NCBI GenBank assembly: GCA_963704165.1
Contig: CAVPHD010000009.1
Location: 288,001-352,000 of the forward strand
From: an uncultured delta proteobacterium
GTDB lineage: Bacteria > Myxococcota_A > UBA9160 > SZUA-336
DNA: 64,000 nt
Direction: 5' to 3'
In this document: positions 1-64,000 of the stretch, one piece after another
Layout: each line of letters opens with the position of its first letter
Numbering within the stretch: the stretch's first letter is position 1
Program-made: the position numbers and the translations under genes
Notes under the pieces: generated by a model
Seen by the model: the letters and a program-made list of their open reading frames with translations, nothing else
Told to the model about the DNA's origin: nothing
Databases searched by the model: none

Positions 1-803
1 ACGAGGAACGCGATGCGCGGCGCGAAGCGGTCCACCGGCACGCCGCGACGCAAGAGCTCGCGGATCAAACCGCGCGTCTCGACGAAGCCGAACGCCATCT
101 CGTCGACCGCGTCGAGCGCGCCATCGCTGATGTAGTAGGTGTCCTCGAGGAACGCGTGGAAACGCGGCATCGTCTCGGCGCTGAACGCGATCGAGTCCGC
201 GGCGAGCCGCAGCCGCAGCTCGAACGGCATGTGCACGGCGTAGCCGGTGTCCTCGCAGTAGTAGGGGACCTGGATCACCGAGCCGCGGAGCCGGTCGGGC
301 GCGACGCCCCGCCGCCGCGCCACGCAAAAGAGCGCGGCGATGGTGATCGGCGCGGGCAGCGAGTGGGAGAGCGTGATCTCCCCGAGCGGCAGGCCGCGGT
401 AGAGCTCGTCGAAATCGTCGAGGCGACAGAGCGAGACGCCTTGCGTGCCGATCGCGTGGCGCGCGAGCGCGTGGTCGGGATCCATCCACGCCATCGTCGG
501 CGCGTCGCCGATCACGTCGAGCCCGCTCTGGCCGTGCGAGAGCAGCTGCCGGAGCTGCGCGTTGGAGCGCGCGGGATCCCCCTCGCCCGAGAGCTCGCGC
601 TGCACCCAACCGCGACGAGACGCGGAAGGCGGCCGAACGCCGCGTGTGAACGGATAGGCGCCGGGATCGCCGAGGCGCGATGCGTAGTCCGACTCGGCGA
701 CGGACTCGGGCCGGTAGAACGGCTCGACCGGCACGCCGGAGTGGGTGCGGCCCGCAGCGTCCGCCGGAGGCGTCGGCTCCGGTGTGGGCGCGGCGCGATT
801 CAC
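1..803 (-). CDS. B12-dependent acyl-CoA mutase large subunit (methylmalonyl-CoA mutase family), N-terminal part; runs off the left edge
   Basis: Hand translation from GTG at 803 (absent from the ORF track): HSGVPVEPFY, LGDPGAYPFTRG, SNAQLRQLLSHGQSGL, GVPVDRFAPRIAFL, all matching MCM-family motifs. Confidence 0.9.
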   Translation of the reverse strand, partial: MNRAAPTPEPTPPADAAGRTHSGVPVEPFYRPESVAESDYASRLGDPGAYPFTRGVRPPSASRRGWVQRELSGEGDPARSNAQLRQLLSHGQSGLDVIGDAPTMAWMDPDHALARHAIGTQGVSLCRLDDFDELYRGLPLGEITLSHSLPAPITIAALFCVARRRGVAPDRLRGSVIQVPYYCEDTGYAVHMPFELRLRLAADSIAFSAETMPRFHAFLEDTYYISDGALDAVDEMAFGFVETRGLIRELLRRGVPVDRFAPRIAFL

Positions 804-834
804 GGCGACAGGGTCTCAGGAGACGCCGGCCGGG

Positions 835-854
835 GCTATGACAGGGGTCATAGC
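835..854. promoter_or_regulatory. Inverted repeat GCTATGAC-AGGG-GTCATAGC, candidate operator
   Basis: Perfect 8-bp arms with a 4-nt spacer, between the divergent mutase and lipoprotein genes. Confidence 0.5.
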
Positions 855-950
855 TCGGTGTGTCGGACGGGGCCGATCGCGTCGCAGCGGGCAGCCCGAT
901 CGCCCCGAGAATGTGCTCTTCTATCCGTCGAACCGAGGAGGGCCGCGGAT

Positions 951-1409
951 GTGAAGCTCTCGAAACCCGGCATTCTTCTCGCGCTCGCGATCGCGGCCTT
1001 CGCCGCGATCCCCGGGTGCGATCGACCGCTCGTGCTGATCCCGGGCGGAGTCCTCGAAGGCCCGACGGTTCCGGTCCCCGACCGCTGGTCGTTCACGGAC
1101 GAGGTGAACACCGTGCAGCTCGAGACGAATCCCCAAGCCCCCTACTCCGTGAACATCTGGGTGGTCGCAATCGATCCGAGCCTGTACGTCCACGCTGGAG
1201 CGAATCGCAGCACCTGGGTCGAGAACATGGAGGCGGATCCGAACGTGCGACTGCGCGTGGGCGAATCGATCTACGCGCTCGCCGCCGCGCGGGTGGTCGA
1301 ACAGGCGGAGTTCGATCGCTTCAGTGACGCCTACGAGAAGAAGTACGGACGCCGCCCGCGCAACGAGAACGTCGCCGAGGCCTACCTGTTCCGACTCGGG
1401 TCGCGATGA
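951..1409 (+). CDS. Putative lipoprotein, split-barrel (DUF2255/nitroreductase-quinone reductase-like) fold
   Basis: GAGGAG then GTG 951; signal peptide with lipobox-like IPGC; PYSVNIW, WVENMEADPNVRLRVG, YEKKYG. Confidence 0.65.
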   Translation: MKLSKPGILLALAIAAFAAIPGCDRPLVLIPGGVLEGPTVPVPDRWSFTDEVNTVQLETNPQAPYSVNIWVVAIDPSLYVHAGANRSTWVENMEADPNVRLRVGESIYALAAARVVEQAEFDRFSDAYEKKYGRRPRNENVAEAYLFRLGSR

Positions 1410-1437
1410 ACCCCGGCGACCGAGGAGTCCCCGAGTC

Positions 1438-1476
1438 GTGGAGCCCGTCTGTCTCGTCATCGGCGCGGGAGCCGGT
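1438..1476 (+). pseudogene. Truncated 5' remnant of a short-chain dehydrogenase
   Basis: GAGGAG at 1422-1427, GTG 1438, reads MEPVCLVIGAGAG (Rossmann beta1 plus Gly motif), then loses similarity. Confidence 0.5.
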
Positions 1477-1524
1477 CACCCGCGACGCGTCAGCGCTGCG
1501 AGGAATCGCGACGCCCCGCCGACC

Positions 1525-1830
1525 TCATCCATGGTGCTTCTCTTCAAGGCTTGCGATCGGCTTGTCGCTGAACAGGTAGTCCCGAAGCTCCTTGTCGAAA
1601 CTCTTGTCTCTTCGACGAATCCACTCGAGAAGCATGGAGGCGTGCTCTTTCTCCTCGTCCCGGTTGTGAGCCAGGATCGCCTTGAGCTCCCCGTCCTTGG
1701 CCGCATCGACTCGCTGGTTGTACCAGTCGACCGCCTCGAGCTCCTCCATGAGCGAGACGATCGCGCGGTGCATGTCGCGCGTCGCCTCCGAAAGATCCGA
1801 TCGTTCCTCGTGTAGCCCCTCACTGGCCAT
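1525..1830 (-). CDS. Encapsulin-associated ferritin-like protein (EncFtn/Flp family)
   Basis: HRAIVSLMEELEAVDWYNQR...ILAHNRDEEKEHASMLLEWIRR is the EncFtn ferroxidase signature; AAAGGAG RBS. Confidence 0.92.
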   Translation of the reverse strand: MASEGLHEERSDLSEATRDMHRAIVSLMEELEAVDWYNQRVDAAKDGELKAILAHNRDEEKEHASMLLEWIRRRDKSFDKELRDYLFSDKPIASLEEKHHG

Positions 1831-1908
1831 TGCTGATTCTCCTTTCCGTTGGAAATGTGACTCGACAGATGCGTGATGATTGTCCGCCCCGGACGATCCG
1901 GGTAGCTC

Positions 1909-2652
1909 CTAGGGCTCAAGAACGATCCGGATGACCCAGAGGAGGCCGATGCCTGCGACAAAGGACGCGAAGTGGAGCACGTTCCTTCCGAAGTCCCGGT
2001 GCTTGTTGACCTCCGGCACCAGATCCGACGCTCCGATGTAGAGAAAGTTGCCGGCTGCGAAGGGAACGAGAAATCCCACTTCGATCCGCTCCGAAGCCGC
2101 GTAGGCGACGAGCCCCCCGACCAGAAAGGTCAGTCCAGAGGCGCCGTTGAGGAGCAGCGCCGTCGTCTTGCTCCAGCCGCCGTGGATCAGCACGCCGAAG
2201 TCGCCGAGCTCCTGCGGGATCTCGTGTGCAGCGGCGGCGAGCCAGGCGGCGAGTCCGAGCCGAACGTCGATCAGGAAGACACCCGCGACGCCGAGCCCTC
2301 CAAGGAAGTTGTGTAGACCGTCGCCGAGAAGGATGAGGTAGGTGAGGGGCTTCTTGCAGTCGGAGGAAGCCCGGTGGCAGTGGTGCCAATGGAGGAATTG
2401 CTCGAGCGCGAAGAAGAGTGCGAAGCCGATCAGGACCCACAAGAAGACGGTCGGGTCGGCTTGGGTTTCCTGAATGGCTGCCGGGAGCATGTGGAAGAAG
2501 GCCCCACCGAGCAGCGAGCCTGCCGCGAAGGCAACCAGAGGCATGATGATCCGGTCCAGGGCGGCTTTGCTCAGGAAGAGCGTCACACTCCCCACGAGCG
2601 CGATCGCACTCATCAGCACGCCGCCCGCGAGGATCCACCAGAAGGTGTCCAC
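1909..2652 (-). CDS. ZIP-family divalent metal transporter
   Basis: Multiple TM helices; His-rich loop HWHHCH; LGDGLHNFLGG and HEIPQELGDFG motifs. Confidence 0.95.
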   Translation of the reverse strand: MDTFWWILAGGVLMSAIALVGSVTLFLSKAALDRIIMPLVAFAAGSLLGGAFFHMLPAAIQETQADPTVFLWVLIGFALFFALEQFLHWHHCHRASSDCKKPLTYLILLGDGLHNFLGGLGVAGVFLIDVRLGLAAWLAAAAHEIPQELGDFGVLIHGGWSKTTALLLNGASGLTFLVGGLVAYAASERIEVGFLVPFAAGNFLYIGASDLVPEVNKHRDFGRNVLHFASFVAGIGLLWVIRIVLEP

Positions 2653-2973
2653 CGAGTCCCCTCCTCGTCAGCACCCTGAGGTCTCCTGACAGCGGACGCT
2701 ACAGGTTACCAGGCGAAACGGGTGGCGCCCGGCTCCGGAGCCGGTGCGGCTGCTCGGCTCCACGGCCGGTGTTACTTTGCCCGATCCGGGCAAGCCGCCG
2801 ACCTCCAAGGCTTGCCGGCGAGGCTGCGGCCGAGAGAGGAGCATGGATGGAGGCGAAGGGCACCCAGCCCAGGGCGAACCCGCCGTCGCTTCATGGGCGA
2901 GGGGCCTCGTGGGTGACAACGGTGAGGTGGGGAAGAACCCCGTGATGGCTGAAGGCGGGAGGGAGAAGAACCC

Positions 2974-3474
2974 ATGACGATGACACTGGAGCAAGCTCTC
3001 ATTGCAGCGCTCGATGACGAGTATCGCGCGCGGGCAACGTACCGCGCCGTGCTCGCTGCCTACGGCGACGTACGGCCGTTCGTCAACATCATCGAATCCG
3101 AAGAGCGCCACATCCAGGCCCTGATGCGCCTCTTCGAGCGCTACGGAATCGCGATTCCGCAGGATCCCTGGCCCGCCCGCGTTTCGGCACCGGAGTCCCT
3201 CGAAGCTGCCTGCGAAGCGGCGCTCGGGGCCGAGCGCGAGAACGGGGCGCTCTACGAGAAACTGGTGGATGCGGCCGGGGGTCGCGCCGACGTGGAGGAG
3301 ACCTTCCGGCATCTGCTCACGGCCTCCCAGGAGAACCACCTGCCGGCCTTCGAGCGGGCGCTCGAGCGGGAGCGGCGAGGCGGAGGCGGGCGCGAGCCGC
3401 ATGGAGCAGGTCGGGGACGCCGACAGCGGCACCGGGGCGGAAGAAGTGGGAACCGGGGGCCGGAGAAGTCCTGA
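2974..3474 (+). CDS. Ferritin-like (DUF2202-like) four-helix protein with Arg/Gly-rich tail
   Basis: LDDEYRARATY, ESEERH, AERENGALY, ASQENHLPAF diiron-type E/ExxH pattern. Confidence 0.8.
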   Translation: MTMTLEQALIAALDDEYRARATYRAVLAAYGDVRPFVNIIESEERHIQALMRLFERYGIAIPQDPWPARVSAPESLEAACEAALGAERENGALYEKLVDAAGGRADVEETFRHLLTASQENHLPAFERALERERRGGGGREPHGAGRGRRQRHRGGRSGNRGPEKS

Positions 3475-4163
3475 AGGATCGGCACCCTCGCGCGGATGGA
3501 TTTTCGTAGACGCGGGACGCCGCTGCTCCCGCACCTGAAGCTCTGTGTCATTCGGTCGATGAAGGCCGCACACGAAGGAACTCTCGGCCGACCACCCCAG
3601 ATCTACCAAGACCAGATCGCTGCGCTTCAACCTCGCGTATGCGGAAGGCTTCGAAACCCTCACGATGAATCTCGTCAAGCGCGTGATGGAGCCGTTCACC
3701 AAGTGGGTGCGACGCGTGGTGAAGTACAGGATGTCCGTGCGTCCGCCACCGAAGCCCGGCACGGGGGAGAAGGCGGAACCGAAGAAGACATTCCGGATAC
3801 CCCAACCCTCCAGGGCCCCGCGATCTACTCTCGGGGCTGCTCCGCATCTACGTGTCGAGTTACACGGCCCACGATGTCGAGATCGCACCGGGGATGCAGG
3901 CGCCCGCTGACGAGTACAGTGAGTTGGCGCTTGAGACGGCCTCGATCCAGACATCGTCGCTCAAGACACCCTGAAGGAGAGCGCATTCGATGAGCCGGCA
4001 AACGGAGGCCGGCACCGGAAGCCTGGTGCTCAACCCGGTGCGGCGAGTCGCGCGAATGCAGGCTTCAGCAGCGCGGAAGCGCGCATCGCCACCACCAAGC
4101 ACGACCAAAGCGCGGAACCAAGCACCGCCAGAACGCGAATTCCTCAGCGAGCCCGGAACCTTG

Positions 4164-4240
4164 TGGCGGGGCGGACGGGACTCGAACCCGCAACTTCCGA
4201 CGTGACAGGCCGGTGCTCTAACCAGTTGAACTACCGCCCC
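4164..4240 (-). tRNA. tRNA-Asp(GTC)
   Basis: GGGGCGGTAGTTCAACTGGTTAGAGCACCGGCCTGTCACGTCGGAAGTTGCGGGTTCGAGTCCCGTCCGCCCCGCCA; CCA encoded. Confidence 0.97.
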
Positions 4241-4361
4241 AAGCCGGCGATCTAGTTACCGAAGCGGCCCGACGTTGGCAAACGCCAGCGTCCGCATGCA
4301 GCCCGCGAGCGAGCGCCCAAGGCGCAAGCGCGCAGCGAGGCACAGCCGAGCGAAGCTGGAT

Positions 4362-4380
4362 GGGCGGGCTTCGCCCGCCC
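4362..4380. repeat. GC-rich hairpin GGGCGGGC-TTC-GCCCGCCC in the tRNA spacer (REP-like or processing hairpin)
   Basis: Perfect 8-bp stem, GAA triloop on the minus strand. Confidence 0.45.
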
Positions 4381-4394
4381 GGGCCCCACAAGAC

Positions 4395-4466
4395 TGGGCG
4401 GAGAGGGATTCGAACCCCCGGCCCGCGCCGTGTAAAGGCGCCGCTCTACCGCTGAGCTATCCGCCC
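4395..4466 (-). tRNA. tRNA-Val(TAC)
   Basis: GGGCGGATAGCTCAGCGGTAGAGCGGCGCCTTTACACGGCGCGGGCCGGGGGTTCGAATCCCTCTCCGCCCA; CCA not encoded. Confidence 0.95.
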
Positions 4467-4526
4467 GGTCTGATCGTGCCGCGTGTGGACGTCTTGCGTG
4501 GAGGAGGTCCGAGTCGACGGACGTCG

Positions 4527-6980
<2,454 letters not shown>

Positions 6981-7007
6981 GGCCGATTCCTTGCTGGTGC
7001 GCGAGCG

Positions 7008-8245
<1,238 letters not shown>

Positions 8246-8249
<4 letters not shown>

Positions 8250-8872
8250 TCGGGCGTCTTCCCCTCTGCCCCCCCGCTCGCGGGGCGGTCGTGCTTCGAG
8301 ATGATCCGATCGACGATTCCGTAGTCGAGTGCTTCCCCGGCCGACATGAAGCGATCGCGCTCCGTGTCCTGCTCGAGCTGAGCGGCGTCCTTGCCGCAGT
8401 GGCTTCCGAGGATTTCGTTCAGGGTCGAGCGGAGCGTCAGGATCTCCTTGGCGTGGATCTGGATGTCGGTGCTCTTGCCCTGCACCCCACCCCAGGGCTG
8501 ATGGATCATCACGCGCGCGTGCGGAAGGCAGGAGCGCTTCCCCTTGGTGCCCGCGGCGAGGAGGACCGCGCCCATGCTCGCCGCCTGCCCCATGCAGATC
8601 GTCTGCACGTCGGGGTTCACGTACTGCATCACGTCGTAGATGCCCAGGCCCGCATTCACCTCGCCACCGGGCGAGTTTACGTAGACGAAGATGTCCTTCT
8701 CGGGGTCGTCGGCCTCGAGAAACAGGAGCTGCGCGATGATGAGATTGGCGACGTCGTCGTTGATGGCGCTGCCGAGCACGATGATGCGGTCACGTAGCAG
8801 GCGCGAGTAGATGTCATAGGCGCGCTCGCCGCGATTGGACTGCTCGACCACCATCGGAATCAGCAACGACAT
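8246..8872 (-). CDS. clpP: Clp protease proteolytic subunit
   Basis: [26 protein letters not shown]. Confidence 0.99.
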
Positions 8873-8956
8873 ACCCCCAGTCTAGCGGATCGGCTCAGAA
8901 CACCCTGCTCCCAAGCAAATCGGATGCAAGTCAGTTTCTGGTTGAATTCCGCACCC

Positions 8957-10246
8957 TTACCCATCCGACACGTTAGCTTCGGCGAGCGCGAATTCAACTA
9001 CCTTCTCCTCGAGCAATCCCGCGCGCAACGCGTCGAGAAGACCCTGTTCCCGGTACTCTCGCCGCACTTCCGAGGCCTTGCGCTGGCTCGCCTCGGCGAT
9101 GCGCGCGAGTTGCGCATCGATCTCTTCGTCCGCGACCTCGATCGACTCGCGCTTGGCGATCTCGGGCGTCAACAACGCGAGCCGAACCTCGCGTTCGACC
9201 TGGGGACGAAGCTCCTCCTGCCAGCGCTGCGCGAGCGAGGTGAGGAGCTCGCGATCGAGGTTGGCGCCCCCGAACTGGGTGAGCATGCGCTCGATGCGCG
9301 CGCGCAGCTGCGCCTCCACGAGGGCCGCAGGAACCGGGAACGGATTCGCCGCGACGAGCGCCTCGACGAGCGCCGCGCGTTCGAGACGCTTCTGCTCCGC
9401 GGCCCGCCCTTCCCGGATTCGCCGCTCGAGATCGGCGCGTAGATCGGCGAGCGTTTCGAAGTCCGACACGTCCTTCGCGAACTCGTCATCGAGCACCGGC
9501 AGGTCGCGGCGCTTCAGCGCGAGAACCTTCACCTCGAAGCGAACGACCCTCCCGCGAAGCTTCTCGTCCGAGTGGTCCTCGGGCATCGTCACGTCGAAGG
9601 CGTGCTCGTCACCGGCGCGAAGTCCGAGCAGCTGATCCTCGAAGCCGCCGAACGTGCGGCCGGCGCCGATCTCGACCTGCGACTCGCGCGCGCTCGAACC
9701 CTCGAAGGGCTCGCCATCGATCTTGCCGACGTAGTTGATCTCGGCCACGTGTCCGGCGGCGGCCACGGCGTCGGGCTCCTCCTCGACGACCTGCGCGTGG
9801 CGCTGCCGCAGATCCTCGAGATGCGACTCGATGGGGTCCTTCTCCGGTTCGGGCACGACCGGTCGAACCAGCGAGAGCCCCTTGACCGCCGCGACCTCGA
9901 TCGTCGGCCGGATGTCGACGTTCGCCTTGTAGGCGTACTGCGTTCCGCGCTTGGGCAACTCGCCCGCGTCGAGCCGCGGCTCGCCGAGCACGTCCAGACC
10001 GGAATCCGAGATCGCCTTGAAGAGCGTGCCTTCCACGAGCCGCTGTAGAACCTCGCCCGAGGCGCGCTCTCCGAACTGCTGCTCGAGCACTTCGCGCGGC
10101 GCCTTGCCGGGTCGAAAGCCGCGGATGTGCGTGTTCCGGCGGATCTCGCGGAAGGCGGCGTCGAACGCCGCATCGACCTCCGTCGTGGGGATGGCGATCT
10201 GCAGGCACCGCTCGACGGGCCCCGTTTCTTCGACGCTGACGTTCAT
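8957..10246 (-). CDS. tig: Trigger factor
   Basis: GFRPGKAP ribosome-binding motif, FKBP-like domain, LDDEFAK; directly upstream of clpP; start MNVSVEE. Confidence 0.96.
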   Translation of the reverse strand: MNVSVEETGPVERCLQIAIPTTEVDAAFDAAFREIRRNTHIRGFRPGKAPREVLEQQFGERASGEVLQRLVEGTLFKAISDSGLDVLGEPRLDAGELPKRGTQYAYKANVDIRPTIEVAAVKGLSLVRPVVPEPEKDPIESHLEDLRQRHAQVVEEEPDAVAAAGHVAEINYVGKIDGEPFEGSSARESQVEIGAGRTFGGFEDQLLGLRAGDEHAFDVTMPEDHSDEKLRGRVVRFEVKVLALKRRDLPVLDDEFAKDVSDFETLADLRADLERRIREGRAAEQKRLERAALVEALVAANPFPVPAALVEAQLRARIERMLTQFGGANLDRELLTSLAQRWQEELRPQVEREVRLALLTPEIAKRESIEVADEEIDAQLARIAEASQRKASEVRREYREQGLLDALRAGLLEEKVVEFALAEANVSDG

Positions 10247-10340
10247 CTCTCTTCGCTCCCAAGCCACGCAGACGTGTCCGATCCGGCGCCGGCCCCATGA
10301 TAGGGTACGCGCCGAGGCACTCAAGCGGGGGAAGGCAGGC

Positions 10341-11612
10341 GTGGCGACGCTCCAGGAGCTCTCCGACCAGCTGTTCACGGGCCGCGCCCGCACCCGGGAT
10401 CCCGCGCACCATCCCTTCGCCTTCCTCGACCAGACCGAGGAGGTCGCCTCGGGCATCGCGTTCTACAAGGCGTTCGTGAACGTGACTGCGCTGCGCACCT
10501 CGGACGGGCTGGTGTTGATCGATACCGGCCCGTTCCAGCCCGGACTGCAGGAGCGGGCCTTCGCCGGTGTGCGGAGCTTCGCGAAGGATCGCGTGCACAC
10601 GGCGATCTACACCCACGGACACGTGGACCATGCGTACGGGCTGCCTCCGTTCCTCCGGGAAGCGGAGTCGAAGGGCTGGGCCCGGCCCGAGATCGTGGGG
10701 CACGTCGATGTCGCACCGCGAATGCGCCGCTACGTCGAGACCGCGGGCTACAACTCGATCATCAATCAGCGGCAGTTCGGCGTGCCGGTCGAGTTTCCTA
10801 CCCACCCCGACTTCCCGACGTTCACGTATCGCGACGAGCTTCGGCTCCGGATCGGCGGGCGCGAGCTCGAGATCCACCACGCGCGCGGCGAGACGGACGA
10901 CCACACCTGGGTCTTCATCCCGGACGTGCGCGTGCTCTGCACCGGGGACCTCTTCATCTGGGCCTCGCCCAACGCGGGCAATCCACAGAAGGTGCAGCGC
11001 TACGCTTCCGACTGGGCCCGCGCGCTGCGCGCGATGTCCGCGAAGGAGCCGCAGGTACTGCTTCCGGGCCACGGCGTGCCGATCTTCGGTGCCGAACGCG
11101 TCCGTGCCGCCCTGCTCGACACGGCCGACTACCTGGACTCGCTCTACCGCCAGACGCTCGCGTGCCTGAATCGCGGCCTGGGCGTTTACGAGATCATCGA
11201 GACCGTGAAGGTACCCGCCGAGCTCTCCGAGAAACCCTACCTGCAGCCGATCTACGACGAGCCGGAGTTCATCGTGCGAAACGTCGTGCGCTGCCTCGGC
11301 GGCTGGTGGAGCGGCGTCGCGAGCGAGCTCAAGCCGGCGCCGCGCGCGCAACAGGCCCGCGAGATCGCGGAGGTCGCGGGCGGCGTCGCGCGCCTGCTCG
11401 AGCGCGCGGCGAAGTCGCTGGCCGCCGGCGATCTGCGCATGGCCTCGCACTGGGTCGATTGGGCCGCCGATGCGGAGCCCGAGAGCGTGGAGGTGCACCG
11501 GCTTCGCGCCGAGGTCTACGAGCAGCGCGTCGCCGCCGAGACGTCGACGATGTCGAAGGGGATCTTTCGCGCCGCCGCAAACGACTCCACTACGAAGACC
11601 CGGCCGGGCTGA
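10341..11612 (+). CDS. Alkyl sulfatase-like metallo-beta-lactamase with dimerisation domain
   Basis: THGHVDH, GETDDH, PNAGNPQKVQRY, LLPGHG, YDEPEFIVRN. Confidence 0.88.
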   Translation: MATLQELSDQLFTGRARTRDPAHHPFAFLDQTEEVASGIAFYKAFVNVTALRTSDGLVLIDTGPFQPGLQERAFAGVRSFAKDRVHTAIYTHGHVDHAYGLPPFLREAESKGWARPEIVGHVDVAPRMRRYVETAGYNSIINQRQFGVPVEFPTHPDFPTFTYRDELRLRIGGRELEIHHARGETDDHTWVFIPDVRVLCTGDLFIWASPNAGNPQKVQRYASDWARALRAMSAKEPQVLLPGHGVPIFGAERVRAALLDTADYLDSLYRQTLACLNRGLGVYEIIETVKVPAELSEKPYLQPIYDEPEFIVRNVVRCLGGWWSGVASELKPAPRAQQAREIAEVAGGVARLLERAAKSLAAGDLRMASHWVDWAADAEPESVEVHRLRAEVYEQRVAAETSTMSKGIFRAAANDSTTKTRPG

Positions 11613-12798
11613 TTCCGGCCGCGACGCGCGCCGCGACCTCGCGCGCGATCGCGCCCGCGGCCCGCGCGAACTCGTCGCTCGGCCCGAGCAACGACACCAC
11701 CACGTGACAACCGTCGAGGTCGTAGAGCGCGCCCGGATGGACGTAGGTCCCGAGCCGATCGAGCAGGTGAAGCGCCCAGCCCTCGTCGTCGAGTCCTTCG
11801 AGCCGGGGCAGCCGGAGGATCGCGGACCAGCCGGCCTCGACGTCGAGCACGCACGCGGCACCCGAAGCGAGCGCGGCGCGAAGCGCCTCGAGGTTCGCGG
11901 TCGTGCGCGCTCGGATCTCCGCGCGCATCGGCGCCGACTCGCTCAGGATCCGCGGCAGGGCCCGCTGCACCGGCGTCGAGACGGAGAGGTACGTGTCGGC
12001 GATCATCGCCAACCGTTCGCGCGCGGCTTCGACCCGTTCGGCCGGTCCGGACATCACCCCCCAGGCGAGCTTCAGCTGTGGCAACGCGGCGAGCTTCGAC
12101 AGCCCCGAGAGCACGAACGTCAGCGCCGCACGAGCGCCGGCCGCGCAACGGGCACGCCCCGGGGTCTCGCGCAGCGGGAACTCGGCGAAGACCTCGTCGA
12201 CGACGAGCGCGAGGCCACTCGCAGCGCAAAGCGATGCGATCGCTTCGAGCTCCACCTCCGCCAGGTACGCGCCGGTCGGATTCCCGGGAGCGGTGCAGAC
12301 GATCGCGCGCGCGCGCGGCTGCGCGGCAAGGGTGTCGCGAAGCCGCCCGAGATCGACGAACCACGCGCCGTCGTAGCCGAGCTCGTACGAGACCAGCCGC
12401 ACGTCCGCGAGCGCGGCGACGAACTCGAGCAGCGGATAGCCGGGCCGCGGCACGAGCACGACGTCGCCCGGGTCGCAGAGCAGGGCCAAGAGCTGCGCGA
12501 ACGCCTCGCTCGTGCTCGCCGTCAGCCAGACGTCGGACGCGTCGCATGCGCAACCGCGATCTCGGTAGTACCCTGCAATCGCCTCTCGCGCGGACGCGAG
12601 ACCGAAGGGCTCCGGCCGGTAGGCCGCGATCGAAGCGTCGAGCAGGCTCGCGTAGAACGAGCTTCGATACTGAAAGCCGACCGCGGTCGGATTGCTGATG
12701 GTGAGATCGACGACGGCCCCGCCCGCTTCGCGGCGATTCGCGAGCGCGAGGCTGAGTGCGTTTGGCGAGAGCTCCCAGTCGGTGCGGAGGGAGAACAT
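11590..12798 (-). CDS. PLP-dependent aminotransferase class I/II
   Basis: PGNPTG, VDEVF, SGLSK (PLP lysine). Confidence 0.88.
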   Translation of the reverse strand: MFSLRTDWELSPNALSLALANRREAGGAVVDLTISNPTAVGFQYRSSFYASLLDASIAAYRPEPFGLASAREAIAGYYRDRGCACDASDVWLTASTSEAFAQLLALLCDPGDVVLVPRPGYPLLEFVAALADVRLVSYELGYDGAWFVDLGRLRDTLAAQPRARAIVCTAPGNPTGAYLAEVELEAIASLCAASGLALVVDEVFAEFPLRETPGRARCAAGARAALTFVLSGLSKLAALPQLKLAWGVMSGPAERVEAARERLAMIADTYLSVSTPVQRALPRILSESAPMRAEIRARTTANLEALRAALASGAACVLDVEAGWSAILRLPRLEGLDDEGWALHLLDRLGTYVHPGALYDLDGCHVVVSLLGPSDEFARAAGAIAREVAARVAAGISPAGSS

Positions 12799-12873
12799 CC
12801 GGCGCAGCATCACGGACGCGCAGAGTAGCCGCAGTGCGCAGGCAGCGCGCACGCGAGCACGAGCGAGTGGGCG

Positions 12874-15800
12874 ATGAGCTCCCGGGTGAACGCGCCACGG
12901 GTCGAGCCAGAACGCCACTCCGATGAGGCGGGAGAGTCTCGCCCCGAGAATGGAGCCGAGCCCATGCTCCCCTCGCTGCCACATCCCGGATCGACTTCCG
13001 GTCCTGCGCGCGCGCGGACCGAACGGGAGCGCACGCGAAGAGGCCCCCGCTTCCGCATCCGTTGGCGCTGGGTCTTCGCGTTGGCTCTGCTGGGCGCGAT
13101 CGCGCTCGGCGTGATGTTTCTACTCGAGGAGCTGCGCACGTCCGAGTACCAGGCGCGAAAGCTCGCCGCGCTCGCGCGCGAGGCGCAGTTCCGCGTCGAA
13201 CCGGGCCCGAGCCCGAGCATCCGCTTTCCCGACACCGGGCCGTACGACGAGCGGCTCGGCTACACCGGTTTGCCCGACTTCATCGCGCGGCTCGTGGCGT
13301 CGGGCTTCGAGATCGAGTCCCAGGCCCGCCACTCTCCGCGGCTTCAGGAGCTCGAGGACTGGGGCATCTCGCCGGCCTACCGCGAGAAGGACCGCGCCGG
13401 GCTGCGCATCGTCGCGCGCGACGGCGCGCCGTTGTTCGCGACGCGCTTCCCCGAACACACCTACGCGCGTTTCGAGGACGTGCCCGCGGTCGTCGTGGAC
13501 GCGCTCGTCTTCGTCGAGAACCGCGAGGTGCTCGACACGCGTAATCCCAAACGCAATCCCGCCGTCGAGTGGGACCGGCTCGCGCGCGCCGCGTTCGCAC
13601 GCGCGCTCCAGATCGCGGGTGCCGACACCGAGCGCTCGGGCGGCAGCACGCTCGCGACGCAGATCGAGAAGTTCCGCCACTCGCCCCGAGGTCTCACCAG
13701 CTCTCCCGCCGAGAAGCTGCGCCAGATGGCGTCGGCGAGCCTGCGCGCGTACCAGGACGGCGAGAACACGATCGAAGCCCGCCGGCAGATCGTGCTCGAC
13801 TACGTGAACTCGATCCCGCTCGCCGCCGCGCCGCCGCGCGGCGAGGTGATCGGACTCGGGGATGCGATGTCGATCTGGTACGGCGCGGACTTCGCGCGGT
13901 CGAACGAGATCCTCCGCTCGGCCACCGATCCCGCGTCCCGCTTCGATCTCGAGACACGCGCACGCGCCTACAAGCGCGCGCTCTCGCTCGTGCTCTCGGC
14001 CGGACGGCCGTCCTACTACCTGATCCAGGATCCGAAGGCCCTGGCCTCGCGAACCGACACCTATCTGCGTCTGCTCGCGGGAGCCGGAGCGATTCCCACC
14101 GGGCTGCGCGACGCCGCGCTCGCGACCGAGCTCGATCTCCGCCGCCGCGGCGCCGATTCGACGCCGCTCCCGGCCGAAGATCGCAAGTCGGCGAGCACGG
14201 TGCGGGCACGACTGGTCGCGCTGCTCGGACTCTCGGACTACTACGCGCTCGACCGACTCGATCTCGACGTCGAGACCACCGTCCTCCCGTCGGTTCAAGA
14301 TGCCGTCACCCGCGAGTTGCGCGCGCTCCGCGATCCGGAGCGCGCGCGCGAGGCGGGCCTTCTCGCCAAGAATCTGCTCGAGAGCGGGGATCCGTCGAAG
14401 CTCGTCTACAGCTTCTCGCTCTACGAACGCGGACCGGGCGAGAACCACCTGCTCGTGCAGGCCGACAACCTCGACCAGCCGCTCGACGTGAACGAAGGCG
14501 TGAAGCTCGACCTCGGCTCGACCGCAAAGCTGCGCACGCTCGCCACCTATCTCGAGATCGTCGCCGAGCTCCACTCGCGCTTCTCCGGAGAGCACCGCGA
14601 GACGCTCGCCGCGATCGAGATCGACCCGCCCGACCGGATCACGCGCTTCGTGATCGACCAGCTCGTGACCCGACCGGACCTGCCGCTCGCCGACCTGCTC
14701 GACGCCGCGCTCGAGCGTCGATACTCCGCGAGCCCCGACGAGACGTTCTACACCGGCGGCGGCGAGCACCACTTCGGGAACTTCAACAAGGACGACGACG
14801 AGCGGGTGATGTCCGTCCGCAGCGCGTTCACGCTCTCGGTGAATCTCGTCTTCATCCGCCTGATGCGCGACGTCGTGAACTACTACATCCACCAGGCCCC
14901 CGGCTCGAGCGCCGCCCTGCTCAGGGATCCGCGCGATCCGCGCCGAGAGCAGTACCTGACGCGCTTCGCCGACCAGGAGGGCCGGATCTACCTCGAGAGC
15001 TTCTGGCGCAAGTACCACGGCAAGTCCGCCGAGGAGCGGCGCGCCACGCTCCTGCACGGCGTGCGCGCGACACCGAAGCGCGTCGCGATGGCGCTTCGCG
15101 CCGCCTCGCCCGAGCTGCCGTTCGAGGACTTCCAGACCGCGATCCGCGCCCAGCTTCCCGAAGGCAAGCTCGCGCCGGGGATCGAGCGGAAGCTCTACGA
15201 CAGCTACACGCCCCAGCGCTACTCGCTCGCCGATCAGGGGTACATCGCCGGGGTCCACCCGCTCGAGCTCTGGCTGGTCGGGCACCTGGCCTCGCACCCG
15301 GACACGACGCTCCGGCAGGTCTTCGAAGCGAGCGCCGACGAACGCATTTCGGTGTACAAGTGGCTCTTCAGCCGTCACCGCAAGCGCGCGCAGGATCGCC
15401 GCATCCGCAGCCTGCTCGAGATCGAGGCCTTCCTCGAGGTGCACCGGAACTGGCAGGCGCACGGCTACCCGTTCGATTCGATCGTGCCGTCGCTCGCGAC
15501 CGCGATCGGCAGCGCTGCGGACCGGCCGTCCTCGCTCGCCGAGCTCACCGGCATCATCGTGAACGACGGCCTCCGCGTGCCGGTGGTCCGGATCGCGCGG
15601 CTCCGCTTCGCCGCCGACACGCCGTGGGAGACATCCCTCGTCCCCGCACCGACCGAGGGCGTGCGAGTGATGCCGCAGGCGGTCGCGCGCGCACTGCGCG
15701 TCGCGATGGTGGCCGTCGTCGATCACGGCACCGCCGTGCGCGCACGTGGGTCACTCGTCTCCCCCGAGGGCCGGATCGCCGTGGTCGGCGGGAAGACGGG

Positions 15801-16086
15801 CACGGGCGACCACCGATACAAGGTCTTCGGACCTGGTGGAACGCTGCGCGAGTCGCGTGTCGTGAACCGCACCGCGACCTTCGTCTTCCTGATCGACGAC
15901 CGCTACTACGGGGTCGTGACCGCCCTCGTGCAAGGGCCGGACGCCGCGAGCTTCTCCTTCACCAGCTCGCTGCCGACCCAGATCTTCAAGGTGCTCGCAC
16001 CGACGCTCTCACCCCTCACGCGCGCCGCACCCGGCTCGCTGACGAACACGGCCGCGCTTCCCGAGTCCGGATTCGGAGGGCGCTGA
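12874..16086 (+). CDS. Large class A PBP-like transglycosylase/transpeptidase (GT51)
   Basis: N-terminal TM; GGSTLATQ (GT51); STAK, SVN and KTG transpeptidase motifs; start may be 12964. Confidence 0.85.
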   Translation: MSSRVNAPRVEPERHSDEAGESRPENGAEPMLPSLPHPGSTSGPARARTERERTRRGPRFRIRWRWVFALALLGAIALGVMFLLEELRTSEYQARKLAALAREAQFRVEPGPSPSIRFPDTGPYDERLGYTGLPDFIARLVASGFEIESQARHSPRLQELEDWGISPAYREKDRAGLRIVARDGAPLFATRFPEHTYARFEDVPAVVVDALVFVENREVLDTRNPKRNPAVEWDRLARAAFARALQIAGADTERSGGSTLATQIEKFRHSPRGLTSSPAEKLRQMASASLRAYQDGENTIEARRQIVLDYVNSIPLAAAPPRGEVIGLGDAMSIWYGADFARSNEILRSATDPASRFDLETRARAYKRALSLVLSAGRPSYYLIQDPKALASRTDTYLRLLAGAGAIPTGLRDAALATELDLRRRGADSTPLPAEDRKSASTVRARLVALLGLSDYYALDRLDLDVETTVLPSVQDAVTRELRALRDPERAREAGLLAKNLLESGDPSKLVYSFSLYERGPGENHLLVQADNLDQPLDVNEGVKLDLGSTAKLRTLATYLEIVAELHSRFSGEHRETLAAIEIDPPDRITRFVIDQLVTRPDLPLADLLDAALERRYSASPDETFYTGGGEHHFGNFNKDDDERVMSVRSAFTLSVNLVFIRLMRDVVNYYIHQAPGSSAALLRDPRDPRREQYLTRFADQEGRIYLESFWRKYHGKSAEERRATLLHGVRATPKRVAMALRAASPELPFEDFQTAIRAQLPEGKLAPGIERKLYDSYTPQRYSLADQGYIAGVHPLELWLVGHLASHPDTTLRQVFEASADERISVYKWLFSRHRKRAQDRRIRSLLEIEAFLEVHRNWQAHGYPFDSIVPSLATAIGSAADRPSSLAELTGIIVNDGLRVPVVRIARLRFAADTPWETSLVPAPTEGVRVMPQAVARALRVAMVAVVDHGTAVRARGSLVSPEGRIAVVGGKTGTGDHRYKVFGPGGTLRESRVVNRTATFVFLIDDRYYGVVTALVQGPDAASFSFTSSLPTQIFKVLAPTLSPLTRAAPGSLTNTAALPESGFGGR

Positions 16087-16096
16087 CCCAAGCGCT

Positions 16097-16819
16097 TCAG
16101 CTTCTTCGCCGCGAGGCGGCAAGATCGTTCAAGAGCTCGATCTGCACCTCCTGTAGCTCGACCATGCGGTCGAACTGCCCGTGCAGCAGGTGGTCGATCT
16201 TCTCGTGCAGGCTCGCGATCTCGAGCTCAGCCTTCAAGTTCGTGCGGAAGTCGAGGTCGGCTTCCATGCGATCGCGCGCGGACCTGCGGTTCTGGGACAT
16301 CATGATGACCGGCGCCTGCATCGCGGCCAGACAGGACAGCACCAGATTCAGCAGGATGAACGGGTACGGATCGAAGGCGCGTGCGGCGAGACCGGCGTTG
16401 ATCGCGATCCAGCACACGAGCACGATCAAGAAGCCGATGACGAACGGCCACGAGCCGCCGACGGCGGCGACCGCGTCCGCGACGCGCTGGGCGGGAGTCG
16501 CGCGGCGGTTGAACTCGCGCTCGAGGTTCTCGGCGATCGAGACGTGCTCGTCCGCGCGCCGCGCAACCTCGGCCTCGACGGCGGTCAGCTCACCGCGCTC
16601 GTCCGCGAGGCGTTCCAAGGCGTATTCGACCCGCTCCCGCATGAGACAGTTGCGGCAGATGTAGCCGGTGCCGGGCCACCGTCCGGGATGTCCGGCCGCG
16701 ATCCGATCGGCGTTCTGAATTCGGACCGAATCCGCCCGGATGAGTTCCGATCGCCCCCCCATCCGGTGACAGAGCGTGCAGCTTCGCGGACCGTCCCTGG
16801 AATCGACCGGCGTGGACAT
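16097..16819 (-). CDS. DUF1003 membrane protein with N-terminal CxxC..CxxC
   Basis: GGSWPF, FDPYPFILLNLVLSCLAAMQAPVIMMSQNR, NLKAELEI. Confidence 0.92.
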   Translation of the reverse strand: MSTPVDSRDGPRSCTLCHRMGGRSELIRADSVRIQNADRIAAGHPGRWPGTGYICRNCLMRERVEYALERLADERGELTAVEAEVARRADEHVSIAENLEREFNRRATPAQRVADAVAAVGGSWPFVIGFLIVLVCWIAINAGLAARAFDPYPFILLNLVLSCLAAMQAPVIMMSQNRRSARDRMEADLDFRTNLKAELEIASLHEKIDHLLHGQFDRMVELQEVQIELLNDLAASRRRS

Positions 16820-16898
16820 CGCGTCGCCTCCCGCGGCCGTCGCCGCATCGCCGCACGCTAATCGGGTACCGTGGCGCAAGGCAACCGGGAGAACGCGC

Positions 16899-18104
16899 AT
16901 GACGTCGCCCTGCGAGGGACTGAAGGTCGTCGAGGTCGCGAACTGGGTCGCAGGCCCCGCCGCCGGCGCGATGTTCCGCGACATGGGCGCCGAGGTGCTG
17001 AAGATCGAGCCGCCCGAGGGCGACGCGCTGCGCGCCTTCAAGATGCGCAACCTCGGCTACGACACGGACTTGAACACCGCCTTCGAGCTCGACAACCGCG
17101 GCAAGCGATCGCTCGTGCTCGACTTCGAGAAACCGCGTGCGCGCGAGGTGGTGGTTCGGCTGGTGCGCGACGCCGACGTCTTCCTCACCAATCTCACCCA
17201 GCCGCGCCGAGAGAAGTACGGTCTGACGTACGAACGACTGACGGCGGCGAACCCGCGGCTCGTCTACACCTCGCTCACCGGCTACGGCACGCACGGTCCG
17301 GATCACTGGCGACCGGGCTTCGACTACGCGGCCTTCTGGGCGCGATCGGGAATCATGGCGACGCTCGGCGAGCCGCCGTCGGCGCCTCCGCTCTGCCGCG
17401 GCGGACAGGGCGATCACACCACGGCGTTGAATCTCGTGCTCGCCTCACTCGCCGCGCTGCGGCTGCGTGATCGCACCGGTGAAGCCCAGTACGCCGACGT
17501 CACTCTCTACGGCACGGGCATGTGGACGCTCGCCGGCGACCTCTCGGCGGCGTTGATCACGCGGGCGCACCCGCCCCGTCACGATCGAACGGCGCCCGCG
17601 AATCCGATCTGGAACTCGTACCCGACGCGCGACGGCCGCTTCATCCTGCTCGTGCACCCGGACCCGCAGCCGTTCTGGCCGCGTTTCTGCGCGGCGATCG
17701 GTGAGCCCACGTGGGTGGACGACCCGCGCTGGGACACCGCGGCGAAGCGGACCGCGGCCGCGCGAGAGCTGTCTGGCGCGATCGGGGAGCGCTTCGCGCG
17801 CGAAGACTTCGAACACTGGTCCCACGCACTCGACGAGCAGAAGCTGATCTGGGCGCCGGTCGAGACGCTGGACCGCGTGATCGTCGATCCCCAGGCGCGC
17901 GCGATCGGCGCGTTCGTGCAGATCGACCACCCCAAGGAAGGCCGCTTCGAAACGGTGGCCGTGCCGCTCGCGATCGCGAACAGCCGGATCGAGCCCAGGG
18001 GACCCGCGCCCGAGCTCGGCGCGCACTCGCGCGAAGTCCTGGCCGAGCACGGCTTCAGCGCCGACGAGATCCTCACGCTCGACGCCGAGGGCGTGCTCGG
18101 TTGA
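16899..18104 (+). CDS. CoA-transferase family III (CaiB/BaiF)
   Basis: GAEVLKIEPPEGD, NRGKRS, PGFD, GPAPELGAHS. Confidence 0.93.
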   Translation: MTSPCEGLKVVEVANWVAGPAAGAMFRDMGAEVLKIEPPEGDALRAFKMRNLGYDTDLNTAFELDNRGKRSLVLDFEKPRAREVVVRLVRDADVFLTNLTQPRREKYGLTYERLTAANPRLVYTSLTGYGTHGPDHWRPGFDYAAFWARSGIMATLGEPPSAPPLCRGGQGDHTTALNLVLASLAALRLRDRTGEAQYADVTLYGTGMWTLAGDLSAALITRAHPPRHDRTAPANPIWNSYPTRDGRFILLVHPDPQPFWPRFCAAIGEPTWVDDPRWDTAAKRTAAARELSGAIGERFAREDFEHWSHALDEQKLIWAPVETLDRVIVDPQARAIGAFVQIDHPKEGRFETVAVPLAIANSRIEPRGPAPELGAHSREVLAEHGFSADEILTLDAEGVLG

Positions 18105-19042
18105 GCGAGGCGCAGGCCGAGATGCTCGCGAACCGGCTGCGCAAACGTTCGCGGCACCTGTCGAAGTGGGCGCGCCGAACGGGTGTCTCCTGTTACCGCC
18201 TGTACGATTGCGACATTCCCGAGATCCCGCTCGTGATCGACCGGTACGAGGGCCGGGTACACGTGTCGGTGTACGCGCGCGAAGGCGACGCCCTGCGCGA
18301 CGACGGCTGGGTCGACGCGATGACGGCCGCCATCTCGAACGCGCTCGAGCTTCCGCGCGAAGACGTCTTCGCGAAGCGCCGCGCCGGCCAGCCCGGCGCG
18401 ACGCAGTACGGCAAGCTCGGCGACGACCGCGCGACCTTCACGGTGACCGAAGCGGGTCTCCGCTTCCGGGTGAACCTTTCCGACTACGTCGATACGGGGC
18501 TCTTCCTCGACCACCGCGAGACGCGCGTCCGGGTCGGCCGGGAGGCCTCGGGCACGCGCTTCCTGAACTTGTTCTGCTACACCGGCGCATTCACCGTCCA
18601 TGCCGCAGCCGGGGGTGCGATCGCGACGACCAGCGTCGACCTCTCGAAGACCTATCTCGACTGGGCCGCCGAGAACCTGCGCCTGAACGGGCTCGATGGC
18701 GCGCAGCACGAGCTCGTGCGCGCCGACGTGCTGGAGTTCCTCGAGCGCGACACGGGACCGTACGACCTGGCCGTCCTCGACCCGCCGACGTTCTCGAACA
18801 GCAAGAAGATGCGCGGCGCGCTCGACCTGCAGCGCGATCACGCCGCCCTCGTGAACGCGACGCTGCGCCGGCTCGCGCCCGGCGGCGTGCTCTGGTTCTC
18901 GACCAATTTCCGGCGCTTCAAGCTCGACGCGGCGGCCCTCGACGCGGAATCGATCGAGGACGTCTCGCGCGAGACGCTGCCCGAGGACTTCCCCGACCCG
19001 CGCACGCGCTACGCATGGCGAATCGTGAAGCCGCGCGCGTGA
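18101..19042 (+). CDS. Class I SAM-dependent rRNA methyltransferase (RlmK/RlmI-like)
   Basis: YRLYDCDIPE, DTGLFLDHR, LNLFCYTG, DPPTFSNSKKM; TTG start overlaps upstream stop. Confidence 0.9.
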   Translation: MSEAQAEMLANRLRKRSRHLSKWARRTGVSCYRLYDCDIPEIPLVIDRYEGRVHVSVYAREGDALRDDGWVDAMTAAISNALELPREDVFAKRRAGQPGATQYGKLGDDRATFTVTEAGLRFRVNLSDYVDTGLFLDHRETRVRVGREASGTRFLNLFCYTGAFTVHAAAGGAIATTSVDLSKTYLDWAAENLRLNGLDGAQHELVRADVLEFLERDTGPYDLAVLDPPTFSNSKKMRGALDLQRDHAALVNATLRRLAPGGVLWFSTNFRRFKLDAAALDAESIEDVSRETLPEDFPDPRTRYAWRIVKPRA

Positions 19043-19055
19043 TAGCGTAGCTCGC

Positions 19056-19628
19056 ATGAGCGGAGGGCTTCACGACTACGAGCAGGTCTCGGTCTACGGC
19101 CTCGACGACGCCGCGCGCGAGGATCTCTTGCGCACGCACGCCGAGTGCAGCTTCAACTGGGCGACGAAGGACGGCTGGCCGGTCGGCGTCATCATGTCGT
19201 ACCTGTGGAAGGACGGCCGCTTCTGGCTCACGGCCGGGGCGCACCGCCACCGCATCGAGGCCGTGCGACGAGACCCGCGCGTGTCGATCGTCGTCACCAG
19301 CACCGGCACGAAGCTCGGCCCGGGCAAGAGCGTGACCGCGAAAGGGCGTTGCACCGTGCACGAGGACGCCGAGACCAAGCGCTGGTTCTACCCCGAGTTC
19401 GCGCGTCATCTCTACCCCGAGGCTTCGGCCGCGGAGAAGTTCGCGGCGTTCCTCGACTCACCCCTTCGCGTCGTTCTCGAAGTCACTCCCGAGAAGTGGA
19501 TCAGCTACGACGGCGTGAAGATGTTCCTCGACGGTGCCGGCAAGCTGCCGGCCGAGAAGCGCACGGCGCCCAAGAGCAGCGACTCCATCCGGCTCGCGCG
19601 TGAGCTCGAACGCCGCGGCCTCGGGTAG
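19056..19628 (+). CDS. Pyridoxamine 5'-phosphate oxidase-like split-barrel protein
   Basis: TKDGWP, RRDPRVSIVV, PEKWISYDG. Confidence 0.75.
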   Translation: MSGGLHDYEQVSVYGLDDAAREDLLRTHAECSFNWATKDGWPVGVIMSYLWKDGRFWLTAGAHRHRIEAVRRDPRVSIVVTSTGTKLGPGKSVTAKGRCTVHEDAETKRWFYPEFARHLYPEASAAEKFAAFLDSPLRVVLEVTPEKWISYDGVKMFLDGAGKLPAEKRTAPKSSDSIRLARELERRGLG

Positions 19629-19685
19629 CCGCGAGGCTCAAGTCCGACGGCGCCGGGGACGAATCGAGCGTCGAGGAGCTCGCTC

Positions 19686-20249
19686 TTGACTGCCCCTGCC
19701 GCTCGCGCGTTCGCGCGCGCTCTGCTCGTCGGTCTGCTGCTCGCCGCCGCGAGCTCGCACGCGTCCGCGGGTGAGCTCTACCGCTGGGTGACCGAGGACG
19801 GGCGGGTCGAGATCGGACCCGTCCCTCCCGCGGGCGCTTCGGCCGTCCCGTGGCGACCGGGGCAGGACGCCGCCGCCAAGCCCGCGGAAGCGACGGCGCC
19901 CGCAGGCCGGGCGAAGGGCCGCGCTCGCGGTGATCGCGCGTGCGCACGGCATCGAGAGGCCTCGCGCCAGACCGCCCAAGCGCTCATCGATGCCGAGACC
20001 GAAGTCACGCGTCTCGAGCAGAAGATCGAGATGCTCGAGTCCAGCCACGTCGCGTACTCGCGGACGAGCTGCGTGTCCCAGGGAATCGACGGCCCGAGAT
20101 CGAACTGTGTCTCTCATCGATTCGACCGCGACGCCGAAATCGAGCGCGCGGAGGCGGCACTCGACGCGGCGCAGGAGCGCCTCGCCGATCTGGAGCTGCA
20201 CGCGCGGCGCGAAGCACCGTCGAGCTGCCCGCCCGCGTCCGCGGACTAG
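19686..20249 (+). CDS. Secreted DUF4124-domain protein
   Basis: Signal peptide, LYRWVTEDGRV..PP motif, coiled coil. Confidence 0.65.
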   Translation: MTAPAARAFARALLVGLLLAAASSHASAGELYRWVTEDGRVEIGPVPPAGASAVPWRPGQDAAAKPAEATAPAGRAKGRARGDRACARHREASRQTAQALIDAETEVTRLEQKIEMLESSHVAYSRTSCVSQGIDGPRSNCVSHRFDRDAEIERAEAALDAAQERLADLELHARREAPSSCPPASAD

Positions 20250-20259
20250 CGCGTGACGA

Positions 20260-21051
20260 CTACCGCCCGGTGAAGCGCGGCTTGCGCTTCTCCTGGAACG
20301 CCTTCACGCCCTCGGCGTAGTCGTGGGAGCGGCCCGCGAGCGCCTGCAAGTCGCGCTCGCGGTCGAGCTGCGCGTCGAGATCGCTCGCGAGCGACGCGTT
20401 CGTCGCGCGCTTGATCAGGCCGATCGCGGTGGTGGGCATCGCGGCCATGCGCGTCGCGAGGGCTTCCGCCTCGGCCATCAGCTGCTCCGGCTCGTGCACC
20501 GCCCAGATCATGCCGAAGCCGAGCGCCTGTTCCGCGCTGATCTTCTCGCCGAGCATCATCAGCGCCCTGGCGCGCGGCAAGCCGACGAGGCGCGGCAGGA
20601 AGTACGTGCCCCCGCTGTCGGGAACCAGCCCGATGTTGACGAAGGCCTGGATGAAGTTGGCGTTTTTCGCGGCGAGCACGATGTCGCAGGCGAGCGCGAG
20701 GTTCGCGCCCGCGCCCGCGGCCACGCCGTTCACCGCGCACACGACGGGCTTCTCGAGCGCGACGAGCCGGCGCACGATCGGGTTGTAGTTCTGCTCGAGC
20801 ACGGCCGAGAGCTCGGGGCCCTTCGAGCCGTCGGCGGGAGCGATCTCGGCCAGATCCTGCCCCGCGCAGAACGCGCGTCCCTCGCCCGTCAGGAGCAGCG
20901 CGCGCACGTCGGGCGCGCCGGCGGCTTCGTCGAGCGCGCCGCGCAGCTCGCGCGCCATCGCGGTGTTGAAGCTGTTCAAGACGTCGGGCCGATGCAGCGT
21001 GATCCGGGCGACGCCGTCCTTGACCTCGTAGCGGATGTGTTCGCGCGTCAT
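20260..21051 (-). CDS. paaG: Crotonase-family ring-epoxide isomerase PaaG
   Basis: AFCAGQDL, NGVAAGAGANLALACD, GLVPDSGGT; divergent from paaA. Confidence 0.88.
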   Translation of the reverse strand: MTREHIRYEVKDGVARITLHRPDVLNSFNTAMARELRGALDEAAGAPDVRALLLTGEGRAFCAGQDLAEIAPADGSKGPELSAVLEQNYNPIVRRLVALEKPVVCAVNGVAAGAGANLALACDIVLAAKNANFIQAFVNIGLVPDSGGTYFLPRLVGLPRARALMMLGEKISAEQALGFGMIWAVHEPEQLMAEAEALATRMAAMPTTAIGLIKRATNASLASDLDAQLDRERDLQALAGRSHDYAEGVKAFQEKRKPRFTGR

Positions 21052-21073
21052 GTCGGAATGATACCCTGCGCGG

Positions 21074-22000
21074 ATGGACGACGCGGAGCGCGAACGGGCC
21101 TTCCAGGCGCGCATCGACGCGGGTGAGACGATCGAGCCCAAGGACTGGATGCCCGAGGCCTACCGGCGCCAGCTGATCCGCATGATGTCGCAGCACGCGC
21201 ACTCCGAGGTCGTCGGCACGTTGCCCGAGGGGAACTGGATCACGCGAGCACCGTCGCTGCGCCGCAAGCAGACGCTTCTGGCGAAGGTGCAGGACGAAGC
21301 CGGCCACGGCCTGTACCTGTACTCCGCGGTCGAAACGCTCGGCGTCGCGCGCGAGACGCTGATCGCGGATCTACTCGCCGGACGCGCGAAGTACTCGAAC
21401 ATCTTCAACTACCCCACGCTCTCCTGGGCCGACGTCGGCGCGATCGGCTGGCTCGTGGATGGGGCGGCGATCGTCAATCAGACCACGCTCGCCAAGTGCT
21501 CGTACGGCCCGTACGCACGCGCGATGATCCGGATCTGCAAGGAAGAGAGCTTCCACGAGAAGCAGGGATTCGAGCTGATGGCGGTGCTCGCATCGGGAAC
21601 GCCTGCGCAACGCGAGTCGGCGCAGAGCGCGCTCGACCGCTGGTGGTGGCCGGCGCTGATGATGTTCGGCCCGCCCGACGACGCCTCGCCCAACAGCGAG
21701 CAGCTGCTCCGCTGGCGCGTGAAGCTCCGGAGCAACGACGAGCTTCGGCAGTGGTTCGTCGATCTCGCCGTGCCACAAGTGCAGGAGCTCGGGCTCGACG
21801 TTCCGGATCCGTTGCTCGAGTTCGACGCACGCGCCGGGCACTGGCGCACCGGCCCGATCGATTGGGACGAGTTCTGGCGTGTCGTGCGCGGCGGCGGCCT
21901 CTGCAATCGCGACCGAATCGCCGCGCGGACGCGCGCGCACGAGGACGGCCGCTGGGTGCGCGAAGCCGCGGAAGCCTACGCAAAGAAGAGGCAGGCATGA
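21074..22000 (+). CDS. paaA: Phenylacetyl-CoA epoxidase catalytic subunit
   Basis: [41 protein letters not shown]. Confidence 0.97.
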
Positions 22001-22296
22001 GCAACCCGACCCGCGACACGCAATGGCCGCTCTGGGAGGTCTTCGTGCAGGAGAAGGCGGGCGCGCCGCACGCGCACGCGGGATCCGTGCACGCCCCCGA
22101 CGGAGAGCTCGCGCTCCAGGCCGCGCGCGACACCTACACGCGGCGCGGTCCGGTTGCGAGCGTCTGGGTGATTCCGTCGGCCGAGATCGTCGCGACCACG
22201 CCCGCCGATTCGCCCGCGTTCCTCGAGCCCGGCCCCGAGAAGGTCTACCGCCACCCGCAGTTCTACGCTGGACCGAAGGCGCGGAAATCCCGATGA
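21997..22296 (+). CDS. paaB: Phenylacetyl-CoA epoxidase subunit B
   Basis: [35 protein letters not shown] overlap with paaA. Confidence 0.95.
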
Positions 22297-22994
22297 GCGC
22301 GTCGGTCGAAACGCTTCTCCGCCTCGGCGACGACCGGCTCGTGCTCGGCCATCGCCTGTCGGAGTGGTGCGGGCACGCGCCGATCCTCGAAGAGGACCTC
22401 GCGCTCTCGAACATCAGCCTCGACCTGCTCGGCCAGGCCGCGGACTTCCTCGCGCTCGCCGCCGAACGTGAGGGAGGCGGACGCGACGCCGACGCGCTGG
22501 CCTTCGCGCGCGGGCCGACCGCGTACCGCAATTGCCTGCTGGTCGAGCAGCCCAACGGCGACTTCGCGCAGACGATCGTGCGGCAGGTGCTCTTCGACGC
22601 GGTCGCGCTTCCCGAGCTCCTGCGGCTCGCGGATTCGGACGACGCGCCCCTCGCCGAGATCTGCACGCGTGCGGCGAAGGAGACCCGCTACCACGTGCGC
22701 CACACGCGCGATTGGTTCGTGCGCCTCGGCGACGGCACCGCGGAGAGCCATCGACGCATGCAGTCCGCGCTCGACTCGCTCTGGGTCTTCACCGACGAGC
22801 TCCGCGAATCCGCTGCCGAGCCGAGCTGGGATCGCGAGATCTCGAGCTTGATCGAAGCCGCCACGCTTCGCCGCCCCGAGGACGCCGCGTACCCGGCGAC
22901 CGGCGGCCGGCGCGGCGTGCACAGCGAGCACCTCGACCACCTGCTCTCCGAGATGCAGTCCGTGGCGCGCGCGCATCCGGGGGCGCGCTGGTGA
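22293..22994 (+). CDS. paaC: Phenylacetyl-CoA epoxidase subunit C
   Basis: LGHRLSEWCGHAPILEEDLA, EQPNGDFA, KETRYH, RAHPGARW. Confidence 0.95.
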   Translation: MSASVETLLRLGDDRLVLGHRLSEWCGHAPILEEDLALSNISLDLLGQAADFLALAAEREGGGRDADALAFARGPTAYRNCLLVEQPNGDFAQTIVRQVLFDAVALPELLRLADSDDAPLAEICTRAAKETRYHVRHTRDWFVRLGDGTAESHRRMQSALDSLWVFTDELRESAAEPSWDREISSLIEAATLRRPEDAAYPATGGRRGVHSEHLDHLLSEMQSVARAHPGARW

Positions 22995-23386
22995 CGCACG
23001 CCGAGCTCGAGGACCTGGTCGTCCGGTTCACCGAAGCGTTCAACCTCGAGGACCTCGACGCGGTGATGGCGTTCTTCGCGGACGAGGGCATCTACGACGA
23101 GTTCGACGGGACGCGAAGCGTCGGCAAGGTCGAGATCCGCCGCGCCTTCGAGCCACAGTTTCGCGGCGACTTCGGCCGGATGCGCTTCGCGACCGAGGAT
23201 CTCTTCGTCGATCCCGTGACGGGCAAGGGCCTGATCTCGTGGCTCTGCACCACGGAGCGAAACGGCGTCGTCCGCGGCTGGCGCGGCCTCGACATCCTCG
23301 TCTTCGAGGGCGGGAAGGTCGTCGAGAAGCACACCTATGCGAAGGCCGAGCGCTTGAAGCTCGGGGAGGTTCCCGCCGAGTCATGA
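22991..23386 (+). CDS. NTF2-like/SnoaL-like protein
   Basis: FTEAFNLEDLDAVMAFFAD, WRGLDILVFEGGKVVEK; GTGA overlap with paaC. Confidence 0.8.
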   Translation: MTHAELEDLVVRFTEAFNLEDLDAVMAFFADEGIYDEFDGTRSVGKVEIRRAFEPQFRGDFGRMRFATEDLFVDPVTGKGLISWLCTTERNGVVRGWRGLDILVFEGGKVVEKHTYAKAERLKLGEVPAES

Positions 23387-24252
23387 GCGAGCTCTCGCCC
23401 GGTCTGATCGAACGGATGCTCTCGCGGCTCGGATTCGACGCCGAGCCGGGGATCGACCGCAAGGGACTCGAAGCGCTCTACCTCGCCTGGTGTCGCGCCG
23501 TTCCCTTCGACAACGTCCGAAAGCGCATCGCGCTGCTCGAGCGCAATCCCGGGCCACTTCCCGGCGGCCAGCCCGGGGATTTCCTCAGCGCGTTTCTCGA
23601 GCACGGAACGGGCGGAACCTGCTGGCCGTCGAGCAACGGCCTGCACGCGCTCGTTCACGCCTGCGGCTTCGACGTGCGCCGGATCTCCGCCTCGATGGCC
23701 GACCGCAACGACCACAACCACGGGAGCCTGGTCGTGCGGCTCGCCGGCGAGGAGCTTCTGGTCGACTCGTCGATGCTGAACGAGGCCCCGATCCCGCTCC
23801 CGCGAGAGCGCACGGCCGCACTCGAGCACCCGGTGCATCCGATCCGGATCGAGCCAGCGGAGGCGGGGCTGCTGATCCACTGGGGCATGAGCATGTCGGC
23901 CGACACCATGCCGTGTCGGCTGCTCCGCGACCCCGTGGACGAGACCTTCTACCTCGAGCGCTACGAGATCTCGCGCGGCGTCTCCGTCTTCAATGCCGGG
24001 CTCTACGCGCGCCGGAACTTTCCGGGCCGCCTGGTCTCGTTCGCCGGTACCACGCGCTTCGAGAAGACCGCCTCGGGCGTGACGAGCCGCGCGCTCGCGC
24101 CCGACGAGCTGCGCGCGGCGCTCGTCACGGAGCTCGGCCTCTCGGAGGCGATCGTCGCGCGCCTCGCCGCCTGCGGTGGGCTCGGCTCTGACCCTCGCCC
24201 TCGCGACGGATACACTACGGGCCTCGAACGATCGCGGAGGACGTCGTCATGA
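23383..24252 (+). CDS. Arylamine N-acetyltransferase family protein
   Basis: VPFDN, GGTCW (Cys), NHG (His), LVDS (Asp) catalytic triad pattern. Confidence 0.8.
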   Translation: MSELSPGLIERMLSRLGFDAEPGIDRKGLEALYLAWCRAVPFDNVRKRIALLERNPGPLPGGQPGDFLSAFLEHGTGGTCWPSSNGLHALVHACGFDVRRISASMADRNDHNHGSLVVRLAGEELLVDSSMLNEAPIPLPRERTAALEHPVHPIRIEPAEAGLLIHWGMSMSADTMPCRLLRDPVDETFYLERYEISRGVSVFNAGLYARRNFPGRLVSFAGTTRFEKTASGVTSRALAPDELRAALVTELGLSEAIVARLAACGGLGSDPRPRDGYTTGLERSRRTSS

Positions 24253-24617
24253 AGAGCAACGAGCAGGTGATCCGGGATTTCATCGGCGCGTGGTCGCGCC
24301 TCGATGTCGAGGAGCTCGTCGGGTACTTCACCGACGACGGCATCTACCACAACATGCCGATGGCGCCGGTGAAGGGCCGCGAGAACGTGCGCAACCTGCT
24401 TCGGGGATTCCTCTCGGCCTGGACGAAGACCGACTGGGAGATCCTGAACCTGATGAGCTCGGGAGACGTCGTCATCGCCGAGCGGGTCGATCGCACCGAG
24501 GCGGGCGAGAAGAAGGTCGACCTGCCCTGTACCGGCGTTTTCGTGATGGAAGGCGGGAAGATCAAGGAGTGGCGGGACTACTTCGACTTCCAAACCTACC
24601 AGCGCGGGATGAGCTGA
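24249..24617 (+). CDS. Limonene-1,2-epoxide hydrolase family protein
   Basis: YHNMP, AERVD, WRDYFD motifs; GGAGG RBS. Confidence 0.88.
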   Translation: MKSNEQVIRDFIGAWSRLDVEELVGYFTDDGIYHNMPMAPVKGRENVRNLLRGFLSAWTKTDWEILNLMSSGDVVIAERVDRTEAGEKKVDLPCTGVFVMEGGKIKEWRDYFDFQTYQRGMS

Positions 24618-24621
24618 GGGC

Positions 24622-24703
24622 TACCGGGGACAGGACTCGAACCTGCACGCCTTGCGGCAACGGCTCCTAAGGCCGTCGCGTCTGCCAATTCCGCCACCCC
24701 GGC
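24622..24703 (-). tRNA. tRNA-Leu(TAG)
   Basis: GCCGGGGTGGCGGAATTGGCAGACGCGACGGCCTTAGGAGCCGTTGCCGCAAGGCGTGCAGGTTCGAGTCCTGTCCCCGGTA; long variable arm. Confidence 0.95.
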
Positions 24704-24741
24704 GCGGGCGCGTTCGCCCACGCCGAGAGTAGCAGAGGGCG

Positions 24742-25509
24742 CTAGCGGGTCGCGGCGGCAGGCTGCTCCGCGCGCGGGATCACGATCTCGCGCGGCGCCG
24801 AGGCGACCGGTACGAAGAGTGACGGCTTGAGCCGGCGCTTCAGCTCGTCGAGCTCGCGGCGCGCGGCGTCGTGCTTGGCCTCGTCGCGGATCGCGCGCAC
24901 GCGCCGCTCGAGTCCGGAATCGAGGTCGAGGTCGATCCTGCTCTCGGCCTTCAGCCGCTCGATCTCCCCGCGCACGCTCTCGAGCGCCTTCATCTCGCCG
25001 TCGGTCGAGAGGCCCTCGAAGGCGGACTGGATGCGGCGCCGTGCACGGGCGCTCGCGAGCGCGGCGAGCATGCGCACCTTCTCGCGCTCGAGGTTGCGGA
25101 TCTCGGCGCGGAACTTCACCAGATTGGCCTTCGCGCCCTCGCACTCGGTCGAGACCTCGTCGAGCTCGCGCTGGCCGCGTTCGAGATCCTGGAGCAGCGC
25201 GTCCTTCTGGGTGATCAGCACCAGCGCGACCTCGTCGTCGTTTCGCTTCACGGCGCGGCCGATGTCCTCGTGCAGACGCGAGAGCTCGGCGCGCCGCTCG
25301 CGCAGCTCGCCCTCGATCTTGTTTCGCATGTACAAGATGCCCGCGACCGCGCGCTTGAGCTCCGCGTACTGGCGCACGCGCTCGCCGATCACGCGCTCGT
25401 AGACCGCGTCGGGCCGCTCCGCTTCGCGCTCGCGCATCCAGACCGCGAAGACGCCGTTTACCAGGTCGCGAAAGCGCGAGACGATGCCCCGATGTCCGTG
25501 CATGCTCAT
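24742..25509 (-). CDS. pspA: PspA/IM30 family protein
   Basis: N-terminal amphipathic GIVSRFRDLV, P..VYE, long coiled coil, C-terminal ELDELKRRL. Confidence 0.8.
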   Translation of the reverse strand: MSMHGHRGIVSRFRDLVNGVFAVWMREREAERPDAVYERVIGERVRQYAELKRAVAGILYMRNKIEGELRERRAELSRLHEDIGRAVKRNDDEVALVLITQKDALLQDLERGQRELDEVSTECEGAKANLVKFRAEIRNLEREKVRMLAALASARARRRIQSAFEGLSTDGEMKALESVRGEIERLKAESRIDLDLDSGLERRVRAIRDEAKHDAARRELDELKRRLKPSLFVPVASAPREIVIPRAEQPAAATR

Positions 25510-25519
25510 CTGCGTCCTC

Positions 25520-26915
<1,396 letters not shown>

Positions 26916-26919
<4 letters not shown>

Positions 26920-28055
26920 CTCGAGACCTCGGGGCTCTGGGCCTGCTTCGGGAAGTGCAGCGTGAACTCGCTGCCCTGCCCGGGCGCCGAGTGAAGCTCG
27001 ATCTCGCCACCGTGCGCGTCGACGAGCTTGCGCGTGATCGCGAGCCCGAGTCCCGTTCCGTTCGCCTTCGAGGTGAAGAACGGCTTGAAGATCCGCGCCT
27101 GCGTCTCGGCATCCATGCCCGGGCCGTTGTCGCGCACCCGCGTCCACACTTCGTTCCCGCCGAGGTTCTCGCCGATCGCGAGCTCGAGCACGGGGCTCGT
27201 CGTCCTCGCCTCGACGAACGCGTCGAGCGCGTTCCCGATCAGGTTGATGAAGACGCGGCGCAGCTGCTCGGCGTCGCCGACCATCTCGCCCGGCACGTCG
27301 AAGTCGCGCTGCACCTTCACACCCGCGTTCTCGCAGCGCTCGCGAAGCGACTCGAGCGCGCTCTCGGCGGCATCGACGAGCTTCATCTGCTGCGGGTGCA
27401 TCTCCTCTTCGCGCGCGTAGCGCAGAAGGTGCGAGATCGAGCGTTCGACGCGGTCGAGCTCGTGCAGCGCGATCTGCGCGTACTCGACGTTCTCGGCCGA
27501 GCCGGGGTCTTCGCCGAGCTGTTGCACGAGGCTCTTCGCGGCAGTGATCGGATTGCGGATCTCGTGTGCGATCGACGCGGAGAGCTCTTCGAGCGAGCGC
27601 AGCTTCTCGTCCTCGAGCGCGACGCGCTGGCGCGAGACGGATCGCGAGACCTGCCGTTCGACCTCGCTGCGCACCCACTTCCGGCGCAGATCCGGCGCGA
27701 CGATCGCCTGGAAGAAGTGCGAGGCGAGACCGATGCCCCAGGCCAGCGCGACGATCACCGCGGTACGGAAGTTGATGAACGCCAGGAACAAGACGACGAA
27801 CGAGTACGAGATCAGATGCTGGAAGAAGCGGATCTTGCGCTCGGCCGTGCGGCGCGCCTCGAGGTAGGTCTCTTCTTCGGGAGAGAGCTCGCGGCCGCGG
27901 CGCCGCGCGCGCCGGCGCTCGCGCTCGGCGTCCCGTTCGTCGCGTGCGGCGTCGCGAGCGGTGCGCGCATCGACACGGCCCGGACGACTCCAATCGGGAC
28001 GCCCGTGGCGGTCTCGCGTCCTTCCCTTGTCCCCGTCGTCCCAGCGCTTTGGCAT
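26916..28055 (-). CDS. Sensor histidine kinase with N-terminal 2TM domain
   Basis: HL..Y...WGIGL..H 2TM pattern; AHEIRNP H-box; N, G1 (DNGPG), F (FKPFF) and G2 (GTGLGL) boxes. Confidence 0.93.
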
Positions 28056-28165
28056 CCGCTTCACTCCACACGGGCCCACGGCCCCGAGCAGGACCCGAAT
28101 CGAGGGGATCCCTGGCCCGGGCGGACTTGGCTGGATTGTAGATCGCCGCATCGGTCCAGCCCGAG

Positions 28166-28181
28166 AGCAAGAGACGTGCCC
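28166..28181 (-). promoter_or_regulatory. Sigma-54 -24/-12 promoter of the HK-RR-pspA operon
   Basis: GGGCACGTCTCTTGCT versus consensus TGGCACG-N4-TTGCW: one mismatch, exact GG-N10-GC spacing. Confidence 0.75.
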
Positions 28182-28262
28182 CGGCGGCGCGCGGGCCGGA
28201 GCGCCCCGGAGGCCTTGCGACCGCCAGCACCGGACGTCAGTGCAGTCTGCGCCCTGCGCCGC

Positions 28263-30152
28263 CTACGGGCTCTCGATCACCGGCAGCTCCAGCCACGACG
28301 CCGCGCCGCGCTCGAAGAGCCAGGTCGGCGGCGGTCCGGGTGGATTCGCGAACTGGTCCCGATCCGCGCCGGCGAGGGCGAGCCGGATCCGGTGCCCGCG
28401 CCGCCAGAGGTGAGAGATCGGCTGAAGATCGAAGACCAGCTCCGCGGGCTCGCCCGGAACGAGCGGCGCCGCGTCGGACCGCGCGAAGCTGTGGTACGGG
28501 ACCGAGAGCGCGTAGGGTGATTCGTCGGCGGGTCGCACGCGGCGGTGCACGGCGCGGAGCATTCCCTCGCTGACGTAGCCGACCTTCCCACGCGCATCGA
28601 CGTCCTCGAGGTACGCGAAGAGTGCGCCGTCGCGCGCGTCGCAGCGCACGGTCAGGTGGACGATCGGGTGACCGGTCACCTCGAGATCGCCTTCGAGCGG
28701 AGCGGTCTCGTACACGCGAAGGCGTCGGTCTCGCGACGCGCGATCGGGGTACTCGGTGAAGGTCGGCACGGCGAGACCCCGCCAGCGGCTGGTCTCGCCG
28801 CTGCCGGAATCCGGATCGGTCGCGTAGACGTCGCTCCCCGGCGGCTCCGAGCCGGGCGCGAACTCGAGCCGCGAGTCCGCGCCCAGGTACAGGCGCGTCG
28901 CGCGCGCCGGCGGCGGCCAGCTCGAGGCGTGCTTCCAGCGCTTCTCGCCGGTGGTGAACCAGCGGACCGGCGGCCGATCCTCACCCGCGATCCCCTTCAA
29001 GTGAAGGTTGAAGAACTCGAGCAACTCCGCCGCGTGATCGAACTCGCTCGCGCGGGTCTTTGCGAGCGGCTCGAAATACTGGTCGCCGCCGTGATTCCAG
29101 GGTCCGAGCAGAAGTCGTTGGCCCGGATTCGAGAGCGTGCGGAAGCGCTTGATCGCCGCGTGCGCGTACGCGCCGTCGAGCCACCCGCTGCTGCTGTACA
29201 CGGCCGCACCGGAGGCCTCGATCGCATCGCGGCGGACGCCGTAGGGACTCCAGTCCTCCGTTCGCAGCCCGAGCTCCGGCGCGAGGTCGTCGCGGAAGGG
29301 GGTCGCGAGGGCCTGGGAGTGGACGTCGAAGTTCGCGAGGTGCGCGCGCTGCGCCTCGCGAACACCCCGCGTTCCGTCGGGACCATCGACGGGTCTCGGG
29401 CCCGAGATGAAGATCGGCACCCAGGCGGGAAACGCCGAGAAGAGCGCGCCGCGATCGATCGCGTCGTTGAATCTCCCCCAGGTCTCGGTGAACCAGCCGA
29501 GGTGGACGCCGCCGGGGTAACCGATGTCGGTGTAGCCATCGAAGAGCGAGAAGCGCGGCGCGACCGCGCGGACCGCGGGGTGTCGATTCGCGAGCAGGAG
29601 CTCGGCGGCGGTTCCGTCGTAGGAGTCACCGAGCGCGCCGACGAGGCCGCTCGCCCAGGGCTGCCGTACGACCCAGTCGACGATCTCGGCGCCGTCCCGC
29701 ACCTCGTCGTCCGACCAGAGCGACGCCTGCACGCCGCCCGACGCGCCCGATCCGCGCACGTCGATGTCGAGCCAGGCGTAGCCCGAGTCGAGAAAGCGCT
29801 GTGCCAGCTCGGATGGCCCGTCGAGAAGCGGACGCACGAGCGCGCGGAATCTCGCGGCTCGCCAGTAGCGGGTCATGCGCAGGATCGCGGGAACGCGCGC
29901 GCCCTCCCCTGCGTCCGCGGGCAGGTAGAGATCGACCGCGATCGGCACGCCGTCGCGCATCTCGAGGTAGAAGGAGCGCCGGGTGTGGGCCGTCTTCGGT
30001 GCGGGGTTCGCGGCCGGACCGGACACGGGCCAGCGCGCGTCACTCGCCCGCGCCAGATCCGCTCCGGAGATCGCGCTCCACCCGAAGGCCAGCGCCAGCC
30101 AGAGTCGAAGGCCGCGGACCGACGAGCGCGAGCTTGGGTACGAGTCAGCCAT
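28263..30152 (-). CDS. CocE/NonD family hydrolase, probably exported
   Basis: MRDGVPIAVD, DVRGSGAS, GDSYDG nucleophile, GPWNH, C-terminal jelly-roll motifs. Confidence 0.92.
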   Translation of the reverse strand: MADSYPSSRSSVRGLRLWLALAFGWSAISGADLARASDARWPVSGPAANPAPKTAHTRRSFYLEMRDGVPIAVDLYLPADAGEGARVPAILRMTRYWRAARFRALVRPLLDGPSELAQRFLDSGYAWLDIDVRGSGASGGVQASLWSDDEVRDGAEIVDWVVRQPWASGLVGALGDSYDGTAAELLLANRHPAVRAVAPRFSLFDGYTDIGYPGGVHLGWFTETWGRFNDAIDRGALFSAFPAWVPIFISGPRPVDGPDGTRGVREAQRAHLANFDVHSQALATPFRDDLAPELGLRTEDWSPYGVRRDAIEASGAAVYSSSGWLDGAYAHAAIKRFRTLSNPGQRLLLGPWNHGGDQYFEPLAKTRASEFDHAAELLEFFNLHLKGIAGEDRPPVRWFTTGEKRWKHASSWPPPARATRLYLGADSRLEFAPGSEPPGSDVYATDPDSGSGETSRWRGLAVPTFTEYPDRASRDRRLRVYETAPLEGDLEVTGHPIVHLTVRCDARDGALFAYLEDVDARGKVGYVSEGMLRAVHRRVRPADESPYALSVPYHSFARSDAAPLVPGEPAELVFDLQPISHLWRRGHRIRLALAGADRDQFANPPGPPPTWLFERGAASWLELPVIESP

Positions 30153-30225
30153 GCACCGGATCGATCGTCCGAAGACCTCCGGAGCTTTCACTCTCGCGGC
30201 CACGAGCGCCGTGTCGCGTTGGCCT

Positions 30226-30298
30226 TGAGCGCGGGCGGGCTCGAACCGCCGACCGAGGGATTAAGAGTCCCTTGCTCTACCAACTGAGCTACGCGCCC
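30226..30298 (-). tRNA. tRNA-Lys(CTT)
   Basis: GGGCGCGTAGCTCAGTTGGTAGAGCAAGGGACTCTTAATCCCTCGGTCGGCGGTTCGAGCCCGCCCGCGCTCA. Confidence 0.95.
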
Positions 30299-30358
30299 GG
30301 GCGCATGATAGCGGGTCTTTCTCGCACGGCGACGGGCCCGCGCTAGACTCGGCGCCCG

Positions 30359-32758
30359 ATGTCGATCCCGAGACCCGAAACGCGACCCCGACGCGCTCGA
30401 ATCCTGGCTCTCGCCGGGCTCGCGTTCGCCCTCGGCTGCGCGACGGCCGGCACGCTCCCGTCGGAGCAGGCGACGCTTCTGGTGACCAGGGACGCGCTGA
30501 CGCAGACGGGGAGCTTCTACCTCTGGCCGGACCGGCTCGACCAGCGCGTGGTCATCGGTGCGCTCAACGGACTCGAACAGAGCTTCGACTCGGTGATCTT
30601 CGAGTCCGAGGACGATTCGGCCGAGGGCGTGCTCACCGTGAACGGAGCGTCGGTGCGCGTGCCGCTCGACCCGAGCTTCGACCCCGAGCGCTACCGCGAC
30701 GTGCTCGCGCGTTCGATCCGGTTCGCGCAACACCACCTGCCCGACCCGATCGATCCCAACGACGACCTCGAGCACATCGCCCTGCGCGGCGCGCTCGGCG
30801 CGCTCGATCCCTACTCGACGGTCTTCTCCGGCCGCGGCAGCGAGGACTTCAGGATTCGCTTCGAGGGAAAGCTCTCCGGTGTGGGCGCGCGGATCGGCCG
30901 ACGCGACGGCGATCTGATCGCGGTGCGCGTCTTCCCCGGAAGTCCGGCGGAGAACGCCGGACTTCGCGACGGCGACGCGATCCTGTTCATCGACGGGGAT
31001 CCGACGCGGCCGCTCTCGGTCGAGGAGGCCGTCGGCCGCATTCGCGGGCGGGCGGGCACGCTCGTCGGGCTCGGCGTGCAGCGCGGCAGCGAGTCGAAGG
31101 AGCGACTCGACATCTCGATCACGCGCGGCGAAGTGATGATCCCGAGCGTCGAGTCGCGCAAGCTCGATGGACCCCGGCGCATCGGCTACGCGCAGGTCTA
31201 TCAGGTGAGCCGCGAGACCGCGCAGGAGTTCCACGACCGCATCAAGGAGCTCGGCCCGATCGACGGGCTCGTCATGGACATGCGCGGAAATACCGGCGGA
31301 AGCATGGTCGCGGCCGCCCAGCTCGCCGACCAGTTCCTCGCCTCGCACATGATCGTGCGCACGGTGACCCGCGAAGATCTGGCGCCCGACGCGCGCAGCC
31401 GGATCACCGCCGACCCGGAAATCACCTTCGACATGCCGCTCTCGATCCTCGTCGATCCGCAGACCGCCTCGGCGGCCGAGATCATCTCCGGCGCGCTCGA
31501 ACCGCTCGGCAACGTCACGGTCATCGGGCAGACGACGTTCGGCAAGGGGCTGGTGCAGCAGGTGATGCCGATGAAGAACGAGAACCTGCTGAAGCTGACG
31601 GTCGCCGAATACCTGCTTTCCGACGACCGCGCGATCAACAAGAAGGGAATCGAGCCGCGCGTGCGCCTGCACCCGGTCTCGGCCTCGCGCCTCGGCGCGC
31701 TCGCGGACATTCCCGTCGGCGCGATCCCGTACGTTCGCGGCACCGGCGAGGAGGATGCGTTTCCCGTCGAGGTCGGCGCGGCGCTGCTCCGCGAACCGGC
31801 CGAGCAGGCGCTCGCCGGCGTGCGCGAACGCGCGTACGCGAACATCTCCCGACATCTCGAGCCGCTCGGCGTGCGCTGGTCGGCTCAGCGCGGGACGAGC
31901 GACGTTCCCCTCCCCCGCGCGCTCGAGATCGCCGTGCATTCACCGACGCTCGTCTCGGGGGAGTCCGGGAAGATCCGGATCACCGTGTCCAACCCCAACG
32001 ACTTCGCACTCTCGGACGTCTGGCTCGCGCTCGATGCGCCGGCGCAGTACCTCGACAACAAGATCGCCGGGCTCGGCGAACTGGCCGCCGGCGGATCCGT
32101 CGCGACCGAGATCGAGCTCGCGCCGCCCGACGGCGTCTCCGTCGAGCGCCATCCCGTCGACGTCCTGCTCGCCGCCGGTGACCGGCCCCTCGCGAAGCAA
32201 CGAGCGGTCCTCGACGTCTCCGTGCAGCCGCCCGAGCTCGAGATCGAGGTCGAACGGATCTCGGCCGACGAGGCGCGGGTGGTCCTACGAAACCGCGGCG
32301 GACACACGGCGCGCGGCCTGACCGTCGGGGTCTCGGGCGCGACGCGCTCGTTCGAGGCGCTCGAACCCGGCGCACACGAGGAGATGCGACTTCCCCTGTC
32401 GGCGAAACCGAAGAGCATCGTGGTCGCGCAGGTCGGACCGTGGGCGCAGCGGCGCATCGAAGTGCCGATCCCCGAGACGCGCGCGACCTACACCCCGCCG
32501 CAGGTCGTGATCGACGAGCGGTCGCAGAACCTCGGCCTGCGCGCGCGCACGGAGGTCGGCCTGCGAGACGGCTGGATCTCCGTCGATCTCCAGAAGAAGG
32601 CGTTCAGCGACTTCGCGGGCGCGCGTGAGGGCGACCTCGAAGTTCCGCTCGGCGGCGGCGAGCACGACGTCGTGTCCAAGATCGAGACCGCCGAGGGCGT
32701 CTCGGTGGTCGACATCCGCCGACTCACAAGAGAGTCAGCTGCCGCGGCGCATCGGTGA
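30359..32758 (+). CDS. S41 C-terminal processing peptidase lipoprotein with PDZ and C-terminal beta domains
   Basis: Lipobox LGC; LDPYS; GVG PDZ; DMRGNTGG; TASAAE (Ser) and TFGKG (Lys). Confidence 0.9.
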   Translation: MSIPRPETRPRRARILALAGLAFALGCATAGTLPSEQATLLVTRDALTQTGSFYLWPDRLDQRVVIGALNGLEQSFDSVIFESEDDSAEGVLTVNGASVRVPLDPSFDPERYRDVLARSIRFAQHHLPDPIDPNDDLEHIALRGALGALDPYSTVFSGRGSEDFRIRFEGKLSGVGARIGRRDGDLIAVRVFPGSPAENAGLRDGDAILFIDGDPTRPLSVEEAVGRIRGRAGTLVGLGVQRGSESKERLDISITRGEVMIPSVESRKLDGPRRIGYAQVYQVSRETAQEFHDRIKELGPIDGLVMDMRGNTGGSMVAAAQLADQFLASHMIVRTVTREDLAPDARSRITADPEITFDMPLSILVDPQTASAAEIISGALEPLGNVTVIGQTTFGKGLVQQVMPMKNENLLKLTVAEYLLSDDRAINKKGIEPRVRLHPVSASRLGALADIPVGAIPYVRGTGEEDAFPVEVGAALLREPAEQALAGVRERAYANISRHLEPLGVRWSAQRGTSDVPLPRALEIAVHSPTLVSGESGKIRITVSNPNDFALSDVWLALDAPAQYLDNKIAGLGELAAGGSVATEIELAPPDGVSVERHPVDVLLAAGDRPLAKQRAVLDVSVQPPELEIEVERISADEARVVLRNRGGHTARGLTVGVSGATRSFEALEPGAHEEMRLPLSAKPKSIVVAQVGPWAQRRIEVPIPETRATYTPPQVVIDERSQNLGLRARTEVGLRDGWISVDLQKKAFSDFAGAREGDLEVPLGGGEHDVVSKIETAEGVSVVDIRRLTRESAAAAHR

Positions 32759-35034
32759 CTTCGTCGAAGCTCTCCCCGAGCTGCGAGAGGATCGACTCGG
32801 CGATCGGCTTCACGAACTTCAGGACGTAGTGATCGCGGTCGAGCTCGGCCGGAAGGTCGCCATCGGGCTCGACCGCTTCGGGCCCGAAGCGCGTCATGAC
32901 GTAGTTCACGGTGCGTCCGACCGGAACCCGGGCGCGGCGCGCGGCCTCGACGTGCGGCGGAATCGAAGCCGTGTAGCGCTCGACGGCTCCCTTGCGCAGC
33001 GCCTTTCGGATCACCAGTTCGCGGTCGAGTCGTCCCTCGCGAAGATCCGCGACCACCTCGCGCACGAAGTCCGCGACCGGCTCGTCGCGAAAGAGCCGCT
33101 CGAGCATGCCGCGCTGCAACCTGCGCGAGACCTCGGGCCAGTCGCGTCTCACCGCCTCGAGCCCGACCACGTGCAGATTGCCGTTCAGGAGTCCCGCGTA
33201 GCGCTTGCGGCTGCCCTGGGTTCCACCGCGCACGCTCGGCTGGTAGAAGCGCTCGTAGACGTGCTCGAGCTCGAGCTCGAGCCGGGGCTCGACCGCCCAC
33301 TCGCTGCGCACCTGCGCCGAGAGGTCGGCCTGGACTCGTGACCGCAGATCCTCCGCGATCTCGCGGGCGCGCGCGAGCGTCACCTGTTCATCGACGAGCA
33401 CGAAGATGGAATCGGTGTCGCCGTAGAGCACGCGCGCCTCGCACGCCTCGAACGCGAGTCGCGTGCGCTCGAGCACGAGCCGCCCGAATCCCGTGATCGC
33501 GTTGGCGACCTCGGGGTCGAAGAAGCGGCAGGACGGCGCGCCGAGCACGCCGAAGAGCGCGTTCATCATGATCTTGATCGCGAGGTCGGCGTGGCGATCT
33601 CCGCGCCGCTTCGCCTGCTCGCGCCGAGCGGCGAAGCGCTCGAGCACTCCGGGCAGGATCGAGTCGCTGCGCGAGAAACGCGCGCCGTTCGGCGCTTCGA
33701 TCGCGTCGGCGCCCGCGCAGGCGTGCGCGAGCGGATCGAGGTTGAAGGTCCGGATCAGACTCGGGTACAGGCTCTTGAAGTCGAAGACGGCGACGTTCCG
33801 GAACAGACCCGGGTGGGAATCCATGACGGAGCCGCCGGAAACGCGGCCGGGCGCGCGCTCGCGATCGACCGACGGCGCCACGCGGCCACGGTTTCGCAGC
33901 TCGGACAGGTAGAGCAGATCGAAGGAGGCGATGCTCGCGCCGACGCGGTCGAGCTGCATTCCGCAGAGCAGACTGCGCTCGATCGCGAGGTCGAGCAGCG
34001 ACTCGCGCTCGAGGATCTCCTGCACGAGCACCGCGTCCTCGCGGTTGTAGGCGACGAACGCTTCGGGCTCCTCCCGGTACATGCGCTCGATCTCGTGCGC
34101 GGGGTTTCCGGCGGTCTTCGCGATCCGCTTGCCGCGGCCGAGGAGAGCTCGCGACGCCGTTTCGAGCGAGAAGTCGTCGAGCGCGATGAACGCGTCGCGC
34201 ACGAGCGCGATGCCGTCGAGCACCACCCGTCCGGGGATTTCCGCGCGGCGCTGGCGCGTGAACGAGCCGTCCTGGGCCAGGCCGACGGCGCCCGGCTCGC
34301 GGCCGACCTCGAAGGGCACGCCGAGCGCGGTCGCACGCGCGACGAGAACCGCGAAATCGAAATCGACGACGTTCCAGCCGGTGATCACGTCGGGATCGAG
34401 CGCGCGAATGCGTGTGGCGATGCCGCGCAGGAGCGCCGCTTCGTCCGGGTGCGCGATCGCGCCGCGCACGTCGCACGCGGAGACGAGGTGCACTTCGTCC
34501 GCGCCCGATCCGACGAGAGCCGCCGAGAGGATCCGGCTCGCGTCGGGAGCCGTCTCGAGGTCGATCGAGAGCACGCGCAGCGCCGGCCGAGCGCTCCCGG
34601 GCACGAGCTCCGGGTTGCGAAACAGAAGCCGCCCGGAATCCCCGCTTCGCTCGGGCACCCCCGTGATCTCGACGGCCGCGCGCAAGCCGCGGTCGATCAG
34701 GAATCGGTACGGGAAGCGGATGTCCGCCTCGAGCGCGCGTGCGCCGGCGGCCTCGAGCTTCTCGCGCAGGCGCGGAATCGCGGCCGGCACCGGCGCGATC
34801 ACGCGCACCAGCGGCGCGCCGCTCATGTCGACGAGCTGCGTCTCCTCGACTTCGACGTCGCGCTCGGACGCGAGCCAGCGCGTCGCGTCGGGATGCGTGA
34901 AGAAGTACGGCCGGTAGCGATCCTCCTCGATCAGGAACGCCTCGCCGCTCTCGAGCCGGCCGAAGAGCTGCACGACGGCGCGTCCGCTTCGAACGCGGTA
35001 GGTCGGGTGGACGATGAATCCCGACGCCGCCACC

Positions 35035-35042
<8 letters not shown>
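32724..35042 (-). CDS. polB: DNA polymerase II (family B)
   Basis: DLET exonuclease, [25 protein letters not shown]. Confidence 0.95.
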
Positions 35043-38606
<3,564 letters not shown>

Positions 38607-38618
38607 TCGGGCAGCGTA

Positions 38619-39560
38619 CTACTGCAGGAAGTCGATCGCCTCCGCGCAGCGCGCCCGTACCACGGGATCCGTGGCCTGTGCGCAGTGCTGCTGGACGATC
38701 GGCGCGACCGTGTCGTCGCAGGCGAACTCGACGCCCTCGAGCGCGTGCAGCACGACGGCCGGCTCGGGGTCGCCGAGCGCGTCGAGCAGGCCCGCGCAGG
38801 CCATGAAGCCGTCGGCCTCGCCGCCCTGCTCCGCCGCCTTCGCGCGCACGCGCGGGTCCGGGTCGGTGCGCAGGATTTCGAGCAGCGCCATGAGCGCGGC
38901 CCCTTCGGGGTCGAGCCCCGCGACCGCCTCGATGCGCATCTCGGGGTTGCTGCTGCGCAGCTGCTCGAGCAAATCCGCCTGACTCAGCGCTCGCTCCTCG
39001 CGACGAGCCGCGATCTCGGCCTTCCGGGCTTCGCTGCCGCGATCCTGTTCCCGCCGTTCGCGAACCTGCTTCCGGAGCGCGTCGGCCAGCTCGCGCCGCT
39101 TCGCCTTCGCCGCTGCGGTCGCGGCGGGCGGTTCCGCCGACGCCGACGAGACCTCGCCGACTTCGAGTCGCTCGAGGTCGTGGCGATCGGACTTCGTGTC
39201 GAAGCGCCAGTGCGCGCGGTACTTCAGGTCGTCGAGCAGCGCCGCGAGCACCGTCTCGAGCGGCTGGTTCCGGATCTCGAGCGTGAGCGGCCGAGCATCG
39301 AGCTCACCGATCAGCTGAAAGCGACCCGCACGCGCGAGCTTTTCGAGCAGAAGACCGCGCGGCGCCGCCTGACACTCGATCGTGACGCGCCCGTCGACCA
39401 CGTCCACGCGCGCGTCGCCGGGGCCGATCGGATGGCCGGTGGACGGTGTCGGCGAAGCGGGAGCCGCCAGCCGATTCGAGTCGTCCGGCCCACAGGCCGC
39501 GACGAACCCGAGCGCCGCGACCACGGCGAAGGTGCGAATCCAAACGAATCGTACGGCCAA
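38619..39560 (-). CDS. Lipoprotein with STN/secretin-N0-like domain, coiled coil and HEAT repeats
   Basis: Lipobox [47 protein letters not shown] repeats; start uncertain. Confidence 0.6.
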
Positions 39561-39581
39561 CTCGCGCTTCTCCCGACTGAA

Positions 39582-39657
39582 TGGCGCGCCCGGAGGGACT
39601 CGAACCCCCAACCCTCTGATCCGAAGTCAGATGCTCTATCCATTGAGCTACGGGCGC
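39582..39657 (-). tRNA. tRNA-Arg(TCG)
   Basis: GCGCCCGTAGCTCAATGGATAGAGCATCTGACTTCGGATCAGAGGGTTGGGGGTTCGAGTCCCTCCGGGCGCGCCA. Confidence 0.95.
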
Positions 39658-39681
39658 GGACCGGCGATTATAGGGACACAG

Positions 39682-40530
39682 ATGGAACTGCCACTCCCCC
39701 TCGCACTGCGCGCGCTCTCGGACGAGGTCGACGAACGGCTCGCCCGCATTCCGACGACGCTGAACGAGTACGGCTACGACCCGTTCGGCGCGAGCATCGA
39801 GTTCGCGCGCACGACCGGCACCATCGGCGCGTTCCTGTACCGGTACTATTTCCGGGTCGAGACGAGCGGGATCGAGAAGGTTCCCGACGGGCGCGTGCTC
39901 CTCGTCGCGAACCACGCCGGGAACACGATCCCCATGGACGGGGGGCTGCTCGGGCTCTCGATGCTGCTCGAGGCGGAGCCGCCGCGGCTGGTGCGCGCGA
40001 TGGCCGAGTTCTACCTGCCGCGGATCCCGTGGTGGAGCGAGCTGATCCACCGCGCCGGAGCCGTCGTCGGCACCCCGGAGAACTGCGCACGCCTGCTCGA
40101 GCGCGAGGAGGCGATCATGGTCTTCCCCGAGGGCTCGCGCGGATTCATCAAGCCGTTCTCGCAGCGCTACAAGCTGCAGCGATTCGGCACGGGATTCGTC
40201 CGGCTCGCGCTGCAGACGAAGACGCCGATCGTGCCGGTGGGAATCGTCGGCTCCGAGGAGCAGAGCCCGGGGCTCATCGATTCCAAGGCGCTCGCGAAGC
40301 TGATCGGCGCGCCCGCCTTTCCCGTGACCTGGTTCTTCCCGTGGCTCGGCCTGCTCGGCTACCTGCCGCTGCCGGTGAAGTACCGGATCCACTTCGGCGA
40401 CCCGATCCGCTTCGAGGGTGACGCGGGCGAGGACGACGAGGCGATCGCGCGCCACGTCGGCCGCGTGAAGGACGAGATCTCGCTCCTGATCGAAGAGGGA
40501 CTGGCGCTGCGCAAGGGCTGGTTCAGTTGA
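39682..40530 (+). CDS. Lysophospholipid acyltransferase family (PlsC-like)
   Basis: ANHAG...D, VFPEG, PIVPV. Confidence 0.88.
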   Translation: MELPLPLALRALSDEVDERLARIPTTLNEYGYDPFGASIEFARTTGTIGAFLYRYYFRVETSGIEKVPDGRVLLVANHAGNTIPMDGGLLGLSMLLEAEPPRLVRAMAEFYLPRIPWWSELIHRAGAVVGTPENCARLLEREEAIMVFPEGSRGFIKPFSQRYKLQRFGTGFVRLALQTKTPIVPVGIVGSEEQSPGLIDSKALAKLIGAPAFPVTWFFPWLGLLGYLPLPVKYRIHFGDPIRFEGDAGEDDEAIARHVGRVKDEISLLIEEGLALRKGWFS

Positions 40531-41213
40531 ACGGGCTCGAGCCCGTGATGTGGCTGGTCGTCTTCGTCATCTCGGTCACGGCACACGAAGCGGCGCACGC
40601 CTTCGCCGCGTACCTCGGCGGCGACCCGACCGCGTATCGCGGCGGACAGGTCTCGCTCAATCCCCTGCCCCACATGCGCCGCGAGCCGTTCGGCATGGTG
40701 CTGGTGCCGCTGATCTCGACCTTCAGCGGGGGCTTTCCGATCGGCTGGGCGAGCACGCCCTACGATCCGCGCTGGGAGGAGCGCCACCCGCGGCGTGCGG
40801 CGTGGATGGCCGTCGCGGGGCCGGCCGCGAACCTGACGCTGGCGCTCGCGGCGCTGATCGCGCTTCGAATCGGGCTCGACGCGGGGGTCTTCTCTTCGCC
40901 GACGCAGCTCGACGCCACACGGCTGGTCGTCGCGAGCGGCGATTCGATCGACGGCCTGGGGCGGTTCCTCTCGATGACGCTCGTGCTCAACACGATTCTG
41001 TGTCTGTTCAATCTCGCGCCCGTGCCCCCGCTCGACGGCGCGAGCGCGATCACGCTGCTGCTGCCCGAAGACGTCGGGCTACGCGTGCGCCGGGCCCTGC
41101 ACCAGCCCGCGCTCGCGATCGCGGGGCTCTTCGCGGTCTGGTTCGGATTCAGCGAGATCGTCCGGCCGGTCTTCCGGATTCTGGTCCGGCTCGTGCATCC
41201 GGACTTCGGGTAG
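40527..41213 (+). CDS. Site-2 protease (M50) membrane metalloprotease
   Basis: HEAAH, AGPAAN, NLAPVPPLDG. Confidence 0.93.
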   Translation: MNGLEPVMWLVVFVISVTAHEAAHAFAAYLGGDPTAYRGGQVSLNPLPHMRREPFGMVLVPLISTFSGGFPIGWASTPYDPRWEERHPRRAAWMAVAGPAANLTLALAALIALRIGLDAGVFSSPTQLDATRLVVASGDSIDGLGRFLSMTLVLNTILCLFNLAPVPPLDGASAITLLLPEDVGLRVRRALHQPALAIAGLFAVWFGFSEIVRPVFRILVRLVHPDFG

Positions 41214-41240
41214 GCCCGCCGCTCGGACGGACTTCGGCGA

Positions 41241-41957
41241 CTATCGCGCCCGCGCGAGCGCCAGGCTGCTCGCGCGCTCGTCCCAGTTGGCCTGCGGCAG
41301 ACCGTAGCGTCCGCGCGTCCACCCCGGCGAGAGCGCGCCGAGCCCCTGGACGAGCAGCTCGCCGAGAACCGGTACCCGCGCGAGGCGCGACACGAGGCCG
41401 GATTCGAGAAGCGAGTCGTCCTCGATCACCGTCGAGCGCACGCGTTCGGGCGCGAGCCGGACGAGCCGGATCGCGATCCGCGCGCTCGACTTCGAGACGA
41501 TCAGCTGCACGTCGCGAAGATCGAGCGCTTCGACGAGCGCCGCCAGATCCGCCGCGTGCGCCTCGATCACGTCCGCCGACGGGCTCGCGGGTTTCTCGGA
41601 CAAGCCAAACCCGATCAGATCGGGCGCGATCACGCGCGCGTTCGCGGAGCGGTTCCGCAGAACGTCCGCGCACTCGAGCGACCAGCTACCGTTTCCGTGC
41701 AGGCAGAGCACGACGTCACCGGCGCCCCGCTGCGTGTAGTGCATGCGCCCGTGCGGCGTCAGCAGGAATCGGCTCGCGAACGGGTAGGCGTGTGCGAGCC
41801 CGAGCCGCGAGAGCGATCGCGAAGCCTCCTCGGGCGTGCGCGGCTGCGTCGAGACGTAGGGCCGGGTCGAGGCGACCGCGTAGATCCCGAGCCCGACCGC
41901 GTAGGCGACGAGCGCCAACCCCAGGGCAGATGCGATGGCGAACCCGAGCTTGCGCAT
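41241..41957 (-). CDS. Membrane-anchored alpha/beta-hydrolase-fold protein (haloalkane dehalogenase-like, degenerate)
   Basis: N-terminal TM; LHGNGSWS, APDLIGFGLSEKP; no recognisable nucleophile elbow. Confidence 0.7.
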   Translation of the reverse strand: MRKLGFAIASALGLALVAYAVGLGIYAVASTRPYVSTQPRTPEEASRSLSRLGLAHAYPFASRFLLTPHGRMHYTQRGAGDVVLCLHGNGSWSLECADVLRNRSANARVIAPDLIGFGLSEKPASPSADVIEAHAADLAALVEALDLRDVQLIVSKSSARIAIRLVRLAPERVRSTVIEDDSLLESGLVSRLARVPVLGELLVQGLGALSPGWTRGRYGLPQANWDERASSLALARAR

Positions 41958-41974
41958 CGAGCCGCGAGCTTAGC

Positions 41975-44626
<2,652 letters not shown>

Positions 44627-44763
44627 GCTGCTGCGAAGAAAAGCACCTGCTCCGGGGTGTCAACCCGCGGAAACGGAGCCGGCGGGCCCGTGGCACGGGG
44701 CAAGAGATCCTCTAAGATGGGCGCCCGTTCGGGTGCGCGCGCGGGCCACGGCCCGCGCTTCAT

Positions 44764-44841
44764 GGTGGATGTAGCTCAGTTGGTTAGAGCATCGGGTTGT
44801 GGTCCCGAGGGTCGGGGGTTCGAATCCCCTCATCCACCCCA
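44764..44841 (+). tRNA. tRNA-His(GTG)
   Basis: G-1 plus GTGGATGTAGCTCAGTTGGTTAGAGCATCGGGTTGTGGTCCCGAGGGTCGGGGGTTCGAATCCCCTCATCCACCCCA. Confidence 0.97.
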
Positions 44842-44959
44842 TTCGCGCAGGTTGGAGTCGACCCGGGTTCGTGGCCCCCTGGGCGTTTGGAATCCGCAAG
44901 CTCGAGCTGGCAAGGCTGCGGCGGCGTGAGGTCCCGAGAACCCCCGTACGCCAGCGCGT

Positions 44960-46129
44960 TCAGCGCGCCGGGGTCGCGTAGACCGCGCGCTCGAACTTCT
45001 CGAGCGTGTCGATCACCTTCGGATCGTTCGCCGGCAGGAGCTGCATCATCAGCACCGCCGTGCGGCGACGCGCGGGATCGACCCAGAAGAAAGTGTTGTG
45101 CACGCCCGCCCAGGTGCAGCTTCCGGCGGCGCGCCCCCCTGGCACGTCTTCCGTGTTGAGCATGTACGCGAGGCCCCACCGCTTGATCTGTCCGGGCCAG
45201 AACTCGTACGGAATCGCCAGCGCGGGATTGTCGCTTTCGAGCGGCGGAACCGCGATCTCGCCGATCGCATTCTCGCCCATCCGCTTCACGGTCGCGGCTT
45301 CGAGCACACGCGCGCCGTCGAGCTCGCCGCCGCCGAGCAGCATGCGCGTGAAGCGCAGGTAGTCGGGGCCGGTCGAGAAGAGACCTCCGCCGCCCATGTG
45401 GAAGTCGGCGTCCTGCGGGAACTCGAGCTCGATGCGCGCGATCGCGCCGTCGGGCTGGCGCTGTGTCGTCGCGACGATCCGCGGCTTCATGTCGTCGCGC
45501 AGCAGGAAGCTCGTGTCGCGCATGCCGAGCGGCGCGAAGAACTCGTCCTGAAGAAAGCGCTCGAGTTTCCGACCGCTCACCGCCTCGACGATCTTGCCGA
45601 CCCAGTCGATTCCGATCCCGTACTCCCAGCGCTCGCCGGGCTCGAAGAGCAGCGGCGCGCGCAGGGACGCGTTCATGCACGTCGCGATCGAGGGCAGACC
45701 CGCATGCGTCATGTACCGGGCGACGTCCGCGTTGAACAGGTCGTAGGAGAGCCCGGAGGTGTGCGTGAGCAGGTGTCGGAGCGTGATCGCGCGCTGCGGC
45801 TTGCGCGTGCGCGGCTCTCCATCGTCGTCGAAGCCGAGCAGGATCACGGCCTCGCCGAGCTCGGGCGCGACTTCGGCCATCGGCTGCTCGAGCCCGAGAT
45901 GGCCCTGCTCGACCAGCTTCATCGCCGCCGCCGACGTGATCGCCTTGGTCATCGACGCGATCCGGAAGACCGAGTCGAGCGCGACCTTCGCGGCTCCGTC
46001 CGGGCCGGTCCGGCCGCGCGCGCCCTGGTAGACGACGCCGCGGTCGTCCGCGGCGAGCGCCACGACGCCGGGAGCGACGCCACTCGCGATGGCGTCGTCG
46101 AGAACACGGTCGATCGGATTCATGGTCAT
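44960..46129 (-). CDS. Serine hydrolase, beta-lactamase fold
   Basis: FRIASMTK (SxxK), LLTHTSG, PGERWEYG, WAG. Confidence 0.92.
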   Translation of the reverse strand: MTMNPIDRVLDDAIASGVAPGVVALAADDRGVVYQGARGRTGPDGAAKVALDSVFRIASMTKAITSAAAMKLVEQGHLGLEQPMAEVAPELGEAVILLGFDDDGEPRTRKPQRAITLRHLLTHTSGLSYDLFNADVARYMTHAGLPSIATCMNASLRAPLLFEPGERWEYGIGIDWVGKIVEAVSGRKLERFLQDEFFAPLGMRDTSFLLRDDMKPRIVATTQRQPDGAIARIELEFPQDADFHMGGGGLFSTGPDYLRFTRMLLGGGELDGARVLEAATVKRMGENAIGEIAVPPLESDNPALAIPYEFWPGQIKRWGLAYMLNTEDVPGGRAAGSCTWAGVHNTFFWVDPARRRTAVLMMQLLPANDPKVIDTLEKFERAVYATPAR

Positions 46130-47001
46130 GACCTCCGGCTGCCTGCGATCGAGTCCGCCGGGTCGAGGTCGCTCGCGGAGTGGCGCTCGCGCACGCGCTC
46201 CTCCTCGGGTCCCCAGACGCGGTTCACGCGCTGACCGCGGCGCACCGCGGGGCGTTTCTGGATCTCGGAGGCCCAGCGCACGACGTTCGTGTACGACTTG
46301 GCGTCGAGGAAGACCTCGGCGTCGTAGATGTTGGCGAGCACCACGGCGCCGTACCACGGGAAGGTGGCGATGTCGGCGATCGTGTACTCCTCGCCGATCA
46401 GGTAGCGACGCTCCGCGAGGTTGCGGTCGAGCACGTCGAGCTGGCGCTTCACCTCCATGGTGAAGCGGTTGATCGGGTACTCGTACTTCGCGGGCGCATA
46501 CGCATAGAAGTGTCCGAAGCCGCCGCCCAGGTACGGCGCGCTGCCCATCTGCCAGAACAGCCAGGACAGGCACTCGGCGCGCCGGGCCGGGTCGTTCGGC
46601 AGGAAGGCGCCGAACTTCTCCGCGAGGTAGACGAGGATCGCACCCGACTCGAAGACCCGCGTCGGCGGCGACGCGCCGTGGTCCACGAGGACCGGGATCT
46701 TCGAGTTCGGATTGGCCGCGACGAAGCCGCTTCCGAACTGTTCGCCCTCACCGATGTCGACCAGCCAGGCGTCGTAGTCCGCCTGCTTCTTTCCGAGCGC
46801 CAGCAACTCCTCCAACAAGACGGTGACCTTCACACCGTTGGGTGTGGCGAGCGAATAGAGCTGCAGCGCGTGCCCACCGACCGGCAGCTCCTTCTCGTGT
46901 GTCGGCCCCGCGATGGGACGATTGATCTTCGCGAAGCGACCGCCGCTCTCGGCGTCCCACGTCCAGATCTTCGGTGGCGTGTACTGCGGTGCGTCGCTCA
47001 T
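46126..47001 (-). CDS. yghU: Glutathione-dependent disulfide-bond oxidoreductase (GST family)
   Basis: INRPIAGPTHEKELPVG, TPNGVK, NPNSKIP, FESGAIL, ERHSASD. Confidence 0.93.
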   Translation of the reverse strand: MSDAPQYTPPKIWTWDAESGGRFAKINRPIAGPTHEKELPVGGHALQLYSLATPNGVKVTVLLEELLALGKKQADYDAWLVDIGEGEQFGSGFVAANPNSKIPVLVDHGASPPTRVFESGAILVYLAEKFGAFLPNDPARRAECLSWLFWQMGSAPYLGGGFGHFYAYAPAKYEYPINRFTMEVKRQLDVLDRNLAERRYLIGEEYTIADIATFPWYGAVVLANIYDAEVFLDAKSYTNVVRWASEIQKRPAVRRGQRVNRVWGPEEERVRERHSASDLDPADSIAGSRRS

Positions 47002-47155
47002 GGGTGGCTTCCTCAGTCCGGTGTGGGTCGTGAGCGGATGTCGGACCCGATCATGCACGAGTCGCGGAGCCGCGGCGAGCCGCGGAGCGCTGACACCGAG
47101 AGGGCAGTCCGCCTCCCATTTTGGGGGGCCGTCCGCCCTCACGGACCGGCGCCCG

Positions 47156-47173
47156 CGACGCAGATCTGCGTCG
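47156..47173. promoter_or_regulatory. Perfect 18-bp palindrome CGACGCAGATCTGCGTCG, candidate regulator site
   Basis: Self-complementary; lies in the divergent yghU/KAS III intergenic region. Confidence 0.5.
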
Positions 47174-47312
47174 GTCTTGCGCAGGAGTTTCGGGCTCGCG
47201 ATGGCTCGGGCGCTTCTCCATCCTCTCGCGCCGGAGCAGGTGACGAATTCCGGCTCGGAACGGATCTCGCATTCAGCTCCCCCCGTTGAACCGACTTGCG
47301 GGTGGATTGCCG

Positions 47313-48350
47313 ATGCTGCCGCGCCGTGTCTTCCTCGATCACGTCACGCACTACGTCCCCGAGGGCGTGCTCGACAACCACTTCTTCGAGGGGATCCTCG
47401 AGACGACCGACGCGTGGATTCGCGGTCGGGTCGGGATCGCGGAGCGCCGCGTGATGAGCGACTACCGCGGCAGCTTTCCGGTCTTCGAGATCGGGAAGCG
47501 CGCGGTCGAACGACTCGTCGAGACGACCGGATTCGATCTAGGCTCCGTCGATCTGATCCTGTCGGCGAGCTGCACGGACGATCTGCAGTATCCGGGACCC
47601 GGCAACATGATCTCGCAGCACTTCGGGCTGCGCGTGCCGGCGTTCCAGCTCAAGAACGCGTGCTCGTCGGTGGTCTACGCGCTCGAGGTCGCGCGCGGGC
47701 TGCTCCAGCTCGGCAGCTACCGCAGGATCCTGATCGTGAATGGGGAGCCGTTCACGATCCAGACCGATTACGCGGACCGCACGTCGGCGATCCTGTTCGG
47801 AGACGCGGCGTCGGCGATGGTCGTCTCGAACGAGCCGGGCGCGCTCGAGCTTCTCGACGTCGCGATCGGCGGGCGCGGCGCGTGCGTGATCAACGGCACC
47901 GCGCCGGGCGCGTCGCCCACGCGCTCGATCCGCGACGTCTGCCCGGCTCCGCCCGGCGCCGCGGACGACGCGTACTTCGGCGGCATCGAACCGCGCTTCG
48001 GCCGCTTCCAACAGGCCGGCCGCGAGGTCTTCGATTTCGTCGTGAACGACATGCCGGGAGAAATCCAGGCCTTCCTCGCCCGGCAACAGGTCTCGATCGA
48101 CGAGATCGACTGGTTCATCGGCCACCAGGCGAACCTCTCGATGCTCGACGCGCTGTGCAAGAGCCTCGGCGTCGACGCCGACAAACACCTCTTCAACATC
48201 GACCGCTACGGCAACACGAGCTCCGCGGGCTGGGTGACCGTGCTCTCGGAGGCGCTCGCGGACGGCCGGTTCGAATCGGGCGATCAGGTGCTGGTCTCGG
48301 CCTTCGGCGGCGGGCTCGCGTGGGGATCCCTCCTCGCGCGGGCGGCCTGA
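47313..48350 (+). CDS. 3-oxoacyl-ACP synthase III-like condensing enzyme
   Basis: NAC, GHQAN, GNTSS triad; FGDAA; FGGGLAWG. Confidence 0.9.
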   Translation: MLPRRVFLDHVTHYVPEGVLDNHFFEGILETTDAWIRGRVGIAERRVMSDYRGSFPVFEIGKRAVERLVETTGFDLGSVDLILSASCTDDLQYPGPGNMISQHFGLRVPAFQLKNACSSVVYALEVARGLLQLGSYRRILIVNGEPFTIQTDYADRTSAILFGDAASAMVVSNEPGALELLDVAIGGRGACVINGTAPGASPTRSIRDVCPAPPGAADDAYFGGIEPRFGRFQQAGREVFDFVVNDMPGEIQAFLARQQVSIDEIDWFIGHQANLSMLDALCKSLGVDADKHLFNIDRYGNTSSAGWVTVLSEALADGRFESGDQVLVSAFGGGLAWGSLLARAA

Positions 48351-48365
48351 GTCGGGGGCAGGGAC

Positions 48366-49217
48366 ATGACGATCTCGAAGATCGGAGTGGTCGGCGTCGG
48401 TCTGATGGGCAGCGGCATCGCGCAGGTCGCGGCGCAGTCTGGATTCACGGTCGTCGCGTGCGATCAGAATGCGGAGGAGAACGAGCGCGCGCGCATCGGA
48501 CTCGAGAGACAGCTCGCGCGGCAGGTCGAGCGCGGCAAGCTCGCGTCCGCGGACGCCGAGGCCGCGATCGCACGGATCGAGTTCCGCCTCGGCACGGAAG
48601 CGCTCGCGGACTGCGACGCCGTGATCGAGGCGATTCCCGAGGATCAGCCGGCAAAGGAAGCGCTCTTCCGCGCGCTCGACGCGGCCTGCGCCCCGTCAGC
48701 CCTGCTCGTGACCAACACCAGTTCGATCTCGGTCACCGCGCTCGCCGGCGTGACGCGGCACCCCGAGCGCGTGCTCGGCATGCACTTCTTCAATCCGGTC
48801 CCGCAGATGAAGCTCGTCGAGGTCGTGCGCGCGCTGCAGACCGACGACGCATCGTTCGACCGCGCGTGCGCGCTCGGGCGATCGCTCGGCAAGGAAGTCG
48901 TGTCCGTGAAGGACTCGATCGCGTTTCTCGTCAATCGCACGTTCCTGCCGTTCGTGAACGAGGCGATCTTCGCGCTCGCCGAGGGCATCGGCACGGCCGA
49001 GGACATCGACCGCTCGATCAAGCTCGGTCTGAACCACCCGATGGGACCGCTCGAGCTCTGCGACCTGATCGGTCTCGACACGCTGCTCCAGGTGATGGAG
49101 ACGATGCACCGCCAGTTCGGCGAGTCGAAGTACCGGCCCTGCCCGCTCCTGCGCAAGCACGTCGAGGCCGGCTGGTACGGCCGCAAGTCCGGACGCGGCT
49201 TCTACAGCCATCGCTAG
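48366..49217 (+). CDS. 3-hydroxyacyl(butyryl)-CoA dehydrogenase
   Basis: GVGLMGSGI, NTSS, HFFNP, PMGP, GRKSGRGFY. Confidence 0.95.
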   Translation: MTISKIGVVGVGLMGSGIAQVAAQSGFTVVACDQNAEENERARIGLERQLARQVERGKLASADAEAAIARIEFRLGTEALADCDAVIEAIPEDQPAKEALFRALDAACAPSALLVTNTSSISVTALAGVTRHPERVLGMHFFNPVPQMKLVEVVRALQTDDASFDRACALGRSLGKEVVSVKDSIAFLVNRTFLPFVNEAIFALAEGIGTAEDIDRSIKLGLNHPMGPLELCDLIGLDTLLQVMETMHRQFGESKYRPCPLLRKHVEAGWYGRKSGRGFYSHR

Positions 49218-49259
49218 GCGCGGCTCGGATCACCCGCGACGGATGCTAAGGTCGGGTTC

Positions 49260-50342
49260 GTGATGAGGATGCGCAGATCGCTGACCTCGGGCCTCGTCGC
49301 ACTCGCCCTCCTCTTCGCCGGCACCGCGGCGAGTGATCCCTTTCCGCTCGGACCGCCGACGAGGGACGGACCCGTACCGATCCGTGCCCGCTTCGACCTG
49401 CGCGATCTGAACAACGTCGACGAGGAAGCCGAAACCTTCGAGTTCGAAGGCGTGCTGACGATCTCGTGGCACGACACGCGGCAGGCGTTCGATCCGTCGC
49501 AAGCCGGCGTGGACGAGAAGGTCTTTCAAGGCGCCTACCAGTTCAACGAGGTCTTCGACGGCTGGTTTCCGCAGGTGCTGCTCGTCAACGAGTCCGGGGT
49601 CCCTGGGACGCAGGGCGTCGTGCTCCGCGTGAAGCCGGACGGCGAGCTCACGCTGATCCAGACCCTGAACGCGACGGCCGAGACCGATCTCGACCTGCGG
49701 CGCTACCCACTCGACCGCCAGCGACTCGACGCGGTCTTCGAAGTCCTCGGATTCGACGAGACGGAGATCGTCTTCCAGCTCGGCGCCGCCGAGTCCGAGC
49801 TTCGCGACCGAGCGATCCACTTGCCCCAGTGGGCCGTCCACCAGGTGCGAACCTCGGTTCGGAGTCGCCCCGCTCCCCATGCCGGTCGCACGGGGACGGC
49901 GTCCGCGCTCGTCGTCAGCGTGGATCTCGAGCGCGAATCCTTCTTCATGGTCCGCCTCGTGATCCTTCCGCTGGTCCTGATGGTGATGCTCTCGTGGTCC
50001 GTGTTCTGGATGGAGCGATCGTCGCTCGGCGACCGCATCAGCGTCTCGTTCATCGGAATCCTGACGGCGGTCGCCTATCAGATGGTGGTGAGCGAGATCA
50101 TGCCGCAGATCTCCTACTTCACGCTGATCAACGGCATTCTCAACCTGAGCTTCGTGCTGATGTGCGCGACGGTCGTGATCAATCTGGTCGTCGGCGCACT
50201 CGACAAGGTCGGCAAGATCGAGATGGGCGATCGCGTCGATCGGCGCTGTCGGGTGATCTTCCCGCTCGTCTACTTCGGGCTCGTCCTGCTGATGGTCATC
50301 GCCTCATTCACGCTCGTGCCCGAGACGCGATACGGGTCCTGA
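49260..50342 (+). CDS. Prokaryotic pentameric ligand-gated ion channel (GLIC/ELIC-like)
   Basis: Signal peptide, beta-rich extracellular domain with W.P and RRYPLDRQ Pro-loop, then four TM helices with M2-M3 loop MPQISYFT. Confidence 0.85.
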   Translation: MMRMRRSLTSGLVALALLFAGTAASDPFPLGPPTRDGPVPIRARFDLRDLNNVDEEAETFEFEGVLTISWHDTRQAFDPSQAGVDEKVFQGAYQFNEVFDGWFPQVLLVNESGVPGTQGVVLRVKPDGELTLIQTLNATAETDLDLRRYPLDRQRLDAVFEVLGFDETEIVFQLGAAESELRDRAIHLPQWAVHQVRTSVRSRPAPHAGRTGTASALVVSVDLERESFFMVRLVILPLVLMVMLSWSVFWMERSSLGDRISVSFIGILTAVAYQMVVSEIMPQISYFTLINGILNLSFVLMCATVVINLVVGALDKVGKIEMGDRVDRRCRVIFPLVYFGLVLLMVIASFTLVPETRYGS

Positions 50343-50370
50343 GTCCGCCCTTCGACGAGGACCTCGCCGG

Positions 50371-50895
50371 TCAGCGCCGCGAGTAGCCGAGCTCTCCGAG
50401 TTTCCGCGCGATGTCCTGACCGGCGGTTGCGGTCTTCACGTTCTTGTCGATCGCGCGCACGACGCCCGCCTCGTCGATGTAGAACGTCCAGCGCTTGGCG
50501 AAGAAGCCGCCAAGACCCGAGACGCCGTACGCCTTCGCCGCTTCTCCGGTCGGGTCGGAGAGAAGCACGTGCTTCGCCTCGAGCGACTTCGCGAACTCGG
50601 CGTTCTTCTCCGCCGAGTCGAGGCTGACCATGAACACGGTCGCCCGGAAGGCCCCGATCACCTCGGCGCTGTCACGCAGCGCCGCGAGCTCGGCCGTTCA
50701 GCCGGGCGTGAACGCCTTCGGGAACCAGGCCAGCACGACGCCCTCTTTCCCGAGGAACTCCGCAAGCGAATGGGTCTTGCCGTCGGAGCCCTGAAGCGTG
50801 AAGTCCGGCGCGCGCGAACCGACGTCGGGATCGGCGGCGCGCGCGCCGTCCGCGACGCCGAAGAGAACCGCGAGCGACGCGAGCACGCGCTTCAT
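50371..50895 (-). CDS. Peroxiredoxin (AhpC/TSA, BCP-like) selenoprotein; in-frame TGA at 50698-50700
   Basis: APDFTL..WFPKAFTPG-TGA-TAE continues in frame to LLSDP..AKAYG..KRWTFYID; TGA sits at the PxxxTxxC cysteine. Confidence 0.9.
50664..50684 (-). other. Candidate bacterial SECIS hairpin
   Basis: CGGCGCUG-CGUGA-CAGCGCCG: 8-bp stem, loop begins 21 nt after UGA, G in loop position 2. Confidence 0.7.
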
Positions 50896-51311
50896 CCGGC
50901 GAGCGCCTTCCCGTGCTTGGCCATCCACTCGCCCATCGCCTTCTGCGCGGCCGGATCGAAGTCATCGCGAAGCAGCGCGATCCGATCCCCGTCGAACTCG
51001 GCCGTCTCCACGCCGGAGATGACGAGATCCGGAAGTCCCTTCTTCGTGTAGGACACGGACCACGTCATCTTCAGCGTGTTTCCCTTCACCGTCGGCCTGG
51101 CGAAGTCGGGCGTGCGGCTGTCCATTCGGCGGTCGAAACCGTCGACTCCCGCCTTGAGCTTGGCGAGCACGGCGTCGCGACCGCGCGCGGCGGGGTCACC
51201 TTCGTAGACCGCGCCCGGCGTGAAGTAGGTCTCGAGTCGTGACCAGTCGTCGTCGACGAGGCTCTCTTCGAATGCGTCCGCGTAGGCGAGATAGCGATCC
51301 AGGATGGTCAT
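50892..51311 (-). CDS. NTF2-like/SnoaL-like protein
   Basis: YFTPGAVY, GRDAV, FDGDRIALLRD; GAGGAGG RBS. Confidence 0.75.
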   Translation of the reverse strand: MTILDRYLAYADAFEESLVDDDWSRLETYFTPGAVYEGDPAARGRDAVLAKLKAGVDGFDRRMDSRTPDFARPTVKGNTLKMTWSVSYTKKGLPDLVISGVETAEFDGDRIALLRDDFDPAAQKAMGEWMAKHGKALAG

Positions 51312-51329
51312 GTCGGTGTCCTCCTCGCT

Positions 51330-52926
51330 TCAGTTTACCCTGCGGCCACCCTTCCAGTACTTCTCGCGCAGCACGAACTTCTGCAGCTTGCCGGTGGCGG
51401 TGCGCGGCAGCGCGTCGACGAAGTCGACCGAGGTCGGGCACTTGAAGTGGGCGAGGTGCTCGCGGCAGAAGGCGATCAGCTCCGGCTTCGGTCGCCGTCG
51501 CGCCCGGCGCGCAGGACGACGAGCGCCTTCGGCGTCTCGCCCCACTTCTCGTGCGGCACGCCGATCACCGCGCACTCGAGCACCGCCGGGTGCTGGTAGA
51601 GCGCGTCCTCGATCTCGGGCGAGCTGATGTTCTCGCCGCCGGAGATGATCACGTCCTTCTTGCGGTCGACGATGTGGATGTTGCCGATCTCGTCCCAGAC
51701 GCGCGAGGTCGCCGGTGTGGAAGTAGCCGTCGTAGATGGCCGCGGCGGTCTCGTCGGGCTGCTCCCAGTAGCCCTTGAAGACGACGTTCGAGCGCGCGCA
51801 GACCTCGCCGACGGCGTTGCCGTCCCTGGGCACGGGCTGGCCGTCGTCGTCGAGCACGCTGGATCTCGACGCCGATCGCGGCGCACGCCGGCGCGGGCGC
51901 GGCGCGCCCAGTCGCTCGCTGCCGGTGTCGCGAAGTCGGGCTGCGAGACGGTGAGCAGCGGCGCGGTCTCGGTGAGCCCGTAGATCTGGATGAACTCCCA
52001 GCCGAGCTCCTTCTCGAGGCGCTCGATGAACGCGGCCGGCGGCGGCGCACCGGCGACGGTGAAGCGCGGCCGGGTGCGTGATCGCGTGCTTCGCCTTGTC
52101 GGGGTAGTCGAGGATCGTGCGCAGCACCGCCGGCGCCATGCAGGCGAAGGTCACGCCTCTCGTCGCTCGATCAGCTCGATAGATGCCGCTGCGCGTCGAC
52201 CGCGCGCAGCACGACGTGGGTGCCGCCCATGCCGGTGAGCGCGTAGACGCCGCCCCAGCCGTTGCAGTGGAACATCGGCAGCGTCCAGAGCTCGACGTCG
52301 TCGTGGCGAGATGCGCAGGTGGGCGATGAGGTTGTAGGCGTTCATGTAGCAGTTGCGGTGCGTGAGCATCACGCCCTTGGGCCGCGCGGTGGTGCCCGAG
52401 GTGTAGTTGATCGAGACGACGTCGTTCTCGTCGTGCTCGACGCGCGGGCGGCGCGGTCGTCGGGCTCGGCTTCGATCAGCGCGTCCCAGTCCAGCCAGCC
52501 GGCGGGCGCGGCGCCGGTCGTCCTGCGCGACGATCCAGTGCTCGACGCTCGCGCAGCTGCGGGCGGATCTCGTCGACGACGCTCGGTGTACTCGTAGTCG
52601 ACGAGCACGGCGCTGCACGCCGGCGTGGTTGAGGATGTACTCGTGGTCGGCGGCGACCAGGCGGTAGTTGAGCGGCACGAGGATCGCGCCGATCTGGGCT
52701 GTCGCCGTAGAAGCTCTCGAGGAAGAAGTGCGAGTTGGGACTGAGGATGCAGACGCGGTCGCCCTGCTCGACGCCGAGCCGAGCAGCGCGTGCGCGAGCT
52801 GGTTCACGCGCGCCTGAAGCTCGCGGTAGCGTGAAGCGCCGCTCGCCGTCGACGATGGCGAGTCTTGTCCGGGTAGAGCTTCGCGGCGCGGCGCAGGAAG
52901 TCGTCGACGAGCAGCGGGACTTCCAC
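51330..52926 (-). CDS. Acyl-CoA synthetase (AMP-forming), multiply frameshifted
   Basis: [40 protein letters not shown] across frames. Confidence 0.88.
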
Positions 52927-52938
52927 CGCTTCCCGCCC

Positions 52939-54021
52939 CTAACTCATCATGATGACGCTGCGCGCCACCTCGCCCGTCTCGAGCGCTTCGAAGGCCGCGT
53001 TCACGTCGGTGAGCTTGATCCGGCGCGAGACCAGGTCGTCGAGGTTGAGCTTTCCGTTCAGGTACATGTCGACGTACTTCGGCATGTCGGTGCGGAAGCG
53101 ATTGCTGCCCATGCTCGAGCCCTGGATCTTCTTCTCGAAGAGGAAGTCGACGCCGGGGAGCTCGACCTTCTGGCCGAGCGGGATCATGCCGATCACCGTC
53201 GCGGTGCCACCGTTCTTCAGCATCGCGAAGGCCTGTTCGGCAGCGATCTTCAGACCGATCGCCTCGAACGAGTAGTCCACGCCACCGCTCGTCAGCTCCT
53301 TCACCTGATCGACCGGGTTGCCCTTCTTCGCGTTCACGGTGTCGGTGGCGCCGAACTTGCGCGCGAGCTCGAGCTTCGAGTCGAGCATGTCCACCGCGAT
53401 CACACGCCCCGCGCCCGCGATCGCCGCGCCTTGCACGGCCGAGAGCCCGACGCCCCCGCAGCCGATCACCGCCACCGTCGAGCCGGGTGCGACCTTGGCC
53501 GTGTTGAAGACCGCGCCGACGCCCGTCGTCACGCCGCAGCCGATCAGCGCGGCGCGGTCGAGCGGCATGTCCTTGCGGATCTTCACGATCGCGTTCTCGT
53601 GCACGAGCATCTGCTCCGCGAACGAGGAAAGGTCGAGGAACTGCCACACGGGCGTGCCCCCCTTCGAGAGACGCGGGGCGTCGGTCGGCGCGCGGCGAAG
53701 CCCCTCTTTCGCGCAGAGCGCCGGACGGCCCGACAGGCAGAACTCGCAGAGCCCGCAGAAGACCGAGAGGCAGGTGATCACGTGGTCGCCGGGCTCGACG
53801 TAGTGGACCTCGGAGCCGACCTGCTCGACGACGCCCGCCGACTCGTGCCCGAGCACCGCCGGCAGCGGGTACAGATAGGCGCCCGTCTGGAAGTGCAGAT
53901 CGCTGTGGCACACGCCCGCAGCGACCGTCCGCACGAGCACCTCGCGCGGCCCGGGCTTTGAGATCTCGATGTCCTCGATCGAGAGAGGCTGCTTCACCCC
54001 TCGCAAGACCGCTGCCTTCAT
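52939..54021 (-). CDS. Zn-dependent alcohol dehydrogenase
   Basis: CHSD, GHE, CxxCxxC...C, GCGGVG. Confidence 0.96.
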
Positions 54022-54108
54022 GACGTCCCTTTCCTTCGCGCGGCGTCGCGCGGCTGCGATTCTGAAGCGATACGCGCTCCGGGTCAAAGCCGTCTAGAAT
54101 CCCGCGCG

Positions 54109-54999
54109 GTGATTCCCGAGCACGAGATCCGACGCGAGCGACTCCAGCTTCCCGGTCGCGGCGTCACGCTCGCATCGGTCGATTGGGGCGGAGAGGGTCC
54201 GCTGGCCCTGCTCTCGCACGCGAACGGGTTCTGCGCCGACGTGCTCGGCCTGCTGGCCGAGCGGCTTCGCCCGCGCTTTCGCGTGATCGGCTTCGATTCG
54301 CGCGGCCACGGCGATTCCGAGAAGCTCGAGGCGCCCGGCGCGTACGCCTGGGAGGACTTCGTGCTCGACGCGATCGCGGTGACCGAGCACGTCGTCCACG
54401 AGTTCGGCGCCGCGCGCGTCGCACTCGGTCTGGGCCACAGCTTCGGGGGCACGTGCATCCTCGCCGCGGCATCGCGGCGACCCGATCTCTTCGAGCGGAT
54501 CGCTCTGCTCGATCCGGTGATCCTGCCCCGCGCGGACGACCCGAGCGGTTGGCGACCGCCGACGAACGCGCCCCACCCCGCGGCCGAGATCGCGCGGAAG
54601 CGCGCCCACGTCTTCCCGTCGCGCGAGGCGGCACGCGAGAAATGGCGCGCGCGCGGAACCTTTGGCGATTGGGATCCACGCGCGCTCGACCTCTACCTCC
54701 GCTACGCCTTCGCGGACCTGCCGGACGGCCGCATCGACCTCAAGTGCCCGGGCGAGGTCGAGGCCGCCGTGTACGAGCAGGGCGGCGGCTTCGATTCCTG
54801 GCGCGAGATCGCCGAGCTCCGCGTTCCGGGGCTTTTGCTGCACGCCGGACGCGGGAACTTTCCGCTCCCGTTCATCGAGAAGTTCTGCGCGCAATCCAAC
54901 GCGCTCGAGTGTCGCTCGCTCGACGCATCCCACCTGCTTCCCATGGTCGCGCCGGATCTCGTCGCCGACGAGCTGCTCGGCTGGGTTGGAGCGGCGTAG
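54109..54999 (+). CDS. Alpha/beta hydrolase
   Basis: HANGF, RGHG, GHSFGG, SHLLPM. Confidence 0.9.
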
Positions 55000-55003
55000 C
55001 GCG

Positions 55004-57354
55004 ATGGCGAACGGCAGCGCCCCTGGAGCGTTGATCGGCGGAGGGCTCGGAACCGGACGCGCGGGCTTCGGAACCGGCGCGGTCTTCCTGACCACGCTCT
55101 CGACGATCCTCGGCGCGATCCTGTTCCTGCGGCTCGGCTACGCCGTCGCACACGTCAGCCTGCTCGGGACGCTGGCGATCATCGTGCTCGGGCACCTCGT
55201 CACCGTGCCGACCTCGATGGCGATCGCGGAGATCGCCACCAACCAGCGCGTCGAGGGCGGCGGCGTCTACTTCATGCTCTCGCGTTCCTTCGGCCTCGTG
55301 ATCGGCGGCGCGATCGGAATTGCGCTCTACCTCTCGCAGGCGATCAGCATCGCGTTCTACGTGATCGCCTTCGCCGAGGCGTTCAAACCGGTCTTCGCCT
55401 GGCTCGACGCCGCCTACGGCATCGCACTCCTCGATCTGCGCATCGTCAGCGTTCCCAGCATGCTCGTGATCGCCGCGCTCATGCGCGCGCGCGGGGCGGC
55501 CATGGGACTCAGCGTGCTCTACGTGGTGATCGCGACGCTCTTCGCGTCGCTCGCGCTCTTCTTCGCCGGGCCTGCCATCCAGAGCGTGGACTTCGACGTG
55601 GCGGTCGCCACCGTCGAGAACTCGGACTCGTTCTTCAGGGTCTTTGCGATCTGCTTCCCGGCCTTCACCGGACTCACCGCGGGCGTGGGTCTCTCGGGAG
55701 ATCTGCGCGACCCGAAACGCTCGATCCCGCTCGGAACCCTCGGAGCCGTCGTCACGGGCCTCGCGGTCTACCTGCTCGTCGCCTGGAAGCTGGCCTCCTC
55801 GGCCACACCGGATCAGCTCGCCGGCGACGCGCTGATCATGTCGCAGATCGCGCTCTTGGTCCGATCATCCCGATCGGGCTCGCGGCCGCGACGCTCTCGT
55901 CGGCGCTCGGCTCGGTCTTGGTCGCGCCGCGCACGATCCAGGCGGTGGCGATCGACGGCGCCTTTCCGTCACGTGGCATCGGAGGCTGGCTCGCGAAGAC
56001 GCGCGAGCGCGACGACGAGCCGGTGAACGCGTCATTGGTGACCTGTGCGATCGCGCTCGTCTTCGTGCTGATCGGCGACGTCGACTTCGTCGCCCAGATC
56101 ATCACGATGTTCTTCATGGTGACCTACGGCGCGATCTGCCTGGTCTCGTTCTTCGAGCACTTCGCCTCCGATCCCTCGTATCGCCCGGCCTTTCGCTCGC
56201 GTTGGTGGGTCTCGCTTCCCGGTGCCGTCCTGTGCGCGATCCTGATGGTGCAGATCAGCGTCGGCTACGCGGTGCTCGCGGTCGCGCTTCTGCTCCTGCT
56301 CTTCGCGGTCGTCCGACAGTACCTGCGCGACGTCACGAGCCCGGTCGATCTCTTCCAGGGCGCGATCTTCCAGGTGAGCCGCCGGCTGCAGCTCCGGATC
56401 CAGCGCACGCAGCGCGGCCGCGAGAGCGTGAACTGGCGTCCGGCCGCGGTCTGTCTCTCGGACTCGAGCTTCCGGCGCACGGGCGTGCTCGACGTCCTGC
56501 GCTGGATCGCCCACCGCCACGGCTTCGCGACCTACATCCACTTCCTGGAAGGCTATCTCTCGAAGAGCACGCACGAAGAGGCGCAAGAGATCCTCGAGCG
56601 CGTGATCCGACTCGTCGAGGGCAGCAAGGGGAACATCTACGTCGATACGATGGTGAGCCCTTCGTTCACGTCGGCGTTCTCGCAGCTGATCCAGCTTCCC
56701 GGAATCGCCGGGAAGGACAACAACCTGGTGATCTTCGACTTCGAGAAGTCCGACCCGTCGCCGCTCGACCACGCCGTCGAGCACATTCCGATGGCGCTCG
56801 CGACCGACTTCGACGTCTGCGTCCTGGGGTTGGCCGAGCGCGGCTTCGGCTACCGGCGCGAGATCCACCTGTGGATCAAGCCGGGCGACTACGAGAACGC
56901 GAACTTGATCGTGCTGCTCGCGTACATCCTGGGCGCGCACCCCGACTGGCAGCAGGCCGAGATCAAGATGTTCGAGATCGTGCCCGAGAGCGAACGCGAG
57001 CAACGCGGCGAGGAGATGCGGGCGCTGGTGACCTCGGGCCGGTTGCCGATCTCGCCGCGAAACATCGAGGCGATCGCGCCCAAGAACGGCGAGGATCCCT
57101 CGTCGATCATGGCGGAGCGGTCTCGCGACGCGGATCTCGTGATCATGGGCTTCCGACGCGAGATCCTGCGCCGCCAGGGCCGTGCGCTCTTCGAACGCTA
57201 CAGCGAGCTGCCGACCACGCTCTTCGTCTGCGCGGTCGCCCAGATCGAGATGGAACGAAGCTCCGCGCCCGCCGGGTCCGACAGCGGTGAAGAGCCGGCG
57301 GGCGAGGACGACTCGGCACCGGACGCGCGCGCCGAAGCCGGACGCAGGGCTTGA
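55004..57354 (+). CDS. Cation-chloride cotransporter-like APC permease (frameshift near 55858)
   Basis: ILGAILFLR, IATN..GGGVYFMLSRSFG, FPAFTG, SGDLRDP..SIPLGT, NWRP cytoplasmic domain. Confidence 0.85.
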
Positions 57355-59570
57355 GCGAAGAGGATTCGAACCGGACGCTCGGTCTCTTCGGTGCGATCGG
57401 CGTCGGCGTCGGAGCGATCGTCGGAGGAGGCATCCTCGCGCTCGCCGGCGCCGCCTTCGCGGCCACCGGTCCGAGCGCGATCGTCGCCTTCGCGGCGAAC
57501 GGCGCGATCGCCCTCGTCACCGCCCATAGCTTCGGTCAGCTCGCCTCGCGGTTTCCCGAATCCGGCGGCACGTACACGTTCGCGAAGAAGGTCCTCTCGG
57601 TCGAAGCGGCGTTCCTGGTCGGATGGGTGGTGTGGTTCGCCTCGATCGTCGCCGCGGTTCTGTACGCGCTCGGCTTCGCGGCGTTTGCGCTCGTCGTGAT
57701 CGAGCGCCTGCTCGAGGCTTCCGGCGCGGGCTTGCCGGGCTGGCTCTCGGGGCGCGAAGCGCTGGTCGCGTTGGCCGCAGCCGCGACGCTGTACTACGCG
57801 CTGAGCCTGTGGCGCCGGAGCGCCGGCGGCGGCCCGTGGGTCTCGGTCGCGAAGGTGGGGGTCTTCGCGCTCGTCATCGCCGGCGGCATCTTCGCGTTCG
57901 CGACCGCACCGCCGCCCGATCTCGGCGCGCAGCTCACCCCGTTCTTCTCCGGCGGCGCGCTCGGGCTGATCTCCGCGATGGGGTACACGTTCATCGCTCT
58001 GCAGGGCTTCGACTTGATCGCGGCCGTCGGCGGCGAGGTCCGGGATCCCGAACGGAACCTGCCGCGCGCGATGCGGATCTCGCTCGTGATCGCGCTCGCG
58101 ATCTACCTGCCCCTCCTGTTCCTCGCGACGACGGTCGGGATCGAGCCCGGGGAATCGATCGCCGCCGCAAGCGCCGCCGCTCCGGAAACGATCGTCGCGC
58201 GCGCGGCCGAGCGCTTCCTCGGCCCGCTCGGGTACTGGCTCGTGGTCGTCGCGGCGATCCTGGCGATGCTGAGCGCGCTTCAGGCCAATCTCTTCGGAGC
58301 CTCGCGCGTGGCGCTCGCGATGGCACGCGACCGCACCCTGCCCGAGGTCGTCGGCCGACTCCGATTGGTGTCGGGGACTCCGGGCAACGCGGTGCTCGCG
58401 ACGAGCGCCGCCGTGATCGCGATCGCGATCGCGATTCCCGACGTCAGCGACGCGGGCGCCGCCTCGAGCCTGATCTTCCTGATCACGTTCGCGATCGCAC
58501 ACTGGACGAATCTCCTGGTGTTGCGACGATCGGGCGCGGCGCTGGCTCCCGGCCTGCGCGCGTGGCCCGTCCTTCCGATCCTCGGCGGCGTCGCGTGCCT
58601 CTCGCTCGCGGCCTTCCAGGGTTTCGCGGTCACGTCGGCCGGTGCGCTGACCGCGGTCTGGCTCGTACTCGGCTTCGCGTTCTATCTGACCGTGCTCGCA
58701 CCGCGTGCGCGCGTCGCCGATGCCGCCGCGTTGGCCTTCGATCCGAATCTCGTTCAGCTCCGGGGCCTGAGCCCGCTCGTCCTGGTTCCGATCTCCAACC
58801 CCGCGAGCGCGCGGGGGTTGATCGGCGTGGCGGGCGCGCTCGTGACGCCCCACGTCGGCCGGACGCTCGTGCTCTCGGTCGTGCATCCCCCGGACGATCC
58901 ACGCCTCGAGGATCTGAAGCGCGTTCGCGATCTGCTCGAGCTTCTGTCCGAATCGTTTCACGCCTCGTTCGAACGAGAGCTGACTCCGGAGACGTTGATC
59001 ACCGTCGGCGCGGATCCCTGGATCGAGATCGCGCGCGTCGCGCGCTCCCATCGCTGCGAGAGCCTGCTGATCGGACTCAGCCGCCTCGAAGGCAAGGTCG
59101 TGGCCGCGCGCATCGAGGAGCTGATGGCGCGGGTCGCGTGCGACGTCGTCGTCCTGCGCGCCGCGCCGGAGTGGCGTCTGATCAGCGCGCGCCGCGTGCT
59201 CGTGCCCGTCGGCGGCCGCCGCGACCAGAGCCTCGTGCGCGCGCGCCTGCTCGGAAGCATGCTGCGCACGGCGCCGCGCGAGGTCTGCTTCCTGCGCGTG
59301 ATGTCCCCGCGGGCCAGCGATGGCGAATGCGCGCTGGCCGAACGGGAGCTTCGCTCGCTCGCGCGCGACGAGCTCCCCGGAGCCGCGAAGTTCGAGCTCG
59401 TGCGCGCCGACGATCCCGGAAGCGAGCTCGTGCGCCGTGCCGCGGACTACGATCTGGTGGTGCTCGGAGCGCAGCGTCGGCACCGCCACGACAAGGCCTT
59501 CGGCGAGATCCCGATGCGCATCGCGCGCGAGACCGACCGCGCGCTGATACTGATCAGCCGAGCGGGCTGA
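57351..59570 (+). CDS. APC amino-acid permease fused to USP-like domains
   Basis: VGAIVGGGI, FPESGGTY, GEVRDPERN; C-terminal VLVPISNP and VLVPVGG USP-like repeats. Confidence 0.88.
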   Translation: MSEEDSNRTLGLFGAIGVGVGAIVGGGILALAGAAFAATGPSAIVAFAANGAIALVTAHSFGQLASRFPESGGTYTFAKKVLSVEAAFLVGWVVWFASIVAAVLYALGFAAFALVVIERLLEASGAGLPGWLSGREALVALAAAATLYYALSLWRRSAGGGPWVSVAKVGVFALVIAGGIFAFATAPPPDLGAQLTPFFSGGALGLISAMGYTFIALQGFDLIAAVGGEVRDPERNLPRAMRISLVIALAIYLPLLFLATTVGIEPGESIAAASAAAPETIVARAAERFLGPLGYWLVVVAAILAMLSALQANLFGASRVALAMARDRTLPEVVGRLRLVSGTPGNAVLATSAAVIAIAIAIPDVSDAGAASSLIFLITFAIAHWTNLLVLRRSGAALAPGLRAWPVLPILGGVACLSLAAFQGFAVTSAGALTAVWLVLGFAFYLTVLAPRARVADAAALAFDPNLVQLRGLSPLVLVPISNPASARGLIGVAGALVTPHVGRTLVLSVVHPPDDPRLEDLKRVRDLLELLSESFHASFERELTPETLITVGADPWIEIARVARSHRCESLLIGLSRLEGKVVAARIEELMARVACDVVVLRAAPEWRLISARRVLVPVGGRRDQSLVRARLLGSMLRTAPREVCFLRVMSPRASDGECALAERELRSLARDELPGAAKFELVRADDPGSELVRRAADYDLVVLGAQRRHRHDKAFGEIPMRIARETDRALILISRAG

Positions 59571-60129
59571 CCGCTCTTCGCGCGACGATCCGCGCCTGGC
59601 AGCGGTCGTGCAGCCAGCCCTCCCGGTAGTAGACGACCTCGAGCGAGGCGCAGAGGCGGAGCAGTTCGTTCGGTTCGAGGAGGAATCGCCGCGACGGCCT
59701 TGCGTGTCTCTCCAGGTTTCGAACGGTCGAGATCTCGCAGACCAGAACGCCGCCGGGTTCGAGCCGCGCACCGAGCCCGGCGAAGAGATCGCGCTGCAGG
59801 TAGTGGAAGCAGCTGATCGCGTCGAAGGCCAGAGCCGGTAGCGACTCGGTCTCGAGGTCGAGCGCGTGGGTGCGGAGCTCGAGCCCCTCTCGCGACGCGG
59901 CGACGCTCGCGCGTTCGAGTCCTGCGGCCGAGATGTCGGCCGCGTGCGCTTCCATCCCGCGACGGGCCCAGTAGAGCGCCATGCGGCCCGCGCCGGCGGC
60001 GATGTCGAGCGCGCGTCCGGCGCGCGGCAGCTCGGCATCGACCTCGAGCAGCCATTCCGGCGCGGCTTCGCCCTCGTGCGCGTTCTCGCGCCAGATCCGG
60101 TCCCAGCGCTCTCGCTCCGCGTCCGCCAT
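59554..60129 (-). CDS. Class I SAM-dependent methyltransferase (TehB-like)
   Basis: ERWDRIW, ALDIAAGAGR, ADIS, LEPGG, FLLEPNEL. Confidence 0.85.
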   Translation of the reverse strand: MADAERERWDRIWRENAHEGEAAPEWLLEVDAELPRAGRALDIAAGAGRMALYWARRGMEAHAADISAAGLERASVAASREGLELRTHALDLETESLPALAFDAISCFHYLQRDLFAGLGARLEPGGVLVCEISTVRNLERHARPSRRFLLEPNELLRLCASLEVVYYREGWLHDRCQARIVARRAVSPLG

Positions 60130-60134
60130 CCGGA

Positions 60135-60944
60135 CTAGCGCCCTTTCCAGACGGGCTTGCGCTTTTCGACGAACGCGCGCTGCGCCTCGCGCGCGTCTTC
60201 GGTCTTGCGCAGTGGACGTCCGAGCTCCTCCTGGCGGCGCCAGGCCTCGTCGAGCGGAAGCGCGAGCAGCTCTCGTACACCGGATCGCGTCGCACGCACC
60301 GCGAGCGGAGCGTTGGCGGCGATCGCATCGGCGTAGGTGAAGGCCGCGTCGAGCAGCGCCTCGGCCGCCACGATCCGGTTCACGAGGCCGATCTCGAGCG
60401 CACGGTTGGCCGGAATGGGCCGGGCCGTGAGCAGGAGCTCGTGCGCGTTCACCCAGCCGATCTGCCGCGGCAAGAGCACCGTCGCGTTTCCGGTCGGGTA
60501 CAGGCCGATCGCGACCTCTTCGAGTGCGAAGCTCGCGTGCGGCACCGCGACCCGAAGCTCGGCGGCGAGCATCAGATCGAATCCGCCGGCACGAGCGTGG
60601 CCGTTGATCGCCGCAACGAGCGGCTTGCCGAGATCGAAACCCGCGAGCAACGCCGTCGAGACGTCGCGCAGCCCTTCGAAGGCCTCGGGATCGATGCGCT
60701 CGCCGCGCGCGAGCGCCTGCGCGACGGGGATCGTCTCGCGCATGTCCATGCCGGAGCAGAACACGCGCGGACCCGCCCCCGTCACGACCGCGCAGCGGAT
60801 CTCGTCGTCGCGCGCGATCTCGCGCCAACCGTCGGCGAGTGCACGCAGCGTCTTCGGATCGAGCGCGTTCGCACGCTCCGGACGGTCGATCGTCAAGAGC
60901 GCGACGCCCGGATGATCTGCGGGTCGTTCGAGGCGCGCGGTCAT
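60135..60944 (-). CDS. Enoyl-CoA hydratase/isomerase
   Basis: FCSGMD, AINGHARAGG, AFVEKRKPVWKGR. Confidence 0.92.
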   Translation of the reverse strand: MTARLERPADHPGVALLTIDRPERANALDPKTLRALADGWREIARDDEIRCAVVTGAGPRVFCSGMDMRETIPVAQALARGERIDPEAFEGLRDVSTALLAGFDLGKPLVAAINGHARAGGFDLMLAAELRVAVPHASFALEEVAIGLYPTGNATVLLPRQIGWVNAHELLLTARPIPANRALEIGLVNRIVAAEALLDAAFTYADAIAANAPLAVRATRSGVRELLALPLDEAWRRQEELGRPLRKTEDAREAQRAFVEKRKPVWKGR

Positions 60945-60947
60945 CGG

Positions 60948-62118
60948 CTAGTGGTGGAAGAGGCGAAGCTGGGTGTGGACCATCGCGATGCCGTACTCGC
61001 GGCACGCCGCCTCGATCTCGTCGTCGCGCGTCGAGCCGCCCGGCTGCGCGATGAACTTCACGCCGTGTTCGCGCGCGTGGTCGATGTTGTCGCGGAACGG
61101 GATGAACCCGTCGGAGACGAGCGAGACGCCGTCGAGCCGCGCGATCCACGCGCGGCGCTCGTCCTCGGTGAGCAGCACGAGCGGCTCGTCGAGGACGTCG
61201 CGCAGCGCGGCCTCCTCGGACGCGGTCAGATCGCCCTCGATGTAGCGGACGCGCCAGTTGATGCGCTGCTGCCGCTTGACGCCCGGGCTTGAAGCGCGAG
61301 GCCCAGCACCTTCGGGTGTCGGCCGAGGTGCCAGACGTCGGCCTTCGCGCCGGCGAGCTTCGTGCAGTCGACGCGGCGACTGCTGTCCCGCGCCGATGCC
61401 GATCATCTGTCCGTCGAGCGCGTAGCCGACCGAGTTCGACTGCGTGTACTTGATCGCGATCAGCCCGAGAAGGAGGTCGCGCCGCGCGTCGTCGGTGAGC
61501 GTGCCGCAGACCGACGTTCGCGAGGTGGCCTGGCGTCACGCGGCGGTTGTTGCGGTCCTGCACGAGCCGCATGCCGAAGAGCTCGCGCGCCTCGCGCGTC
61601 CGGCGGCTCGAAGCCGGCGTCGGCCTGCAGGACGATGAACGACCCGCCCTTCTTGCTCGCAGAGCGTGCGCAGCGCCACCGCGCTCGTAGCCCGGCGCGA
61701 TGATCCCGTCGCGACACGACGCCCTTCAGGAAGTCGGCGGTCGCCTCGTCGACGACGTCGCGAGAGCGCGACGAAGTCGCCGAACGAGCACTTCGGATCC
61801 GCGCCGCGCGCGCGCACGTAGGCCGTCGCGGCGGGCGTGAGCGACTGTCCGTCGCACCTCGTAGGCGCGCACGAGATCGTCGGGGAGGGCGACGGCCACC
61901 GCCGCGCCCGGCGGGCGAGACGTGCTTGAAGCTCGCGGCCGCCGGCCAGCCCGAGCGCCTCGCGCAGCTTCCGCGACGAGCTGCCAGGCGTTCAGCGCGT
62001 CGAGCAGGTTGATCAGCGAGGGCGTACCGGAGAGCAGCTCGACCGGGAGCTTCCCGCCGTGGATCGGCTCGAGCGCGGCGAAGCTCTGATGGGGATTGCA
62101 GCCGTACTTGAGTCGCAT
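60948..62118 (-). CDS. purH: AICAR formyltransferase (PurH-like, transformylase domain only), multiply frameshifted
   Basis: LKYGCNPHQ, NLLDALNAW, SFGDF, GIGAGQQS, SDGFIPFRD, QPGGS, RLFHH. Confidence 0.88.
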
Positions 62119-62271
62119 CGACGCGGATCCTCCGGGAAAGGCCGGCAGAGCATGCGCGATGCGCGGCGATTCCTCAACGCGCGGGGAGCCGAGCGGAGCA
62201 GCCTCGCTGCACCTGCTGCGTGCGCGCTGCAGCCCCGTGCCGCGTCCGGCTCCGGGCTCGCGTCACGCGTC

Positions 62272-62287
62272 TGGCATCGGGGTTGCA
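62272..62287 (+). promoter_or_regulatory. Sigma-54 -24/-12 promoter
   Basis: TGGCATCGGGGTTGCA, exact GG-N10-GC spacing. Confidence 0.7.
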
Positions 62288-62321
62288 ATTCCCTTCGACC
62301 GTTCCACTCGGGAGATCCGAA

Positions 62322-62459
62322 ATGAGCCCATCCGATCCTCCACCGGCCGAGCCGACGATCCCGGCGAGCGGTCGGGCGCGCGCGGGCGAGACGATCGTCG
62401 AGCTCTCGTTCGCGCTTCTGCTCGTCGGCGTCTGGCTGGTGACGTGCCTCGCGGGCTGA
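62322..62459 (+). CDS. 45-aa small protein with a single C-terminal TM helix
   Basis: GGAG RBS, ATG 62322; MSPSDPPPAEPTIPASGRARAGETIVELSFALLLVGVWLVTCLAG; follows a sigma-54 motif. Confidence 0.55.
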   Translation: MSPSDPPPAEPTIPASGRARAGETIVELSFALLLVGVWLVTCLAG

Positions 62460-62473
62460 TCGCGGCCTGACGT

Positions 62474-62776
62474 TCAGTCGGAAAGGATCCGGATCGCGAA
62501 GCCGTCTTCGGTCGTGCGAACGAACTCGCCGCGAAGCGGCTTCGGGGCGACGCCCTTCGCCGCGGCGTAGTGGATCTCGACGGGGGTGCCGGGCTCGAGC
62601 CTGAGTACGGGGCCGACGATCCGAGCGCCGCTCGGAGAGACATCGGCGATCGCCGCACGCTCGATCCGGCCGGCAACGTGAACGTCGACCAGGATGCGCG
62701 ATCGGCAGCGGGGCGCGGCCCGCGTCGAGGCGACCTCGGCGGGTAGCGGATCGGGAGCGGGCTTCGCGATGGCCAT
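62474..62776 (-). CDS. Single-domain PilZ (c-di-GMP receptor)
   Basis: RAAPR (RxxxR) and DVSPSG (DxSxxG). Confidence 0.8.
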   Translation of the reverse strand: MAIAKPAPDPLPAEVASTRAAPRCRSRILVDVHVAGRIERAAIADVSPSGARIVGPVLRLEPGTPVEIHYAAAKGVAPKPLRGEFVRTTEDGFAIRILSD

Positions 62777-62845
62777 CCTTGGAAAGAATCGGCGCGACGC
62801 CGGGATGGCTTGATATCCTGCGCGCCCCCCGAGGGAGGATCCCGA

Positions 62846-63694
62846 TTGCGCTTCACATTGGCCGCGCTCCGACTCCTGCCGCGGAACTCGATCTCGCGAG
62901 CCGCAGGGCGCTTCGCGGCCGTGCGTTGGCCGGGTCCGCTCATGCGCGCCGGAATTCGGCTCTTCGCGCGCGCCTTCGGCGTCGATCTCGACGAGGTGCG
63001 CGATCCGCTCGAGAGCTTCGGCTCGCTCCAGGAGTTCTTCACGCGGGCGCTCCGCGAGGGCGCGCGGCCGATCGACCCGGCGAGCGAGGCGCTGGTGTCG
63101 CCGTGCGACGGCGCGTTCGGCGAGTCGGGAATCGTGCGCGGCGGGCAGGTTCTTCAGCTGAAGGGTCGCCCGTACGGACTGCGCGAGCTGCTCGGGAGCG
63201 AGGCGGATGCCGCATCCTTCGAGGGCGGCGCCTACGCGACGCTCTACCTCTCGCCGCGCGACTACCACCGCTTCCACTCGCCCTGCGCGCTCCGCGTCGA
63301 GCGGCTCCGCTACCTGCCCGGGACGCTCTGGCCCGTGAACCGGATCGGGCTCGAAGGCGTGGACGCGCTCTTCGCACAGAACGAGCGCATCTGCGCGTTC
63401 ATGCGCACCCCGCGGGGGGACGCCGTTCTGTGTCTGGTCGCGGTGGGCGCGACGATGGTCGGAAAGGTGCGGGTCGAGTTCGATTCGCTCGAGACCAACC
63501 TGCCGGGCGCCCGCGCCACCGAGCGCAGCTATCCGGACGGGATCCCGCTCGACAAGGGAGCGGAGTGGGGCCGGTTCGAGTTCGGTTCGACCCTCGTGCT
63601 GCTCGCGAAACCCGGCGCGGTCGAGCTCGAGATCCGCGCGCCCGGCACGCCCGTGCGCCTCGGCGAGCGGATCGGCCGCCTAGCGCTTGCGTGA
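62846..63694 (+). CDS. psd: Phosphatidylserine decarboxylase proenzyme
   Basis: FFTR, SPCDG, YLSPRDYHRFH, NER, FGST self-cleavage motif; GGAGG plus TTG start. Confidence 0.95.
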   Translation: MRFTLAALRLLPRNSISRAAGRFAAVRWPGPLMRAGIRLFARAFGVDLDEVRDPLESFGSLQEFFTRALREGARPIDPASEALVSPCDGAFGESGIVRGGQVLQLKGRPYGLRELLGSEADAASFEGGAYATLYLSPRDYHRFHSPCALRVERLRYLPGTLWPVNRIGLEGVDALFAQNERICAFMRTPRGDAVLCLVAVGATMVGKVRVEFDSLETNLPGARATERSYPDGIPLDKGAEWGRFEFGSTLVLLAKPGAVELEIRAPGTPVRLGERIGRLALA

Positions 63695-64000
63695 GCCCCG
63701 CGGCGCCCGTGCGCGACGCGAAAGCGCCGCCCGCTTCGCCGCCCCGTGCGCGAGCTCGAGCCAGCACCGCAGCTCGTCGGGATCCTCGAACGCGTCGGCA
63801 GGCGCCTCGAAGTAGGACATCACGACCGGTTTTGCGCGCGCGCTCGACGAGTACTCGAACGGCCGGCTGCCCGCCGCTTCGAAGCGCGCGCGCGTCTCGG
63901 CGTCGGTCTTCAGGTACAGGACGTCCGCCGCGACGAGTCCCACCATGAGCTCTCCGAGGTACAGGCCGTGACCACCGAACATCGCGCGCGCACTCGCGCG
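63680..64000 (-). CDS. TfoX/Sxy N-terminal domain protein (5' end outside the window)
   Basis: ARAMFGGHGLY, LYLKTD, PFEY, MSYF. Confidence 0.88.
   Translation of the reverse strand, partial: RASARAMFGGHGLYLGELMVGLVAADVLYLKTDAETRARFEAAGSRPFEYSSSARAKPVVMSYFEAPADAFEDPDELRCWLELAHGAAKRAALSRRARAPRGSRKR

Follow-up and report, generated by a model that had tools for sequence, protein, structure and literature searches.

An in-frame TGA in the gene for a predicted exported, cysteine-free peroxiredoxin is almost certainly read as selenocysteine

Two short open reading frames on the minus strand of the window (the whole stretch of 64,000 nucleotides that was analysed, from an uncultured delta proteobacterium) raise the question of whether they are separate genes, a broken gene, or a single gene in which a stop codon is read as an amino acid. 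The first-pass annotation had proposed that the two frames, 50698-50928 (76 aa) and 50371-50661 (96 aa), are one, interrupted only by the TGA in FPKAFTPG*TAE. The open reading frame list of the window and the sequence bear this out, as the sole stop between the two is the TGA at 50700-50698, in the context WFPKAFTPG*TAEL. When TGA is translated as U, the frame 50895-50371 (-) encodes 174 residues, begins MKRVLASLAVLFGVADGARA from the ATG at 50895, has the TGA as codon 66 and, as had also been claimed, contains no cysteine at all. The features of the locus are collected in the table below.

Table. Features of the peroxiredoxin locus, in window coordinates
Feature	Position	Strand	Basis
Peroxiredoxin gene, AhpC/TSA family, closest to BCP/PrxQ and AhpE	50371..50895	(-)	One in-frame TGA; Pfam, structure model, Foldseek
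Predicted Sec-pathway signal peptide, residues 1-20	50836..50895	(-)	Sequence heuristic; low pLDDT there only
Active-site motif P59-K-A-F-T63-P-G-U66 (PxxxTxxU)	50698..50721	(-)	No variation at P59, T63 or position 66 over 119 aligned rows
In-frame TGA, inferred selenocysteine 66 (peroxidatic residue)	50698..50700	(-)	TGA/Cys codons in orthologous loci
Bacterial SECIS hairpin, stem CGGCGCUG / CAGCGCCG, loop CGUGA	50664..50684	(-)	Folding, conservation, bSECIS criteria
Leu70, the +4 position (second Cys in relatives, C/U-x-x-x-C)	50686..50688	(-)	Wider-locus comparison
Arg135, conserved catalytic arginine of peroxiredoxins	50491..50493	(-)	Invariant in 119 rows; aligned with Arg of Bcp1, Bcp4 and BcpB
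Upstream SnoaL-like gene, stop overlapping the peroxiredoxin start	50892..51311	(-)	Context only, not a conserved partner

The peroxiredoxin ATG overlaps the TGA stop of the SnoaL-like gene (ATGA, 50895-50892). This upstream gene is shared with only one relative among 30 loci, and no conserved partner gene was found beside the peroxiredoxin gene within the 1.5-kb flanks of those loci, in which local synteny holds within the genus only. A scan for promoters and terminators near the gene gave no signal above chance. On the other side, a bacterial pentameric ligand-gated ion channel gene (49260-50342, +) is convergent with the peroxiredoxin gene; it carries Pfam Neur_chan_LBD and Neur_chan_memb and scores 229.7 of 500 bits with NCBIfam LGIC_1.

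The product belongs to a well-defined protein family. Pfam PF00578 (AhpC-TSA) matched residues 25-148 with an E value of 4.3e-30. No NCBIfam model reached its cut-off and 14 families scored below it, the closest being PRK09437 (BCP) with 76.6 of 140 bits; NF040737 (PrxU), which we take to be the Sec peroxiredoxin of Eubacterium acidaminophilum, missed its cut-off with 47.9 of 270 bits. The best solved relatives by sequence were Sulfolobus Bcp1 and Bcp4 and M. tuberculosis BcpB and AhpE. An AlphaFold2 model, with Cys replacing Sec, had a mean pLDDT of 91.6 and was low only in residues 1-20, and the same four structures were its top Foldseek matches (TM-scores 0.74-0.77). BCP came first by sequence and by Foldseek E value, and AhpE was equal by TM-score. 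PxxxTxxU aligns with the PxxxTxxC of the solved BCP structures, and Pro59, Thr63, position 66 and Arg135 show no variation across the 119 aligned proteins, with Arg135 reaching 100% in each of the four groups compared. Judged from the alignment, the protein retains the complete catalytic set of a peroxiredoxin, and the TGA falls at the peroxidatic position.

Among known peroxiredoxins, the protein belongs with the TxxU selenoproteins by every feature tested, and it sits between PrxQ and AhpE. TxxU Sec peroxiredoxins have long been known, with 43 genes in the Sargasso set (PMC1088965) and 253 in the GOS set (PMC2398784), and the Sec peroxiredoxin family is listed with an experimental reference in PMC13188914. 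Like those bacterial Sec peroxiredoxins (PF00578 / COG1225), the present gene has UGA at the peroxidatic position of PxxxTxxU, a SECIS directly downstream and widespread Cys homologues. The accessible parts of these accounts are silent on export or Cys-free members (PMC1088965, PMC2398784, PMC13188914), and the terms "signal peptide" and "periplasm" have 0 occurrences in PMC13188914. The BCP/PrxQ proteins Bcp1 (3drn), Bcp4 (3hjp) and BcpB (5epf) are the best matches (E 3e-17 to 3e-14, TM 0.74-0.75), but at about 30% identity only, and the second Cys of the wider family lies at +4 as against +5 in BCP paralogues; about a third of PrxQ proteins have no resolving Cys (PMC4749874). The 1-Cys peroxiredoxin AhpE of Mycobacterium tuberculosis likewise has no resolving Cys and matches the model as well as BCP does (TM 0.77), but it has Cys rather than Sec, employs mycothiol chemistry and gives a lower sequence score (51 bits versus 66 for BCP). 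The PrxU type (NF040737) shares Sec as the peroxidatic residue and differs in subfamily, its model having 233 positions. The Sec peroxiredoxin of Eubacterium acidaminophilum is the experimentally supported case in the table of PMC13188914. The peroxiredoxin is not PrxU, nor, going by the description of PprX, is it PprX.

Whether the TGA is read as Sec depends on the host as well as on the gene. The source genome (3.87 Mb, 84% complete) contains the machinery that the first-pass annotation had implied to lie elsewhere in it, and all four components exceed their cut-offs: selA with 508.6 bits (cut-off 267.9), selB with 281.8 bits (cut-off 242.25), selD with 334.3 bits (cut-off 125) and the tRNA-Sec gene selC with 72.9 (cut-off 47). 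The selD gene itself contains one in-frame TGA. A tRNA-Trp(CCA) is present, and the peroxiredoxin orthologues terminate with TAG, TAA or TGA at about one place; therefore UGA is not a general sense codon. The terminal TGA of the present gene matches TAG/TAA stops in orthologues, and a second Sec as resolving residue was ruled out on this ground.

Comparison across genomes provided direct evidence on the codon. A search for relatives covered 61 genomes of the class, and the 30 best orthologous loci were analysed; 22 have TGA and 8 have TGC. selA was found in all 22 TGA genomes and selB in 20, the two misses being 93% and 73% complete. Of twelve genomes in which selA was not matched, seven carry a member of the family, in each case with a Cys codon (TGC/TGT). 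Cys forms also occur in four selA-positive genomes, and no statistic is attached to the association of selA with TGA because kin genomes are not independent. In a scan of GTDB genomes, of which the best 80 of 591 loci were kept, the codon was TGA in 34 and Cys in 46; these 80 loci lie in records assigned to Acidobacteriota, Planctomycetota, Verrucomicrobiota and others, with the closest assigned to Myxococcota or Deltaproteobacteria, and the host is likely a Myxococcota-type diderm. In both locus sets, alignment of the homologues thus gave Cys/UGA pairs at the catalytic position.

These data bear on the possibility that the TGA stems from a sequencing error, marks a pseudogene through a nonsense mutation, or encodes Trp. 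Two genes of the window, at 42648-44626 (-) and about 51330-52900 (-), which by their motifs we take to be clpB-like and acyl-CoA ligase-like, are spread over several frames, and this suggests assembly indel errors rather than biology. As neighbouring genes show frameshifts, single bases of the assembly are not fully reliable, which lends the error reading some weight, and two database homologues have W at the position. However, that reading is already contradicted by the comparative data: 21 other genomes of the class, and genomes of other phyla too, have TGA at this codon and in every case also the hairpin described below, both halves of the gene are conserved, and Cys is the only residue encoded there in DNA loci without TGA. 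We consider its probability close to negligible. In the two homologues (P0040 and P0109) the Trp at the catalytic position is followed by LRDS; to judge from the protein records, the gene caller most likely read TGA as Trp. One DNA sequencing run holds a small share of this genome, and in these thin data positions 50661-50744 are covered by a short divergent contig, for which no difference is listed at 50698-50700, and a piece of 151 identical bases ends before the TGA codon. No RNA sequencing run holding this genome is listed.

A hairpin downstream of the UGA had been noted as SECIS-like, with an 8-bp stem and the loop CGUGA 21 nt after the UGA. Sequence and folding agree with that description: the stem pairs 50684-50677 with 50671-50664, and the loop occupies 50676-50672. 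The bSECIS criteria quoted in PMC13188914 call for a loop of 3-9 nt, a stem of 4-16 bp and a G in the first two loop positions, and further for a distance of 16-37 nt from the UGA and an energy of at most -7.5 kcal/mol. The present element has a loop of 5, a stem of 8, G as the second loop nucleotide, a distance of 21 nt and, in its six-pair form, an energy of -14.5 kcal/mol. Two lines of evidence were weaker. The stability of the hairpin is at chance level in DNA of 68% G+C (z = 0.02, -0.36, -0.88 and -1.66 in four windows versus shuffles), and stability alone was dropped as evidence. Similarly, a loose, generic SECIS rule passes 47 of 364 coding-like TGA contexts in the genome and is weak evidence. 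Because stability is not unusual at this G+C content, the case for the hairpin had to come from comparison.

Its significance lies in its conservation in TGA homologues as against Cys homologues. Both locus sets were pooled and duplicates removed, giving 97 distinct loci, with one TGA locus (L050) falling outside the pattern. Five inner pairs and a loop CG(U/G)GA, 21 nt after the UGA, were present in 48 of 48 distinct TGA homologues, a count that is partly by construction since the feature was defined on the TGA group. The contrast with the Cys forms is not: none of 49 has both the five inner pairs and the loop, and 5 of 49 have the pairs alone. In the alignment of 22 TGA rows, 88% of cells pair, which 0 of 500 shuffles reach, whereas in the 8 Cys rows 52% pair, which 315 of 500 shuffles reach. 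RNAalifold recovers the same stem unaided. Four inner pairs are invariant in the 22-row set, which says nothing by itself; the loop-closing pair is changed on both sides in 4 of 48 TGA loci (G-C to C-G three times, to U-A once). In 48 of 48 TGA loci, Arg within the loop is encoded by CGT or CGG, even though CGC accounts for 53% of the Arg codons in long open reading frames of the source genome. Collectively, the Sec machinery, the Cys/UGA pairs and the conserved hairpin support the reading of the in-frame TGA as a selenoprotein codon.

The peroxiredoxin has company in the genome: inspection of coding-like TGA contexts by eye gave at least nine further selenoprotein candidates, SelD among them. 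Four have a thioredoxin fold with UxxC or UGC, at C1:384254(-), C2:119981(-), C5:23912(-) and C7:167372(+); they comprise a membrane-anchored protein with HWUPFC, a SelL-like protein with FGUIFC, a ResA-like protein with WAxxUGC (296.7 of 300 bits) and an AhpC/TSA protein whose C-terminal domain weakly resembles DsbD_N. Further TGA candidates lie at C4:200490(+), C4:575889(+) and C12:173582(-), which we take to be PrdB-like (UxxC/UxxD), and at C5:252924(-), presumably DsbA-like (DYLUPWC). The candidate at C4:200490(+) has the SECIS loop CGUGA, identical to that of the peroxiredoxin, and the one at C12:173582(-) reads U-P-L-D and so lacks the usual Cys. At C4:403351-403765, a nearly identical unit occurs four times with a period of 138 bases; it was seen on a non-coding frame and probably reflects a repeat protein on the other strand.

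The N-terminus of the protein begins with MKR, followed by a hydrophobic core and A-R-A before the likely cleavage site. The first-pass annotation had seen a signal-like peptide there, and our own heuristic (an extension of 14-35 residues with a net positive start and a hydrophobic core, used without a scored cytoplasmic control) concurs, predicting one in the query and in 107 of 120 protein homologues. Twin-Arg motifs and lipoboxes were each found in 0 of 120 homologues and are also absent from the query; Tat export and a lipoprotein were thus ruled out. That the export call is a heuristic, which 13 of 120 homologues fail, gives some room to a selenoprotein that is cytoplasmic or membrane-anchored, its N-terminal segment not being a cleaved signal peptide. 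Moreover, no cytoplasmic peroxiredoxin of BCP or AhpC type was found in the genome (84% complete), so that the cytoplasmic role would be vacant. Against this, the layout of positive start, hydrophobic core and A-x-A stands at a fixed distance before the domain in those 107 homologues and in other phyla, most BCP paralogues of the relatives lack such an extension (two have one), and the start is fixed by the ATGA overlap. We regard a cytoplasmic or anchored protein as very improbable and export as the preferred reading. The two BCP paralogues with signal-like N-termini, L160 (G036:C198) and L163 (G045:C151), have the +5 Cys and, by their sequences, would represent another type of exported peroxiredoxin within the class.

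The absence of a resolving Cys had been read as part of a 1-Sec design. The absence from the protein stands, but it is not specific to Sec, because Cys orthologues of the same branch also have none. In 117 of the 118 protein homologues that have Cys as the catalytic residue, the mature part contains no further Cys, though these are protein records only and some might hide Sec. On this sequence comparison, lack of a resolving Cys characterises the Myxococcota branch, whether the form is Sec or Cys. In Planctomycetota, Acidobacteriota and other phyla, relatives carry a second Cys at +4, with either Sec or Cys as the catalytic residue; in the fetched BCP paralogues it is at +5. The 98 distinct proteins divide into 39 Sec and 12 Cys forms without the +4 Cys and 9 Sec and 38 Cys forms with it. 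Three other arrangements were encountered in relatives: L166 (G028:C33) and L167 (G037:C1) are BCP-type Sec peroxiredoxins with TPGU and no signal-like extension, with Cys at +47 and in one also at +5, and L156 (G047:C25) belongs to the family and has Sec, the same SECIS and Cys at +47.

Quick trees were built from 150 columns with both the catalytic and the +4 positions masked; the rooted tree had 87 rows, for which 14 of the 38 Cys-with rows were kept and five family rows and eight BCP outgroup rows were added. A branch with support of 100 separates the family from the BCP paralogues. Sec forms stand at the unresolved base, and Cys forms without the second Cys are nested inside the Sec forms without it at two places. 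Grouping all Sec forms in one clade is rejected (p-AU 1e-5), and therefore more than one switch between Sec and Cys has occurred. The data are compatible with a single loss of the +4 Cys (p-AU 0.83). Since a clade formed by the 39 Sec-without rows withstands the test (p-AU 0.115), reversion to Cys within Myxococcota is favoured, not proven. Sec-to-Cys changes are rare in bacteria according to PMC13188914.

From these results a mechanism can be proposed. First, SelB would bind the hairpin and Sec would be inserted at codon 66, which we hold to be almost certain. Second, the predicted signal peptide would very likely take the protein to the periplasm by the general secretion route and be cut near residue 20-21. 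Third, as the Pro59/Thr63/Sec66/Arg135 site is intact and the fold agrees, the selenolate would quite likely attack H2O2 or an organic peroxide and become a selenenic acid. Fourth, since the protein contains no Cys, an outside thiol would have to resolve the selenenic acid; 1-Cys and 1-Sec enzymes in general must react with an outside thiol (PMC4749874). Taken together, these four steps, that is, a single exported cysteine-free Sec peroxiredoxin that reduces peroxides and needs an outside thiol, make a probable account. Fifth, the first Cys of a periplasm-facing CxxC protein, most probably a TlpA-like thioredoxin, may form a mixed selenenyl-sulfide, its second Cys would release the selenol, and ScsB would re-reduce the CxxC protein.

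The fifth step is the least certain; by analogy, recycling through a TlpA-like protein and ScsB ranks first among the routes, at slightly less than an even chance, and all five steps jointly are possible rather than probable. The genome contains two three-domain DsbD-family genes with a Lys eight residues after the first membrane Cys, the feature that defines ScsB (PMC3322552), and three TlpA/ResA-like CxxC proteins with N-terminal hydrophobic segments. The two full-length ScsB-type DsbD proteins are L052 (C6, about 169-171 kb) and L053 (C12, about 202-203 kb), one of which is directly upstream of a PrxL-like gene. In Caulobacter, electrons pass from ScsB to TlpA to the periplasmic PrxQ protein PprX (PMC3322552). 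PprX of Caulobacter crescentus resembles the present protein in its PrxQ-type fold and its 20-residue signal sequence (here predicted), and the source genome likewise encodes ScsB-type carriers, TlpA-like proteins and a PrxL-like protein. The precedent is not exact, because PprX, as described in PMC3322552, has two distant cysteines and no Sec, whereas the present protein has Sec and no Cys. Furthermore, thioredoxin could not reduce engineered Sec forms of MsrB that lacked a resolving Cys (PMC1278935), which argues against the TlpA/ScsB step.

The MsrB result points instead to the main rival, in which the same exported selenoprotein is recycled by a small thiol (glutathione, cysteine or sulfide). 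Glutathione synthetase is over its cut-off in the genome, and among glutathione peroxidases the Cys enzymes with a resolving Cys use thioredoxin and the Se enzymes GSH (PMC10298544). AhpE, among the closest structures to the peroxiredoxin, is a 1-Cys enzyme that is reduced in M. tuberculosis via mycothiol/mycoredoxin or H2S (PMC8113037). However, no CydC thiol exporter was over the cut-off in the genome, which is 84% complete (best 256.9 of 329 bits). Small thiols are scarce in the periplasm, which also counts against this route, and we judge it rather unlikely.

A different role altogether would be that of a peroxide sensor or relay, or of a sacrificial scavenger, in which oxidation is passed to partners or a diselenide forms between two copies and the protein is not a high-turnover peroxidase. 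With no resolving residue, the outside thiol demanded of 1-Cys/1-Sec enzymes (PMC4749874) could be that of a target protein, and deletion of pprX caused no peroxide sensitivity (PMC3322552). Since the full catalytic set is conserved and no conserved regulator or target gene adjoins the peroxiredoxin gene, such a role appears improbable, and a peroxidase recycled by an outside thiol remains the preferred reading.

No new kind of system is revealed here. Sec peroxiredoxins, exported PrxQ and 1-Cys PrxQ have all been described separately; what appears new is the combination of Sec, predicted export and the absence of Cys. Titles and abstracts yielded no prior account of an exported Cys-free Sec peroxiredoxin in a search that left subscription literature mostly outside, and the supplements of PMC1088965 and PMC2398784 may list members.

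The finding matters in several ways. First, gene callers split or misread this gene in dozens of genomes, and its annotation is corrected here. Second, one scaffold occurs in all four natural combinations (Sec or Cys, with or without a second Cys) at about 50-70% identity, and it therefore offers a direct test of what selenium gives a peroxidase. The same natural set also tests if recycling of a selenenic acid is possible without a resolving Cys in the oxidising cell envelope. Third, and more speculatively, these proteins may form a cross-phylum exported family that was ancestrally Sec, lost its resolving Cys once in Myxococcota while still Sec, and so became a single-selenium, sulfur-free envelope peroxidase, recycled by a route undescribed for the periplasm and followed by repeated Sec-to-Cys reversions. 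This history is unlikely to hold in full. If true, it would make the family the peroxiredoxin counterpart of the Sec glutathione peroxidase, and the reversions would leave natural quartets of Sec and Cys forms, with and without a resolving Cys.
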